Source: an uncultured delta proteobacterium
GTDB lineage: Bacteria > Myxococcota_A > UBA9160 > SMWR01
Length of the DNA: 64,000 bases
Reading direction: 5' to 3'
Assembly (NCBI GenBank): GCA_963832165.1
Contig: CAWHTE010000011.1
Location: 160,001 to 224,000, forward strand
Both the position numbers and the translations under genes were made by a program. This document shows positions 1-64,000 of this stretch, piece by piece. Position 1 is the first letter of the stretch. Each line of letters opens with the position of its first letter. The notes beneath the pieces are model-generated. The model saw only the letters and a list, made by a program, of their open reading frames with translations. It searched no databases and had not been told where the DNA came from.

Positions 1-1037
1 CGCGAGGGCGTAGCTGTTCTCGAATCCGAGCGCGCCCGCCACCGCGATGCCGTGCGCGTCGGCGAGGTACTTCTCGACCTCGGCGAGCAACTGATCGCGA
101 TGCACCGACGCGGTGTCGCGATGCATGACCGTGGCCCAGAGCGTGCCCGTGTAGTCGACGTAGACGTCGAGGTCGCCCGCCGCGAGGGCGTCGAACGCGA
201 CCGTGGACCCGAGCGAGGGCAGGATCCGCGTCGCGGTCTCCCGTACGCGCCGTGATGTGCGCGCCGAGAATCTCGGCGAGGATGTACTGCTCGGTGAACG
301 GCTTCGCACCGATCGAGATCACGCGCTGCGCGGGTCGAGCGCACGGCCGCCGACGCCCCGGCGTAGAGCGCGAGCGCGCCGAGCCCAGCGACGGCCAGGC
401 CCCACCACGCGCGCCGCCGCGCGCGAATGCCCGCCTCGAGCAGGCGGATCAGCTGATCGAGGCCGAGCGCGAGCGCGGCCGCGGCGGCGCAACCCACGAG
501 CACCGCCGCGTCGTTGCGCGTCGCAAGCCCGCTGAAGATGTAGTTGCCGAGGCTCGTCGCGCCGATCGGCGTCGCGAGCGTCGCCGTGCCCACGACCCAG
601 ACGGCCGACGTGCGCACGCCGGAGACGATCACGGGCAGCGCGAGTGGCAGCTCGACACGGACGAGCTCCTCGCGTGGTGTCATGCCGACGCCGCGCGCAG
701 CCTCGCGCACCGCGGAGTCGACGCCCGCGAGCCCGGTCACCGTATTGCGCAGGATCGGCAGCAGGCCGTAGAGCGTGAGCGCGACCAGCGCGGGCCATGC
801 GCCGATCCCGCGCGCGCCGACCGCCGCGAACAGCGGCACCATCACCGCGAGCAGCGCGAGGCCCGGGATGGTCTGGATCACGCTCGCGGCGCCGAGCAGC
901 GCGGGCTCGAGCGCGCGGCGTCGGTGCACGGCGACACCGAGCGGGATCGCGATCAGCGCGGCCAGGCCGAGCGCGGCGAGCGAGAGCGTGAGGTGCGCCG
1001 TGAGATAGCCGGGCAGCAGCTGCAGCTGCTCGCTCAC
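1..1037 (-). CDS. Osmoprotectant (glycine betaine/choline) ABC transporter permease fused to substrate-binding domain; runs off the window edge; two apparent frameshifts (~240, ~335)
   Basis: Manual translation from GTG 1037 (GTGA overlap with the ATPase stop): ...VIQTIPGLALL...EAARGVGMT...VELPLALPVI...; then in shifted frames IGAKPFTEQYILAE and LGSTVAFDALAAGDLDVYVDYTGT, typical of OpuAC/OsmF-like binding domains. Not in the ORF track. Confidence 0.8.
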   Translation of the reverse strand, partial: MSEQLQLLPGYLTAHLTLSLAALGLAALIAIPLGVAVHRRRALEPALLGAASVIQTIPGLALLAVMVPLFAAVGARGIGAWPALVALTLYGLLPILRNTVTGLAGVDSAVREAARGVGMTPREELVRVELPLALPVIVSGVRTSAVWVVGTATLATPIGATSLGNYIFSGLATRNDAAVLVGCAAAAALALGLDQLIRLLEAGIRARRRAWWGLAVAGLGALALYAGASAAVRSTRAARDLDRCEAVHRAVHPRRDSRRAHHGAYGRPRRGSCPRSGPRSRSTPSRRATSTSTSTTRARSGPRSCIATPRRCIAISCSPRSRSTSPTRTASRWRARSDSRTATPS

Positions 1038-1804
1038 GAGTCCCATCTCCGGCCGAGCAGCGCATCGAGCGCCTCGGTCTGGCGCCGCGGCGTGCGCAGC
1101 AGCTCCGCGACGCGCTCGTCGGCGGGCGCGTGCAACAGCTCGGACGGCGTGCCCACCTGGACGAGCCGTCCCGCGTGCAGCACCGCGATCCGGTCGCCGA
1201 GCAGCAGCGCTTCGGCCATGTCGTGGGTCACGAAGATCGCGGTGAGGCCGAGCTCGCGGCGAATCGACGCGAACGCCTGCTGCAGGTTCTCGCGCGTGAG
1301 CGGATCGAGCGCCCCGAACGGCTCGTCGAGCAGCATCAGGCGCGGCCGGGCCGCCAGCGCGCGCGCGAGCCCCACGCGCTGCGCCTCGCCGCCCGAGAGC
1401 GCATCGGGTCGCCGGTCGCGATACGCGGCCGGGTCGAGCGCGACGCACGCGAGAAGCTCGTCGACGCGCGCGGAGACTTCCGCTGCGTTCCACCCGAGCA
1501 GCGTTGGCGTGATTCCGACGTTCTCCGCGACCGAGAGGTGCGGAAACAGCCCGACCTGCTGGAAGCAGTAGCCGATCCTCCGGCGCAGCAGGGGCGCCGG
1601 CTCCATGCGCGTGTCGACGCCGTCGATCCAGACGCTGCCGCTGGTCGGCTCGATCAGCCGGTTCACGAGCCGGAGCGTCGTCGTCTTGCCCGAGCCCGAT
1701 CCGCCGACCAGCACGAGCAGCTCGCCGGTCTGCACGGAGAGGGAGAGGTCGTCGACCGCGACCCGCTCTGGATAGCGCCGCGTGAGCGAGCGCAGCTCGA
1801 TCAC
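1034..1804 (-). CDS. Osmoprotectant ABC transporter ATP-binding protein (ProV/OpuBA-like)
   Basis: GGSGSGKTT Walker A, LSGGEAQRV signature, LLDEPFGALD; GTG start overlaps the upstream TGA. Confidence 0.9.
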   Translation of the reverse strand: MIELRSLTRRYPERVAVDDLSLSVQTGELLVLVGGSGSGKTTTLRLVNRLIEPTSGSVWIDGVDTRMEPAPLLRRRIGYCFQQVGLFPHLSVAENVGITPTLLGWNAAEVSARVDELLACVALDPAAYRDRRPDALSGGEAQRVGLARALAARPRLMLLDEPFGALDPLTRENLQQAFASIRRELGLTAIFVTHDMAEALLLGDRIAVLHAGRLVQVGTPSELLHAPADERVAELLRTPRRQTEALDALLGRRWDS

Positions 1805-2577
1805 GATTTTGTGGCCAGCCAGAGCTTCGCGTACTTGAGGCGCACGTAATGCGCCGCGAGGTAGGCGAGCAGGAGGCCGCGCCATCCGTCGAGGAACCCG
1901 CGTCGCCAGAAGTAGAACACGAAGAAGCGGACCGGCGGGCGCAGGATCACGTCGGACAGGCGCGCGCGCCTGCCCTCGGCGCGCATCCCGTCGGCCATGA
2001 TCGTGGTGTAGCGGTCGATCGTGCGCAGGTGGTCGTCGAAGCTGCGATAGGGCTCGTGGCGCAGCTCTCCGGCCAGCCGGCGCACGCTCCCCTCGACCGA
2101 TACGCGGTCGTGCGGATCGCGCCCACCCCAGCCACCGCGGCGCCGATCGAACAGGCGCAGCTTCCAGTCGGGATACCAGGTGCCGTGGCGGATCCAGCGG
2201 CCGAGGTAGCTCGACACGCGCGATACCTCGTAGCCCGCGACACCCGCGAAGTCCCCGCGGCGCGCGGCCTCGATCGCGGTGCGCAGCTCGGGTGACACGC
2301 GCTCGTCGGCGTCGATGCAGAACACCCAGTCGTGCTTCGCTTCGCGGACGGCGAACTCCTTCTGCTTCACGTGCCCGGGCCAGTCGCGCTCGATCACGCG
2401 CGCTCCAGCCGCGGCGGCTAGCTCGCGCGTCTTGTCGGTCGAGTGCGAATCGACCACGAGCAGCTCGTCGCACCAGTCGAGTGAATCGAGGCACGCGCCG
2501 AGCCGGTCTTCCTCGTCTTTCGCGACGATGCAGGCGCTGACCGGGACCCGCTCGGGCGCCACGCCCGCTGGACTCAC
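1801..2577 (-). CDS. Glycosyltransferase family 2 (WaaE/KdtX-like)
   Basis: VVDSHSTDKT, WVFCIDADERV (DxD), WYPDWKLRLF, GFLDGWRG. Confidence 0.88.
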   Translation of the reverse strand: MSPAGVAPERVPVSACIVAKDEEDRLGACLDSLDWCDELLVVDSHSTDKTRELAAAAGARVIERDWPGHVKQKEFAVREAKHDWVFCIDADERVSPELRTAIEAARRGDFAGVAGYEVSRVSSYLGRWIRHGTWYPDWKLRLFDRRRGGWGGRDPHDRVSVEGSVRRLAGELRHEPYRSFDDHLRTIDRYTTIMADGMRAEGRRARLSDVILRPPVRFFVFYFWRRGFLDGWRGLLLAYLAAHYVRLKYAKLWLATKS

Positions 2578-3056
2578 GCCGTGAAGCCCAGCAGCGCGTC
2601 GAGCGCGGGCCACTCGATCGCGCTCTGCGCCGCGAATGCGCGCAGCAGGAGCTCGCGGTCGGGATCGTCACCCGCGCCGCGGTACTTCGCGACCGCCGCG
2701 GCGAGCTCGGACTCTTTGGGCTGCGCGGGCGACTCGTCCTTGAGCGTGCCTTCCTCGTGGGCGAGACCCACGCCGTCGAGCCACTCGAGCAGCAGCGGCT
2801 TGCGGCACTCGAGGAAGTAGATCGCGAGCAGCTCGTCTGCGACCAGGTTGGCGGAAACGCGCGCGAGCGCGCGGCGGATCGTCTTCGCGCGCAGCTCGAA
2901 CGGCTGGTTGCGCAGGAACACCGGCCGTGCCTTGATCGACACGGCCGCCGCGTCGACCATCTGCCGGAACATCGCGGGCGCGTCCTTCGAGAGCACGCGC
3001 AGCATGCGCTCCGCTTCCTCGGGCGGCATCGTCGCGAACACCTGGTACGAGCGCAT
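2574..3056 (-). CDS. Hypothetical protein (160 aa)
   Basis: Normal composition, coupled to neighbours by TGATG/GTGA overlaps. Confidence 0.75.
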   Translation of the reverse strand: MRSYQVFATMPPEEAERMLRVLSKDAPAMFRQMVDAAAVSIKARPVFLRNQPFELRAKTIRRALARVSANLVADELLAIYFLECRKPLLLEWLDGVGLAHEEGTLKDESPAQPKESELAAAVAKYRGAGDDPDRELLLRAFAAQSAIEWPALDALLGFTA

Positions 3057-3991
3057 CAGTTCCCCCGCGCGCAGGGTTTAGCAAACGCCGCGTGCGCGGC
3101 GCCGGTCGCGGTCAGGACGAGCGCGGCGGCGAGCGCGGAGTGGAGCCCGGTGAGCTCGACCGGAATCCGGGCCAGCACGTTGGCGATGCCGACGGCCACC
3201 TGCAGTGCGGAAACCGCCGCGGCGACTCGAGTCCAGAGCGCGAGCCGCGGGCTCGTGCGCGCGATCCAGGCCAGACCCGCGAGCGCGACGACCAACAGAT
3301 AGCCGTTCGATCGGTGCAGCAGGTGCAGCCCGACCGGACCGCGCCACGACGGGAACCAGGCTCCGCCGTTGCAGGTGGGCCACTCGGGGCAAGCCAAACC
3401 CGCATAACGCGAGGAGACGAGCCCGCCCAGCACGAGCTGCAGCGCGAGCAGCGCGATCACGGCCGCGAGCGCGCGGCGCTGCGGGTGCGTGGCGGGCGCC
3501 AGCGCGCTGTGCCCGCGGCCGCGCAGGTCGAGTGCGGTCCAGGCGAGCGCCGCGGCGATCGAGTTGCCGACCACGAGGTGCGACGTGACCGTCCAGGACG
3601 CGAGCAGGTGCCAGACCGTGAGCGCACCCAGCAGGATCTGCAGCGCGAAGAGCAAAGCCGTGAGCACGAGCCGGCGCCGGATCGGATCGCCGACGGGAGC
3701 GCGCCGCCACGCGGCGAGCGCGAGCGCGGCGAAACACAGCGTGACGCTGCCCGCGACCACGCGGTGCGAGTACTCGAACGCCACGCGCAGATCCATCGCG
3801 GGAACGAACTCTCCGAAGCACAGCGGCCAGTCGGGACACGCGAGCCCGGCGCCGTGCGCGCGCACGAGCGCCCCGAGCACGATCAGCGCCCAGGTGAGTG
3901 CGGCGACCGCCCCGAATCCGATCGCGAGGCCCGCGGTTCCGCCGGCCGCGCGCACGGCCGGATCGCGGCGCACGGACGCCTCGTCTAGCAT
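3056..3991 (-). CDS. ctaA: Heme A synthase (COX15/CtaA family)
   Basis: GAGLACPDWPLC, EYSHR, second repeat AGLACPEWPTC, HLLHR, multiple TM helices. Confidence 0.85.
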   Translation of the reverse strand: MLDEASVRRDPAVRAAGGTAGLAIGFGAVAALTWALIVLGALVRAHGAGLACPDWPLCFGEFVPAMDLRVAFEYSHRVVAGSVTLCFAALALAAWRRAPVGDPIRRRLVLTALLFALQILLGALTVWHLLASWTVTSHLVVGNSIAAALAWTALDLRGRGHSALAPATHPQRRALAAVIALLALQLVLGGLVSSRYAGLACPEWPTCNGGAWFPSWRGPVGLHLLHRSNGYLLVVALAGLAWIARTSPRLALWTRVAAAVSALQVAVGIANVLARIPVELTGLHSALAAALVLTATGAAHAAFAKPCARGN

Positions 3992-4031
3992 GCCCGCCTC
4001 TTCTAGACCGTCCACGCGAGCACGCTAGGCC

Positions 4032-5027
4032 ATGCCCCCTGTTGCCACAAACACCGCGATCGAGGTGCGCGAGCTCGTCAAGCGCTTCCGCGACGTGGAA
4101 GCGCTCGCGGGCATCGATCTCGACGTGCCGCGCGGCATCTGCTTCGGCCTGCTGGGTCCGAACGGCGCGGGCAAGTCGACGACGGTCGGTGTGCTCACCA
4201 CGCTGCTCGCGCCGACCTCCGGCACGGTGTTCCTGCTCGGGCACGACGTGGTGCGCGAGCGCGCCGCAGTGCGCCGGCAGATCGGCGTGGTGTTCCAGGA
4301 GACCGCGCTCGACCCGGAGCTCTCGCCGCGCGAACAGCTCGCGCTGCACGCGCGCCTGTTTCATCTCGACGCGCCCGCGGCCTGCGCGGATCGTTGGATC
4401 GAGCGCCTCGGCCTCGCCGATCACGCGGATCGCCCGGTGCGCAAACTGTCGGGCGGCCTGCGGCGAAGGGTCGAGATCGCGCGCGGACTGTTGCACCGGC
4501 CCGGCGTTCTCTTTCTCGACGAGCCGACCACGGGCCTCGACGTGGCCGCGCGCGCGGTGATCTGGGACGAGCTGCGCGCACTGCGCCGCAGCGGTGAGAC
4601 CACGCTCTTCCTGACCACGCACTCGATGGAAGAGGCCGACGCACTGTGCGACGTGATCGCGATCGTCGACGCGGGTCGGATCGCGACCTGCGGGAGCCCC
4701 GACGCGCTCAAAGCCGAGCTCGGCGGCGACGTCGTCACGCTCGTGCTCGAGCGCCCGCAGTCCGCGATCGCCGCGCTCGAAGCACAGCCGGGCGTGTCGC
4801 GCGTGGTCGCGGACGGCACGGGTCCCGGCGCGCTGCGCGTCACGGTGGCCGATGGGTCGCGCCGGCTCGCGGGTCTGCTCGAGTGCGCGCGCGGCGCGGG
4901 GATCCTCGAGGTCGACCTGCGCCGGCCCAGCCTCGAGCACGTCTTCCTGCACTACACCGGTCACGGATTCGAGGACGCAAGTTTCGCGCAGCGAGCCGAA
5001 GGCGAGCGAAGGCCATCAGGATGGTGA
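4032..5027 (+). CDS. ABC-2 type exporter ATP-binding protein (DrrA-like)
   Basis: GPNGAGKST, LSGGLRRRVEIAR, FLDEPTTGLD; the last ~15 aa derive from a repeat element. Confidence 0.9.
   Translation: MPPVATNTAIEVRELVKRFRDVEALAGIDLDVPRGICFGLLGPNGAGKSTTVGVLTTLLAPTSGTVFLLGHDVVRERAAVRRQIGVVFQETALDPELSPREQLALHARLFHLDAPAACADRWIERLGLADHADRPVRKLSGGLRRRVEIARGLLHRPGVLFLDEPTTGLDVAARAVIWDELRALRRSGETTLFLTTHSMEEADALCDVIAIVDAGRIATCGSPDALKAELGGDVVTLVLERPQSAIAALEAQPGVSRVVADGTGPGALRVTVADGSRRLAGLLECARGAGILEVDLRRPSLEHVFLHYTGHGFEDASFAQRAEGERRPSGW
4977..5019 (+). repeat. ~43-bp gene-junction repeat, copy 1
   Basis: GCAAGTTTCGCGCAGCGAGCCGAAGGCGAGCGAAGGCCATCAG, near-identical to the reverse complement of 14685-14726. 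Confidence 0.8.
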
Positions 5028-5779
5028 TGGCACCGCTCTCCGATCTCGTGGCGCTCACGGGGCGCGAGCTGCGCCGCTATGCGCGCGACCGCGCCTACTG
5101 GGTGGGCCAGGTGGTCTTTCCGCTCGCGTTCATCGCGTTCATCGGATACGGGCTCAACGACGTGATCGCGCTGCCGAGCGGCGCGAGCTACGTGGGCCAC
5201 CTTGCGACCGGGCTGCTCGCGATGCTGGTCGGCTCGGGCGCAGTCGGCGGCGGATTCTCGCTGATCGAGGACAAGACGAGTGGCTTCCTGCGCGCGCTGC
5301 TCGTGGCGCCGGTCTCCCGCACGCACCTCGTGCTCGCGAAGCTCGGCGCGCGCGTGCTCGTATCGCTCGCGCTCGTCGCGGGCCTGGCGCTCCTGCTCGC
5401 GGTCTTCACGCCCGTGCGGCTCGCCGACCCGCTCGCGGGGGCGGTCGCCGTGGTGGCGATCACGGCGATCTTCGTCGCGCTCGGCGTCGCGGTCGCGGTG
5501 CCACTGCGCCGCCTCGACTCGTTCCGGCTGGTCGCGGCGATGGTCACGGTGCCGCTCTATCTCTGCTCGGGAATCTTCTATCCCGTCGCCACCTTGCCCG
5601 CGCCCACGCGCTGGATCGCCCACGTGAATCCGCTCACCTATGGTGTGGATCTGCTGCGCTACGCCCTGCTCGGGGTCCACGAGTTGCCGCTGGCACTTTC
5701 CTACGGATTGCTCGGTGCGCTCACACTGCTTGCGATTGCCGTTGCCGTGCTGGCCTTCGACCGCGGGACCCGGGGGTAG
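5027..5779 (+). CDS. ABC-2 type exporter permease (DrrB-like)
   Basis: About six TM helices, EDKTSGFLRALLVAP, SGIFYP, NPLTYGVDLLR; alternative ATG at 5021. Confidence 0.88.
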   Translation: MAPLSDLVALTGRELRRYARDRAYWVGQVVFPLAFIAFIGYGLNDVIALPSGASYVGHLATGLLAMLVGSGAVGGGFSLIEDKTSGFLRALLVAPVSRTHLVLAKLGARVLVSLALVAGLALLLAVFTPVRLADPLAGAVAVVAITAIFVALGVAVAVPLRRLDSFRLVAAMVTVPLYLCSGIFYPVATLPAPTRWIAHVNPLTYGVDLLRYALLGVHELPLALSYGLLGALTLLAIAVAVLAFDRGTRG

Positions 5780-5788
5780 CCCGGCGAC

Positions 5789-5816
5789 TAAACTTCGACG
5801 CCCGACGGGTCGATGA
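5789..5816 (+). promoter_or_regulatory. Possible sigma-28 (FliA)-like promoter
   Basis: TAAA-N16-GTCGATGA just upstream of 5826; consensus is TAAA-N15-GCCGATAA, so the spacer is 1 nt long. Confidence 0.35.
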
Positions 5817-5825
5817 AGCGGGGTG

Positions 5826-6245
5826 ATGGACACCGCAGTGCAGATCACCGATGCCCGAGACCCCCGACGGCTGCGCGAGCTCATGGAGCGCGCGGAGACG
5901 CTCGCCCGCGACCACGGGCTCCGGTCGGTCGTGGTGGGGCTCGCGGGCTTCGAGGGCGACACGATGTTCCCGGAGATCGTCGACTACGTCGAAAGCGCGC
6001 TGCGCGTCGACGACTCGGTGTTCCGGCTCACGCGCGAGCGCGTGGTGCTGCTGCTGGCGGACGTCGACGTGGAGCGCGCCAGCGCGATCATGAATCGGCT
6101 GCTCGGCCAGTTCCGCGAGAACTTCCCGTCGCCGGTCGAGCCGGCGGTCGGGCTCGGCTACTTCGAAGTGGCGCCGGGCGTGGCCGACGTGTCGGTGAAG
6201 AACGTCCTGCCGAATCTGTTCGCGACGCCTCCCACGTCGCACTGA
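5826..6245 (+). CDS. Stand-alone degenerate GGDEF-like protein
   Basis: LRVDDSVFRLTRERVVLLL aligns with the LRxxDxxxRxGGDEFxxLL pattern; catalytic motif lost, RxxD kept. Confidence 0.6.
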   Translation: MDTAVQITDARDPRRLRELMERAETLARDHGLRSVVVGLAGFEGDTMFPEIVDYVESALRVDDSVFRLTRERVVLLLADVDVERASAIMNRLLGQFRENFPSPVEPAVGLGYFEVAPGVADVSVKNVLPNLFATPPTSH

Positions 6246-6288
6246 TCTCCCGCCCGTCCGCGGCGGCGCTCGCTACCATGCGCGCGCG

Positions 6289-7098
6289 ATGCCGGAGATC
6301 CACCCCTCGGCGATCATCGACCGCGACGTCGAGCTCGCTGAAGACGTCGTGATCGGCCCTCACTGCGTCCTGCGCGGCCGCATCCGGATCGGCGCGGGCA
6401 CGCAGCTGCTCGGGCACGTCTATCTGCAGGGCCCGCTCGTGCTCGGCGAGCGCAACCGCGTGTGGCCGTTCGCGGCGCTCGGATTCGCGCCGCAGCACCT
6501 CGGCTGGGACCCGGATCGCGCCGGCGCGGGGCTCGTGATCGGTGACGAGAATACGATCCGCGAGTCGGTGACGATGTCGCGCGCGGCGTCGGACGACGTT
6601 CCCACGCGCGTGGGAAGCCGCAACTACTGGATGGCCAACACGCACGCGGGTCATGACTGCGAGATCGGCAACGGCTGCGTGTTCGCGAACGGCACTCTGC
6701 TCGCGGGCTCGGTGCGGGTCGGCGACGCCGTGGTCGCGGGCGGCAACGTGGCGGTGCACCAGTTCTGCCAGGTGGGGCGCGGCGCGCTGCTGTCGGGCAC
6801 GTTCGGGCTCAACAAGGATCTGCCGCCGTTCTTCATGCTCACGGGTGGGAATATCGCCGGCAGCATCAACCTGATCGGCATGCGCCGCTCCGGGATGCCG
6901 AGCGAGCAGATCGACGACGTGCGCTGGGTGTACAAGACGCTGTACCGGCGCGGGCTCTCGCTGACGCGCGCACTCGAGCAGCTCCAGGAGCGCGCGGCGC
7001 GCCCGATGGTGGCCGAGTACATCGCGTTCCTGCATGGGTCGAAGCGCGGCCTGTGCCCCGCGCGCGGCGAGGCACGGCGGGGCACGGGGACGGAGTAG
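6289..7098 (+). CDS. lpxA: Acyl-ACP--UDP-N-acetylglucosamine O-acyltransferase
   Basis: IHPSAII start, hexapeptide repeats, IRESVT, MANTHAGHDC, VHQFC, INLIGMRRSG. Confidence 0.88.
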   Translation: MPEIHPSAIIDRDVELAEDVVIGPHCVLRGRIRIGAGTQLLGHVYLQGPLVLGERNRVWPFAALGFAPQHLGWDPDRAGAGLVIGDENTIRESVTMSRAASDDVPTRVGSRNYWMANTHAGHDCEIGNGCVFANGTLLAGSVRVGDAVVAGGNVAVHQFCQVGRGALLSGTFGLNKDLPPFFMLTGGNIAGSINLIGMRRSGMPSEQIDDVRWVYKTLYRRGLSLTRALEQLQERAARPMVAEYIAFLHGSKRGLCPARGEARRGTGTE

Positions 7099-7143
7099 CG
7101 CGCAGCGCCCGATCCTCCGTTCGCCCTTGCCGGGCGTCCGCCA

Positions 7144-7172
7144 TTGTGTAACTGAATTGTTACGTATAGACT
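7144..7172 (+). promoter_or_regulatory. Sigma-70-like promoter overlapped by a GTAAC-N6-GTTAC inverted repeat (probable ArsR operator)
   Basis: TTGTGT-N17-TAGACT; inverted repeat at 7148-7163; directly upstream of the SRPBCC-ArsR pair. Confidence 0.55.
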
Positions 7173-7191
7173 CGGCTCCGAGGAGGGCAGC

Positions 7192-7653
7192 ATGGGACTT
7201 CAAATCAGCTCGTTGGCGGTCCGGCGCAGCGTGTTCATCCAGGCATCTCCGAGCCGGGTCTGGCGAGAATTCGAGACCGCCGAGCGGATCGCGGCCTGGC
7301 TCGATCGCGGGCACAAGCTCCACTCGATCGATCCGCGCGAGGGAGGGCGCGTCGAGATGAGCGTGGAGATCGACGGGAAACGCCGGCAGTACGGCGGCCC
7401 GGTCCTCGTCGTCGAGCCGCAGCGCGAGATGTCCTTCGAGATCCGCTGGGCCACGCCGTGGGAGGCGGCCTACTCGCAGCGCACCACCTACTGGACCTTC
7501 CGTCTCACGGGCCTCTACGGCGGCACGCTGGTCGAGATCTTCCATCACGGCTTCGAACTTTCTGGCGCAGACGCCGGCGACGATCTCGAAGGCTACGAGG
7601 AAGGGTGGGACGTCAAGCACCTGAAGGCGCTCCGGGCGATCGTTGAGCAATAG
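7192..7653 (+). CDS. SRPBCC/AHSA1-like domain protein
   Basis: RRSVFIQASPSRVW...EIFHHGF...EEGWDVKHLKAL; GGAGG RBS. Confidence 0.8.
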   Translation: MGLQISSLAVRRSVFIQASPSRVWREFETAERIAAWLDRGHKLHSIDPREGGRVEMSVEIDGKRRQYGGPVLVVEPQREMSFEIRWATPWEAAYSQRTTYWTFRLTGLYGGTLVEIFHHGFELSGADAGDDLEGYEEGWDVKHLKALRAIVEQ

Positions 7654-7969
7654 GGATGTCTATGTCGCGCTCGCGGACCCGACGCGGCGCGGGATCCTCG
7701 AACTGCTCCGGGACCGGGGACCGCAGAACGCCGGCGCGATCGCGGCGAGCTTTCGCCGCGTCTCCCGGCCCGGAATCTCCCGCCATCTTCGCGTGCTGCG
7801 CGAGTGCGGTGTGGTTTCGGCCGAAGCGGAGGGGCGCGAGAACCTCTACCGGCTCGACGTCGGGCCGATCGTGAGAGCGCGCGACGGATGGCTCGCGAGC
7901 TTCGCGCCGGGCCACGTGCGCAGCCTGAGGGCGTTGCGGCGCAAGGTGGAACGGGACACGGATCGCTGA
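7643..7969 (+). CDS. ArsR/SmtB family transcriptional regulator
   Basis: ALADPTRRGILELL, SRPGISRHLRVLRECGVV, GRENLYRL. Confidence 0.88.
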   Translation: MSNRDVYVALADPTRRGILELLRDRGPQNAGAIAASFRRVSRPGISRHLRVLRECGVVSAEAEGRENLYRLDVGPIVRARDGWLASFAPGHVRSLRALRRKVERDTDR

Positions 7970-7973
7970 GCGA

Positions 7974-9599
7974 CTAGCGAGCCGCGTCGGGCTTGCGATC
8001 GAGATAGACGCGCTGGAGGTAGCGCGCGATGTCGCTGTCGGGCCGGGCCATCAGGAACAGGAAACTGCGCGCGCTGAACGCGAGGATCACCGCGGGTTGC
8101 ATCCCGCGCGCGCGAGCGGCGTCGAACAGCGGGCCGTCGTGGCGATTGGCCCAGTGGGCATGGAACTCGTGCCCCTGCTCCGAGACGACAGCGACCAGGT
8201 CGGGGTTCTGATCGAGCACGTACGCGGGATCGTCGCGGCCCTCGATCGCGATCGCGGGGTCGTTCAGGCTGTAGGTGTCGATCACGCGCAGGCCCGAGTA
8301 GTACGGGATGGCTCCGGCGTCGCCGATCGCGAGCACGGGCGCGCGCGCGCTGGTGTGCCGATAGTCCGCGAGCACGTGGCCGAGGCGGAAGTAGGTGCTC
8401 GTGAGCGCCTGGCCGTAGGCGCGCCGCTCGCGCAGCGCGAGGTGGGCGGGCCCAGCCGAGCCCGCGGCCACGAGCGCGATCGCCGCGACCGTGAAGCCCG
8501 GCAAGAGCGCCCTCTGCGCGGGGCGCAGCGCGGCCACGAGCGATGCGAGCTGCGCAAAGCCCGCGCCTGCGATCGCGAACGCGATCGGCGCCGCCGGCGT
8601 GCAGTAGCGGAAGTCGAAGTCCATCACGGGGTCCGGCAGGAATCCGACTGCCACCACCGCCCCGATCGCGAGCCAGGCCGGCGCGACCGCGCGCGGTGCG
8701 AGCAGGGTCGCAACCGCCGCGAACAGCGCGCTGCTCGCGAGCAGCGCCTGGCCGAACGCGAGCGCGTTGCCGGCCGCGGGGAAGAGCGGACCCCCCGCGA
8801 TCTTCTCGTGAAACGGAATCGGGAGGAGATATCCGTAGTAGGCCGCGCGCGCGGCGAAGTAGGCGGCGCCGGGCAGCAGGTAGCTCAGTGCGATGCCCCG
8901 TGCGAGCGCCGTGCGGCGCGGCTCGTGCGCGTGCGCGAGCGTCCAGCCGAGCAGCAGCACCGCGGCGACGTTCAGCTCCGGGCGCACGAGGCCCACCGCG
9001 AGCGAGAGCCCGCCGATCGCGTAACCCGACGAGCCCGCCCGCACGTGGGTGTGCACGAGCGCCGTGAGCAGCGCGGCCGCGAGCAGGGTCTCCATGCCCG
9101 AGGCCGCGTGGATCGCGGTCGGGTAGAAGCCCAGGAACAGCGCCCCCGCGAACGCGCCCGCGAGCGCCGGTCCCTCCGCGAACAGCTCGCGCGCGAGGCG
9201 CGCCGCGAGCCACGCGGTCGCGAGCGCGCACGCGACGCCGAGTGCTTTCGCGAACGCGACGGCGTCGATCCCGAGCGCGTGCGGAACGACGCACAAGAGC
9301 AGGTATCCGAAGCTGGTCACGCCTTCGGCGCGCGGACCGCCCGCGTTGAAGTTCGGCCCGTTCCCCGCGACCCAGTTCTGCGCATAGCGGAACGTGATGA
9401 AGGCGTCGTCGGCGGTGAACGGCCAGACGTAGCGCAGCTGCCATGCGAACGCGGCGGCGCCCGCGATCCAGAGCAACACGATCGCGAGCTGCGGTGCGGG
9501 AGGTGCTCGACGCGCGGAGGTGCTAATGCGCGAGCGCCTCGCGCAGCGCGGGCTCGAGCTCGGGGTACGCGAAGCGGAAGCCGCGCTCCAGAGCGGCAC
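7974..9599 (-). CDS. Polytopic membrane protein, GT-C/arabinofuranosyltransferase-like; start uncertain (probably near 9520)
   Basis: DDAFITFRYAQN, EGVTS, SGMET, RPE, AGAIPYYS motifs; many TM segments. Confidence 0.7.
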   Translation of the reverse strand: MPLWSAASASRTPSSSPRCARRSRISTSARRAPPAPQLAIVLLWIAGAAAFAWQLRYVWPFTADDAFITFRYAQNWVAGNGPNFNAGGPRAEGVTSFGYLLLCVVPHALGIDAVAFAKALGVACALATAWLAARLARELFAEGPALAGAFAGALFLGFYPTAIHAASGMETLLAAALLTALVHTHVRAGSSGYAIGGLSLAVGLVRPELNVAAVLLLGWTLAHAHEPRRTALARGIALSYLLPGAAYFAARAAYYGYLLPIPFHEKIAGGPLFPAAGNALAFGQALLASSALFAAVATLLAPRAVAPAWLAIGAVVAVGFLPDPVMDFDFRYCTPAAPIAFAIAGAGFAQLASLVAALRPAQRALLPGFTVAAIALVAAGSAGPAHLALRERRAYGQALTSTYFRLGHVLADYRHTSARAPVLAIGDAGAIPYYSGLRVIDTYSLNDPAIAIEGRDDPAYVLDQNPDLVAVVSEQGHEFHAHWANRHDGPLFDAARARGMQPAVILAFSARSFLFLMARPDSDIARYLQRVYLDRKPDAAR

Positions 9600-10428
9600 G
9601 CGGGACCACCCGGCGGCTGCCGAGCAGCTGACCCGCGAACTCGCCGAGCCCGAGGCGCAGTGCGGCGGCCGGCACCGGGAGCAGCGTGGGGCGATGCAGC
9701 ATCTGCCCGAGCGTCTGCGTGAGCACGGCGTTCGTGACGATCCCGGGCGCGACCGCGTTCACGGCACCCGACCAGCTGGTATCGCCGAGCGCCGCCATGA
9801 CCATTCCGGCGGCGTCCTCGACGTGGATCCACGGGAACCACTGGCGGCCGTGTCCGAGTCGACCTCCGAAGCCGAGGCGGAACACGGGTTTCATCAGCGA
9901 CAGCGGACCGCCTTCACCCGCGAACACGACGCCAAAGCGCAGCGAGACGGTGCGCACCCCGTCGCCCCCCGCCGCGCACGCGGCGCGCTCCCATTCGACA
10001 CACAGCCTGGCGAAGAAGTCCTCGCCGGGCTTGGCCGACTCGTCGAGCTCGGCGTCGCCGCTGTCGCCGTAGTAGCCCACGGCCGATGCACAGACGAGAC
10101 ACTTGGGCCGCTCCTCGTCGGACAGTGCCGCGAGCGAGCGCTCGATCGATTCCGTGGAGTCGATGCGGCTCTTGCGGATCTCCTCGCGGCGCGCCGACGT
10201 GAGCCGGCCGAACACGGGCTCGCCCGCGAGATGCACGATCGAGTCGACTCCGCGCAGCGCCGCCGGAGCCAGCGAGTGCCCGTTCCAGACCTGGACCTCG
10301 AAGATCTTGGGATGGCGGACGCGCTCCGGGTTGCGCGTCACCACGCGCACCTTGTGCCCCTGGGCGTGTAGCGCGCTGACCACCCGGTGGCCGATCAGTC
10401 CCGTGGCGCCCGTTACGAGGACCTTCAT
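9523..10428 (-). CDS. TIGR01777-family NAD-dependent epimerase/oxidoreductase
   Basis: VTGATGLIG, HLAGEP, SAVGYYG, GGRLGHGRQWFPWIH. Confidence 0.9.
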   Translation of the reverse strand: MKVLVTGATGLIGHRVVSALHAQGHKVRVVTRNPERVRHPKIFEVQVWNGHSLAPAALRGVDSIVHLAGEPVFGRLTSARREEIRKSRIDSTESIERSLAALSDEERPKCLVCASAVGYYGDSGDAELDESAKPGEDFFARLCVEWERAACAAGGDGVRTVSLRFGVVFAGEGGPLSLMKPVFRLGFGGRLGHGRQWFPWIHVEDAAGMVMAALGDTSWSGAVNAVAPGIVTNAVLTQTLGQMLHRPTLLPVPAAALRLGLGEFAGQLLGSRRVVPRAALERGFRFAYPELEPALREALAH

Positions 10429-10437
10429 CGCGCCCCG

Positions 10438-11208
10438 CTACTGCGGCTGCATGCGCAGCGCGCCGTCGAGTCGGATCGTCTCTCCGTTGAGCATCGGGTT
10501 CTCGAGAATGTGACACGCGAGCGCCGCGTACTCCGAGGGCTCGCCGAGCCGCGACGGAAACGGGATCGATCGGCCGAGCGCCTCGAGCGCAGGCTCGGGG
10601 AGGCTCAAGAGCAGCGGCGTCTTGAACAGGCCCGGTGCGATCGTGCACACGCGGATCCCGTGGCGGGCGAGATCGCGCGCGATCGGCAGCGTCATGCCCA
10701 CCACGCCGCCCTTCGAAGCCGAGTAGGCGGCCTGGCCGATCTGTCCCTCGAACGCTGCGATCGACGCGGTGTTCGCGATCGCGCCGCGCTCGCCGTTCGC
10801 ATCGGGCTCGTTGCCGACCATGCGCGCGGCCGCGAGCCGGATCACGTTGAACGTGCCGATCAGATTCACCTCGATCGTGCGGCGGAACGCGTCGAGCCGA
10901 AAGGGCTCGGCATCCTTGCCGACGGTCCGAGACGCGCTGCCGACCCCGGCGCAATTCACGAGCCCGCGCAGCGGACCGAACGCCGCGATCGCGGCGTCGA
11001 GTGCGTCGGTTACCTGCCCCTCGTCGGTCACGTCACCCGCGAGGAAGCGCGTGGCCGGGCCGAGCTCCTTCTCGAGCTCGGCGCCCTTCGAGCGCGGCAG
11101 GTCGTAGATCGCGACGCGCGCGCCGCGCGCGACGAGCGCGCGCACGGTGGCTTCGCCGAGCCCAGAGGCGCCCCCGGTGACGAACACGTTCGATCCGGCG
11201 ATCTGCAT
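10438..11208 (-). CDS. 3-hydroxyacyl-CoA dehydrogenase type II (SDR)
   Basis: [38 protein letters not shown]. Confidence 0.92.
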
Positions 11209-11262
11209 GCGTCGCTCCCGCGGATAGAGGCGTTACAGGGTACACGCCGATGCGGCACGGGT

Positions 11263-12060
11263 TCAATCGCCGTGAAGCACCGCGTCCAGACGCTCGGCGA
11301 GCGCGAGGCCCTCGGCGCCGAGCGGCGCCGCATCGAGCGCGACGAGCGCGCGCGCGCCGCGCACCGCATTGATCACGGCCACGCCGCGCGCCGCGAGCAG
11401 ATCGGCACGCGAGAGGTCACGCCGCTTCAGTGCGGGCAGCCGCTCGCTCACCACCTCGAGCGCGATCCCCGCGACCGCGCCGCGTTCGGCCGGCGGTGTG
11501 CAGAGCTCGCCATGGGCTGCGAGCGCGACGACGTTGGTCCGCGCGCCCTCCACGAGGTAGCCCGCGCGATCGAACAAGAGCGCCTCTTCGGCGCGCACTG
11601 CGCGCGCGGCGTCGGACGCGAGCGCCTGGAGCAGCCGATGGGTGAGCTTGGGGCCACCCGCGAGCGCTGCGCCCGGGTGTGGAAGTGGCGCGGTCACCGC
11701 GCGCCACTCGCGCGGATCCCCGTCGAGGCCGCGCGGCACACCCACCACGTGCAGCGCGCCCGTGCCATCGCGCGACAGCTGGAGGCGCACGACGCCTTCG
11801 CCACCCGGGAACGCGCTCTGGGCGAGCTCCTCGATCGCGCGCTGCAAGAGACGCGGGTCGGCTGTCGGCAGTCCGAGCGCGCGGGCATCGCGCAGCAGGC
11901 GCTCTACGTGGCGCGCCGCGAAACGCGGTGCGCCCGCGTGGATCCGCACACTCGTATAACAGCCGCGCCCCTCGCTGAACGCGGAGTCGTCCGCGCGCAC
12001 CACCGCGGCTTCCGCGGGGTGCAGCGTCCCGTCCACCCAGATCGCCGGCCGGGCCGGCAT
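11263..12060 (-). CDS. Aminotransferase class IV (PabC/ADC lyase-like)
   Basis: IWVDG, HVERL, EEALLFD...VEGARTNV, VINAVRG. Confidence 0.75.
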   Translation of the reverse strand: MPARPAIWVDGTLHPAEAAVVRADDSAFSEGRGCYTSVRIHAGAPRFAARHVERLLRDARALGLPTADPRLLQRAIEELAQSAFPGGEGVVRLQLSRDGTGALHVVGVPRGLDGDPREWRAVTAPLPHPGAALAGGPKLTHRLLQALASDAARAVRAEEALLFDRAGYLVEGARTNVVALAAHGELCTPPAERGAVAGIALEVVSERLPALKRRDLSRADLLAARGVAVINAVRGARALVALDAAPLGAEGLALAERLDAVLHGD

Positions 12061-12064
12061 CCCA

Positions 12065-13351
<1,287 letters not shown>

Positions 13352-13489
13352 TGGGGGTCCCCCTCTCTGCTGGGTAGGGATGTCGCGGGCAGCGCGGGCC
13401 AGTCTAGCCAAGTGTCCCTGAAGGGAGCACGTTCCGGCAGAGCGGGATCGCGGGTACCCTTCGGGGAAAGGGAGGCCCGGCAGCAGCGC

Positions 13490-14272
13490 GTGCGCGTCCA
13501 GCAGCTCTTCGATCTCTCGGGTCGCACCGCGCTCGTCACCGGAGGCGGCCGCGGCATCGGACGCCACATCGCGATCGGCCTCGCCGAGGCGGGCGCCGAC
13601 GTCATCGTCGCCTCGCGCAAGATCGACAACTGTCGGGCGACTGCCGCCGCGCTCGAGGCGCTCGGTCGGCGCGCCTGGGCGCTTCCGGTCGATCTCGCCG
13701 ACGAAGCGAGCATCGATGCGCTCGCGGATGCCGCTCTCGGCACGGTCGGTCGGCTCGACATCCTCGTCAACAACGCGGCCGTGATCTGGGGCGCGCCCAC
13801 GCTCGAGTATCCGATGAAGGGCTGGGACCGCACGTTCGCGGTCAACGTGCGCGGGCTCTGGCAGCTCTCGCAGCGCGTCGCGCGCCACATGGCCGAGCGA
13901 GGCGGCGGCGCGATCGTGCACGTGTCGTCGATCTCGGGTTTCCGCGGATCGGTCGAGGAGAAGGAGCCCGCGATCGCCTACAACTCGTCCAAGGGCGCCG
14001 TGAACACGCTGACCAAGGACATGGCCGTGAAGCTCGCGCGCCACAAGATCCGCGTGAACTCGATCGCGCCGGGTGCGTTCGACACCGCCATGATGGACTG
14101 GGTGCGCGGCGACGCCGAGAAGGAGGCGCGCTTCTTCGCGCAGATCCCGCTCGCGCGGCCGGGCGGCGAGGACGACGTGAAGGGGGCGGCGGTGTTCCTC
14201 GCCAGCGACGCGGCGGCCTACATCACGGGACACAACCTGATCGTCGACGGCGGGTGGTTGGTGCGCGGATAG
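13490..14272 (+). CDS. Short-chain dehydrogenase/reductase (gluconate 5-dehydrogenase-like)
   Basis: LFDLSGRTALVTGGGRGIG, NNA, YNSSK, VDGG. Confidence 0.9.
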   Translation: MRVQQLFDLSGRTALVTGGGRGIGRHIAIGLAEAGADVIVASRKIDNCRATAAALEALGRRAWALPVDLADEASIDALADAALGTVGRLDILVNNAAVIWGAPTLEYPMKGWDRTFAVNVRGLWQLSQRVARHMAERGGGAIVHVSSISGFRGSVEEKEPAIAYNSSKGAVNTLTKDMAVKLARHKIRVNSIAPGAFDTAMMDWVRGDAEKEARFFAQIPLARPGGEDDVKGAAVFLASDAAAYITGHNLIVDGGWLVRG

Positions 14273-14287
14273 CCGATGTCCGCGAAA

Positions 14288-14321
14288 GGCGGGATCCGCC
14301 TTCGGCTTCTCCCGCCCTACG
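14288..14321 (-). repeat. GTAG-type REP element
   Basis: Minus strand GTAG-GGCGGGA-GAA-GCCGAAGGC-GGA-TCCCGCC, identical to 28035-28068; lies between convergent genes. Confidence 0.85.
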
Positions 14322-14678
14322 TCATCCACCTGCGCGCTTGACCGTGTATCCCTTCGCCTCGAGCTCCTTGATCACGGCATCGCGGTGGTCGCCCTGGATC
14401 TCGATCACCCCGTCCTTGACCGTGCCGCCGGTGCCGCAGCGCTTCTTCAGCTCGCCCGCGAGCTCGCGCAGCGCGTCGTCTTCGGCCGCAACGCCGTGGA
14501 TCGTCGTGACGGGCTTGCCGCGCCGGCCCGCAATCTCGCGCTTCACGCGCACGATGCCATCGCCGTCGCGCGGTACGCTGCGCGGATTCGCGCGGCACAC
14601 GCACTGCTTCAAGGGCCGCCCGCAGTGCGGACACGTGCGTCCGTGCTGGCTCGAGTAGACGATCCGGTCGCGGCTCAT
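14322..14678 (-). CDS. yciH: Translation initiation factor SUI1/YciH (in frame with the upstream CoA-binding ORF)
   Basis: IVYSS, DGIVRVKRE, GRRGKPVT, LKKRCGTGGTVKDGVIEIQGDHRD. Confidence 0.9.
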   Translation of the reverse strand: MSRDRIVYSSQHGRTCPHCGRPLKQCVCRANPRSVPRDGDGIVRVKREIAGRRGKPVTTIHGVAAEDDALRELAGELKKRCGTGGTVKDGVIEIQGDHRDAVIKELEAKGYTVKRAGG

Positions 14679-15134
14679 GCCCGTCTCATGGACTTCGCTC
14701 GTCTTCGGCTCGCTGCGCGGACTTGCCAATCTTCGGTGCTCGGTCATCGCGCAGCGATCCTGGACCACCGCGATCCCGGCCGCCTCGAGCCGCGCCGCGC
14801 ACGCGTCGTGCCGGATGCCGAGCTGGAACCACACGCAGTCGGGGCGCCAGGGCAGGGCGAGGATCTCGTCGACGTGTCCGGGCAGATGCGCGGGCGCACG
14901 GAACACGTCGATCAGGTCGACGCGCTCCGGCAGCGCCGCGAGGTTCGGCAACGCGGGCGCGTCGCCCCACTGCGAGAGCTTCGGATTCACTGCGCGCACG
15001 TTGTAGCCGGCTCGCAGGAGGTACTGCGGCACGATCCAGGCGTCCTCGCCCCATTCCGCCTTCGCACCGAGCACGGCGATCGTGCGTGTGCGTTCGAACA
15101 CGCTGCGCAGCTCGGCGTCGTTCTCGAGCGGCAC
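14679..15134 (-). CDS. CoA-binding protein (YccU-like); no stop codon, reads through a repeat into yciH
   Basis: TIAVLGA, AVNP, VDLIDVFR, WFQLGI, VVQDRC. Confidence 0.85.
14685..14726 (-). repeat. ~43-bp gene-junction repeat, copy 2
   Basis: Minus strand GCAAGTCCGCGCAGCGAGCCGAAGACGAGCGAAGTCCATGAG; encodes the linker ASPRSEPKTSEVHE. Confidence 0.8.
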
Positions 15135-15183
15135 GGACGGATCTCCTCGACACCCACAGAGGTGGCAGATACGTTACCGCGCC

Positions 15184-16545
15184 ATGCGCAACGCCCACGG
15201 GCTCGCCGCCTCCGTCGCCCTGGCGTGCGTGCTGTGGGGCGCTGCGGCGCCGGCCCTCGACGATCCGGCCGCGCGCGCGCGCATCACGCGGCTCGAGAAC
15301 GGGCTCGTCGTCGTCACGCTCGAGGACTCCTCCACGCCGGTCGTGGCGTTCCAGATGTGGGTGAAGGTCGGCTCGCGCGACGAGGCGGGCTACACGGGTC
15401 TCGCCCATCTCTTCGAGCACATGATGTTCAACGGGTCCAAGCATCTCGGGCCCGAGCAGCACGCCGAGCTGATCAGCGCGCGCGGGGGCCAGATCAACGC
15501 CTACACGAGCAACGACCAGACCGTCTACCACGAGGACGTCACGCGCGAGTCGCTTCCGCTCGTGATCGATCTCGAGTACGAGCGGCTCGCGCACCTCGAC
15601 ATCAGCGCGAAATCGCTGGATCGCGAGCGCCAGGTGGTGCTCGAAGAGCGGCGCCTGCGCAACGAGGACGATCCGATGGGGCGCGCCTACGAGACGCTGC
15701 TCGCGCTCTTGTGGCAGGCGCTCCCCTATCGCACGCCCGTGGTCGGCTGGCGCAGCGACATCGAGAAGGCGACGGTCGAGGTGTGCCGCCGATTCTTCGC
15801 GACCTACTACGCGCCCAACAACATCGTGGTGACGATCGCGGGCGACTTCGACGCCGACGATGCGCTCGCGCACATCGAGCGCACGCTCGGCAAGCTCGAG
15901 CCCGCCGAGTCGATCCCGCGCAATCCCACCGAGGAGCCCGAGCAGCGCGGCGAGCGGCGCGCGGTGGTGCACCTCGACCTGAACAGTCCGCTCCTGGGAG
16001 CCGCCTGGCATGCGCCCGCCACCGGAAGCGCGGACGGCGAGGCGCTCGACGTTTTGTCGATGATCCTCTCCGACGGACGCTCGAGCCGGCTCTACCGCAG
16101 CCTCGTCCACGAGGCGGAGATCGCGCTGTCGGCGCAGGGCTCCTACTGGGAGATGAACGACACCGGCGCGTTCGTCGCGTTTGCGAGCGTACGCCCGGGC
16201 GCGGACATCGCCGAGGTCGAGCGGCGCTTCTTCGCGGAGATCGCCCGCGTGCGGAGCGAGCCGGTCCGCGAGGCCGAGGTCGAGAAGGCGAAGCGTCAGC
16301 TCGAGGTCTCGCTCGTGAACGGGCTCGCCACGAGCCACGCGCTCGCGGGGCGGCTCGGACAGGACATCACCACGTTCGGGCGAATCCGCCCGCTCGACGA
16401 GCGGCTCGAGCGGATTCGCGCCGTCACCGTGGCCGACGTGCAGCGGGTCGCGCGCACCTATCTCGTGGACGATCAGCGCACGGTCGTGCACCTCGTGCCG
16501 CCGCCGCGCGAGCCCGCGAAGCCCAAGCGCAGGAGCGGCGCTTGA
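15184..16545 (+). CDS. M16 family zinc metallopeptidase, catalytic subunit, secreted
   Basis: Signal peptide, LENGL, GLAHLFEHMMF (HxxEH), NAYTS, VVLEERR. Confidence 0.92.
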   Translation: MRNAHGLAASVALACVLWGAAAPALDDPAARARITRLENGLVVVTLEDSSTPVVAFQMWVKVGSRDEAGYTGLAHLFEHMMFNGSKHLGPEQHAELISARGGQINAYTSNDQTVYHEDVTRESLPLVIDLEYERLAHLDISAKSLDRERQVVLEERRLRNEDDPMGRAYETLLALLWQALPYRTPVVGWRSDIEKATVEVCRRFFATYYAPNNIVVTIAGDFDADDALAHIERTLGKLEPAESIPRNPTEEPEQRGERRAVVHLDLNSPLLGAAWHAPATGSADGEALDVLSMILSDGRSSRLYRSLVHEAEIALSAQGSYWEMNDTGAFVAFASVRPGADIAEVERRFFAEIARVRSEPVREAEVEKAKRQLEVSLVNGLATSHALAGRLGQDITTFGRIRPLDERLERIRAVTVADVQRVARTYLVDDQRTVVHLVPPPREPAKPKRRSGA

Positions 16546-17972
16546 GACGCGCAATCCTGCGCACGGTGGCCGCGCTGGGGGCGACGGTCGGGCTCGGCTG
16601 CGCGCTGCCGGCGCCGAAGCCCGCGTGGGAGCTTCCCGCGCCGCCTGCGCCCGATCGGCCGATCGTGCGCGACGGCGCCCTCACGCGCGCGGCTCTGCCG
16701 AACGGCCTGCGCGTGCTCGTGCTCGAGGACCACCGGATCCCGCGCGTGTCGATCGGGCTCACGGTGCCGCGCGGCGCCGCGGTCGAGGTACCTGCGCAGG
16801 CCGGCGCGGTCTCGTTCATGGCCGAGCTGCTCGAGCGCGGCGCGGGCAAGCGCGACGCGCTCACCTACGCGGAGACGGTCGATGCGCTCGGTGCGAACTT
16901 CGCTGCGGGCGCCGACTGGGACACGGTCGAGCTCGGGATCGCGGGCTTGTCGAGCGATTTCGACTCGCTGCTGGGCCTGCTCGCCGACGCCGCGCTGCGC
17001 CCGCGCTTCGATGCGCGCGAGGTCGAGCGCGCGCGCTCCGCGCTGCTCGCGGCGCTCGAGCAGGCCAAGGACGATCCCGCGACGCTCGCGAGCTGGTACG
17101 CGAGCCGCGCCGTCTACGGCGGCCATCGCTTCGCGCTGCCGGTCGCAGGGACGCCCGAGACCGCGGCGCGGCTAGACGTCAAAGGCGCGCGCGCCTATCA
17201 CCAGAAGCTGTTCGTGCCCAACGGCGCGATCGTGAGCGTCACGGGCGACGTCGAGCCCGAGGCGGTGATCGCGGCGCTGCGCGCGCAGTTCAGCGCGTGG
17301 CAGCAGGGAGAGCTCCTGGATCCGGGACCGCCGCCGCCCGCGGAGGCGCCCGCACAGCGCAAGGTCGTCGTGGTCGACCGGCCCGACCTCGGCCAGGCGC
17401 GCATCGTCGTCGGGCACGAAGGCATCTCGCGCACCGACGAGGACCGGATCGCGGTCTCGGTCTTCAACCTGATCGTGGGCGGCTCCGGCTTCTCGTCGCG
17501 CTTGATGGCTGCACTGCGCGGAAACGAGGAGGGGCTCACCTACGGCGTGGGCTCTGCCTATGCGCTGCGCCGCGCGCGCGGTCCGTTCTACGCCTCGACC
17601 TTCACGCGCGTCGAGAAGGCGCGCACGGCGCTCGACCTCCTGCTCGCCGAGCTCGAGCGCGCGCGGAGCGATCCGCCCGGCGAGAAGGAGCTCAGCTGGG
17701 CGCGCACGCTCGCCACGGGTAGCTTCGCGATGGGGCTCGAGACCTCCGACGCCGTGACGGGCTCGCTGGTCGACCTCGACGTGTACGGGCTTCCCCAGGA
17801 CAGCCTCGACACCTACCGCGCTCGCGTACGTGCGCTCGGGCCCGAGGACATGGCCGCGGCGGCGCGGCTGCACCTGCACCCGGATCGGGCCGCGATCGTG
17901 TTAGTCGGCCCTGCCAAGGCGCTCATGCCGCAGCTCGAGGGGCTCGGCGACGTCGAGGTGGTGAAGCCCTGA
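16542..17972 (+). CDS. M16 family peptidase, non-catalytic partner subunit, probable lipoprotein
   Basis: TTG start overlapping the upstream stop, VGLGC lipobox-like, LPNGLRV, GFSSRL...GLTYG, no HxxEH. Confidence 0.85.
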   Translation: MRRAILRTVAALGATVGLGCALPAPKPAWELPAPPAPDRPIVRDGALTRAALPNGLRVLVLEDHRIPRVSIGLTVPRGAAVEVPAQAGAVSFMAELLERGAGKRDALTYAETVDALGANFAAGADWDTVELGIAGLSSDFDSLLGLLADAALRPRFDAREVERARSALLAALEQAKDDPATLASWYASRAVYGGHRFALPVAGTPETAARLDVKGARAYHQKLFVPNGAIVSVTGDVEPEAVIAALRAQFSAWQQGELLDPGPPPPAEAPAQRKVVVVDRPDLGQARIVVGHEGISRTDEDRIAVSVFNLIVGGSGFSSRLMAALRGNEEGLTYGVGSAYALRRARGPFYASTFTRVEKARTALDLLLAELERARSDPPGEKELSWARTLATGSFAMGLETSDAVTGSLVDLDVYGLPQDSLDTYRARVRALGPEDMAAAARLHLHPDRAAIVLVGPAKALMPQLEGLGDVEVVKP

Positions 17973-17999
17973 CGGTCGGGGCGCATGCCGCCCTTCGGG

Positions 18000-19163
18000 C
18001 TACTCCGCCCTGCCGCAATCGGGCGCCCGCGCGGCGAGCGTGATCGGCTCCGGCGACTCGAGCGGACGCGAACCCTCCGCGCCGAGCTCGCGCATGCGGC
18101 GCGTCTGCGGCAGCACGCGCATCTCGAGCGAGCCGAGCGCGCTGTTGTACGCCTCGATCGAGCGCCCGAGACTCGCGCCGATCTTGGCGAAGTGCTCGAC
18201 GAAGAGCGAGAGCCGCTCGTCGAGCACGCGCGCGTGGCGCAGCACCTCGCGCGTGTTCTCTTCGAGCCGCGCATCGCGCCAGCCGCGTGCCACCGCGCCG
18301 AGCAGCGCGTAGAGCGTCGCGGGTGTCGCGAGCACGACGCCCTTGGCGAGCGCGTGCTCGATCAGCCCGCGATCGCGCGCCGCCGCGGAGCCGAGGAAGC
18401 CCTCGTCGGGCAGGAACAGCACGACGAACGCGGGCGCGTTCTCGAGACTCGCGGAGTAGTCGCGGCCCGCCAGTGCGTCGACGTGCCGGCGCACCGCGCG
18501 CGCGTGCTCGTCGAGCGCAGCGTCGCGCTCCTCGTCGCGCGTCGCTTCGGACGCCTTCCAGTACCAGTCGAGCGGGGCCTTCGCATCCACCGCGAGCTCG
18601 CGCCCGCCCGGCAGCCGCACGAGCAGGTCGGGCCGCTGCGTCGCGCCCGCACTTCCGATCGTGACCTGCTCGGCGAAGTCGCAGTGCTCGGAGAGGCCCG
18701 CGAGTTCCGCGGTCCGGCGCAGCGTGAGCTCACCCCAGCGGCCGCGCGCGGCGCTGCCGCGCAGCGCGTTGTTCAGACGCGCGGTCTGCGCGGCGAGCTC
18801 GCGCAGCTCGCCGCCGAGCTCGCCGGCCGTCTTCGCGCGCGCGCGCTCGAGCTCGTGCGCCTCCCACTGGTAGCGATCGACCGCCTCGCGCAGCGGCCCG
18901 ACCGTCTCGTCGAGCGCCTTGCGGCGCGTGTCCCAGTCGGACTCGGAGGACTCCTCGAGGCGCTGGAAGCGCTCGCCCGCGAGCGCGAGGAAGCTCTCGG
19001 TGTTGTCGCGCAAGGCGTCGGCCGCGAGCGCCGCGAACGCCTCGCGCGTGCGGCCCGCCGCGGCGCGCGCCACCGCGCGGCCGAGCGCGAGGCCGACCGC
19101 GAGCGCCGCGCACGCCACGAGAACGAGCGTCTGCCACGGGCCTGACTGGATCCACTCCTGCAT
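18000..19163 (-). CDS. rmuC: DNA recombination protein RmuC
   Basis: N-terminal TM, coiled coil, RGRWGELTL, RPDLLVRLPGGR..VDAKAP, FVVLFLP, ATPATL. Confidence 0.92.
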   Translation of the reverse strand: MQEWIQSGPWQTLVLVACAALAVGLALGRAVARAAAGRTREAFAALAADALRDNTESFLALAGERFQRLEESSESDWDTRRKALDETVGPLREAVDRYQWEAHELERARAKTAGELGGELRELAAQTARLNNALRGSAARGRWGELTLRRTAELAGLSEHCDFAEQVTIGSAGATQRPDLLVRLPGGRELAVDAKAPLDWYWKASEATRDEERDAALDEHARAVRRHVDALAGRDYSASLENAPAFVVLFLPDEGFLGSAAARDRGLIEHALAKGVVLATPATLYALLGAVARGWRDARLEENTREVLRHARVLDERLSLFVEHFAKIGASLGRSIEAYNSALGSLEMRVLPQTRRMRELGAEGSRPLESPEPITLAARAPDCGRAE

Positions 19164-19188
19164 GGGACCTCCGGGGGGAATAGATGGG

Positions 19189-19226
19189 AGGTTCACTTTC
19201 GGGTGTGACAGATCCGGTCACGCCCG
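19189..19226 (-). promoter_or_regulatory. GTGTGAC-N7-GTCACGC palindrome with downstream -10-like box, upstream of rmuC
   Basis: Palindrome at 19203-19223; GAACCT 8 nt downstream on the minus strand; same layout at 58300-58337. Confidence 0.65.
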
Positions 19227-19290
19227 TCAGAATGGAGTCCGGCCCCAAGTGGTTAGAATGACTAATGAATTGGGGCGGACGGAGCGGGAC

Positions 19291-21595
19291 ATGAAGCCGA
19301 TGGGAACCGAATCTGGTGCGGATCGCGGCGCTCGCGCTGTTAGCGGCTGACGCTGCCGACTGCGAGCGGCGGCGCGGGGACGCTCGACGTCCTGTCGAAT
19401 CGCCCCGATCTGATCAGCGGCGACGACGTGTTGTCGAGCGTCGTGCTGCCGGACGGGGTCCCGCCGGAGTCGGTCGTCCTGACTCTCGATGGCGCGCCCG
19501 CGCAGAAGCCGCGGCCGGCGTCGATGCGGCGGGCCGCTATCTCGCGCGCGTCACGGGCCTCGCGCTGGGCGCGAACGTGCTCGCGGTGCAGCTGCCGGGC
19601 GACATCGAGGCCAGCGTCGAGATCGTGAACCACCCCAACGGCGGCCCGGTGTTCTCGGGTCCGCAGATCCAGCCGTGGACCTGCCAGGCCGGCGCAGTCG
19701 ATGCGCAGTGCAACCAGCCGGCCGAGTACACGCTGCTGTACAAGTCGACGAGCCTCCTCGTCACCGATCTCCAGCCCTACGACCCCGAGAACCCGCCGTC
19801 CGACCTCGCGAGCACGACGACGGACGAGGGCGTCACGCTGCCGTTCATCGTGCGCCAGGAGCGCGGCTACCAGGACCGCGACGAGTACAAGATCCTCACG
19901 CTGTTCCGACCCGGCCAACCCTGGGAGCCCTGGGCACCGCAGGACCAGTGGAACCACAAGGTGCTCGTCACGCACGGCGGCGGATGCGGTGGCGACTACT
20001 CGCCCGGCGGCGCGCCGCTCGAAGACTTCGCGGGCACGGTTCCGATCGCCGTGGCCGAGCAGAGCTACATCGCCGCTCTCGGGCGCGGCTTTGCCGTGAT
20101 GTCGACGGCGCTCGACAACAACGGACACAACTGCAACATCGCCGTGCAGGCCGAGTCGCTGATGATGGCGAAGGAGCGCCTGGTCGAGCACTACGGCCCA
20201 CTCCGCTACACGATCGGCACGGGCTGCTCGGGCGGCGCGCTCGTGCAGCAGCAGATATCGAACGCCTATCCGGGCATCTACCAGGGCCTGCTCACGACCT
20301 GCGCCTATCCCGACACGTTCAGCGCGGGCGCGCAGTTCGCCGACTACCACATGCTGCGCACCTACTTCGAGGATCCGTCGAAGTGGGCCCTCGACGCGGT
20401 GTGGCTGCCGACGCAGTTCGCCGACGTCGAAGGGCATCTCTCCCATCTGAATGCGATTGCGGCCGACGAGCTGCTGTTCAAGGCCGCCACCAACCCGGAG
20501 GGCGACTGCGTCTCCTCCGAGCTCGCCTACGACTCCGAGACGAATCCAGGGGGCGTGCGCTGCGGGATCCTGGACTACCTGCTCACGATCCTCGGGCCGC
20601 GGCCGCCCGAGGTGTGGTCGCCCAACGAGCAGCTGCTCGGCCGCGGCTTCGGCGGTTCGTTCCTCGACAACGTGGGCATCCAGTACGGGCTCGAGGCGCT
20701 GCGAAGTCTCAAGATCACACCGGCCCAGTTCGTGGACCTGAACGTCAAGATCGGCGGAGTCGACATCGACATCCAGCCGAGCCCCATCCGAATCCACGCG
20801 GACTCGCCCGCGCTCACGAACGCCTACCGCAGCGGCTCGATCAACGACGGCAGCCACATGGACACCGTCGCGATCATCAACGCGACGGGGGCCGATCCCG
20901 GCATCGCCCACGACTCGCTCCACACCTTCTGGATGCGCTGGCGGCTCGACCGCGAACAAGGCCATCACGACAACCACGTGATCTGGGAAGGTCCGGCGCC
21001 GCTGATCGGCGACGTGAACTACGCCGTCCAGTCGCTCGTCGCGATGGACCGCTGGCTCTCGGAGATCGAGCTGGACACGAGCGACACGCTGCTCTCGCAG
21101 AAGATCGTCTATCACAAGCCCGCCGACATCCACGATCAGTGCAGCGACGGTCTCGGCCAGAAGCTGTTCGACGGCCTGTGCCCCGAAACCCTGGTCCCCG
21201 TCTACGGCACACCGCGCACCGTGGCGGGCGACGTCGACACGGCCGACACGATGAAGTGTCAGCTCAAGCCGCTGAACCGCAGCGACGACTACGGCCCGCT
21301 CGGGGCGCTCACGTTCACGGACGACCAGTGGGCGCAGCTCGAGGCGGCCTTCCCCGAAGGCGTGTGCGACTACACCCAGCCGGCCGTGGGCGTGCAGCAG
21401 ACCGTCACCTGGCTGAAATACGGGGACGAGAACGGCGACGTGATCTACGGCGGGACGCCATTGCCGGGCGCGCCGATCGCCCCGGGCTGGGTCAGCGAGG
21501 CGTTCTCCCTGCCGGAGCCGGGCCAGCCCGCGCTGCTAGGCGCGGGAATCGCGCTGCTCGTGGTCCTCGCGCGCCGCCGCGCCGGATCGCGGTGA
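19291..21595 (+). CDS. Secreted DUF6351/tannase-like hydrolase with C-terminal PEP-CTERM-type sorting signal; 5' end frameshifted
   Basis: VLSNRPDLISGDDVL in an alternate frame, FSGPQIQPWTC, YTIGTGCSGGA nucleophile elbow, C-terminal LPEPGQPALLGAGIALLVVLARRR. Confidence 0.75.
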
Positions 21596-22042
21596 TTCCG
21601 CCTCCAGCAGGACCTTGAGCCGCACGAACGTCTCGCGGTGGGCGGCCTCGGCCTGCCGGTGCGCATAGCCGACGAGGAGCAGCGGCGCCTTCAGCAGCAC
21701 CTCCTCGTGCACGAGCGTTCCGCCCGCGGACGAGGACGTGATGCGGTAGCGCGTGTGCACCTCGATGCCCGGAGACTGCCACGCCGCCGCGAGGATCAGG
21801 TCGGGCGCGAACGGGTCGAGCTCGGCGACGTAGTGGATGCGGAACGCGAGTGGTCCGAGGTGCATCCGGTCGGTGACGCGGTAGCGCCGCACGGTGGGTC
21901 GCCCGGGATGCCGCGGCAGATCCTCGATGCGCTCGATCAGCGGATGGAGGTCGCGGTGGCGGTGCAGATCGGCGAGGAAGGCGTGGACGACCTCGGGCGC
22001 GACGCGGATCTCGATCGCCTGCTCGAAGCTTCGTTCGGCCAT
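21536..22042 (-). CDS. SRPBCC family protein
   Basis: FEQAIEIRVAPEVVHAFLAD...HPLI...GTLVHEEV...AHRETFVRLK. Confidence 0.75.
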   Translation of the reverse strand: MAERSFEQAIEIRVAPEVVHAFLADLHRHRDLHPLIERIEDLPRHPGRPTVRRYRVTDRMHLGPLAFRIHYVAELDPFAPDLILAAAWQSPGIEVHTRYRITSSSAGGTLVHEEVLLKAPLLLVGYAHRQAEAAHRETFVRLKVLLEAESPRSGAAAREDHEQRDSRA

Positions 22043-22083
22043 GCGGGTCTGGAAGGTAGGCAGCCGTCCGGAATTCCAGCGGG

Positions 22084-22139
22084 TTGACTCCCGACCGATC
22101 GGTCGGTTAAGTTGAAGACCCGACCGACCGATTGGTCGG
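22084..22139 (+). promoter_or_regulatory. Sigma-70-like promoter with two 16-bp palindromic operators (probable TetR sites)
   Basis: TTGACT-N17/18-T(T)AAGTT; CCGACCGATCGGTCGG at 22091-22106 (perfect) and CCGACCGATTGGTCGG at 22124-22139. Confidence 0.75.
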
Positions 22140-22163
22140 GAATCCGATCGCCGGAGGACCCGT

Positions 22164-22787
22164 TTGGCCGAGGCCCCGAGCTCGCGCGACAAGATCCTCG
22201 ACGTCGCAGAGGCGCTGTTCGCGCGCCGCGGCTTTGCCGGGATCGGCCTGCGCGAGGTGGCCGATGCGTCGGGCCTCGCCAAGGCGTCGCTGTTCCACCA
22301 CTTCCGCGGCAAGGAGCAGCTCTACCACGAAGTGATCCTGCGCGTACTGCTGCGGATCCGCGACCGCTTCGAGGCGAACCTCGTTCCCGACGACTCTCCG
22401 CGCGAGCAGCTCGAGCGCTGGCTCGAAGAGCTGATCGATGTGCTCGCCGAGCATCCGACCGTCGCGCGCCTGTTGTTGCGCAGCCTGTTCGAGGAGGAGG
22501 ACGCGCTCGCGCCCGAGGCGGAGGCCTGCGAGGCGCAGCTGGCGTCGATCATCGCCGATGCGGAGCGGCTGATCCGCCGCGGCATCGAGTGCGGCGAGCT
22601 GCGCCGCGTATCCACACCCCACACGCTCCTGACCGTGATGGGAGCCACCGTCTTCTATTTCGCCTCGGCGGAGATGGGCGAGCAGATTCTCGGCCGCCCG
22701 CTCTTCGCCGCGGAAGAAGTTGCCCGGCGCAAGCGCGAAGTCATCGGGCTCTTGCGCCACGGTTTGTTCGTTCACGCGCCCGACTAA
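22164..22787 (+). CDS. TetR/AcrR family transcriptional regulator
   Basis: RDKILDVAEALFARRGF...LREVA...SLFHHFRGKEQLY. Confidence 0.92.
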   Translation: MAEAPSSRDKILDVAEALFARRGFAGIGLREVADASGLAKASLFHHFRGKEQLYHEVILRVLLRIRDRFEANLVPDDSPREQLERWLEELIDVLAEHPTVARLLLRSLFEEEDALAPEAEACEAQLASIIADAERLIRRGIECGELRRVSTPHTLLTVMGATVFYFASAEMGEQILGRPLFAAEEVARRKREVIGLLRHGLFVHAPD

Positions 22788-22803
22788 TGGGAAAGGACCT
22801 GAC

Positions 22804-23877
22804 ATGGACAAGTTGATCCAGGAACACCGCAAGCGATTCGGAGAGTTCGAGGTGATCGATTTCGTCGACGAGCAGAAGCTCGCCGGGCTGCGCGATCAGC
22901 TCGATCTCGACGTTCCGCTCGGCCTGAACTGGACGTGGAACTACGGCAGCGAGGTCGCCGAGCTGCGCAACCTGTACGAGAAGGGAAAGGTCAACCAGTG
23001 GAATGCGGAGACCGACCTCGACTGGTCGATCCCGATCTCCAAGGACGAGTTCATCGTCAACCCCGAGCTATCGCTGCTCGCGCAGGCCACCAAGCTCATG
23101 GGCAAGGACGAGGCCACCCAGAAGGCGGCCGCGTTCGACGAGATCAACTACCTGCTCTCGCAGCTGCTACACGGCGAGCAGGCCGCGCTGCAGCTGTGCG
23201 GTCAGCTCACCAACGTCTGCGACAAGATGGACGAGAAGTGGTACGCCGCGAGCCAGGTGATCGACGAGGCGCGCCACATCGAGGCGTTCGCGAAGTTCAT
23301 GCAGCGCAAGATGGGCACGATCTATCCGATCGGCGGCACGCTCAAGGTGCTGCTCGACATCCTGCTGCAGGCCGAGAGCGCGCAGAAGAAGACGCTCGGC
23401 ATGCAGACGCTGTTCGAGGGCATGGCCGTCGGCATCATGGACTTCATGCGCAGCCAGTCGCGCACGCCGCTGCTCACGGAGCTCCTGCGCCGCGTCGAGC
23501 AGGACGAGTCGCGCCATGCCGCGTTCGGCGTGCTCATGATGCGCCGCGTGGTGCGCGAGGCGACCACCGACGAGAAGAACGAGCTCGAGGACTGGGCGTT
23601 CTCGATCCTCGAGGCGCTCAACGCGAACCAACAGCTCGACATGCTGCACCAGCTCGGGCCGAAGTACGACATCGACGCCGAGCAGATCACGCGCGCGTTC
23701 CTCGGGATGGAGCAGTGGGCCACCGTCAACAGCATCCCGTTCATGCACACGGTGATCCCGAACCTGCGCAATCTCGGCTTGATCACCGAGCGCACGCAGG
23801 GCGAGTGGCGGCGCGTCGGCATGATGATCGACAGCGCGCCCGGCGTGAAGGGAACGCCGGCGGTGGCCGCTAGCTGA
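22804..23877 (+). CDS. Ferritin-like diiron protein (AurF/N-oxygenase-like)
   Basis: LHGEQAA, DEARH, FEGMA, DESRH diiron ligand motifs. Confidence 0.8.
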   Translation: MDKLIQEHRKRFGEFEVIDFVDEQKLAGLRDQLDLDVPLGLNWTWNYGSEVAELRNLYEKGKVNQWNAETDLDWSIPISKDEFIVNPELSLLAQATKLMGKDEATQKAAAFDEINYLLSQLLHGEQAALQLCGQLTNVCDKMDEKWYAASQVIDEARHIEAFAKFMQRKMGTIYPIGGTLKVLLDILLQAESAQKKTLGMQTLFEGMAVGIMDFMRSQSRTPLLTELLRRVEQDESRHAAFGVLMMRRVVREATTDEKNELEDWAFSILEALNANQQLDMLHQLGPKYDIDAEQITRAFLGMEQWATVNSIPFMHTVIPNLRNLGLITERTQGEWRRVGMMIDSAPGVKGTPAVAAS

Positions 23878-25886
23878 CACGGCGAGCGCTGATCGCCGGT
23901 GCGCTGCTCGCACTCGCGTGCGGGCGCGGCGGTGGGGATGTGCCTGGCGACTGGCCCGTGCACGGCCGTTCGCCGGGCGAGCAGCGCTACAGCCCGCTCG
24001 CCGAGGTCGACGAGCACAACGTCGCGCAGCTCGGGCTCGCGTGGAGCTACGCGACCGGCACGAACCGAGGACTCGAGGCCACGCCGATCGTCGAGGACGG
24101 TGTGCTCTACGCGACGGGCTCGTGGAGCGTCGTGTTCGCGCTCGACGCGCGCACGGGGCGCGAGCTCTGGCGCTTCGACCCGCACGTCGCGGGCGAGGTC
24201 GGCGCGCGCGCGTGCTGCGACGTCGTGAATCGCGGCGTCGCACTGCACGCGGGGCGCGTCTATCTCGGCGCGCTCGACGGGCGCCTGTTCGCGCTCGACG
24301 CGGAGACAGGGGCCGTGGTCTGGCAGGTGCAGACCACCGATCCCGCGCTGCCCTACACGATCACGGGTGCACCGCGCATCGTGAAAGGGAAGGTGGTGAT
24401 CGGCAACGGCGGCGCCGACATCGGCGTGCGCGGCTACGTGTCCGCCTACGACGCCGAGACGGGTGCGCTCGCGTGGCGCTTCTACACGGTTCCCGGCGAT
24501 CCCGCGCAGCAGCCCGAGTCGCCCGCGCTCGCGAAGGCGCTACCCACGTGGCAGGGCGGCGAGTGGTGGAAGGTGGGCGGCGGCGGAACGGTGTGGGACT
24601 CGCTCGCGTACGACGCGGACCTCGACCTGCTCTACGTGGGCACCGGCAACGGCGGGCCGTGGACGCCGCGCCTGCGCAGCCGCGGCGACAACTTGTATCT
24701 GTCGTCGATCCTGGCGCTGCGCCCCGACACGGGCGAGCTGGTCTGGCACTACCAGACGACGCCGGGCGATCAGTGGGATTACACCGCGACGCAGCACATG
24801 ATCCTCGCGGAGCTCGAGATCGCCGGTCGCACGCGCCGCGTGCTCATGCAGGCGCCGAAGAACGGCTTCTTCTACGTGCTCGACCGCGAAACCGGCGAGC
24901 TGCTCTCGGCCGCGCCCTACGTTCCGGTGACGTGGGCGCAGCGCGTCGACCTCGCGAGCGGCCGGCCGGTCGAGGCGTCCGGCGCGCGCTACCGCGCTGA
25001 AAAGGTCTCGGTGCTGTCGCCGGGCCCGGTCGGCGGGCACAACTGGCAGCCGATGTCGTTCCATCCCGGCACCGGGCTCGTGTACATCCCCGCGCTCGAG
25101 ATGCCGTTCGCGTTCCGCGACGATCTCGACTTCGAGCTGCGCGCCAATCAGATGAACGCGGGCGTCGACGCGCTCGCGGGCGCGAAATCGATGGTCTCGG
25201 GGCGGATCGTCGCAGCGCTCGTCGCGTGGGATCCGGTGCGGCAGCGCGAGGCGTGGCGCGTCGAGCATCCGCACGTGATGAACGGCGGCACGCTCGCGAC
25301 CGCGGGCAACCTGGTGTTCCAGGGAACCGGGCGCGGCACGTTCGCCGCCTATCGCGCCAGCGACGGCGAGCGGCTGTTCGAGGCGCGCACGGGTACCGGC
25401 GTGATCGCGCCGCCGATCACCTACACCGTCGGCGGCGAGCAGTACGTCTCGGTGCTCGCGGGATTGGGCGGCGGTCTCGCGCTCGCGAGCGCCGATCCGC
25501 CGCCCGATACGCTCGCGACCGGAAATGCGGGCCACGTGCTCGCGTGGAAGCTCGGCGGAAAGGCCTCGCTCCCCGAGCCCGTGGACTGGCATCCGACGCC
25601 GATCACAGCGATCGACGAGCCGCTCGTTTCCGAGCGCGTCGCGCGCGGCGAGCGGACCTTCTTCCGCTACTGCGCCTCGTGCCACGGACCCGCTGCGATC
25701 GGGGGTGGCACGCTGCCCGATCTGCGCCGCTCGTCTCCGGGCGTCTACGAAGATCTCGCGGGCATTCTGGTGTCGGGCAGCCGACTCGCGCGCGGCATGC
25801 CCCGATTCGACTTCTTCACGGCCGAGGACGTGGCCGACGTGCGCGCCTATCTGCTCTCGCGTCGCGCCGAAATCGCGGCGCATTGA
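23874..25886 (+). CDS. Quinohemoprotein (type II) PQQ-dependent alcohol dehydrogenase, probable lipoprotein; start codon uncertain (CTG 23874)
   Basis: LALAC lipobox, ACCDVVNRG vicinal cysteines, WDYTATQ, APKNGFFYVLDR, GGHNWQPMS, C-terminal CASCH. Confidence 0.92.
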   Translation: MTRRALIAGALLALACGRGGGDVPGDWPVHGRSPGEQRYSPLAEVDEHNVAQLGLAWSYATGTNRGLEATPIVEDGVLYATGSWSVVFALDARTGRELWRFDPHVAGEVGARACCDVVNRGVALHAGRVYLGALDGRLFALDAETGAVVWQVQTTDPALPYTITGAPRIVKGKVVIGNGGADIGVRGYVSAYDAETGALAWRFYTVPGDPAQQPESPALAKALPTWQGGEWWKVGGGGTVWDSLAYDADLDLLYVGTGNGGPWTPRLRSRGDNLYLSSILALRPDTGELVWHYQTTPGDQWDYTATQHMILAELEIAGRTRRVLMQAPKNGFFYVLDRETGELLSAAPYVPVTWAQRVDLASGRPVEASGARYRAEKVSVLSPGPVGGHNWQPMSFHPGTGLVYIPALEMPFAFRDDLDFELRANQMNAGVDALAGAKSMVSGRIVAALVAWDPVRQREAWRVEHPHVMNGGTLATAGNLVFQGTGRGTFAAYRASDGERLFEARTGTGVIAPPITYTVGGEQYVSVLAGLGGGLALASADPPPDTLATGNAGHVLAWKLGGKASLPEPVDWHPTPITAIDEPLVSERVARGERTFFRYCASCHGPAAIGGGTLPDLRRSSPGVYEDLAGILVSGSRLARGMPRFDFFTAEDVADVRAYLLSRRAEIAAH

Positions 25887-25905
25887 CGCCATCGGCGGGT
25901 ATAAA

Positions 25906-26304
25906 ATGGAGCGCATGGCCGATACCGACCGCACCGCTCGCGCCGAGGCGCTCCTCGACAAGATCTTCACGCCCGCGTGGCGAGAGCACGAGGGCGGCGT
26001 AGCATGGCCGAGCGAGGCCGGGCTCGACTTCGCGCGCATCTGCGTCGAGCACTGCTATGCCGACGCGTGGGCGCGCGAGGGAGCGCTCGACCTCAAGACG
26101 CGCAGTCTCGTCACGCTCACCGCGCTCGCGGCCCTCGGCAGCACCGAAGAGATCAAGCTCCACGTGCGCGGCGCGCTCTCGCTCGGCCATGCGCCCGACG
26201 ACGTGGTCGAGCTGTTCATCCACCTGATCCCGTATCTGGGTGTCCCGCGCATGGTGGCGGCGATGCGCAGCGCGGGAGAGGTGCTGCGCGAGGCCCGCAC
26301 ATGA
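25906..26304 (+). CDS. Carboxymuconolactone decarboxylase family protein
   Basis: WAREGALDLKTRSLVTLTAL, LHVRGAL, YLGVPR. Confidence 0.85.
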   Translation: MERMADTDRTARAEALLDKIFTPAWREHEGGVAWPSEAGLDFARICVEHCYADAWAREGALDLKTRSLVTLTALAALGSTEEIKLHVRGALSLGHAPDDVVELFIHLIPYLGVPRMVAAMRSAGEVLREART

Positions 26305-27509
26305 CCGGCGCGAGCGACCTTCCCGAGCTCCACTTCGACGAGCGCTTCTTCCGCGATCCGCACGGCACGGTGGCGCCGCTGTTCGCCGCGGGTGCGCGCG
26401 CGGCGTGCGTGCCCGAGCTCGGCACCGTGTTCTTCCTGCGCTACGCCGACGTGATGGAGGCGCTGCTCGACCGGCGCTTCGGCGCGATCGGCGCGCGCTA
26501 CTACGAGCAACAGGGCTGGTCCGAGGGGGCGTACATCGACTGGGTGCGACGCACCGTGGTGTTCCTCGACCCGCCCGACCACGACCGGCTGCGCGCACTG
26601 CTCGCGCGCGCGTTCACCCCGCGCCAGGTGGCGCGCGTGCGGCCGCTCACCGAAGAGCTCGCGAACGAGCTGCTCGACGCCGCGCTCGAGGCGCGCGCGG
26701 TGGATCTCTACGACGCATTCGCACAGCGGCTGCCGCTCCAGGTGATCTGCGGCCTGCTCGCGATTCCGAGCATCGACCACCACGCGGTCGGCGAGTGGAC
26801 GGCCGCGCTCTCGCTGGCGACCGCGACGCCGACTCCGGACGCGCGCGTGGGCGCCGATCGCGCGATTCTCGCGTTCGACGATTACGTGAGTCGCATGATC
26901 GCGGAGCGCCGCGCGCAGCCCGGAGACGATCTGCTCTCGGAGCTGATCGCCGCGGAAGAGGGCGGAGATCGCCTCTCGAAGGACGAGCTCGTGGCGATGG
27001 TGGTGCAGATGCTCTACGCGGGGCACGAAACCACGCGCAACCTGATCGGCAATGGCCTGTTCACGCTGCTCCAACATCCCGACGAGCTCGCGCGCCTGCG
27101 CGCGGAGCCCGAGCTGCTCACGGGCGCGGTCGAGGAGATGCTGCGCTTCGAACCACCCATCATCTTCATCTCGCGCGTGGCGCGCGCGGACATCGACTGC
27201 GCGGGCGTGGCTGTGCGCAAGGACGATCTCGTGCACTTCGGGATCGCCTCGGCCAACCGCGACCCCGAGCGCTTCGCGGCTCCCGACCGCTTCGAGGTCG
27301 GCCGCGACGAAGTGCGCAACCTCTCGTTCGGCTGGGGCATGCACTTCTGCCTCGGCGCGAGCATCGCGCGCATGGAGGGGCGGGTGGCGTTCGAGGCGCT
27401 GCTCGCGCGCACCGCGAAGATCGAGTGGGCGGGCCCGCCTGCGACCTGGGCGCCCGCGACCGCGCTGCGCACGCTCGAGGCGTTCCCGGTCGAGCTCGTT
27501 CCGCGCTAG
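26301..27509 (+). CDS. Cytochrome P450
   Basis: DPPDHDRLR, AGHETT, EEMLR, FGWGMHFCLG. Confidence 0.95.
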   Translation: MTGASDLPELHFDERFFRDPHGTVAPLFAAGARAACVPELGTVFFLRYADVMEALLDRRFGAIGARYYEQQGWSEGAYIDWVRRTVVFLDPPDHDRLRALLARAFTPRQVARVRPLTEELANELLDAALEARAVDLYDAFAQRLPLQVICGLLAIPSIDHHAVGEWTAALSLATATPTPDARVGADRAILAFDDYVSRMIAERRAQPGDDLLSELIAAEEGGDRLSKDELVAMVVQMLYAGHETTRNLIGNGLFTLLQHPDELARLRAEPELLTGAVEEMLRFEPPIIFISRVARADIDCAGVAVRKDDLVHFGIASANRDPERFAAPDRFEVGRDEVRNLSFGWGMHFCLGASIARMEGRVAFEALLARTAKIEWAGPPATWAPATALRTLEAFPVELVPR

Positions 27510-27570
27510 CGCGCTCGGGCCTGCGTCTGCTGCCCACCCACGCTACGGTGCACCGCCCGGAGGAGGCCCC

Positions 27571-28029
27571 ATGATTCTCGGTGTTCATCATCCCGCGCTG
27601 GCCGTGCCCGACATCCAGAAGGCGCTCGACTTCTACTGCGGCGTGCTCGGATTCAAGGAGGTCATGACGGCGGAGCTTCCGTCGGGCATCCCGCCGATCA
27701 ACGCCGCGTTCGGCGTGCCCGACGCGGGCTGCAAGGTGCGCATGATCAAGAAGGGCAACTCGTGCATCGAACTGTTCGAGTTCAAGTCGGGCCAGCCGGG
27801 GGATCCGAAGCGTCCGGTGACACTCGGCGGGATCACCCACTTCGCGCTCGTGAGCGACGACATCGCGAAGGACTACGATCACCTCGCCGCGAATGGCGTC
27901 ACGTTCAACGCGGCGCTGTTCGGCGGAGCGCCGGCGCGCTTCGCGTACGGCCGCGACCCGTTCGGCAACGTGATCGAGCTGCTCGAGCACGCGCCGAACT
28001 CTCCGTCGGGGCTCCGCTTCGAGGACTAG
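27571..28029 (+). CDS. VOC/glyoxalase family protein
   Basis: HHPALAVPD, IELFEF, THFAL, RDPFGNVIELLE; GGAGG RBS. Confidence 0.88.
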   Translation: MILGVHHPALAVPDIQKALDFYCGVLGFKEVMTAELPSGIPPINAAFGVPDAGCKVRMIKKGNSCIELFEFKSGQPGDPKRPVTLGGITHFALVSDDIAKDYDHLAANGVTFNAALFGGAPARFAYGRDPFGNVIELLEHAPNSPSGLRFED

Positions 28030-28034
28030 CGAAT

Positions 28035-28068
28035 GGCGGGATCCGCCTTCGGCTTCTCCCGCCCTACG
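28035..28068 (-). repeat. GTAG-type REP element
   Basis: Identical to 14288-14321; lies between convergent genes. Confidence 0.85.
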
Positions 28069-28070
28069 GC

Positions 28071-28388
28071 TCAGTGCCCGGGGCGTTTCACGTCCACGAA
28101 CACCTGACCCGCGCGCACCTCGACCGCAAACGAGGTCAGGCACGCGAGCGTCCTCTGGATGCCGCTTCCGCTCGCCACGTCGAACTGCCACTCGTGACGC
28201 GAGCACGTGAGCACGCGCCCGCGCAGCGTGCCCTCGGAGAGCAGCACTCCTGCATGGGGGCAGGCGTCCTCGTAGGCGACCACGCGCTCTCCGAGCCGCA
28301 CGACGAATACGCTGGTGCCGCCGATCTCGCACGGATAGAGCTCTCCTTCCGAGAGCACCGCAAGAAAGGCTACGGGTTCGAACGCCAT
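28071..28388 (-). CDS. Rieske [2Fe-2S] ferredoxin (TmoC-like)
   Basis: CPH...LSEG...CSRHEWQFD; starts 3 nt after the cheR stop. Confidence 0.88.
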   Translation of the reverse strand: MAFEPVAFLAVLSEGELYPCEIGGTSVFVVRLGERVVAYEDACPHAGVLLSEGTLRGRVLTCSRHEWQFDVASGSGIQRTLACLTSFAVEVRAGQVFVDVKRPGH

Positions 28389-28391
28389 GGA

Positions 28392-29255
28392 TCAGTCTCC
28401 TTTCGCCGACTGCCACTCCGGATCGCCGCGCAGCCGGAAGCAACACGACCCGCTCCCTCCGAACCGCTCGAAGCGGTCGTCGAGGAAGTCGGTCGATTCG
28501 GCGGCGCCGAGCACGAGCGCGCCGCCGGGCCGCAGCACGTTCGCGACCCTCCCGAGCACCTCGCGCTTCGTGGACATGTCCCAGTAGATCATCACGTTGC
28601 GCAGCAGCACGACGTCGGCGCGTGCGATCGGAGTCGCGTCGTTGGTCAGGTTGAACTGGAGCAGCTCCACCCGCTCGCGGATCGCCTTCTCGAGCACCCA
28701 GGCGCCGTCGCGCTGATCGAAGTGGCGGACCAGCGCGGCGCTGGGCAGCCCGCGGTTGACCTCGAATTGCGTGTAGCAGCCGGCCGCGGCGCGCTCGAGA
28801 TGGGCTTGCGACAGATCGGTCGCGAGGATCCGCACCTTCCAGGTGGCGAGCTCCGCGAAGTGGTCGCGGAGCAGCATCGCGAGGCTGTAGGGCTCCTGGC
28901 CGGTCGAGCACGCGGCGCTCCAGAAGTCGAGCCTCTTGACGTTGCGACGCCGCTCGATCAATCCGGGCAGCACGTCGCTGCGCAGCGCAGAGAAGCAGTC
29001 GAAGTCGCGGAAGAAGTTCGTCTCGCCGTTGAGCAGCGCCTCGACGATCGTGCGCTCGAGCTCGCGCGTGGGCGCGCTGCGCAGCCGCGCGTCGAGCTCG
29101 GCGACGCCCTTGATCTCGAGCGCCGCCACGAGCTTCGCGAGGCGCGACTCGATCAGGTAGTCCTTGTCCGGCCCGACCACGACGCCCGCGCTGCGCTTCG
29201 CGAGGTCGCGGATCGCGAGATAGTGGGGCTTCGCGCTCGCCGCGGTCTTCGACAT
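28392..29255 (-). CDS. cheR: Chemotaxis protein methyltransferase
   Basis: ETNFFRD, WSAACSTGQEPYSLAM, LRNVMIY. Confidence 0.95.
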   Translation of the reverse strand: MSKTAASAKPHYLAIRDLAKRSAGVVVGPDKDYLIESRLAKLVAALEIKGVAELDARLRSAPTRELERTIVEALLNGETNFFRDFDCFSALRSDVLPGLIERRRNVKRLDFWSAACSTGQEPYSLAMLLRDHFAELATWKVRILATDLSQAHLERAAAGCYTQFEVNRGLPSAALVRHFDQRDGAWVLEKAIRERVELLQFNLTNDATPIARADVVLLRNVMIYWDMSTKREVLGRVANVLRPGGALVLGAAESTDFLDDRFERFGGSGSCCFRLRGDPEWQSAKGD

Positions 29256-30340
29256 CAGCGCGCTCCTGCAACGCGCATGGACGGCACGAGCGCGCGGCCG
29301 TGCATGGCGCCGGCGATCTGGGTGAGCGGCAGCACGGCGTCGGCGAGGCCCGCTTTTGCGACCGAGCCGGGCATTCCCCAGATCGCGCTCGACGCCTCGT
29401 CCTGCACCAGCACCTGGCCGCCCGCGGCGCGGATCTGCTGGCAGCCGCGCATCCCGTCGCTGCCCATGCCCGTGAGCACGACCGCGAGCACACCGGCTCC
29501 GCAGACGGCGGCGGCGGAGCGGAACAAGACATCGACTGCGGGGCGGCAGGCGTTCTCGGGAGCGTCCTGGTTCAGGCGCACCACGAGACCTTCGGCGCCG
29601 CGCGCCACGATGAGGTGGTAGTCGCCCGGCGCGACCCAGACCTCTCCCGCGCGAACGCGTGCGCCGTGCTCCGCCTCGCGCGCGCGCAGCGTGGTGCGCT
29701 CGTCGAGGCGCTCCGCGAACAGACGCGTGAACGGCTGCGGCATGTGTTGTGCGATCAGGATCGGTACGGGGAAGGAGCCCGGCAGCGCGATCAGCAGATC
29801 CTCGAGCGCGTTCGGGCCTCCCGTCGAGGCGCCGATCACCACGAGCTCCACCATCGCGGGGGCGAAGCCGGACGGACGCAACGTCGGAAGCGGCAGCGCT
29901 GGGGCCAGCGCTTCGCGCGCGGGCGCCGCGCGCCGCCCCACGAGCGCCTTGATCTTCGCGAGCAGCTCCGTGCGCACGCGATCGACCGAGACGACTTCGG
30001 CGCCGACCCGAGTCGGCTTGGTGACGTAGTCGCTTGCACCCGCGCTCAGCGCCTCGAGCGTGAGCTCTCCCGCGCGCTCGGTGAGGGCGGAGAAGATCAG
30101 CACGGGAAGCCGTGGCCGGAGCTTGCGGAGCTCGCGCAGCGTCTCGAGGCCGTCCATGCCGGGCATCTCGAGATCGAGCAGCACGAGGTCGGGCTCGTCG
30201 CGCGCGATCTTGTCGAGCGCGCTGCGCCCGTCGCTCGCGCTCCCGATCACATCGAGATCGGGGTCCGCCGAGAGCGTCTGAGCGACGATGCGCCGCACGA
30301 CGACGGAGTCGTCGACGATGAGGACGCGCGCCCGGGGCAT
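29255..30340 (-). CDS. cheB: Chemotaxis response regulator methylesterase
   Basis: REC domain plus GASTGGP, QHMP, RPAVDVLF, LTGMGSDG. Confidence 0.95.
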   Translation of the reverse strand: MPRARVLIVDDSVVVRRIVAQTLSADPDLDVIGSASDGRSALDKIARDEPDLVLLDLEMPGMDGLETLRELRKLRPRLPVLIFSALTERAGELTLEALSAGASDYVTKPTRVGAEVVSVDRVRTELLAKIKALVGRRAAPAREALAPALPLPTLRPSGFAPAMVELVVIGASTGGPNALEDLLIALPGSFPVPILIAQHMPQPFTRLFAERLDERTTLRAREAEHGARVRAGEVWVAPGDYHLIVARGAEGLVVRLNQDAPENACRPAVDVLFRSAAAVCGAGVLAVVLTGMGSDGMRGCQQIRAAGGQVLVQDEASSAIWGMPGSVAKAGLADAVLPLTQIAGAMHGRALVPSMRVAGAR

Positions 30341-30342
30341 CG

Positions 30343-30732
30343 CTATCGGATCCGGAACCCGAGCAGCGCGAGCTTTTCCACCACCATTTCGCGGGTGAAC
30401 GGCTTCATCAGATACTCGTTGACGCCGGCGGACAGCGCGGCCGCGATCCGGTCCTTGAGCCGCTCCGTCGTCATCATGAGGATCGGAAGATCTGCGTAGC
30501 GTTCGTCCCGGCGCAGCGCGCGCGCGGTTTCCAGTCCGTCCAGCACGGGCATGTTCCAGTCGAGGATGGCGAGCGCGGGGCACCCGAGGTCGTGCAGGCA
30601 CGCGAGCGCCTCCTCGCCGTTCGCGGCCTCTTCGACCGCGAAGCCGCAATCGCGCAGAATGCTCGCCACGATCCGGCGCGTCGGCGCCGAATCCTCCGCG
30701 ACCACCACCCAGCCGCAGCGATCGTTTTCCAT
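30343..30732 (-). CDS. cheY: Single-domain response regulator
   Basis: AEDS, LDWNMP, MMTTE, YLMKPF. Confidence 0.85.
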   Translation of the reverse strand: MENDRCGWVVVAEDSAPTRRIVASILRDCGFAVEEAANGEEALACLHDLGCPALAILDWNMPVLDGLETARALRRDERYADLPILMMTTERLKDRIAAALSAGVNEYLMKPFTREMVVEKLALLGFRIR

Positions 30733-31064
30733 CACGCGTTCGCGTGAGCCGGGCAACGGCCGGCCAGCGGACGCGCCTCGTCGGCGCCATACACCTCGTG
30801 GTGCGGCCGGGCTGCGAGAATGCCGCTCGTACCCCAGTTCGTGACCTGGCGGAACGCGTCCGATCCCACGAACGCGTCGAAGCCCGCGCGGTTGCGCCAC
30901 TCCGAAACCACCAGGTACGACCGGCGGTCCGTGACGTCGTGGTAGAGCCGCGTGCGCACGTGATCCGGCATCGAGGCCATCGCCTCGACGACGAGCGCGA
31001 ACTTCTTCTCGAAGGGCTCGTTCTTGCCCTCGATCACCTCGTAGTTCATTCCAACCGTGACCAT
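30732..31064 (-). CDS. Antibiotic biosynthesis monooxygenase (ABM)-domain protein, possibly heme-binding
   Basis: MVTVGMNYEV, YLVVSEW, F..FV.SDAF; C-terminal CPAH; GGAG RBS. Confidence 0.75.
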   Translation of the reverse strand: MVTVGMNYEVIEGKNEPFEKKFALVVEAMASMPDHVRTRLYHDVTDRRSYLVVSEWRNRAGFDAFVGSDAFRQVTNWGTSGILAARPHHEVYGADEARPLAGRCPAHANA

Positions 31065-31083
31065 GATGGACTCCTTGTCGTGG

Positions 31084-32607
31084 TTATTCGAGCCAGACGC
31101 GAATTCGCTTCTCGGATTCGTCGAGCACGAAGAGCTCGCCCGGCGCGAACTCGTCGCGGACGGCGCCGCGCGCGATCTCTCCCACGTCGATCCCGCGCTC
31201 GGCCAGCCTGGGAGCGAGCTCGTCGGGGATGATGTCTGCGAGGTTCTCCGCCACGGCGGCGCGGAACGTGAGATCGACCTTCGTTCGCTCCGACTCGGAG
31301 ACGCGGATGCGGAGCGCGTTTGCCTTCATCTTCTTCTCCTCCAGGCGCGTGGCCGCGGCGCTGCTCGGCACCTCGGGCTCGGCGAGACCGTCCAGGGCCT
31401 CGTCGAGCAACTCGGGCCACACGAGCTGCGCATCGAGCGCCTCGAGGTAGCCGAGCAGGCCGCGATACGCGCGCATGAGCCAGAGCAGGTCGGGCGGTCC
31501 CGCGAGCCGGAAGTTCCAGCGCAGCTCGCCGAGCGTCTCGGAGAGCCGCTCGGCCGTGCGCGCGCCGCGCAGGTCGTAGGGCTCGCGGTTGCAGAACGGC
31601 TCGAACAGGATCTCTGCGAGCGCGGGCAACGAGTCCGCGATCGGCTCGAGCAGGTCGGCGTTGAACCCCATCGCCACGAAGCCGTCGAGCACCTCGCGCG
31701 CGGGTGCGCGCGCGCCGTCGCGCTGCGCGCCGCGGATCAGCGAGCGCAGCCCCGCGACGAAGCCCGGCGACAGCTCCTTCACGCAGCCGAAGTCGAGCAG
31801 GCCGACGCGGTAGCCCTCGGGTCCGCGCGGGAAGCGGTAGTTGCCCGGATGCGGGTCGGTGTGCACGAGCCCGTACCTGAAGCAGCCCGCGAGAAAGAAC
31901 CGCGCGAGCGTATGCGCGACGCTCGCACGGTCTGCCGGTGAGCTCTCGCGCAGCTCCGCGAAGCGCGCGCCGCCCATCCAGCTCATCACGATCACGCGCT
32001 CCGTGCACAGCGCCTCGACGAGGCGCGGGACTTCCACGTCCGGGAACGCGTCCGAGATCAGTCCGAAGCGCCGGATCACGCGCGCTTCGCGCCGGTAGTC
32101 GAGCTCCTCGGCCACCATCGCGGCGATCTCGTTCTTGAAGCCCGAGAGATCGAAGCCGCGCCGCAGCACGGGCAGCGGCGCCGCGAGCAGGCCGAGCACA
32201 CGCAGATCGGTCGCGACCGCGTCGGCGATGCCGGGATACTGGAGCTTCACCGCCACGCGCCGTCCGTCGCGCAGCTCCGCCGCGTGCACCTGGCCGAGCG
32301 AGGCGGCGATGCCCGCGCCGTCGAACCAGCGGAAGTGATGCGAGAGCGGTGCGCGCAGCTCGCGCTCGATCGCTGCGGTCGCCTCTTGCGCGGAGAGCGC
32401 CTGCGGCGCCTCGCATAGCCGAGTCCAGTCCGGAGCGCTCGAGCCGAGCTCGCCGAGCGCGAGCGTCTGACCCAGCTTCTGGGGCAGCCCGCGCAGGCTC
32501 GCGAGCCGATCCACCAGCCGGCCGCGCGCCCGCGGACGGTGTCGCCCGAGGGCGCCGTCGACGACGGCGCCCCCGAGCTGCCACATCCTTCCCATTTCGC
32601 TTCGCAC
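31084..32607 (-). CDS. ABC1/UbiB/AarF family atypical kinase with an extra C-terminal domain
   Basis: KLGQ, AASLGQVH, VAVKLQYP, ELDYRREA, HTDPHPGN, LDFG. Confidence 0.9.
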   Translation of the reverse strand: MRSEMGRMWQLGGAVVDGALGRHRPRARGRLVDRLASLRGLPQKLGQTLALGELGSSAPDWTRLCEAPQALSAQEATAAIERELRAPLSHHFRWFDGAGIAASLGQVHAAELRDGRRVAVKLQYPGIADAVATDLRVLGLLAAPLPVLRRGFDLSGFKNEIAAMVAEELDYRREARVIRRFGLISDAFPDVEVPRLVEALCTERVIVMSWMGGARFAELRESSPADRASVAHTLARFFLAGCFRYGLVHTDPHPGNYRFPRGPEGYRVGLLDFGCVKELSPGFVAGLRSLIRGAQRDGARAPAREVLDGFVAMGFNADLLEPIADSLPALAEILFEPFCNREPYDLRGARTAERLSETLGELRWNFRLAGPPDLLWLMRAYRGLLGYLEALDAQLVWPELLDEALDGLAEPEVPSSAAATRLEEKKMKANALRIRVSESERTKVDLTFRAAVAENLADIIPDELAPRLAERGIDVGEIARGAVRDEFAPGELFVLDESEKRIRVWLE

Positions 32608-32636
32608 GGCCGCAGTTCCGCGTTTCGGCTACAGGG

Positions 32637-35600
32637 TCAGGACGCGGACTTCGCGTTTTCTTTGTTCAGATCCTGGAACTGAGTCACGAGCTGCTGCAGA
32701 GCGCCCGCCATTCGCGAGAGCTCCTGCGCCGCGCGCTGCGTGCTCGACGCACCCTGCGTCGTGTTCTCGGCGGCCTGTGCCACCGCAGAGATGTTCTGCG
32801 AGATCTGCCCCGATCCGCGGGCTGCCTCGCCGACGCTGCGCGCCACCTCGCCCGCGGTCGCTGTCTGCTCCTCGACGGAGCTCGCGATCGTGGTCTGGAT
32901 GTCGTTGATCTTGGTGATCGTGCTGCTGATCTCGTCGATCGCCTTGATCACGTCGTCGGTGTCGCCCTGGATCGTCGAGATCTTCCCGCTGATCTCCTCG
33001 GTGGCGCGCGCCGTCTCCTTGGCGAGCTCCTTCACCTCGTTCGCGACCACCGCGAAGCCCTTGCCGGCCTCGCCCGCGCGCGCGGCCTCGATCGTGGCGT
33101 TGAGCGCGAGCAGGTTGGTCTGCTGGGCGATCGAGGTGATCACCTTGATCACCTTGCCGATCTCCTCGCTCGAGGTGCCCAGCTTCGCGACCGTCTCGGA
33201 GGTGCGACCCGCCACCGCGACCGCCTGGCTCGCGACGCGCGTCGCCTCGGTGGCGCTCTTCGCGATCTCGCGGATACTCGAGTTCATCTCCTCGATACCC
33301 GCCGCCACACTGTCGACGTTCTTCGAGACCTGCGACGAGGCCGCCGACACCTGCGTGGCCTGGGCCGAGGTCTCCTGTGCGTTGCTCGACATCTCCTGCG
33401 AGACCGCGGTCAGCTCCTGAGCCGCGGTGCCGAGGCTCTGCGAGTTGCCGGTCACCTCCGAGAGCATGTTGCGCAGACCCGCGGTGAGGCGCTTCTCGCG
33501 CTCCTCGGCCGCGAGCTTCTCGGTGATCAGCTCCCAGGTCACCATCGGCCCGAGGTAGGTGCCCTTGGCGTCGTAGATCGCCGACACGAGCAGGTCGGCG
33601 GTCTCCGGGCCGACCTCGATGTTCGCGCGCAGCGGCAGGTTCTTGTCGTTGGCGAGCAGCTTGCGCTGGTACGACGCGTCCTTGTGGAAGATGTCGATCG
33701 ACGCACCGACCATCTTGTCGACCGTCACCGGCAGGTACTTCTCGAGCGTCTTCGCCACCTGCCTCGATGCCGGGTTCATGTACACGATGTTGAGGTCGAG
33801 GCTGGCCATCATCACCGCGGTGGGCGCGTTGTCGGCGATCGCCTGCGTGCGCGCGAGGTCGTTCTGGGCCTTGAGCCGCTCGGTGATGAGCTCCCAGGTC
33901 ACCATCGGACCGAGGTACTTGCCCTTTGCGTCGTAGGTCGCGGACACCAGCAGGTCGGCCGTCTCGGGGCCGATCTGGATGTTCGCGCGCAGCGGCAGGT
34001 TCTTTTCGTTCGCGAGCAGCTTGCGCTGATACGCCGGGTCCTTGTGGAAGACGTCGATCGTCGAGCCGACCATCTTGTCGACCGCCACCGGCAGGTACTT
34101 CTCGACCGCCTTGGCGACCTGGAGCGACTGCGGGTTCATGTACACGATGTTGAGATCGAGGTCGGCCATCATCACCGCGGTGGGCGCGTTGTCGGCGATC
34201 GCCTGCGTGCGCGCGAGGTCGTTCTGGACCTTGAGCCGCTCGGTGACGAGCTCCCAGGTCACCATCGGACCGAGGTACTTGCCCTTCGCGTCGTAGGTCG
34301 CGGACACGAGCAGGTCGGCCGTCTCGGGTCCGATCGAGATGTTTGCGCGCAGCGGCAGGTTCTTCTCGTTCGCGAGCAGCTTGCGCTGATACGACGGGTC
34401 CTTGTGGAACACGTCGATCGTCGAGCCGACCATCTTGTCGACCGCCACCGGCAGGTACTTCTCGACCGCCTTGGCGACCTGGAGCGACTGCGGGTTCATG
34501 TACACGATGTTGAGGTCGAGGTCGGCCATCATCACCGCGGTGGGCGCGTTGTCGGCGATCGCCTGGGTGCGCGCGAGGTCGTTCTGGATCTTCAGCTTCT
34601 CGGTCACGAGCTCCCAGGTCACCATCGGCCCGAGGTAGTTCTTGTCCTGGTCGTAGGTCGCCGAGACGAGCAGGTCTGCCATCTCCGGCCCGATCATGAT
34701 GTTCGCGCGCACGGGAAGGTTCTTGTCGTTCGCGAGGATCCGGCGCTGATAGGCCGGATCCTTGTGGAAGATGTCGACGTTCGAGCCGAGCACCTTTTCG
34801 GGCTTGACCGGAAGGTGCTGCTCCAGCTTCTTGAGCGTCGTCTCTGACGCCGGGTTCATGTAGATGATGTTGAGGTCCTTGTCGGCGAGCATCACGTTGG
34901 TCGGTGCGTTCGCGACCATCGACTGGATGCGCGCCTGCTCCACCTCGAGCTGCTTGGTCGCGGTGAGGTCGGTGGCGAACTTCACCACGCGGTAGACCTT
35001 GCCGGACAAGTCACGGATCGGGTTGTACGAGCCCTGGATCCAGACCTCTCCGCCGTCCTTGGCAATGCGCTTGAACTGCCCGGTGCGGTACTCGCCGCGC
35101 TGCAGATCGCCCCAGAAGTCTCGGTACTCCTGGCTGTCCGCGAACTTCTTCTCGACGAGCACGCGGTGGTGGCGGCCCTTCAGCTCGTCGAGCGTGTAGC
35201 CCACGAGGTTCAGGAAGATTTCGTTGGCCGCCACGATCGTGCCGTCGAGCTCGAACTCGATCACGGCCTGCGACTTGCCGATCGCTTCGATCTGGCTCGT
35301 GAAGTCGGCATTGCGCTCCTCGAGCCGCAGCCGATCGCTGATCAGCTCCCAGGTCACCATCGGGCCGAGGTAGCCGCCCTTGGCGTCGTAGATCGCCGAG
35401 ACGAGCAGGTCCGCGGTCTCGGGGCCGATCTTGATGTTTGCGCGCACGGGCAGGTTCTTGTCGTTCGAGAGAATCCGCCGCTGATAGGCCGGGTCGCGGT
35501 GGAACAGGTCGATCGAAGATCCGAGCACCTGATCGGCCTTGACCGGCAGGTGCTGCTCGATCGTCTTCAGCGTCTTCTGCGACGCCGGATTCACGAACAT

Positions 35601-36485
35601 GATCTCGAGCTCGCGGTTGGCGAGCATTACGTTGGTCGGCGCGTTCTGGAGCATCGCCTGGAAGCGCGCGACCTCGCCCTCCGCGATGATCTGCTCGGTC
35701 ACGTTCGCCCACGTCACGACGTAGCCGCTGACCGCATCGCCTTCATACGCCGCGTTGATCTGCGCGCGCAGCGTCACGTTGCCGAACGAGAACATCGCCT
35801 CGTGCGGCAGCGCGGCCGGGTTCTGGAGAATCTTCTCGACCTGCTTCGGGTTCTTGTGGAAGCGGTGGATCGAACCGCCGAGCACCTCGTCGACGCTCAC
35901 GTCGAACGCGCTCTCGAGCTCGCCCTCGATCTCGCGCAGCGTCTCGACCGCCTTCTCGTTCATGTACACGAGCGTGAAGTCGGCGTTGGCGACGAACACG
36001 TTCGCCTGCGCGTTGTCGAGGATGCCGCGCACGGCGCCTTCGCCGCCGAGCACGTCGACCGCGGCGGCGCGGTTCCCCTTGCCCTTCGCGCTCTTGCGCG
36101 CGGGAGCGCTCCGGACGATGTCGTTCTTGAGCGGCGCGACCGCCTTGATCACCTCGGTCACGAGCTCGGCCGGAACGTCGAGGTCGGTGAGCGCGCTCGT
36201 GAGGTGCTCGGCCACGCGATCGAAATGGCGCGGCTCGATCATGAGCTCCGCGTGCGCGTCGCGCATGCTGCGGCCGGAGTACTTGACCGGTCCGCCGAGC
36301 GCCTGCGAGAAGAACTGCACCTGGCGCCGGCCGAGCAGGCCCATGTTCACGCCTTCGAAGAACGGCCGCAGATCGTCGTCGCCGAGCACGTACTCGTAGA
36401 AGATGTCGACTGCGGCGCGGATCGCGTCGCCTCCGCCGAGCCGTTCGAACAGCGACTTCTGCTTCCGGGTGTTGGGCTTGGACAC
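32637..36485 (-). CDS. Soluble methyl-accepting chemotaxis protein: group 1 truncated globin + 7 PAS + MCP signalling domain
   Basis: SLFERLGG...FY...[15 protein letters not shown] globin; six Aer2-like PAS (FH and VTW motifs); one BdlA-like PAS (WIQGSYNPI); [30 protein letters not shown]; no TM segment. Confidence 0.93.
33521..34920. repeat. Intragenic 360-bp tandem repeats (four PAS units)
   Basis: CTCCCAGGTC ends at 33540, 33900, 34260 and 34620; the two central units are nearly identical; a related copy lies near 35340-35660. Confidence 0.9.
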
Positions 36486-36487
36486 GA

Positions 36488-36955
36488 TCAGTTCTCCTCA
36501 ATACGGTTGAAACGGTCATCGATTTCGGCGGTCGACACCGCGATCGCGGCGTCACTGGATAGAACGAGCAGCAGGCCCTGTTCGAGCTTGTAGACGCCGC
36601 GGATCAGGTCCTGCGTCGCGCCGAGGTTGTCCGGCGGCGGCTCGAAGGCCTCTTCGGAGAGCGTCAGCACCTCGCCGATCTGGTCTGCGAGCAGGCTCAC
36701 GGGCCCGTCGTCGGTGCGGATCACCACGTTCGCGGGCAGCGCATCGCCGGTGCGGTCGCGCAGCTTCAAGCAGCGGCGCAGCTCGATCGCAGGCACGATC
36801 TGCCCGCGCAGGTTGATCAGCCCGCGCACCGAGCCGGGCGCGAGCGGGATCGGCGTCATCTCCTGATGGCGCAGGATCTCCTGGACGCGCTCGACCTCGA
36901 CGCCGAACAGCGCCTCGTCGACGACGAACGTGCAGAACTGCTGAGTCGCCATCAC
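36488..36955 (-). CDS. cheW: Chemotaxis coupling protein
   Basis: [27 protein letters not shown]. Confidence 0.93.
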
Positions 36956-39127
36956 GCCTCTCCCGCAGCTGTCGCCGTAGCCGTGGCCGTGAAGAAGGTC
37001 GGATCCGCGTCACGGATCACGCCCTCGACGTCGAGGAACTCGGTGATGCGGCCCTGCACGGGCATCGAGCCGAGCACGCCCGAGCGCGTGGCGCCGCGCT
37101 CGAGCGAGAGCTTCACGGGCGTGATGTCGAGGATCGCCTCGACCACGAAGCCGATCACGCGGTCGTTGTGCGCGCACACCACGACGTGGCGTGTGTCCGA
37201 ACTGCCGTCCGCGGCGGTCGCGGAACGCGTGTCGCCGAGCACTTCCGCGAGGTTGAGCAGCGGCAGGATCTGGCCGCGATACTGCACGAGGTCTTTGCCG
37301 CCAACGCGCTCGATCCGGTCGGCCTTCAGCTCCTCGAGCCGCGCGACCTTCGAGAGCGGAATCGCGATCCGCCCGTCGCCGACCATCCGGCACAGCACCG
37401 CCTGGTCGACGTCGGCCGCGGCAGCCTCCGCATGTTCCGCGGCCACCTTCGCCCCGAGCGCGTCGTGGCGCTCCGTCACCGCGCCGAGGCGCTGCGAGAG
37501 CCCCATCGCATCGAGGATCAGCGCGACGCGGCCGTCGCCCATCACGGTCGCGCCGGAATAACAGGAGATCGCCTTGAGCCGCTTCCAGAGCGGCTTGACC
37601 ACGATCTCCTCGGTGTCGGAGACCTCGTCGACCACGAGGCCGTAGCTGCGGTCGTCGGCCTGAAGCACGACGATCGCGAGGCTCTGCTGGTCGGGAGCCT
37701 CGCTCTGCACGCGGAGCTCGCGGTGCAGGTAGGCGACCGGCAGGAGCTTCCCGCGCAGCCGATAGACCGGCGCGCCGTGCACCTCTTCGATGCTTCTGAC
37801 CGCCCTGGTCGCTGCGCACCACCTCGAGCAGGCTCGCCTGCGGGATCGCGTAGGACTGTCCGCCGCTCTTCACGATCAGCGCCGGGATGATCGCGAGGGT
37901 GAGCGGGATCTTGATCTTGACGTTCGTGCCCTCGCCGACGCGGCTGTACACGTCGACCGTACCGCCGATGCGCTCGACGTTGGTCTTCACGACGTCCATG
38001 CCCACGCCGCGTCCGGAGACGTTCGTGACGCGCTCCGCCGTGGTGAAGCCCGGGATGAAGATCAGTCCGAGCACCTCGCGGTCGGTCATGCGCGCGAGCT
38101 GTTCGGGGGTCGCGAGGTTGCGGTCGAGCGCGCGCTGCTTGACGGCGGCAGGGTTGATGCCGACGCCGTCGTCGACGATCTCGATGTTGACCATCCCGCC
38201 TTCGTGGAACGCGCGCAGCGTGAGCGTGCCCTGCTCGGGCTTTCCGCCGCGCAGCTCGGGGCGCTCGATGCCGTGGTCGACGGCGTTGCGCACGAGGTGG
38301 GTGAGCGGGTCCTGGATCGCCTCGATGATGCTCTTGTCGAGCTCGGTGTCCCGGCCCTCGAGCACGAGCCGCACGCGCTTGCCCGACATGCGCTCCATGT
38401 CGCGCACGACGCGCGGGAAGCGGTTCCAGATGTTCCCGATCGGCTGCATGCGCGTCTTCATCACGGCTTCCTGGAGCTCGGTGGTCACGAGCGACAGGCG
38501 CTGCGACGGCGCGACGAGCGCGGTCTGGGGCTGCTGCGTGGTGAGCTGGGCAATCTGATTGCGCGCGAGCACGAGCTCGCCGACCAGGTTCATGAGTCGG
38601 TCGAGCAGACCGACGTCGACGCGGATCTTGTTCTCCGCGAGCAAAGCGGGATCGACGCCGCCTCCGTCGCGCCCGTCGCCGTCTCCACCGCCGGAGCCGT
38701 TCGACAGCACTTCCTGCGACTGCTCGCGCGCAGCCGCGAGCTCGAGCCGCGCGACCACGGGGCCGACGTCGAGGTCGCCCTCGCCGCCCGTCGCCGCGAT
38801 CTGGGCGAGCAGGCGCCGGATCGTGTCGACCATCGCGAGCAGCGCGTTGGTGGCCTCGGAGTCGATCAGCAGAGAGCCGTCGCGCGCGAGCGCGAGCAGC
38901 GTCTCGCCCGCGTGCGCGACGGCCTCGATCTTCGGCAGATCCAGGAAGCTGCAGCTGCCCTTGATCGTGTGGACGTTGCGGAACAGGCTGCGGACCAGCT
39001 CGGCCGACGTGGGATCGCTCTCGAGCTCGAGCAACGAGCGCTCGAAGCGCTCGAGGTTCTCGCGGCTCTCGGTCTGGAACTCCGCGACGACGAGATCGCG
39101 CTCTTCGCTAGGGGAGGGCGCGCTCAT
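36952..39127 (-). CDS. cheA: Chemotaxis histidine kinase with two CheW-like domains; one apparent frameshift near 37795
   Basis: FRNVHTIKG Hpt, IRVDV, HLVRNAVDHGIE, SGRGVGMDVV, IPLTLAII; continues in another frame as IEEVHGAPVYRLRG...EEIVVKPL. Confidence 0.92.
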
Positions 39128-39510
39128 GCTCTCTTCCGGTGGGCCTCGAGATAGCGCTCGACGAGCGACATCAAGCCCTGCTTGTCGAACGGCTTCTTGA
39201 AGAAGTCGGTGCAGCCGGCCTTCGTGCCGAGCTCGCGCTCGCGATCGCCGATGTCGGCCGACGCCATCACGATCGGGATATGCGCTCCCCACGGCTCCGC
39301 GCGCAGACGCCGGCACGTCTCGAAGCCGTCGATGCCCGGCATGTGCACGTCGAGCAGGATCAGATCCGGACGCATCACGTCGGCCTGCACGAGGCCTTCT
39401 TCGCCGCTCTGCGCTGCGCACAGCGCGAGATCGGTTCCGCGCAGGAGCAGACGCGTGGCGGCGGCGATCATCGACGAGTCGTCGATCAGCAACAGCTTCT
39501 GTTTCGCCAT
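39124..39510 (-). CDS. Single-domain response regulator
   Basis: LLIDDS, LDVHMPGIDG, KKPF; stop overlaps the cheA start. Confidence 0.88.
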   Translation of the reverse strand: MAKQKLLLIDDSSMIAAATRLLLRGTDLALCAAQSGEEGLVQADVMRPDLILLDVHMPGIDGFETCRRLRAEPWGAHIPIVMASADIGDRERELGTKAGCTDFFKKPFDKQGLMSLVERYLEAHRKRA

Positions 39511-39574
39511 GCGCCTGACTATTTCGGTCGTTCGACAGGCGAATGAAGGCAAAAACCGGAGCAAATACAGATAG

Positions 39575-39588
39575 TTAAGATATCTTAA
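39575..39588. promoter_or_regulatory. Perfect 14-bp AT-rich palindrome in the divergent intergenic region
   Basis: TTAAGATATCTTAA within very GC-rich DNA. Confidence 0.55.
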
Positions 39589-39615
39589 AAGTTGGGGCTC
39601 CGCGCGCGCGATCGC

Positions 39616-39643
39616 TCAAGACCCGCGCATCCGGTGCCGAACT
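39616..39643 (+). promoter_or_regulatory. Possible sigma-28-like promoter
   Basis: TCAA-N16-GCCGAACT upstream of the divergent response regulator. Confidence 0.4.
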
Positions 39644-39659
39644 TCAGGCACCGAAAGGG

Positions 39660-40040
39660 GTGCCCGTGGAACGTCGCTATCGCGTGCTGGCGCTCGACGA
39701 CTCGGAGTTGATCCACGCGAAGCTGCGGATGCTGTTCCGCTCGCAGAGCGTGGATCTCACGTGCACGGCGAAGTGGACCGACGTCGCCGAGGCGTGCGCC
39801 TCGGGAAACCCGCCCGATCTGCTGATCCTCGATCTCGACATGGGCGAAGTGCGCGGCGAGATCGTCGGGATGGGCTTGCGCAGCACCCACAGCGAGATTC
39901 CGATCGTGATCTTCTCGTCGGAAGCGGAGAAGCGCCTCTCGCTCGCAGCCCGCAACGTGGGCGCGCGCGCGGCGGTCGCGAAGGCGGATGGAGAGGGACT
40001 CGTGCGCACGGTGATGCAGATCCTGGCTGCGACGTGCTGA
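39660..40040 (+). CDS. Single-domain response regulator
   Basis: VLALDDS, LILDLDM, IVIFSS, VAK. Confidence 0.8.
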   Translation: MPVERRYRVLALDDSELIHAKLRMLFRSQSVDLTCTAKWTDVAEACASGNPPDLLILDLDMGEVRGEIVGMGLRSTHSEIPIVIFSSEAEKRLSLAARNVGARAAVAKADGEGLVRTVMQILAATC

Positions 40041-40423
40041 GCGACGACGACCGCCGGATGCTGCTCGGCCTGTACGGCACGAGCGCGCTCAAGATCGCGG
40101 CCGAGATGAAGGTGCTGCTGGGTGCGTGGCAAGGAACGGGCGACGCCGGGGCGACTCTGCTCGCGCGCGCGCACCGATTGCGCGGCGATTCGACGACGGC
40201 CGAGCTCCACTCGACCGTCGAGCTCCTGCGCGCGTTCGAGACCGTGTTGCGCGCGATCTGCAGCGGTGAGATCGCAGCGACGCCCGCGCGCGGCGCGCTG
40301 CTCGAGGCCGCTATCGATCGGGTTGCCGACGTCGCGGCGCGTGCAGTCGATGGCGAGTGCGAGGAGCCCGGTGAGCACAAGGAGCTCATCGAGCGCCTGA
40401 GTCTCGCGCTTACAGCTTCATGA
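40034..40423 (+). CDS. Stand-alone Hpt-like protein
   Basis: ARAHRLRGDS resembles the Hpt AHxLKGSS motif; helical; overlaps the upstream regulator. Confidence 0.6.
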   Translation: MLSDDDRRMLLGLYGTSALKIAAEMKVLLGAWQGTGDAGATLLARAHRLRGDSTTAELHSTVELLRAFETVLRAICSGEIAATPARGALLEAAIDRVADVAARAVDGECEEPGEHKELIERLSLALTAS

Positions 40424-40856
40424 AGTCGGGTGTATTGAACACCCAGCTCTTCTCCTCGACGCGCCGCCGGATCCGCCAGCCCGCATTGGTGCGCACGTAC
40501 TCGTCCACGTACCAGAGCCCGAGCATGAACACCTGAGATCCGCCGCCCGGTAGCGGCATCTCCTGCGGGTTGAAGCACATCACGCGCCCGGTCGCGTGGT
40601 CGCCGTCGACCGCGATCTGCGCGTTCGCGTTCGAATGTTGCGTGTTCGGGAACATCGGCATCGCCTTCTTCAGGAACGCGATCGTGTGGTCGCGATTCCC
40701 CACCGAACCACCGAACACGCTGTAGTCGATGTGCGCGTCCTCCGCGAACACGTCGTAGAGCTCGTCGAAGCGCTTGCCGTCGATCACCTCGGCGTAGCGG
40801 TAGAGCAGATCCTGGATCTCCATGCGATCGGAGATTTCCTGCAGCGAGAGCGTCAT
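40410..40856 (-). CDS. SnoaL-like/NTF2 family protein
   Basis: ISDRMEIQDLLYRYA..D, WYVDEYVRT..GWRI..R. Confidence 0.85.
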   Translation of the reverse strand: MTLSLQEISDRMEIQDLLYRYAEVIDGKRFDELYDVFAEDAHIDYSVFGGSVGNRDHTIAFLKKAMPMFPNTQHSNANAQIAVDGDHATGRVMCFNPQEMPLPGGGSQVFMLGLWYVDEYVRTNAGWRIRRRVEEKSWVFNTPDFMKL

Positions 40857-40940
40857 CACGGCCTCCGTTCTGCGCGTAAGGTTGCCGCGTCGCCCGAGCG
40901 CGGGCTACTACTGGTGAATGACACGCGATGGGGGTTCGAG

Positions 40941-41339
40941 ATGAAGCGCTTGTTGCTCGTTGCAGTCTTTGCAGTCGCCGCACCGGCATTCGCCGGGGCG
41001 GAGGCCGGTGTTTCGATCCAGGTCGGCCACCCCGGCTTCCACGGCCGCATCGACATCGGCGGCTTTCCGGAGCCTCGGCTGGTCTTCCCGGAGCCCGTGA
41101 TCATCGATCACGTACACGTCGTCGGGGGACCGCCAATCTACTTGCACGTGCCTCCGGGCCACGCGAAGGACTGGGGCAAGCACTGCGCCCACTACGACGC
41201 CTGTGGCCACCGGGTCTTCTTCGTGCAGGACAGCTGGTACGACGAGGTCTACGTCCCGGGCTACCAGAAACGCCACGGCGGCGGTGGTGGCCAGAGCAAG
41301 GGACCCGGCAAGGGCCACGGCAAGGGGCACAAGAAGTAG
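40941..41339 (+). CDS. Secreted hypothetical protein with PPGHAK motif and Gly/Lys/His tail
   Basis: Signal peptide MKRLLLVAVFAVAAPAFA; YLHVPPGHAKDWGKHC..Y.ACG. Confidence 0.75.
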   Translation: MKRLLLVAVFAVAAPAFAGAEAGVSIQVGHPGFHGRIDIGGFPEPRLVFPEPVIIDHVHVVGGPPIYLHVPPGHAKDWGKHCAHYDACGHRVFFVQDSWYDEVYVPGYQKRHGGGGGQSKGPGKGHGKGHKK

Positions 41340-41352
41340 GTGACGTCGCTGG

Positions 41353-42498
41353 TTAGTTGCCGGCTGCGAGGAAGCTCGCCTCCGGGAAATCCAGGGCCAG
41401 CGTCTCGCTCAGGAACGCGTCGTGCGCGGTCCGCGTGGCGGCGTCCTGCGCGAAGCGGCTCTCGAAGAACGCGAGCGCGGCGAGACGCGTGATCATGAGC
41501 TGCCGGCCGGCGGCGAGCGCCGAGCCCGGAGCGCCGTTGCTGCACGGCAGCAGCGCGTTCGGATCGAAGAGAACGCCCTCGGCCACACCGCCCAGCTTTT
41601 CGAACGGGTTCTCGAGCGGGAGCTGGAGGTTTCGCGTCAGCGCATAGCAGCCGATCCCGTCGGGATTCGCGAGCAGCCGCATCGGGAACATGTCCGCGAA
41701 CGCGGCAAAGCCCGCGTGGCTGGCGCCCTCGATCGAGACGAGACCGCCGGTCCGCAGCTTCCGCGGTGTCGGAGCGGCGTTCGCCTCGTAGGCGATCATC
41801 GCATCGCTCGTACCCGCGATCATGAGAAACGGGATGTCCGCGCTGGCGAAGAAGGCGGGCGAGAACATCACGGCGGGACCGGCGATCGAGATGGCGGCCG
41901 CGATGCGCGGGTCGCGCATCAGTGGATGGAACGCCGCGAGCGTCGTGGTGAGACCGCCGAGCGAGAGCCCGACCGCGCCGATGCGTTCGCGATCGATCTC
42001 GCCCTCGAATGGACGCTCGCCGGCCTTCCACGCGAGCACCGAGTCGATCACGAAGCGGACGTCGCCGGGCTGGTTCAGGGCGTCGCGCACGTTCGGGCCG
42101 CCGGGCGCGGCGAAATTCGTGAGCGGGTAGTCGACAGAGACCACCACGTAGCCGTGGCTCGCGAGCAGCGCCGCGAGTGGCGCGTTCTCGCTGCGCATCG
42201 ACATGAAGCCGTGGCTGTAGACCAGGAGCGGGTGCGCGTCCGAGGCGCCTTCGGGGTACCAGAGCGTCGCGGAGAGCGTTCGCTCGGGCGAGCCCGCGAA
42301 GTCGCCATTCGCGTCCGTCGGCCGCGAGTCGTCGACGAATACGGTGTCGAATATGGCGACGCGGTGCGGTCCCGACGCCAGGCGTCTCGCGCTCTCGCTG
42401 TCCGCCGCGGGAAGCACTGCCGCCTTCCACGCGAAGGCGACGGCGAGTGAGGCCGCAAGGACGACGACGATGCCGAAGATCCAACGCAGTGCCTTCAT
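41353..42498 (-). CDS. Alpha/beta hydrolase (PAF-acetylhydrolase/chlorophyllase-like)
   Basis: N-terminal TM, VYSHG, LASHGYVV, GLSLGG, GTSD, GASH. Confidence 0.82.
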   Translation of the reverse strand: MKALRWIFGIVVVLAASLAVAFAWKAAVLPAADSESARRLASGPHRVAIFDTVFVDDSRPTDANGDFAGSPERTLSATLWYPEGASDAHPLLVYSHGFMSMRSENAPLAALLASHGYVVVSVDYPLTNFAAPGGPNVRDALNQPGDVRFVIDSVLAWKAGERPFEGEIDRERIGAVGLSLGGLTTTLAAFHPLMRDPRIAAAISIAGPAVMFSPAFFASADIPFLMIAGTSDAMIAYEANAAPTPRKLRTGGLVSIEGASHAGFAAFADMFPMRLLANPDGIGCYALTRNLQLPLENPFEKLGGVAEGVLFDPNALLPCSNGAPGSALAAGRQLMITRLAALAFFESRFAQDAATRTAHDAFLSETLALDFPEASFLAAGN

Positions 42499-42507
42499 GG
42501 CATGATC

Positions 42508-43890
42508 CTAGATCAACCCCGCCCGCCGCTGCAGCTCTGCGAGCGCGATCGGAATCCCCTCCGCGAGTTGCCACGGGTCCGGGACCAGCTCGGGATCGAC
42601 GGTGAAGCCGAAGTCGATGTGGCCGCGGTAGCTGATCACGGTGACGTTGACCCCGTTGCTCGGCGCGAGGATCGAGATCGGATACATGCACTCGATGCGG
42701 GCGCCTGCGACGTAGAGCGGCATGGGCGGGCCCGGCACGTTCGAGACCATCAGGTTGCCGGGCGCAGGAATGTTCGCGGCGTTGAGCGCCCGCCAGGCCA
42801 GGTTGATCAGGCGCGGCGGCGCCGTGTCGCCGATCGCCTGGATTTCGTTCGCGCGGAGCGCCTTCTCCATCTCCTTTGCCTTGCTGACGTTCTTGTGGAT
42901 CTGGAGCAGGCGCTTCACGGGATCCTCGAGGTGGGTCGCCCACGGCACGAACATCGTGCTCACTTGATTGCCCAGCGATGCATCTCCCTCGGCACGCGTC
43001 GACACTGCGATCGCCACGACCAGCGACTCGCGCGGGAGCTCGTTGCGGGCCTTCAGGTAGCGGCGCACGGCCGACCCCGTGAGCTCGAGGACCACGTCGT
43101 TCAACTTCACGTCGAAGTGCTTCTTCACGTCCTTCACGTCGCTGAGCGGCACCGACGCGCACGCAAGGCGCCGGCGCGGGCCGATCGGAGCGTTGAAGCT
43201 CACCTGGGGCACGCTCCCGAACGTGGGTCCCTCGGATGCGCGCAGATAGGGCAGCATCGTGCCGAGCTGTCGCGCCATCTGGAAGCCATAGCGGGTCATC
43301 CGCGAAGGCGTGATCATCGCATTGAGAAGCCCGCGCGCGGCGAGGACCCAATCGCCCGGGTCCTGCGCAGGCGACTGTTTGGGCGGCTTCGGCGCAGGCT
43401 CTCGCGGCGGCGGATCGCGCTGGACGTCGAACAGCAGCTCGCCGAGACCGATCCCGGAAGCCCCGTCGATCAGGCAGTGATGGGTCTTCACGAAGACCGC
43501 GACCTTGCCGCCTTCGACCCCCTCGATGAACCACATCTCCCAGAGCGGCTTGCGGCGGTCGAGGTGCTGCGCGTAGAGGTGGCCGGTGAGCTCTCCGAGC
43601 TCGTGCATGCTGCCCGGGGAAGGCACCGCGATGCGATGGATGTGATTGTCGACGTCGAAGTGGGGATCGTCCACGAGATACGGGCGATCGAGGTCGAAGG
43701 GCACGCGGCGCAGCCGCTGCGTGAAGCGGGGGATCTCCCGGACGCGCTCGTTCGCGACCTCGCGGACCCGGGCGAAGCTGAAGCGCGGGGCCCCGCTCGG
43801 ATCGAGCACGGTGAGAGCGCCGACGTGGGCGTAGACCGTGTCGGTGTCCATCGAGAGGAAAACGGCGTCACTGCCCGGAAGCTGTTCCAC
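42508..43890 (-). CDS. Wax ester synthase/diacylglycerol acyltransferase (WS/DGAT)
   Basis: DAVFL, LDRRKPLWE, HHCLIDG, NDVVL, SNVPGP. Confidence 0.93.
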   Translation of the reverse strand: MEQLPGSDAVFLSMDTDTVYAHVGALTVLDPSGAPRFSFARVREVANERVREIPRFTQRLRRVPFDLDRPYLVDDPHFDVDNHIHRIAVPSPGSMHELGELTGHLYAQHLDRRKPLWEMWFIEGVEGGKVAVFVKTHHCLIDGASGIGLGELLFDVQRDPPPREPAPKPPKQSPAQDPGDWVLAARGLLNAMITPSRMTRYGFQMARQLGTMLPYLRASEGPTFGSVPQVSFNAPIGPRRRLACASVPLSDVKDVKKHFDVKLNDVVLELTGSAVRRYLKARNELPRESLVVAIAVSTRAEGDASLGNQVSTMFVPWATHLEDPVKRLLQIHKNVSKAKEMEKALRANEIQAIGDTAPPRLINLAWRALNAANIPAPGNLMVSNVPGPPMPLYVAGARIECMYPISILAPSNGVNVTVISYRGHIDFGFTVDPELVPDPWQLAEGIPIALAELQRRAGLI

Positions 43891-43907
43891 GTGCCCTCCG
43901 AAATTGG

Positions 43908-45008
43908 CTAACGCGCGCCCGCGTCCAATCCCATCTTCTCGCCGAGCTTGCGGCGGTAGTCGATCATCAGCTCGTCGAGCGGCGCGCCCATCGCATCGGC
44001 GACGCGGTCGTTCAGGTGGAACATCGCGAGCACCGCGCCGGCCTCCACGAGCAGGCCCGGGCCTGCGGCTGCGACGAGCCGCTCGCGAGCGGGTGCCGGG
44101 TCGGCGCTCTCGTCGATCACCGCGTCGACGAGCTCGATCAGGAGCTTGCCGTGCTCGACGCCGCCGTCGCTCGCGTGCTCGCTCGTGATCGCGGTGATGT
44201 CGGCGTCGCCGCCAGTCTTCTTGCTGCTCGCACGGAGCATCATTGCGTGCGAAGTCGTTCAATAGAAGCAGTCGTTCTTCGCCGACGTGCGCGAAGCGAC
44301 CAGCTCCATCTGACTGCGGCTGATCGGGCGACCGCGCGGCTCCCAGTCGGTCGCCACCTGCTCGTACTTCATGTAGTGCGCGACCATGAGGTCTCTTGCC
44401 GAGCGCACTGCGTCGGGAACGAGCGAGAGTCCGCGACCGACGTTGGGGATGAACGGCGCCACATCGTAGAGCCCGAGCTCCTGGCCGACTGCGTAGGGAA
44501 TCGTCGGGACGAAGTAGCCCTCGTCGACTGCCTCGCTCGGCCGCTCGCGCGACGGCTCGCCCGCGACCGGCTCGGGCAGGGGTGACGCGTCGGCCCCGAT
44601 CGCGCGCGCAAAGCCGTCGACGAGCATCACCGTGCAGACCACGCTCACGAGCTCCACGAGCTGTCCGTCGCTGACGCCGGCCGCCATCACCTCGTCCGCC
44701 CAGCGGCGGGAGAGGCGACCCGGGTCGCGGACGACGCGATGGACCGCGTCGACGATCGCGGGCGGGAGATCCGTCGCCGCGTCGTGCGGGGCGTTCACTG
44801 CGTACGGCGAGAGCGCCGCCTTGCGCTCGGCGCAGCCCGGGCAGCGGCGTGCCGCGCGTACCTCGCGCGCGATCGCCACGCGTTCCGCGCCCGTCCACCA
44901 GGTGCCCGGGGCCCCGAGCGAATGCCAGGCGCGGCTCTGCGCGGCGGCGATGTCGGGTCGCACCGCGATGCCGGTGCTCCGATAGTCGATCGCCGTCGAG
45001 GAAGTCAC
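43908..45008 (-). CDS. AhpD/alkylhydroperoxidase-related protein, probable selenoprotein (in-frame TGA at 44261-44259, CFYU)
   Basis: ...MELVASRTSAKNDCFY*TTSHAMMLRAS... is continuous in frame; hairpin immediately 3' of the TGA. Confidence 0.8.
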
Positions 45009-45032
45009 GTCCGCATGATAACGTCGATCGCC

Positions 45033-46046
45033 ATGCCCGAATACTGGATGCTCACCTGGCCGATCGCAGGGCGCACCGCGAACGTCGCCAGGCTCGCCGA
45101 GGCGACCGGCTGGGACGGCCTGCTCGTCACCGACACGCAATGCCTCGCGGCCGAGGCGTTCGTGCAGCTGTCGCTGTGCGTTGCGGCGACGCAGCGGATC
45201 CGGCTCGGGACGGGTGTGACGAATCCCGTGACGCGCGATGTCGCGCTGCTGGCCTCCGGGTTCAACACGCTGCAGCAGGAATCGGGCGGGCGCATGTGGC
45301 TCGGGATCGGGCGCGGCGACTCGTCGCTGGCCCACATCGGCAAGAAGGCCGCGCCGCTCTCAGCGCTCGAGACCTTCGTGATCCGTCTCCAGAGCTACCT
45401 GCGCGGCGAGGTCGTCGATCGCGATGGCTTCGCGAGCCGGCTCGTCACGAGCGCGGCCGATCAGCCCAAGGTGCCTGTCGACATCGCGGGCACGGGACCT
45501 CGCGTGATTGCGATGGCGGCGCGGCACGCGGAGGGATTGACGCTCGGCGTCGGCGCCAATCCCGAGCGCATCGCCGCGAAGGTGCGCGAGACCGAGGCTG
45601 GGCTCGCCGCGGCGGGGCGCGCGCGCGCGGAATTCACGATCAGCGCGTACGTGAACACCGGAGTCGACGATCGCATCGAGGTCGCGCGCGAAGTCGTGCG
45701 CGGCGGCGTGTCGGTGACCGCGCGCTTCTCCGGCATGCACGGCGGATCGGGCGGCGACGGTCTCACGGCGCGTGAGCAAGGTGCGGTGCACGCGCTCGCC
45801 GAGCGCTACGACATGGCGCATCACGGCTCGGCGGCCGCACCGCACGCGCGCGCGCTGCCCGACGAATTCATCGACGGCTTCGCGGCGGTCGGCGACGTCG
45901 CGCGCGTGACCGAACGCCTGCAGGCGATCGCGGCCACGGGCGTCGACCGGATCGTCTTGATCCCGGGATCGCTCGGCGTCGACATGGAGCTCGTGCAGCG
46001 CTCGGTGCTCGCGCTCTCGACGCAGGTCATCCCGAAGCTGCGCTGA
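45033..46046 (+). CDS. LLM-class flavin-dependent oxidoreductase
   Basis: AEATGWD, IRLGTGVTNPVTR, SGGR..LGIGRGDS, GPR. Confidence 0.88.
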   Translation: MPEYWMLTWPIAGRTANVARLAEATGWDGLLVTDTQCLAAEAFVQLSLCVAATQRIRLGTGVTNPVTRDVALLASGFNTLQQESGGRMWLGIGRGDSSLAHIGKKAAPLSALETFVIRLQSYLRGEVVDRDGFASRLVTSAADQPKVPVDIAGTGPRVIAMAARHAEGLTLGVGANPERIAAKVRETEAGLAAAGRARAEFTISAYVNTGVDDRIEVAREVVRGGVSVTARFSGMHGGSGGDGLTAREQGAVHALAERYDMAHHGSAAAPHARALPDEFIDGFAAVGDVARVTERLQAIAATGVDRIVLIPGSLGVDMELVQRSVLALSTQVIPKLR

Positions 46047-48271
46047 TCAGGCCGCCTCGATCCGCACGGGCGTCCCGAATAGCACCGCCGTCCCGCTCGC
46101 CACGTCGTAGGCCTGATCGTCCGTGAGCACGTTCGTGTTCACGCCCGGGTGCGCGTTCGCGACGCGCAGCTGCGATGCGGGGTCGTCGTGGCCCCAGCCG
46201 TGCGGCAGGCTCACCACGCCCGGCATCAGGTCGTCGGTGATCTCGACCGGCGTGACGATCGTGCCCACGCGGCTCGTCACGCGCGCGGATCCGCCGTGCG
46301 CGAGGCCGATCCGGTCGGCGTCCTTCGAGCACACCTGGAGCGTGCAGGTGTCGCGCCCCTTCACGAGCGCGGGCAGGTTGTGCATGAACGAGTTGCTGTA
46401 GCGCATCTGGCGGCGCCCGATCAGCAAGAGCTCGCCCGAGCGGCTCGCGACGCGCGCGCGCAGTCGCGCGATGTCGTCCGTCATCACGCGCGGCGCGAGC
46501 TCGATCGCGCCGCTCTCGGTGCCGATCACCTCGGTCAGGCGCGGCTCGAGCGGGCCGAGGTCGATGCCGGACGGTGCGTCCTTCAGGCGCGCAAGTGTCA
46601 GTCCATCCGGGCGGCGGCCGAAGCCGTCGCCGTGCGGACCCACGCGCAAGAGGAGGTCCACCATGCGCGCAGGCCCGATCCCGCCGTCGACCTTCGCGAG
46701 CACCTCGTCGACCTCGAGGCCTTCCCAGTGCGTGCTCGCGATCGCCTGCGTGGCGTACTGGCGGAACACGAAGTCGTCGACCGCCTGTTCGGGCAGGTGG
46801 CCCAGGCCGAGCAGCCGCGCCGCGATCGCCGAGATCACCTGCCAGCTCTCGGGCCGGTCCGGTGCGGGCGGCACCACGGCCTCCGACCACTTCGCCACGT
46901 TGCGCACCGACAAGAGGTAGAGGCCGAGCTCGTAGCCCACCTGCTCGGAGGGCGCGGGCGTCGGCAGGATCAGGTGCGCGTGGCGCGTGGTCTCGTTGAT
47001 GTAGAAATCGATCGCGACGAGATAGTCGAGATCCGCGAACGCGCGCTCGAGCTGCTCCGAGTTTGCGGCGCTGCGCAGCGGGTTGGTCATGAGCAGGATC
47101 ATCGCGCGCACCTGGCCCTCGCCGGGCGTCAGGATCTCCTCGGCCATCGTCGACGACGGGATCTGGCCTTCCACCTCGGGCTGACCCGAGACGCGGCTCT
47201 TCCAGCGCCCCATCTCGAAGCGGTCCCTCGGCAGCGCGGCTTCGATCGGCGCCGCGGGCGTCGTGAACATCGCGCCGCCCGCGCGGTCGAGATTGCCCGT
47301 GAGCAGGTTCACGAGGTCGACCGCCCAGCTCGCGAGCGTGCCGAACTCCTGCACGCAGGTGCCGAGCCGGCCGTAGCACGCGGCGGATTCCGCAGCCGCG
47401 TGCTCGCGCGCGAGGCGCCGGATCACCGCGGCGGGGATGCCGCAGAAGTCCGCGACCGCTTCGGGCGCGAACTCGCGCGCGATCGCGCGCACGTCGTCCA
47501 GGCCGTTCACGCGGCCCTCGGCCGCGCCCAGCGTCACGAGATTCTCGTCGAATAGCGTGTGCACGAGCGCGAGCAGGAACGCCGCGTCGCTGCCGGGACG
47601 GATGAAGTGGTGCTCGCTCGCGAGCTTCGCGGTCTCGGTGCGGCGCGGGTCCACCACGATCACCACGCCGCCGCGCTCGATCATGCGCTTTCAGGCGACC
47701 CGGGAGCATCGGGCATCGTCATGAGGCTGCCGTGCGAGATCGCGGGGTTCGCGCCGATGATCAGCAGGTGCATCGTGCGGTCGATGTCGGGCACCGGAAC
47801 CGCGAGGGGGAAGTGCCGGCCGAACATGAGCCCGGTCGAGACGATCTTGGGCAGCGTGTCGATCGCGGAGGAGTTGAACAGGCTCTTGCTGCCGAGCGCG
47901 CGCTGGAGCGCGGGGCGATAGGCGAGGGCGCCCAGGTCGTGCACGACCGGGTTGCCCGTGTAGGTGCCGATCGCGTCGTTGCCGTACTGCTCGCGGATCG
48001 CGGTCAGGCGCGTCCCTATCTCTTCATAGGCCTCGGCCCAGGAGATCTGCTGCCAGCCGTCCGCGGTGCGGCGCATCGGATGGGTGAGCCGGTCGGGGTC
48101 GTGGTGGAGCTCCTTGAGGCCGTGCGCCTTGGGGCAGATGAACCCGCGCGAGAACGGGTCGTCCTTGTCGCCGCGCACGCTCGTGATCCGGTCCCCTTCC
48201 ACGGTGATCGCGAGCCCGCAGGTGGATTCGCAGAACGGACAGACGCGATGGGCGGTGCGGCGCTCGGGCAC
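46047..48271 (-). CDS. Molybdopterin-dependent oxidoreductase; frameshifted near 47685-47702
   Basis: CPFCESTCG...CPK Fe-S motif, GANPAISHGS; second part VVDPRRTETA, NETTRHA, SNSFMHN, VSLPHGWGH. Confidence 0.88.
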
Positions 48272-48303
48272 GGGAGTACCTCGCGATGATGGGGTGCGCC
48301 CGA

Positions 48304-49338
48304 TCATCGTCGACGAGATCGGCGGCCCGCGAAAGAGCCAGTTTTTGCCTGGACGGTGGAGCCACTTTTCGCGTACCGCTCCAGCGCGGCCGCGAGCTCG
48401 CGCGACACGGCTTCGCGCAGCGCGGCGGGCTCGAGCACGAGCGCGCCGTCGCCGAACGAGAGGATCCAGGTGCGCAGCTCGTCGATGCCGCCCACCTCCA
48501 TCGCGAGCTCCACGCGGCCGCGCTCCCTGGGCGTGAGCTTCTGGCTCGGATGCCAGGTGCGCTCGGCGACGTAGCCCGCCCAGCGCGGCTCGAACAGGAT
48601 CCGCACGGGCGTCGCGGGCTCCGCGATCACGCCGAACGACGAACCGATGTAGCGCTCGAAGTCGAAGTCGGCGTCGACCGCGAAGCGGCGCGAGGTCGAC
48701 TCGATGTGGGTGATCCGATCGACCGCGAACGTGCGCAGCTCGCCCGACTTGTGATCGTGGCCCACCACGTAGAGGCCGCCGCTGCGGTACCAGACGCGAT
48801 ACGGGTCGAGCGCGCGCGACGACACGGCGCCGGTGCGGCCGGTGCGGTAGCGGATCTTCACGCTGTGCTGCGCGAGCACCGCGTCGTTGAGCGTGCGGAT
48901 CGTCTCGCGCAGGTGTGCGTAGCTCTTGTGCGGACCCGGCAGCACGCGAAACGCGCCGCCGAGCCGCGCGAGATAGTCGGCGAGCTCGGGGCCGAGCCCC
49001 GCGCGGATCTTCGCGAGCGCCGAGCGGATCGAATCGTGGAACACCGTGCCCTCGAGCACGCGCAGCAGGTCCTCGCCGAACGCGAGCGCGAGGATCTCGT
49101 CGGGCGTGAACGGCACGTCGCCGAGCCGGAACGTGTCGAGGAAGCGGTAGAACACGCGCCCGTCGCGCTTCTCGGACACGACGGGGAAGCCCGCGAGCAT
49201 CAGCGCGTCGAGGTCGCGGTAGACCGTGCGGCGCACCACCTCGAGATCGGCCGCGAGATCGTCGAGCGCCACGCCCGCGCGACTCTTTGCGAGCCGCTGG
49301 ATCAGCTGCCACTGGCGCGCGAGCTGTTCGCCTCTCAC
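48304..49338 (-). CDS. HTH-WYL-WCX transcriptional regulator (PafB/C, DriD, YafY-like)
   Basis: RRTVYRDLDAL HTH, R.LDPY, LYVVG, LRTFAVDRI, WILSFGD..VLEP..LR. Confidence 0.92.
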   Translation of the reverse strand: MRGEQLARQWQLIQRLAKSRAGVALDDLAADLEVVRRTVYRDLDALMLAGFPVVSEKRDGRVFYRFLDTFRLGDVPFTPDEILALAFGEDLLRVLEGTVFHDSIRSALAKIRAGLGPELADYLARLGGAFRVLPGPHKSYAHLRETIRTLNDAVLAQHSVKIRYRTGRTGAVSSRALDPYRVWYRSGGLYVVGHDHKSGELRTFAVDRITHIESTSRRFAVDADFDFERYIGSSFGVIAEPATPVRILFEPRWAGYVAERTWHPSQKLTPRERGRVELAMEVGGIDELRTWILSFGDGALVLEPAALREAVSRELAAALERYAKSGSTVQAKTGSFAGRRSRRR

Positions 49339-49817
49339 CGGCCGGGAGGATACGTCACCTCAGACGGCGGGCCGATCGGCGTCTTCGCCTCGACGCGCAT
49401 CACCTCGAACATGATGCCGCCGACCTCGGCGAAGAATGCGCGCACGCCGTCGCGCTCGTTCCAGTCCACGAGCTCCACGTCGGAGCACGGAATGCCGCGC
49501 TCGACGCAGCGCTGGTGCGCGCGCTCGATGTGGCGCGTGCCGACGGCGATGCTCCAGATGTGCGCCTTGGGACCGCGCAGGATCTGGAACTGACGGCTCT
49601 CCGACGATCCCGTGATCAGTCCGCCGCTGCCGTCGTCGCCGCGGCGCTCGATCACGCTCTGCCAGCTGACCGGGTTCGTCTTCACGGGCGGGTAGGTTTG
49701 CGCGCGCTTCGCAGCCGGGATCGTCCAGCCTTCGGGAATCTCCAGCACTTCGCGCAGGAAGCGATCGACCGCCTCGGGCTCCGGAGTGACGATCTTCACG
49801 TGATTGATCCGGTCCAT
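49335..49817 (-). CDS. VOC family protein
   Basis: INHVKIVT, WSIAV, GGIMFEV; coupled to both neighbours. Confidence 0.7.
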   Translation of the reverse strand: MDRINHVKIVTPEPEAVDRFLREVLEIPEGWTIPAAKRAQTYPPVKTNPVSWQSVIERRGDDGSGGLITGSSESRQFQILRGPKAHIWSIAVGTRHIERAHQRCVERGIPCSDVELVDWNERDGVRAFFAEVGGIMFEVMRVEAKTPIGPPSEVTYPPGR

Positions 49818-50824
49818 CAGGCGTCGAGCCCCAGCAGATCGCGCGCGTTGTCGCGCATCATGCGCCGGATGGCGGTGGAAGGAGTGCCCCGCGGAAGGTA
49901 GTCGGGATAGGCGCGCGGCTGCGGAATGCCCTCCGGATGCGGCCAGTCCGAGCCGAACAGCAGGTGCTCGGGCGCGAGCCACTCGAAGAGCTCCTCGTGG
50001 TCCTCCTCGGGGAACGGATTCACGCGCACGTGTGCCTTGAACACGTCGCTCGCGCGGTCCTTGACCACTCCGCCGATCCAGGGCGAGTGGGTGGTGCAGC
50101 TCTTCTGCGCCTTGTCGAGCCGCCGGAGCAGGTAGGGGACCCACGCGCTGCCGCATTCGATCGTCGCGACGCGCAGCGCCGGGAACCGGCCGAAGAGATT
50201 GTCGAAGATCAGCGCGCCGATCGTGTGCATCGTGGGCGCTTCGATGAAGCAGAACGCATTCTGCCAGGCGCTCTGGTGATGGGAGCGCGGGCGAGCGCGC
50301 TGGCCCCACTGCGTCGAGACGAGCTCGTTGTAGCCCGACTCGGCCGCGTGATAGGCGACCGGCACGCGCGCTTCGGCGAGCCGCGCCCACACCGGATCGA
50401 AGATCGGGTCGCCGGGGCTGCGGCCGTTCACGGGGCCCGAGAGCAGGTGCACCATGCGCGCGCCGCGCGCGAGCAGCCGGTCGAGCTCGGCCGCCGCCAG
50501 GCCGACGTCGAGCAGCGAGAGCAGCGGCACGCCGAAGACGCGGCCATCGGCGCCGAAGCCCCAGTCCTCTTCGAGCCAGCGGTTGAATGCCGTGAGCGCG
50601 GCGAAGCTGGCCTCGGCGTCGCCGCGCATCGCGTGCTCGACCGTGACCGCGTAGGTCGGGAACAACAGGATCGATTCGATGCCCTGCTCGTCCATCACGG
50701 CGAGGCGTGCGTCGCGCTGCTGATACTCGGGCCGCATCGGCTTCAAGAACGAAGCGGCGGTGCCCTCGCCGTGCGACGTCATCATCTCCTTGAGATGACC
50801 CGGCGGCGGCACCAGTGACGGCAC
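49817..50824 (-). pseudogene. Amidohydrolase family 2 protein, apparently N-terminally truncated
   Basis: RLAVMDEQGIE...FPT, FNRWL, FGSDWPH; lacks the N-terminal DxxxH metal motif and has no upstream space. Confidence 0.7.
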
Positions 50825-51147
50825 TGATCCATCTCGACCGCATCGAGGAGCTCTCCCAGACCGACCTCGCCGCGCGGCTCGGCATGCGCAAGGCCGCCGC
50901 GGGCACGCTGATCGAAGGACTCGAGGGCAAGGGGCTCGTCGAGCGCTCGCGCGGGCGCGACGACCGAAGGCTCCAGCTCGTCTCGATCACCGACGCCGGG
51001 CGGCGCGTCGTCGACGAAGTCGATCACATGGCCGAGGAGCTCGGCATCCGATACCGCGCGGGCGTCTCCCGCGAGGAACGCGCGCAGCTGATCTCGATCC
51101 TCCAGCGCCTGCGCCACAACCTGCGCGCGATGGAGCGGGCGGGCTGA
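50812..51147 (+). pseudogene. MarR family regulator, N-terminally truncated
   Basis: SQTDLA..LG, LEGKGLVER, DRR, ITDAG; begins mid-domain, head-to-head with the amidohydrolase. Confidence 0.7.
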
Positions 51148-51181
51148 AGCGGTCATGTTCCGAAAGCAAGGAGAGCCACCG

Positions 51182-52480
51182 ATGAGCGATCGCGACGAGT
51201 TCAACCGGGCGGTTTCGGAGGCGCGCGAGTACAACCCGTTCAAGGGCGAGTTCCTCGAGCACGAGCACGAGACCTACGACCTGCTGCGCAAGCACCTGCC
51301 GGTCGCGCGCGGCGAGTCGATGGCCGGCGAGCTCATGGGCGGCCACCGCTCGGGCTGGGTGCTCACGCGCTACGCCGATGCGGCGGAGATCCTGCGCAAC
51401 ACGGACGACTTCTCGAGCCAGACGATGAGCTATCCCGTGCGCCCGTGGATCCCGCAGGCCGTCGATCCCCCGATCCACACGGCCTACCGCCGGATCCTGA
51501 ATCCGTGGTTCACGATGGAGGCGATGTCCAAGCTCGAGCCGCACCTGGTCCAGTACGCCGAAGAGCTCGTCGACCGCATGCTCCGCAAGGACGCGTTCGA
51601 CTTCGTCGCCGAGTTCGCCGACCCGTTTCCGACCGTGATCTTCTGCGAGCTGGCCGGCTTTCCCGCGTCCGACTACTCCCAGATCATGGATTGGAAGAAC
51701 ACGATCATGCACGCGAGCGATGGGCATGTGCGCGGTCGGGAGCTCACGCGGACCCACGCACGCGAGCTCGGGCTCGATCTGGGAGAGGGCGAGGATCTCC
51801 CGGCTGCCACGGCCCTCGCAGTGCGCGCGAAGTCGGCCCAGGAGGTCTACGCCTACATGGCGCGCCTGCTCGACGAGCGCCGCGCCGAGCCAAAGGACGA
51901 TCTCGTCAGCAAGCTGCTCGCCGCGAAGGTCGACGGGGAGCGCGCTCTCACGCAGGAGGAGCTCGAGGACACGCTCTTCCTGCTGTTCATGGCCGGGCTC
52001 GATACCGTGGCGTCGTCGCTCGGGCTGATCGTCGAGGGGCTCGCGCGTGACGACGCGAAGCGGCGCGAGTTCGTCGCGCTCATGGAGGATCCGCACAAGC
52101 TCAACTTCGCGGTCGAGGAGCTGCTGCGCATCCACTCGTTCGTGCTGCTCCCGCGCCGCTTGACCCGCGAGCTCTCGTTCCACGGCGCGCTGTTCCGCGC
52201 CGAGGATTCCGTGCTCGTACCGACCCAGGCCGCCAATCGCGACGGCGCGGAGTTCCCGCGCCCGCACGAGCTCGACTACGGGCGCTCACCGAACCGACAC
52301 CTGGCCTTCGGGCTCGGTCCCCACCGGTGCCTGGGCATCCATCTCGCGCGCCGCGAGCTGCGGATCGGGCTCCAGGTGTTCCACCGCCGGCTGCCGGACT
52401 ATCGCCTGGACCCCTCCCGCCGCGCCGTCGCGTTCGGTGGGATGAAGGGCCTCGCGTCGCTGCCGCTCGTCAAGGCCTGA
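51182..52480 (+). CDS. Cytochrome P450
   Basis: DPPIHTAYRR, AGLDTV, EELLR, FGLGPHRCLG; alternative ATG at 51155. Confidence 0.95.
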   Translation: MSDRDEFNRAVSEAREYNPFKGEFLEHEHETYDLLRKHLPVARGESMAGELMGGHRSGWVLTRYADAAEILRNTDDFSSQTMSYPVRPWIPQAVDPPIHTAYRRILNPWFTMEAMSKLEPHLVQYAEELVDRMLRKDAFDFVAEFADPFPTVIFCELAGFPASDYSQIMDWKNTIMHASDGHVRGRELTRTHARELGLDLGEGEDLPAATALAVRAKSAQEVYAYMARLLDERRAEPKDDLVSKLLAAKVDGERALTQEELEDTLFLLFMAGLDTVASSLGLIVEGLARDDAKRREFVALMEDPHKLNFAVEELLRIHSFVLLPRRLTRELSFHGALFRAEDSVLVPTQAANRDGAEFPRPHELDYGRSPNRHLAFGLGPHRCLGIHLARRELRIGLQVFHRRLPDYRLDPSRRAVAFGGMKGLASLPLVKA

Positions 52481-52545
52481 CTTGGGGGTTTGGCTCGTAC
52501 TCCTGCACCCGTCGTGTTAGGGTGGGGAGGGGGCTGGAGTCATCG

Positions 52546-53130
52546 ATGCGTCTTCACTCATCGCTGTTAGCGCTCGCTCTGCTGCTCCTGGGTCCGGCGT
52601 CCGCGCGAGCTGCGTTCCACTTGTGGGACATCACCGAGGTGTATTCGAACGCAGACGGGTCTGTCCAGTTCGTCGAGTTCTTTACCAATGCGGACTTCGA
52701 GGAACAGCTCGTGAACCACGTCCTCGCGTCCGCTGCCAACAACCCTGACTTCACCTTCCCAGGCAACCTCCCGACCCACCTGACCGCGAACCGCTTCTTC
52801 CTGGTCGCCACCCCTGGGTACTCCGCGCTGTGCCCGGGCGCCCTCCCGGACTACACGTTCCCCGCGGCCAACTTTCACAGTGTCACGGGGCCGGAGATTC
52901 TCGACTTCGCCTCGGTGGATTCGTTCCCCTACGCGGCTGCTGAGCTCCCCACCGATGGCGTTCGCTCGCTCAACGAGCCCTTCGGGAGCAACGTTCGGAC
53001 GACAGCGGTCAACTCTCCCACGAACTTCGCGGGCCAGACCTGTCTGCCGGAGCCGTCGGCATTCCTCGCGCAGATCGCGGGCGTCGTGGGCCTCGCGGGT
53101 CTCGGTCGCTGGCGCAGGCGTCGGCGCTAG
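52546..53130 (+). CDS. PEP-CTERM-type sorted surface protein
   Basis: Signal peptide, FHLWDITEVYSNADGSVQFVE, C-terminal LPEP-TM-RWRRRR. Confidence 0.82.
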   Translation: MRLHSSLLALALLLLGPASARAAFHLWDITEVYSNADGSVQFVEFFTNADFEEQLVNHVLASAANNPDFTFPGNLPTHLTANRFFLVATPGYSALCPGALPDYTFPAANFHSVTGPEILDFASVDSFPYAAAELPTDGVRSLNEPFGSNVRTTAVNSPTNFAGQTCLPEPSAFLAQIAGVVGLAGLGRWRRRRR

Positions 53131-53143
53131 TCGCGGCCAGAGA

Positions 53144-55525
53144 TCACAAGTCGATCTCCACGCTTCCGCCGAGCCAGTGCGCGGCGAAATCGCCGTCGAC
53201 GTGGCCGAGGTAGATCGCGTGGCCGATGCGCGGGACCAGGCCGGCCTGGTGGAAGTTCGCGATCGTCGAATGCCAATAGCGATACGCGAAGCGCAGGGCC
53301 ACCCAGTCGGTCACCTGGAAGCGAGCACTCGTGTCCAGGATGTGGTCGGTGTTGCGCAAGGTCGGAAAGCGGGCCCCCGCGTCCGCGGCGGTCGTGCCCG
53401 GAGCCAGCGCAGAAGCGCTCGCGAAACCGTAGGAGAGCCGCTCCTCGGCGACGAGCAGCTGGTATTGCAAGCGCAGCTCGAGGCGCTCGACCGGGCGCGC
53501 GGTGAAGCCCGCACCCGCGGCGACGCTCTCGGCACGGGTGCGCGCGTCCCAGGCGCGGTCGAAGGGAAAGACGGGGCCACCTGGCTCGAACTGGGTTCCG
53601 GTGGAAGACGCCGGGTAGATCGTGTCGAGCGCGCGCTTTCGTCGCTCCAGGCTCCCGAACACGAACGCATCGAATTGCGGAGCGGGTTGTATGGAGAGCT
53701 CCGCATTCGCATCCCAGGCGCGTGAGCGCCGGAGTCCGTAGCGTGCATCGTAGTCGTCGTCCTTCACTCCGCCGTTGAACGCGAGGTCGGCGATCTCCGC
53801 GATCCCGAAGCTGACGCGCGCTTGGCCGTCGTGCCTCACGCGGTCGCTCAAGTCGAACTGCTCGAAGCCCAGCAGGCTTCGCTGTGGCGATCCCAGGAAC
53901 GGCGCCGCAAAGCCCGGCGGACCCGTCGAGTAGAACTCCGCGTCGCGATCGGGCCGGTAGGAAGAGCCGCCGCGATCGCTCAACTCGTACGCAAGGCGCA
54001 CCCTCGTGCGCGGGATGCCGCGCGTCGACACGCTGATGCGGCCGCGATCGTCGCGCGTTTCGGCGCGCGCGCGCTGATCCCGCTCCACCTGCTCGCGCTC
54101 GTATTCGATGGTGAGTCGGGATCGGACGGGCAGACGCCAGGTGGTGTCGGCCCCGAAGATCACGCGATCGGCATCGTACGGCACCGCGGCATAGCGCGGC
54201 TGGATCCCGAAGCTGCCGTCCTCGGCGATGTAGCCGTACCCGCCCGTGGACGGGTTGAACGCGACGTAGTCGGTCTCGCTCTTGCGCTGCTCGAGCCGGA
54301 ACTTCCCGCCCACGTTCCAGAAGCGCAGCGGCACGAGCTTCAACGTCGAGGTGACCACCATCGTGTCGACGGATGCGTCGGCGCGGCTCCGCGAGAGCGA
54401 GGTCGCCGGGTTGGTCCAGGCTGCGAACGTGGGATTGATGGTCGGCGCCAGGAGCCGCTCGTCCTGCCGCCCCTGTGCCATGGAGAACGTGTTCGTCCAG
54501 CGACCGCGCCACGGAAGTGCGAAGCCGCCCGTGGCGTGAATCCGGTGGAGGGCGTTGTCAGGCGTCAGCGCAAAGCGCCCGCGGTCGACGCCCGAGTCCG
54601 AAAATGGATTCTCCCAGGTAAGCGACTCCACGCGGTTCTCGAAGAACGACCCGTCGTAACCGACGTCGATCTGGATGTGCGGATCGCTCACGGCGATCGC
54701 GCCGTGCACGTCGTGGGTGCGTGAGTCGAGTGGCTCGAGCGTCTCGATCACGCTGCCGATGGTCGGTGCCTGGAACGCGAAGCGGATCGCGCCGCCGAAC
54801 GGCCGCTCGCCGCTGCGATCTTCCACGCGGTAGCCCGCGTTGACCGACAGCGCGTCGGACGCCGCAAACGCGAGCTCCACGCCGCCTTTCTCGCGCGTGA
54901 ACGCGACGCGACTCTCCGGCCGCGCTGCGATCGCGGCGTCGATCGCCGCGTCGGAGCTCCCTCCCGCGACGAGACCGGCCGGAAGCGTCAGGCTCTCGCT
55001 GCCGGCGCCGTCGAACAGCACGCGCGCATCGTTCGCGTAGCGGTGGGGCAGCTTGTCGTAGCTGCCGCGCACGCGCAGACGGCCGCGCTGGCCGAAGTCG
55101 AGAAAAGCGGACGCATCGTCGCGCCCGAGCGCATTCGCTCCGAGCTCGACGTAGAAGCCGCTCGGCGCGTTGCGCGCTTCGAGGCGCAGTGCATCGACGA
55201 TCCCATCGCGGTAGTCCGAGTACCGCTCGAGGTAGGCCTCGTCGTCGCCGCCGGACGACTCCATCCAGCCCACCTCGCCGAATCCGCCCACGATCCAGCC
55301 GTCTCCGAGGCCGAGCCGTTCGGGCGGCGCATAGGGGTAGGGGTAGAGGAAGCCCTCGGGCGACCGCTGGCGCGTGTTGCGCAGGAAGGAGAGCCCGGCC
55401 GGATCCACGTGGCGCGACCGGGTGAACGTGAACTCCTCCGCCTGGTTCGGGCCCGCTGTGACCGGCGCCGCCATGCCCAACGCCAGGAGCGCCGAGGCAG
55501 ACCATCGCCGGCCACGCGAGATCAC
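53144..55525 (-). CDS. mtrB: MtrB/PioB family outer-membrane beta-barrel
   Basis: About 793 aa, signal peptide, amphipathic strands, YSDYRDG, LTPDN, GTGA-coupled to the decaheme gene. Confidence 0.85.
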   Translation of the reverse strand: MISRGRRWSASALLALGMAAPVTAGPNQAEEFTFTRSRHVDPAGLSFLRNTRQRSPEGFLYPYPYAPPERLGLGDGWIVGGFGEVGWMESSGGDDEAYLERYSDYRDGIVDALRLEARNAPSGFYVELGANALGRDDASAFLDFGQRGRLRVRGSYDKLPHRYANDARVLFDGAGSESLTLPAGLVAGGSSDAAIDAAIAARPESRVAFTREKGGVELAFAASDALSVNAGYRVEDRSGERPFGGAIRFAFQAPTIGSVIETLEPLDSRTHDVHGAIAVSDPHIQIDVGYDGSFFENRVESLTWENPFSDSGVDRGRFALTPDNALHRIHATGGFALPWRGRWTNTFSMAQGRQDERLLAPTINPTFAAWTNPATSLSRSRADASVDTMVVTSTLKLVPLRFWNVGGKFRLEQRKSETDYVAFNPSTGGYGYIAEDGSFGIQPRYAAVPYDADRVIFGADTTWRLPVRSRLTIEYEREQVERDQRARAETRDDRGRISVSTRGIPRTRVRLAYELSDRGGSSYRPDRDAEFYSTGPPGFAAPFLGSPQRSLLGFEQFDLSDRVRHDGQARVSFGIAEIADLAFNGGVKDDDYDARYGLRRSRAWDANAELSIQPAPQFDAFVFGSLERRKRALDTIYPASSTGTQFEPGGPVFPFDRAWDARTRAESVAAGAGFTARPVERLELRLQYQLLVAEERLSYGFASASALAPGTTAADAGARFPTLRNTDHILDTSARFQVTDWVALRFAYRYWHSTIANFHQAGLVPRIGHAIYLGHVDGDFAAHWLGGSVEIDL

Positions 55526-56487
55526 CGGTGGAACCTCGCTCCCGAAGGATGGTTCGAGCCGTGGATCTGCGCGTGACAGTTGACACAGCCGCGGTTCACG
55601 ACCCGCTCGTCCGGAAGAGGTCCGTTGGCGAGATTCGCGCGCGTCTGGAGCGCGCCCGGATGATTGGACACCCCGAGCTGCGCGTGGCACTCCTGACACA
55701 GGAATGGCGGCGACGTGGTGAGCAGGGAGTCGCGATTCGAGCCGTGGGGCAGATGGCAGTTGAGGCAGCTCTCGGTGACGGGGGCGTGCTCCCATAGGAA
55801 GGGGCCGCGCTTCTCCTGGTGGCAGGTCGTGCACAGCTGATTGACCGAGTCCGCGCGCAGTAGCGGATCCGTGACGGAGCCGTGGGGCTCGTGGCAGTCG
55901 GTACACGAGATCTTCCCCTCCAGCAGCGGCATGTGCGACCGCTTGCGGAACTCGGCGCGCTGGGCTTGATGACAGGCGAAGCAGGTCTGGTTGACGGTCG
56001 GCATCCGCAACAGACCGCGGGCCGACGTGCGCGTCATCGGATTGTGACAGTCGCTGCACGCGAGGCCCTCGGCGTCGTGCGTCGAGCCGAGCCAGTGGAC
56101 CCGTCCTCCGGAGGAGTGGCACTCGAGGCACGTGTCATTCATCACTTCGACGGCGGCTCCCGAGCCGCGCGTGAACGCGAGCAGCTCGCCGGGCTTGCCG
56201 CCGCTCGCGACGTGGCGCGAGCCGGGTCCGTGACAGGTCTCGCAGCCGCGCGAACCGGGCTCTCCCTCCACCGCGCGGCCGAACACGTCCGCGTGCACCG
56301 TGTCGCGAAAATGCTTGGTCTCCTGGGCGTGGCAGCCCAGACAGATCGCCTCGCCGACGTACGTCGCCGGAGGCGCCGCATCGTCCGCGCGCGCGCTCGG
56401 ATCCTCGGGCGAGGCGCATCCCAAGATGAGCCAGCCCAGCACGACGAGCGCCCAATGCGGTCCGAGAAGTCGGTGGCCGTCCCGCAC
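55522..56487 (-). CDS. mtrA: MtrA/DmsE family decaheme c-type cytochrome, possible lipoprotein
   Basis: Ten CxxCH motifs counted; EKRGPFLWEHAPV, IHGSNHPSG; LILGC lipobox-like. Confidence 0.93.
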   Translation of the reverse strand: MRDGHRLLGPHWALVVLGWLILGCASPEDPSARADDAAPPATYVGEAICLGCHAQETKHFRDTVHADVFGRAVEGEPGSRGCETCHGPGSRHVASGGKPGELLAFTRGSGAAVEVMNDTCLECHSSGGRVHWLGSTHDAEGLACSDCHNPMTRTSARGLLRMPTVNQTCFACHQAQRAEFRKRSHMPLLEGKISCTDCHEPHGSVTDPLLRADSVNQLCTTCHQEKRGPFLWEHAPVTESCLNCHLPHGSNRDSLLTTSPPFLCQECHAQLGVSNHPGALQTRANLANGPLPDERVVNRGCVNCHAQIHGSNHPSGARFHR

Positions 56488-56510
56488 GGGCAGATCATAA
56501 ACCCATGAAG

Positions 56511-58269
56511 TTAGGCGTGCATCCTCACCTCCCCGGAGCGGTAGACCGCGAGCGGCGGGCCATCCGCGCGCAGCCCCAGATCGAAGCGCAGCCCGTCTGG
56601 CGCCACGCCGGTGCAGCGCAGCAGCGCGCGTGCACGCTGCGCAGGTGGTGCCACGCGCACAGCGTGGTCAGGTTGGACGGGTCCCCGCCGCCGCCGAGGA
56701 GCGAAACACCACGTGATGCTGCTGGAGGTTGCGGTACGTCGTGCAGCCCGGCACGGTGCAGCGCCATCCGTCGCGCTCGAACACCGCGTGCTCGCGGCGC
56801 GTGCGCTTCTCGGGCTGCCACGCGGCCAGCGCGTGGTCGAGCATCGCCTCGAGCGCGTCACTGCGCCTGCAGGGGCGACCGCGGATGCGCTCGAGCCGGC
56901 GCTGCACAGAGGCGAGCACCGCGCGGAACAGCTGCGCGACCTCGGGAGCGGCGCGGAAGAAGAGGCGCTCGCTTTCTTTTTCGAAGCGTGTGATGGCACC
57001 CGTTTGGAGACCCGCGGGATCGGCGTCGGGGTCGATCTCCTGCGCGCTCGGCTCGAGCGGCGGCGGCGCGAAGTCTCCGAGCGCCAGAGCCCGCTCCACA
57101 TCGTCGCCGAGCCGGCGCACGGTCACGCGCTGCGCGTGCGCCACCCAGCCTTCGCGGTGGCGCGCCGCCGCGGGCTCCAGCAAGAGGGGCACGAGCGCAT
57201 GGGCCTGCACCCAGGAGAGGCGACCCTCGGTGAACGCCTCGCGCAGCGGAGGGCACACCTGCGCGGCGCGCTCGATGCGCAGCAGCGCCCGCGCGTGGCT
57301 CGCCGCCATACCCAGCCGCTCCTCGGCGTAACTATCGACGCTGCGGAAGCCGAGATCACGGTGCAGGCCCCACGTCACGACGGCGTCCAGCAGAGAGGCA
57401 ATCCGCGCGAGGCCGCGCGCTTCCCATTGCACGGCCAGACGCAACCGTCGATCGAGCTCGAAGGCATCCGCAGATTCGAGGTCGCGCTCGAGCGCGGAGA
57501 CGTCGGCATCGAGCGGAACGGAAGCCATCGACGGACGCCGCCGCTGGGGGCTCGGCGACGGCCCGCCGCTGTCCGTCGATTCTCCACGCTCTTCGTCGCA
57601 CTCGGCCAGCGGCTCCGGATCGCAGACACCGTCGAGCGGGATTCCCGAGAACACCTCCGCCGCGAGCACCTCGGCAAACGCGCCGTGCGAGAGCGCGTGC
57701 CCGGCGACTCGATTCGCTACCCGGCGCGCGCTCCACCAGCGCGCACGCGCACGCGGCGAGACGCGCAGCACGACGCCCACGCGCGCTTCGTCGTCGCTGT
57801 CGGCGTCCAGCGGGATCGGCTCGCGCGCGCGCCGATCCACCGCGCGTACCTCGCGGGCGAGCGCGCGGGCGGAAAGCCGAGCCGCCACGGTGAGCCACTC
57901 CAGCTGGTTCTCCGGCGTCGCTACCCGGCACAAGAGGCGCAGCTGCGTCCAGCTGATCTCGCCCGCGCGAAACGCCGCGTCGAGCGCAGGTAGGTCCTCC
58001 AGTACTCGATCCACCGCCGCGAGATCGCGCAGCTCGCGCCCCGAGATCCCGGCTCGCTCCACCGCGTAGTCGGCGAGCCGCGCGAAGCCGAGCCGCTCCC
58101 AGGCGCGCATGGCCACCATCCGTCCCGCGATCCGCGCGAGCGCACGCCGCAGCGCGAGGGGCGCATGCACGAGTGCGACCAGGCGCGACTCGAGGTCGAG
58201 CGGAGCGTTCACATGCGCCACACGTCGCACGCCAGGCCGCGGCGCGACCATCGGGGATACAGCCGACAT
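56511..58269 (-). CDS. DUF222-like protein with C-terminal HNH endonuclease; frameshifts near the 3' end
   Basis: VFERDGWRCTVPGC...HHVVFRS, then NLTTLCAWHH and APDGLRFDLG in shifted frames; duplicated helical segment (AFRAGEISW / AFTEGRLSW). Confidence 0.75.
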
Positions 58270-58299
58270 CCCAGACCTCGCTTTCGGGGCGACGCCTCG

Positions 58300-58337
58300 A
58301 AGCTAGGTCGCGGGTGTGACGGATGCGGTCACACGCG
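58300..58337 (-). promoter_or_regulatory. GTGTGAC-N7-GTCACAC palindrome with -10 box TAGCTT, upstream of the HNH gene
   Basis: Perfect 7-bp arms at 58314-58334; TAGCTT 8 nt downstream on the minus strand. Confidence 0.65.
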
Positions 58338-58391
58338 TCGAGCAGATCGCGCTCGCGCACGAACCCACGAGTGACTCGCGGAGGCACCTCG

Positions 58392-58706
58392 CGCTTGATC
58401 GCAGCGATCGAGGACCGGCGATTGCGCGGCGCATCCTCGAATGCATCGGGCTTCCCGCGCGAGCGCCGCCGCTCGCCCCCGCCGCATCGAGCGATACTTC
58501 ACTTCGGTCATCGGAGACCGACGAGAGCTGGGATTACGAAGACGCCGTTCGCCGAGGATCCGTGATCGGAGCGACGGAGTCGGAGCCACGGCGCGATGAT
58601 CGCCCCGAGAGGGAGACGTGTGCGCCCGAAGCACGCTCGGCTCCCCATCGCGCCCGCCCTCGTGGCTGTCGAGCGACTCACTGAAGGCGGCGCAGCTTGA
58701 AATCAC
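58392..58706 (+). mobile_element. Remnant of an IS91-like transposase C-terminus and downstream end
   Basis: RLIAAIED/AIARRILECIGLPARAPPLAPA across a 1-nt shift; resembles C-termini of IS91-like transposases (pattern recall, unverified). Confidence 0.45.
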
Positions 58707-58709
58707 CCG

Positions 58710-59045
58710 CCACGGGGCATTTGACGTAACGATGCTTCTCGGACCTCCCGAGAATCCAGCTTGTTTGCCCTATGCCCGCATGCGTAGATCGGATCTTTGT
58801 GGCGCTGCGTGATCACCGTCGTGGCCGCGCCTTTGAATAGGCTCTTCAGCACGTGGTTGAATTGCCTCGAGAGCCCTCGCTTTTGCGGGACCCGAGCTCG
58901 AATCCATTGGCCTTCGGCGCGCACCCAGTCCGAGCTCGACCGCGCCACGATCCCCAGACCGCAGTAGCTCCAGGATTGCCGCTTCGTTTGGAACGGATGC
59001 GGCGTCACGACGATCGGAACCAGCCGGGCGCTTCGGATCGGCTCG
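58710..59045 (-). mobile_element. IS110-family transposase fragment
   Basis: VVTPHPFQTKRQSWSYCGLGIVARSSS...FNHVLKSLFKGAA resembles the IS110 C-terminal domain; no intact ORF. Confidence 0.6.
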
Positions 59046-59260
59046 AAGCCGGGCGGCGGTCTCCAAGAGCGGGACGATCGGGTGCTGGCGAGCCTCTCGG
59101 ATCGCTCTCCGCTCGCTCCTTCTGCTCGATCAGAAAGTCGAGGTGCTCGTAGAGCCGCGTCGCTCTCGATTGGGCGACGGATCCCAGCTGCTTCTGCCAC
59201 TGCTCTCGGTGGCGCGGGCTGTAGACATCCGAGCCCGGAGTGGGAATTCATCGAAACCGT

Positions 59261-59470
59261 ATGCGGGCCGAACAGCAGCCGCTCACGCCCCGCGAGATCG
59301 AGGTTCTTAGGTGGGTGGCGCGCGGCAAGTCGGCCTGGGATGTCAGTGCGATTCTGGGCATCACCAAGCGAACCGTGGAAGAGCACGTGCACAACGCGAT
59401 GGGAAAGCTCGGCGCTTCGAACCGCACCGAGGCAGTGGTGATCGCCATCCGGCGACCGGATCATCAGCGC
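59261..59470 (+). pseudogene. LuxR-type HTH domain only (truncated or stand-alone)
   Basis: LTPREIEVLRWVARGKSAWDVSAILGITKRTVEEHVHNAMGKLGASNRTEAV; ORF runs on to 59653 with unrelated sequence. Confidence 0.7.
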
Positions 59471-59557
59471 GGGCGACTCGGAATAGTCCACTCAGGCGGT
59501 GCGCCGCCCCACCCGCTGTGCATGCGAGCAGCGCGGGGGCTTTGTAACGCGCGCGCC

Positions 59558-60051
59558 CTACCGAGAAATCTTCCGCTGTACGAGCAGGCCCACCAGACCG
59601 AGGCCGAGCAGCGCCGCAGTCGTCGGATCCGGAACCGGGAGGCCTGCAAGTAGGCGTCCGAGTGAGACACGAAGACGTCGCCGCTGACCAGCCCCAGGCC
59701 GAGGATCGCGTTGATGAACTGGATATGGATCGCGTTCACGATCAACTTGCAGCTCGCGACTGCCCCGGCGCAGCTCGCAGCAGGAATGCCATCTGCCAGA
59801 TAGCTCTGCTCGTTGGCGGTGACGGTCATTCCACCGAGGTTGAGGAGAACGGTGTTGGCGGCCGGGGACCGGCGTTCCGTTCACCAACGATCCACTGGTT
59901 GCTGCGGACTCGACACCGCGAGCGCGCCGGTCAGCGAGACGGATTCGCCATAACCCGTGCTGTTCCCGGCGCTCGGCAGTGCGCGCGCAATGCTGGATGA
60001 CCCGACCAGCATCCCGACCATCGAAAAGACGGCTAGCACCTTGCTCATCAT
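59558..60051 (-). pseudogene. PEP-CTERM-type surface protein, frameshifted and probably internally deleted
   Basis: Signal peptide MMSKVLAVFSMVGMLVGSSSIARA; middle NEQSY...IVNAIHIQF...DVFVSHSDA; end VPDPTTAALLGLGLVGLLVQRK, spread over different frames. Confidence 0.65.
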
Positions 60052-60104
60052 CAACCTCCGCTTCACGCAGTTTCACAGTGCTTGTCCACCCGTAGCCGCG
60101 CGAG

Positions 60105-60338
60105 CTAGCGATTGCGTCGCACTGCCGTGCTCGCGATCGCCAAACCCAGTCCGAACACGAGCATCGCGCTGGATTCAGGAATCGGCTGCGGGAACTCGTT
60201 GCGATCTTCGTTAGTCGACGCGACGACGATCGCCGGCGACGTGGCCGGCGCATTGCCGTGGCTCGCGCCACCGCCGCAATCTGCACCCAGACTCGAAAGA
60301 ACCATGAGCAGAATCAACAACAGGCGCATCCGCAACAT
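60105..60338 (-). CDS. Minimal PEP-CTERM-like small protein (77 aa)
   Basis: Hydrophobic signal ending LGADC, ~30-aa spacer, IPESSAMLVFGLGLAIASTAVRRNR. Confidence 0.6.
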   Translation of the reverse strand: MLRMRLLLILLMVLSSLGADCGGGASHGNAPATSPAIVVASTNEDRNEFPQPIPESSAMLVFGLGLAIASTAVRRNR

Positions 60339-60416
60339 GATCTGCGGCTCCCGGTCCTCTTCCTCGTAAGAATCCGGCTTGCACTAGCTTATGCTCTATG
60401 GTCAGATCGCCCGCTT

Positions 60417-62927
60417 CTAGACACACGGAAAGGGCAAGCGGCGATGGCGGCCGGCGACTGCGAGCGCTCCGAGGCCCATGACTACCATCGCAGCGGTCCC
60501 CGCCTCCGGAACCGGGATCGTCTCTACCGTCACCGAAAGCCCGTCGAAGTCCTTCTTGTTGATGAAGGCTCTCTCACCGCTATCCGCAAAGGCGAGCAAT
60601 GCGTTGTCGATGTTGACGCCAGCGCTCGTGGCGGTGGCCCCACACGCATCGGGGATCGCGCCGGTCCCGCCCGTGCCGTTCAGACCGCCCGTCGCGGGAT
60701 CGAAAAAGCCGCTTCCGGCGCACGCGTCCGCGAGGATCGAGGTAAATTCGTACTCCTCGTGCAGCCCCCAGACGTCGATGCCATTGAACGATGCGGTGGT
60801 AAACTGCAGCGCCGTGCGTCGCGCATACTCCACCTCGAGATTCCCACCACCGGACGCGGGGATCAGCAGCTCGAGTCGGACGAGCGTCGTGACGCTGGCC
60901 TGGCTATCCGACGGCTCGGAACCGAAGACCAGCCAGTCGCCATTCTCTTCGAGAATCAGGCTGTCCATGGAAAAGTTCTCGTGGGGGCTGATCGTGAAGA
61001 TCAGGTTCCCGTCGAGGAAGTCCGGATTACTGGTGTTCGAATCCGCCTCGAAGCCAATCGGATCGAAGTCGAGCAGATCCCCAGCGCATTCCGGCTGGTT
61101 GTAGAGCGGCGCGTCGGCGCTGCTCTCGGCGATGTTCGTGTAGTCGACTGTGGCGCAGGAGCGGGAGCTGTGCGCGATCGTCGCGGCCCCGGCGCTGGAC
61201 GCAGGAGCCCAGGCAACGGCGAACGATCCGACGGACAGCGCCAACTTCGCGACCATCCCGCCACCGACCGAAAATCCCGGGCTGCGCAGCTTCGTTCGCC
61301 TCACCCAGAGAGCGAGGCCGATCAAGCCGGTCGCAAGGAGCAAGCCCGCCGAGGGCTCGGGCACGAACGTCACCTCGATCTCGAAGGTCTTCTTGTGGAT
61401 GTCGTTGGTGCCGCCGTCGAACGAGAAGACCTCGAGCGAGTTGTCGAACTGGAAGATCTCGATGGCAGTCGCGTGCGTGGTCAGCGCACCAACATTCGCG
61501 ATGAGCTCGCCGTTCCAGATGGCGTCGGGGTCGGGGTCTACCCAGTGTCCGTCCCCGGCAGTCCCAAGCGGAGTGAAGCCCATGCTGACGGACTGAGACG
61601 GAATCGAGAGATTCGTGATGAAATCGAGCGCGGTGACCCGGTAGAAGAGATTGCCGATCACCTGCGCCGAACCGTCCAGCGACAGGTTGTAATCACCCGA
61701 CTCGCGGATGGTGATCGAACCGATCCGCGCATTGGGATTGGTGGATTGCGGGATCACGATGTCCAACAGGAGTCTCGTGTCGACGAGGTCTCCCGAGGCG
61801 CTGGTCGTCTCGGCAAAGAACGACGGATCGACGTCGAAGACCAACGTAGTGCCGGCGAGGAAGATGTTATTGGGATCGCCGCCGTTCACGAGCAGCGGCG
61901 GATCCGGATTCGTCGCTGATTCCTGGATGTTGTTGTACTGGATCAGCGTGTTCTGCTTGTCGCCATAGTTCACTACCAACGCGGATGCAGAGGTCGCGAA
62001 AGCAACGACCAGGCCAAACGCAACGGCGAACGATCCGACGGACACCGCCAACTTAGCGGCTATCCCGCCACGGATCGGAAATCCCATGCTGTACCGTTTC
62101 GCTCGCCGCGCCCAGAGAGCGAGGCCGATCAAGCCGGTCGCAAGGAGCAAGCCCGCCGAGGGCTCGGGCACGCCACTGAAGCCGCCGCTACCAAAATCAG
62201 TGCGGCCGCTGCCGAGGTCACCGCCGCCGGTGCAATCATTGGAGATGGTGTTCGTATCCATCGTCACTGCGCCATTGAGCGCGATGGCCCTTCCGCACAG
62301 AATCCTCACACCGCTAGTCAAAGTAATGCTCTGGTCCGCGAGGATATTGCCTGCGAACGTCGTCAACGTACCGAGAGTTGCGGAACTGCCGACCGCAAAA
62401 TAGACGCCAGTGTTGGCGCCACCATTGATGACGTTCACGCTCGAGCCGCTGGCGGTCGTCAGGGTGCTCCCGATCTGGACAATGAACAACGCATTGGGAT
62501 CACCTTGAGCGTCGAGGGTGAGGATCCCCGTCAGCTGAGCCGATGTGTCAAAGTTATAGACGCCCGCAAACAACGTTAGGCCGCCGAGATCTTGGCCCGT
62601 CAGATCGCTTGTGAACGGCTCGGTTTGCAGCGAAGTGAACGCTGTGCTCGCGTCGAGCTGCGCCTGCTGCGCTACCGCATCAGTTTGGTGCACGGTTCCG
62701 GTCAGCGTGATGCTGCCTAGACCCGTGATCGAGGTGCCGGGGTAGACACCCAGGTCGCCATTGATGGTGGTGGCGCCCGTGTTTGTCACGGTCGAAGCGC
62801 CCAGGACCGCAAAGCTCTCCGCCGTGCCCAGGGGAAAGGGCGTGGCCCATCCAGGGGCGGCATATAGAAGCGCGCCGAATATGAGGATCGCGAGCAGGGA
62901 CGAGAAGGGGAGCCTATGGAGGGGCAT
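60417..62927 (-). CDS. Ice-binding-like (DUF3494) protein continuing as a three-unit PEP-CTERM polyprotein
   Basis: [36 protein letters not shown]...[10 protein letters not shown]...VGSSATLGT...[10 protein letters not shown]; three VPE-TM-basic motifs, the first two each followed by a new signal-like peptide. Confidence 0.88.
61212..61365. repeat. Duplicated PEP-CTERM + internal signal peptide linker, copy 2
   Basis: 61304-61365 is identical to 62111-62172; GCAACGGCGAACGATCCGACGGACA is also shared. Confidence 0.85.
62020..62172. repeat. Duplicated PEP-CTERM + internal signal peptide linker, copy 1
   Basis: 62-bp exact match to 61304-61365 plus similar adjoining sequence. Confidence 0.85.
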
Positions 62928-63339
62928 TGTCGAACCTCAGGGTGAGCTGCTTGATTTAGAACTAACGTCTTAATCGCTGCAATCGAGTCGACTCATCGTG
63001 GCAGGGTTGAAGATTTCTCGGGTCTCGGAGAATGAGTTAGGCAGTCTGAATGCCCGCCTAGCATCAGATCGAGATCGATCCATCCGGTCGGGGCGTGGCC
63101 CAGAAAGCTGATTGCAGCCAACCCACGGGACTCGCGCCCCGGCCGGTTCCACCGGCACCCGCCGATACAGGCCCTTGGATTCAACCGCGCGCACAGACAC
63201 CATGGCTCGCATGTTGGAGTCAGTGGTGTTGGCGATCGCAGCGGGGGCGGCTGTCGAACTGCGGTCTTCGCACTCGACCCGGTGCTTTGCTCCGGCCTGG
63301 AGGCGAGACGTGCGGGTGCGAGCGAGGCTAACTAGTAAT

Positions 63340-63387
63340 ATGCACGAGTACATGTACTTAGTATGCACTGGTGCATGAAAGTGTCAA
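63340..63387 (-). promoter_or_regulatory. Sigma-70-like promoter overlapped by two ATGCAC-N2-GTRCAT palindromes
   Basis: Minus strand TTGACA (63387-63382)-N16-CATACT; palindromes at 63340-63353 and 63363-63376. Confidence 0.55.
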
Positions 63388-63460
63388 CGCGCGCTAGCGT
63401 TCTCGTGCATCGAGATGCACGAATGAACCGCCTAGGCGGTGGAAGCCGTTGCGCTCGGGT

Positions 63461-63826
63461 TTAGCACCGCCGAGGCCGCTTACGCGGCGCGCGAGATTTC
63501 TTGGACCGGCTGGGAAGCGGCCCGCACGGGACCGCGGAATCGATGGCGTCCTCGAACTCACCTTCGGTGGTGAAACCGAAGGCCCTCATCAAGCCATCCC
63601 TGAGTTCTTGGCTCTCCCGGTATTCCGGTAGGGGTTTCACCCGATCGTTAGCCGATCTAATGTTTCGCTTGCCATAGAGGATTCGGTGGATCGTCGACTG
63701 ATGGACACCGATTCTGCGCGCGATCTCGGTCGTATTGGGAAGCTCGAACGGGCCCTTGCGGAGCGTGCTGCGCTCCTCGAACTGATTCTTTAGGAATCCC
63801 CGGAGCTTTGACAGCCGATCTGCCAT
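63461..63826 (-). CDS. Helix-turn-helix DNA-binding protein (XRE/Cro-like)
   Basis: NTTEIARRIGVHQSTIHRIL. Confidence 0.65.
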   Translation of the reverse strand: MADRLSKLRGFLKNQFEERSTLRKGPFELPNTTEIARRIGVHQSTIHRILYGKRNIRSANDRVKPLPEYRESQELRDGLMRAFGFTTEGEFEDAIDSAVPCGPLPSRSKKSRAPRKRPRRC

Positions 63827-63934
63827 AGGCAGAGATTACAACAATCCCCGCGCGCACGGATATGGTCCCCAAGGGCGTCCCCGAAACCGGTGTTACATCG
63901 ACGAGCGGATCTGGGTGAAGCGGCGACAGATTCC

Positions 63935-63948
63935 ATGCACCGGTGCAA
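63935..63948. promoter_or_regulatory. Third ATGCAC-N2-GTGCAW palindrome, upstream of the HTH gene
   Basis: ATGCACCGGTGCAA. Confidence 0.45.
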
Positions 63949-64000
63949 AACTCTCTCGGACTTTTCGAGGCGCAAAAAACTGCGCGCAGGCTGTCGTATT

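Follow-up and report, generated by a model that had tools for sequence, protein, structure and literature searches.

The window that we analysed, a 64,000-nucleotide stretch of bacterial DNA, contains on its minus strand an open reading frame (ORF) of 836 amino acids (60417-62927) that has no internal stop and reads, in order, signal, ice-binding domain, PEP-CTERM, signal, jelly-roll domain, PEP-CTERM, signal, related domain, PEP-CTERM. The original prediction held that three complete signal-domain-anchor units lie in one frame, and this was borne out: all the motifs that it quoted, the Pfam tags and the stop-free ORF are present, and we consider the chained layout confirmed as a genuine feature rather than chance or a simple sequencing error. 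We think it probable, judging from the sequence, that the ORF specifies one precursor, which is cleaved at the inner membrane to give three exported proteins; we infer its expression, its topology and both cleavages. The features, with positions numbered from the first letter of the window, are the following.

60417..62927, minus strand: whole ORF, 836 aa, three chained export units
62844..62927, minus strand: N-terminal signal peptide, aa 1-28; hydrophobic core 2.77, predicted cut after G-W-A
62172..62843, minus strand: unit 1, DUF3494 ice-binding-like domain, aa 29-252; PF11999 E 1.4e-55, PDB 6eio_A E 2.7e-44
62094..62171, minus strand: internal PEP-CTERM 1 (PEP, membrane helix, RRAKR), aa 253-278
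62064..62093, minus strand: linker 1, aa 279-288, probably derived from intergenic DNA; contains Met281 (ATG), whose ribosome site is poor
61980..62063, minus strand: internal signal 2, aa 289-316, ending in A-S-A; core 2.63, aligned with stand-alone genes on contigs C7 and C2
61365..61979, minus strand: unit 2, unnamed jelly-roll beta-sandwich, aa 317-521; 98% identity to a stand-alone gene on C7
61284..61364, minus strand: internal PEP-CTERM 2, aa 522-548; its first 20 codons are those of PEP-CTERM 1
61257..61283, minus strand: linker 2, aa 549-557; Shine-Dalgarno-like site before Met558
61185..61256, minus strand: internal signal 3, aa 558-581, from Met558 to A-G-A; core 1.78
60513..61184, minus strand: unit 3, distant paralogue of unit 2, aa 582-805
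60417..60512, minus strand: terminal PEP-CTERM (VPEA variant), aa 806-836, and stop codon
61213..61365, no strand assigned: 153-nt junction repeat, copy at junction 2
62020..62172, no strand assigned: 153-nt junction repeat, copy at junction 1

Pfam places an Ice_binding domain at residues 41-228 (E 1.4e-55), together with three PEP-CTERM stretches, and the cut-off of each underlying profile is exceeded: PF11999 scores 188.6 bits on unit 1 against a curated cut-off of 28.7, PF07589 scores 51.9 bits over the three stretches against 20.7, and TIGR02595 scores 30.6 on the ORF against 16. Third-position GC stays between 0.66 and 0.94 along the entire frame. The tag motifs are VPEPS at residues 253 and 522 and VPEAG at 806, and the PEP motif, hydrophobic helix and basic cluster that mark PEP-CTERM substrates are all found; only tag 3 is at the C-terminus, tags 1 and 2 being 584 and 315 residues from the end. 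The two internal small-x-small motifs, ATSASA ending at 316 and ASSAGA ending at 581, are each preceded by a basic cluster, a short linker and a hydrophobic stretch, and the junctions that contain them form a 153-nt direct repeat with 90% identity. By hydropathy and by alignment to stand-alone homologues, a signal stands before each domain, that of junction 2 being marginal. The ORF has the form of a polyprotein, one open frame with complete units that occur elsewhere as separate genes.

Unit 1 is, by sequence, a DUF3494 protein close to solved ice-binding proteins (25 solved relatives; the match to 6eio_A starts at residue 29), for which ice binding is predicted. The combination of DUF3494 with a terminal PEP-CTERM tag has already been published (PMC7783341). 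Units 2 and 3 are distant paralogues with 24% identity, and their family also includes ordinary single genes. For unit 2, the identity to such genes on C7 and C2 is 98%, 75% and 48%; unit 3, which contains conserved cysteines, shares 62-65% identity with four stand-alone proteins (P0163-P0165, P0167). Two tandem stand-alone unit-2 genes on C7 (245944-248459, L014) have identical terminal tags. Apart from the tag, Pfam has no family for units 2 and 3, NCBIfam matches them around the tags only, and among PDB sequences they find nothing better than E 0.06. A structure model of unit 2 (pLDDT 83.8) is a beta-sandwich whose best fold match is Bdellovibrio Bd1399 (8okh_B; Z 10.6, rmsd 3.5, 154 aligned residues); the others are jelly-roll lectin, carbohydrate-binding and capsid domains with Z of at most 7.3, and they indicate no function. 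That unit 2 might bind glycans in the surface matrix is a guess.

We scored signals with a plain hydropathy window, as the best 12-residue hydropathy, and set our own threshold at 1.9. Signal 2 is strong by this measure (2.63, versus a median of 2.43 among the 46 ordinary tagged genes of the genome), while signal 3 is weak (1.78, below the threshold and below the best core of 43 of these 46 genes); the junction-2 core lies at 1.78-1.80 in three versions, versus 2.2-2.7 in the signals of stand-alone unit-3 proteins. This weak junction-2 core is the main weak point of the processing model. The original prediction that the internal hydrophobic segments are signals is supported by their homology to real N-terminal signals, since the internal A-S-A and A-G-A share alignment columns with the N-terminal signal ends of 10 stand-alone homologues. 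The new N-termini that it foresaw, LVVNYG at residue 317 and ATIAHS at 582, would lie right behind these aligned signal ends, and a small-x-small motif is kept at the stand-alone cut-site position in all versions. Signal 3, counted from Met558, is 24 residues long and aligns without a gap to the first 24 residues of stand-alone unit-3 homologues, with 11, 10 and 8 of 24 residues identical in three of them and 3 of 24 in a fourth that is one residue longer. Given that it is in register with the Met1 of the stand-alone proteins, we take Met558 to be an old start codon and the chain to have arisen by gene fusion. Signal 2 is a hybrid, with the start of a unit-3-type signal, whose old start codon is now ATA, and the end of a unit-2-type signal. 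One part of the prediction did not hold for this ORF: the basic tail of each anchor does not double as the n-region of the next signal, because a neutral linker of about ten residues separates the two and the signals have a Lys of their own (292, 561), although the predicted arrangement does occur in other chains, for example P0006. A loop of 16-19 residues precedes each internal hydrophobic core. We conclude that the junction layout is not due to chance, because a hydrophobic stretch of at least 1.75 within 50 codons behind the anchor, with the stop ignored, is found in only 3 of the 46 ordinary PEP-CTERM genes of the genome and because the AxA motifs match the signal ends of homologues.

The enzymes that were predicted to process the chain are both encoded in the genome, which has six exosortase-family matches (TIGR04178) and two signal peptidase I matches over the respective cut-offs, as well as 47 ordinary terminal PEP-CTERM tags recognized by pattern. 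In the model that we favour, Sec would export unit 1 via the N-terminal signal, the PEP-CTERM helix would act as a stop-transfer segment while the short basic loop stays in the cytoplasm, and the internal signal that follows would re-start export; signal peptidase I would then cut after A316 and A581 and exosortase at each PEP, so that each domain would be sorted like an ordinary PEP-CTERM protein. A path of export, stop-transfer and re-start is expected from established Sec biology. A ribosome that starts at Met1 cannot stop at the junctions, so the whole chain is made whenever unit 1 is. A scan for promoters and terminators gave results at chance level.

Several relatives allow the junctions to be compared. 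On the same contig (C11), at a distance of about 553 kb, lies a second copy whose sequence, with some upstream DNA, is 92% identical over 2 kb. It reads ice-binding domain, junction 1, unit 2 and terminal tag, with the junction open; one extra base late in its unit 2 causes a frameshift in the last unit and may be an error. A protein of 568 aa, P0001 (found in JGI and ENA data, on four contigs), and its cluster mate P0003 consist of the ice-binding domain, a junction of the junction-2 type and unit 3. The DNA of P0001 is represented by L019, a JGI contig from another assembly, which translates to P0001 without a stop and whose protein is 85% identical. P0003 has a frameshift in its last unit, as does the second copy, so that two of the four known loci show such a frameshift, whether by error or by real loss. 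A chain with all three units is known only from the present assembly. Within the length limits of our protein searches, P0001 and P0002 were the sole matches. With junction 2 as query, 42 of 43 other family genomes gave no match, and the remaining one gave a weak match with an internal stop, many of these genomes being incomplete; a query of junction plus unit 2 matched 9 of 40 other genomes, and the loci examined were stand-alone genes or tags only. A scan of genome contigs gave 13 pattern matches, and no relative was among them. A separate locus, C3:429066-431894 (L003), has a tag at residue 272 of a 942-codon open frame; the stretch behind the tag contains no signal-like segment and has a non-coding look in that frame, so that this is probably a lost stop or a shadow frame.

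The most serious rival to processing of a single precursor is that most of unit 3 comes from initiation at its own Met558, like any ordinary PEP-CTERM protein, and that read-through at junction 2 is tolerated because exosortase removes whatever lies behind the tag, a scheme that is compatible with precursor processing at junction 1. Our ribosome-site scores, which are rough duplex energies for pairing with the genome's own 16S end, lend it some weight: the Met558 ATG scores -7.6 kcal/mol, versus -6.8 at the start of the ORF, and -7.6 is reached by only 3 of the 35 in-frame start-type codons of the ORF, Met558 included. The ancestral start at junction codon 37 is kept as ATG in junction 2 and as Met in P0003, while junction 1 and L019 have ATA; in L019 the ribosome site persists (-7.6) before the ATA, and a TTG stands at junction codon 41 in all three DNA versions. 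Against this, Met1 ribosomes make the precursor regardless, a start at the TTG would give a signal without a basic residue, and junction 1 has no good site, its candidate starts scoring -3.1 to -5.3 kcal/mol (the old start, now ATA, -3.6; Met281 ATG, -3.1). In addition, 94 of the 126 internal junctions that we describe below from other bacteria have no Met before the hydrophobic segment, although GTG and TTG starts are invisible in protein data. Unit 3 of P0001, whose junction has no Met, shows no excess of private changes (7, versus 14 in the Met-bearing P0003). We regard this alternative as unlikely on balance. Given that junction 1 combines the lack of a good internal start with a strong signal, unit 2 should depend on read-through, and its origin from the precursor is favoured; for unit 3 an ATG and a ribosome site remain, and it may also be made independently from Met558, and thus have two sources. 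The fixed ratio of three proteins that had been predicted is therefore doubtful, as junction 2 retains both the ATG and its Shine-Dalgarno-like site and has a weak signal.

A second alternative accepts the precursor but leaves one or both internal signals uncut, most likely that of junction 2, giving a multi-helix membrane protein that would hold two or three periplasmic domains together, or a badly exported unit 3. The weak core of junction 2 and the loop before each hydrophobic core are in line with this. In Haft et al. 2006 (PMC1569441), moreover, the tag is placed near the C-terminus 'virtually without exception', with a median tail of three residues, and long-tailed tags are suspected to be non-functional. 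However, the small-x-small motif is kept at the cut-site position in all versions, the PEP motif is intact and conserved, and unit 3, with its conserved cysteines, is still under purifying selection. We find incomplete processing improbable, distinctly more so than a separate start for unit 3, and retain the fully processed precursor as our preferred reading.

The evidence for selection comes from comparing the window with L019. The ratio dN/dS is 0.17 for unit 1 and 0.28 for unit 3 (p 8e-7), and for the internal tag it is 0.17 over 20 codons (p 0.049); the linker has a ratio of about 1, like neutral sequence, and the internal signal alone a ratio of 0.26 that is not significant (p 0.10). Unit 1, unit 3 and the internal tag are therefore under purifying selection. 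Between junctions 1 and 2 there are 11 replacement and 4 silent codon changes. These values bear on the reading that the fusion is young and either neutral or in decay, within a PEP-CTERM gene cluster that is itself unstable, and that only unit 1 matters while the rest drifts. Such decay would fit the last-unit frameshifts of the second copy and P0003, the broken PEP-CTERM gene just downstream, the narrow distribution and the neutral linker, but the constraint on unit 3, which is seen between two fused alleles at dS 0.24-0.43, the conserved internal tag and a frame that is open in all five junction versions seen speak against it, and we give it little credence.

That the frame is an artefact, through miscalled stops or two loci joined via the 153-nt repeat in assembly or base calling, is very hard to credit: although the seven contigs of the one DNA run, which contains 0.10 of the sequence words, bridge neither junction, the one-base insertion of the second copy may be an error and the three-unit form comes from a single assembly, each junction type is also found open in diverged sequence elsewhere, in one case in a different assembly, and unit 2 of the window differs from both near-identical copies (by 8 bases from the second copy and by about 15 in the mature part from C7), which speaks against a collapsed repeat.

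The surroundings of the ORF hold further observations. Directly downstream, at 60105-60338 on the minus strand, a 77-aa protein, too short for the ORF list, amounts to hardly more than a signal peptide, some 30 residues and the variant tag IPES. It is followed at 59558-60050 (minus strand) by a PEP-CTERM-like gene that is broken by an in-frame TGA (59881-59883) and has its tag in another frame; run X1 has a low-depth contig that matches 59722-59998 without a difference, TGA included, and a further, diverged contig with 8 additional bases at this place. An ORF for a LuxR-type helix-turn-helix that stands alone (59240-59455, plus strand; PF00196, E 8.8e-21) faces the end of the PEP-CTERM cluster. 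At 56668-58269 (minus strand) lies a 533-aa ORF that has no match in Pfam and has related copies at five other places (C11:47265-48809, C11:772929-773414, C1, C4 and C5), one of them directly downstream of the second copy of the chain and the one on C4 split across frames; it carries what we take to be an HNH-like motif at its C-terminus and may be a mobile element. Upstream of the chain, a small helix-turn-helix gene (63461-63826, minus strand) is duplicated together with the ice-binding gene (C11:775799-776104, 92% identity) in a block of about 2.6 kb. L019 has a different neighbourhood (L019:1-3500): the shared upstream DNA extends for about 0.6 kb, and beyond it are short tRNA-gene-like matches and an ORF that we presume to be band-7-like. 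Farther away in the window, at 53144-56487 on the minus strand, an ORF with several CxxCH motifs, a multi-heme cytochrome, adjoins a long beta-barrel-like ORF, a pair that we take to resemble MtrA/MtrB, and an ordinary secreted protein with a terminal LPEP tag and a weak lamin-tail-domain match is encoded at 52567-53130 (plus strand).

The junctions also suggest how the chain came about. Junction codon 27 is TAC, CAC, CGC or TGC in four DNA versions, TAC and TGC being one step from a stop, and nine codons separate it from the old start at codon 37; it is plausibly the relic of a lost stop codon. Junction 1 begins with 51 codons from the junction repeat and finishes with 13 residues that are similar to the end of the signal proper to unit 2, a hybrid structure which implies that unit 2 was captured by recombination inside the signal. 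On this evidence, a two-gene operon of an ice-binding gene followed by a unit-3 gene would have lost the intervening stop, unit 2 would later have been captured from a stand-alone paralogue by recombination within the signal, and a further crossover at the PEP tag would have duplicated the junction and given three units, an order of fusion and capture that we infer.

Proteins with several tags and hydrophobic segments between them also occur elsewhere. From 22 tags, 20 of the genome's 47 ordinary ones and two of the 836-aa ORF, we derived a tag profile of 32 columns, with which we searched 1.84 billion cluster representatives; as summed scores favour multi-tag proteins, the result is not a frequency estimate. 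Among the best 150 matches, 87 proteins carry 2-10 tags: two tags in 60, three in 14, four in 8, five in 3, six in 1 and ten in 1, the ten-unit protein bearing the name of a Planctomycetales bacterium. Of 145 internal tags (89 proteins), 126 have behind them, within 50 residues, a hydrophobic segment that scores 1.9 or more, versus 86 of 1877 control windows, and an AxA stands behind this segment in 91 of the 126, versus 19 of the 86 controls. We also considered whether gene-caller read-through of stops was the source of the other chains, and rejected this, as in the protein data Trp follows the basic cluster in 8 of 145 cases and X in none. The other chains have linkers that look unlike those of the 836-aa ORF, and they carry different cargo (laminin G, F5/8 type C and unnamed domains), which points to many separate origins; seven of ten chains that we looked up are single-member clusters. 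The layout is general, recurring in many other bacteria, and the particular junction of the 836-aa ORF is narrowly distributed in the family genomes searched. We hypothesize, leaning only slightly in favour, that PEP-CTERM bacteria have a general polyprotein route, in which a portable tag-plus-signal hairpin serves as a cut-and-re-export junction, arising readily from operons by stop loss, with recombination adding cargo (2-10 units) and signal peptidase I and exosortase resolving the product.

To our knowledge, polyproteins cut by signal peptidase are a textbook matter for viruses and rare in bacteria. Analogues are the Bradyrhizobium FbcH cytochrome b-c1 precursor and those envelope polyproteins of viruses that signal peptidase cuts. 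These resemble the ORF in that one gene with an internal cleavable signal after a membrane helix yields several products; they differ in that they give subunits of one fixed complex, whereas the ORF has interchangeable surface proteins and a reusable tag-plus-signal junction. Judging by the title of a 2017 study by Abdul Halim and colleagues, ArtA reportedly processes a tripartite signal that is not at the C-terminus. This too would be an exosortase-family enzyme acting on a non-terminal tag, but the substrate is an archaeal Tat substrate and, by the title, no chain of secreted units. With PEP-CTERM/exosortase substrates in general the ORF shares the tripartite tag, an upstream signal and a genome with many tagged genes and an exosortase, and it is unlike them in having two internal tags, each followed by a new signal and a complete unit. 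An internal MYXO-CTERM tag in MXAN_5598 has been attributed to a probable gene fusion, with processing proposed, and such tags are said in the discussion of that paper to work in mid-protein (Guo, Haft, Wall 2025, PMC11980579). An internal sorting tag and an origin by fusion are common to that case and ours; the tag and the protease are different, there is one internal tag, and the passage on it describes no second signal or repeated units. More internal tags may be given in Table S1 of that paper. A 2023 myxosortase preprint uses neither the word 'internal' nor the word 'fusion', and our searches of the openly available literature, with most hits judged from titles and the starts of abstracts, gave no paper on chained PEP-CTERM units. 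The chain, which is like a signal-peptidase-cut polyprotein built from PEP-CTERM substrates, is thus apparently undescribed in print.

Should such chains be processed, exosortases would have to recognize internal tags and Sec to resume export behind them, a single bacterial gene would deliver several surface proteins, and annotation pipelines would now miscall such genes as single multidomain proteins. We stress that this locus is unusually testable, since stand-alone versions of units 2 and 3 can serve as controls, unit 1 has an assayable predicted activity, and junctions 1 and 2 differ precisely in the relevant features, namely signal strength and a retained start codon. It offers a clear record of how PEP-CTERM chains arise and grow, and if the general route that we hypothesize is true, it would have been caught here under construction among close relatives, with a two-unit ancestor, a vestigial start that some alleles have lost, an exchange of cargo and a product of three units.
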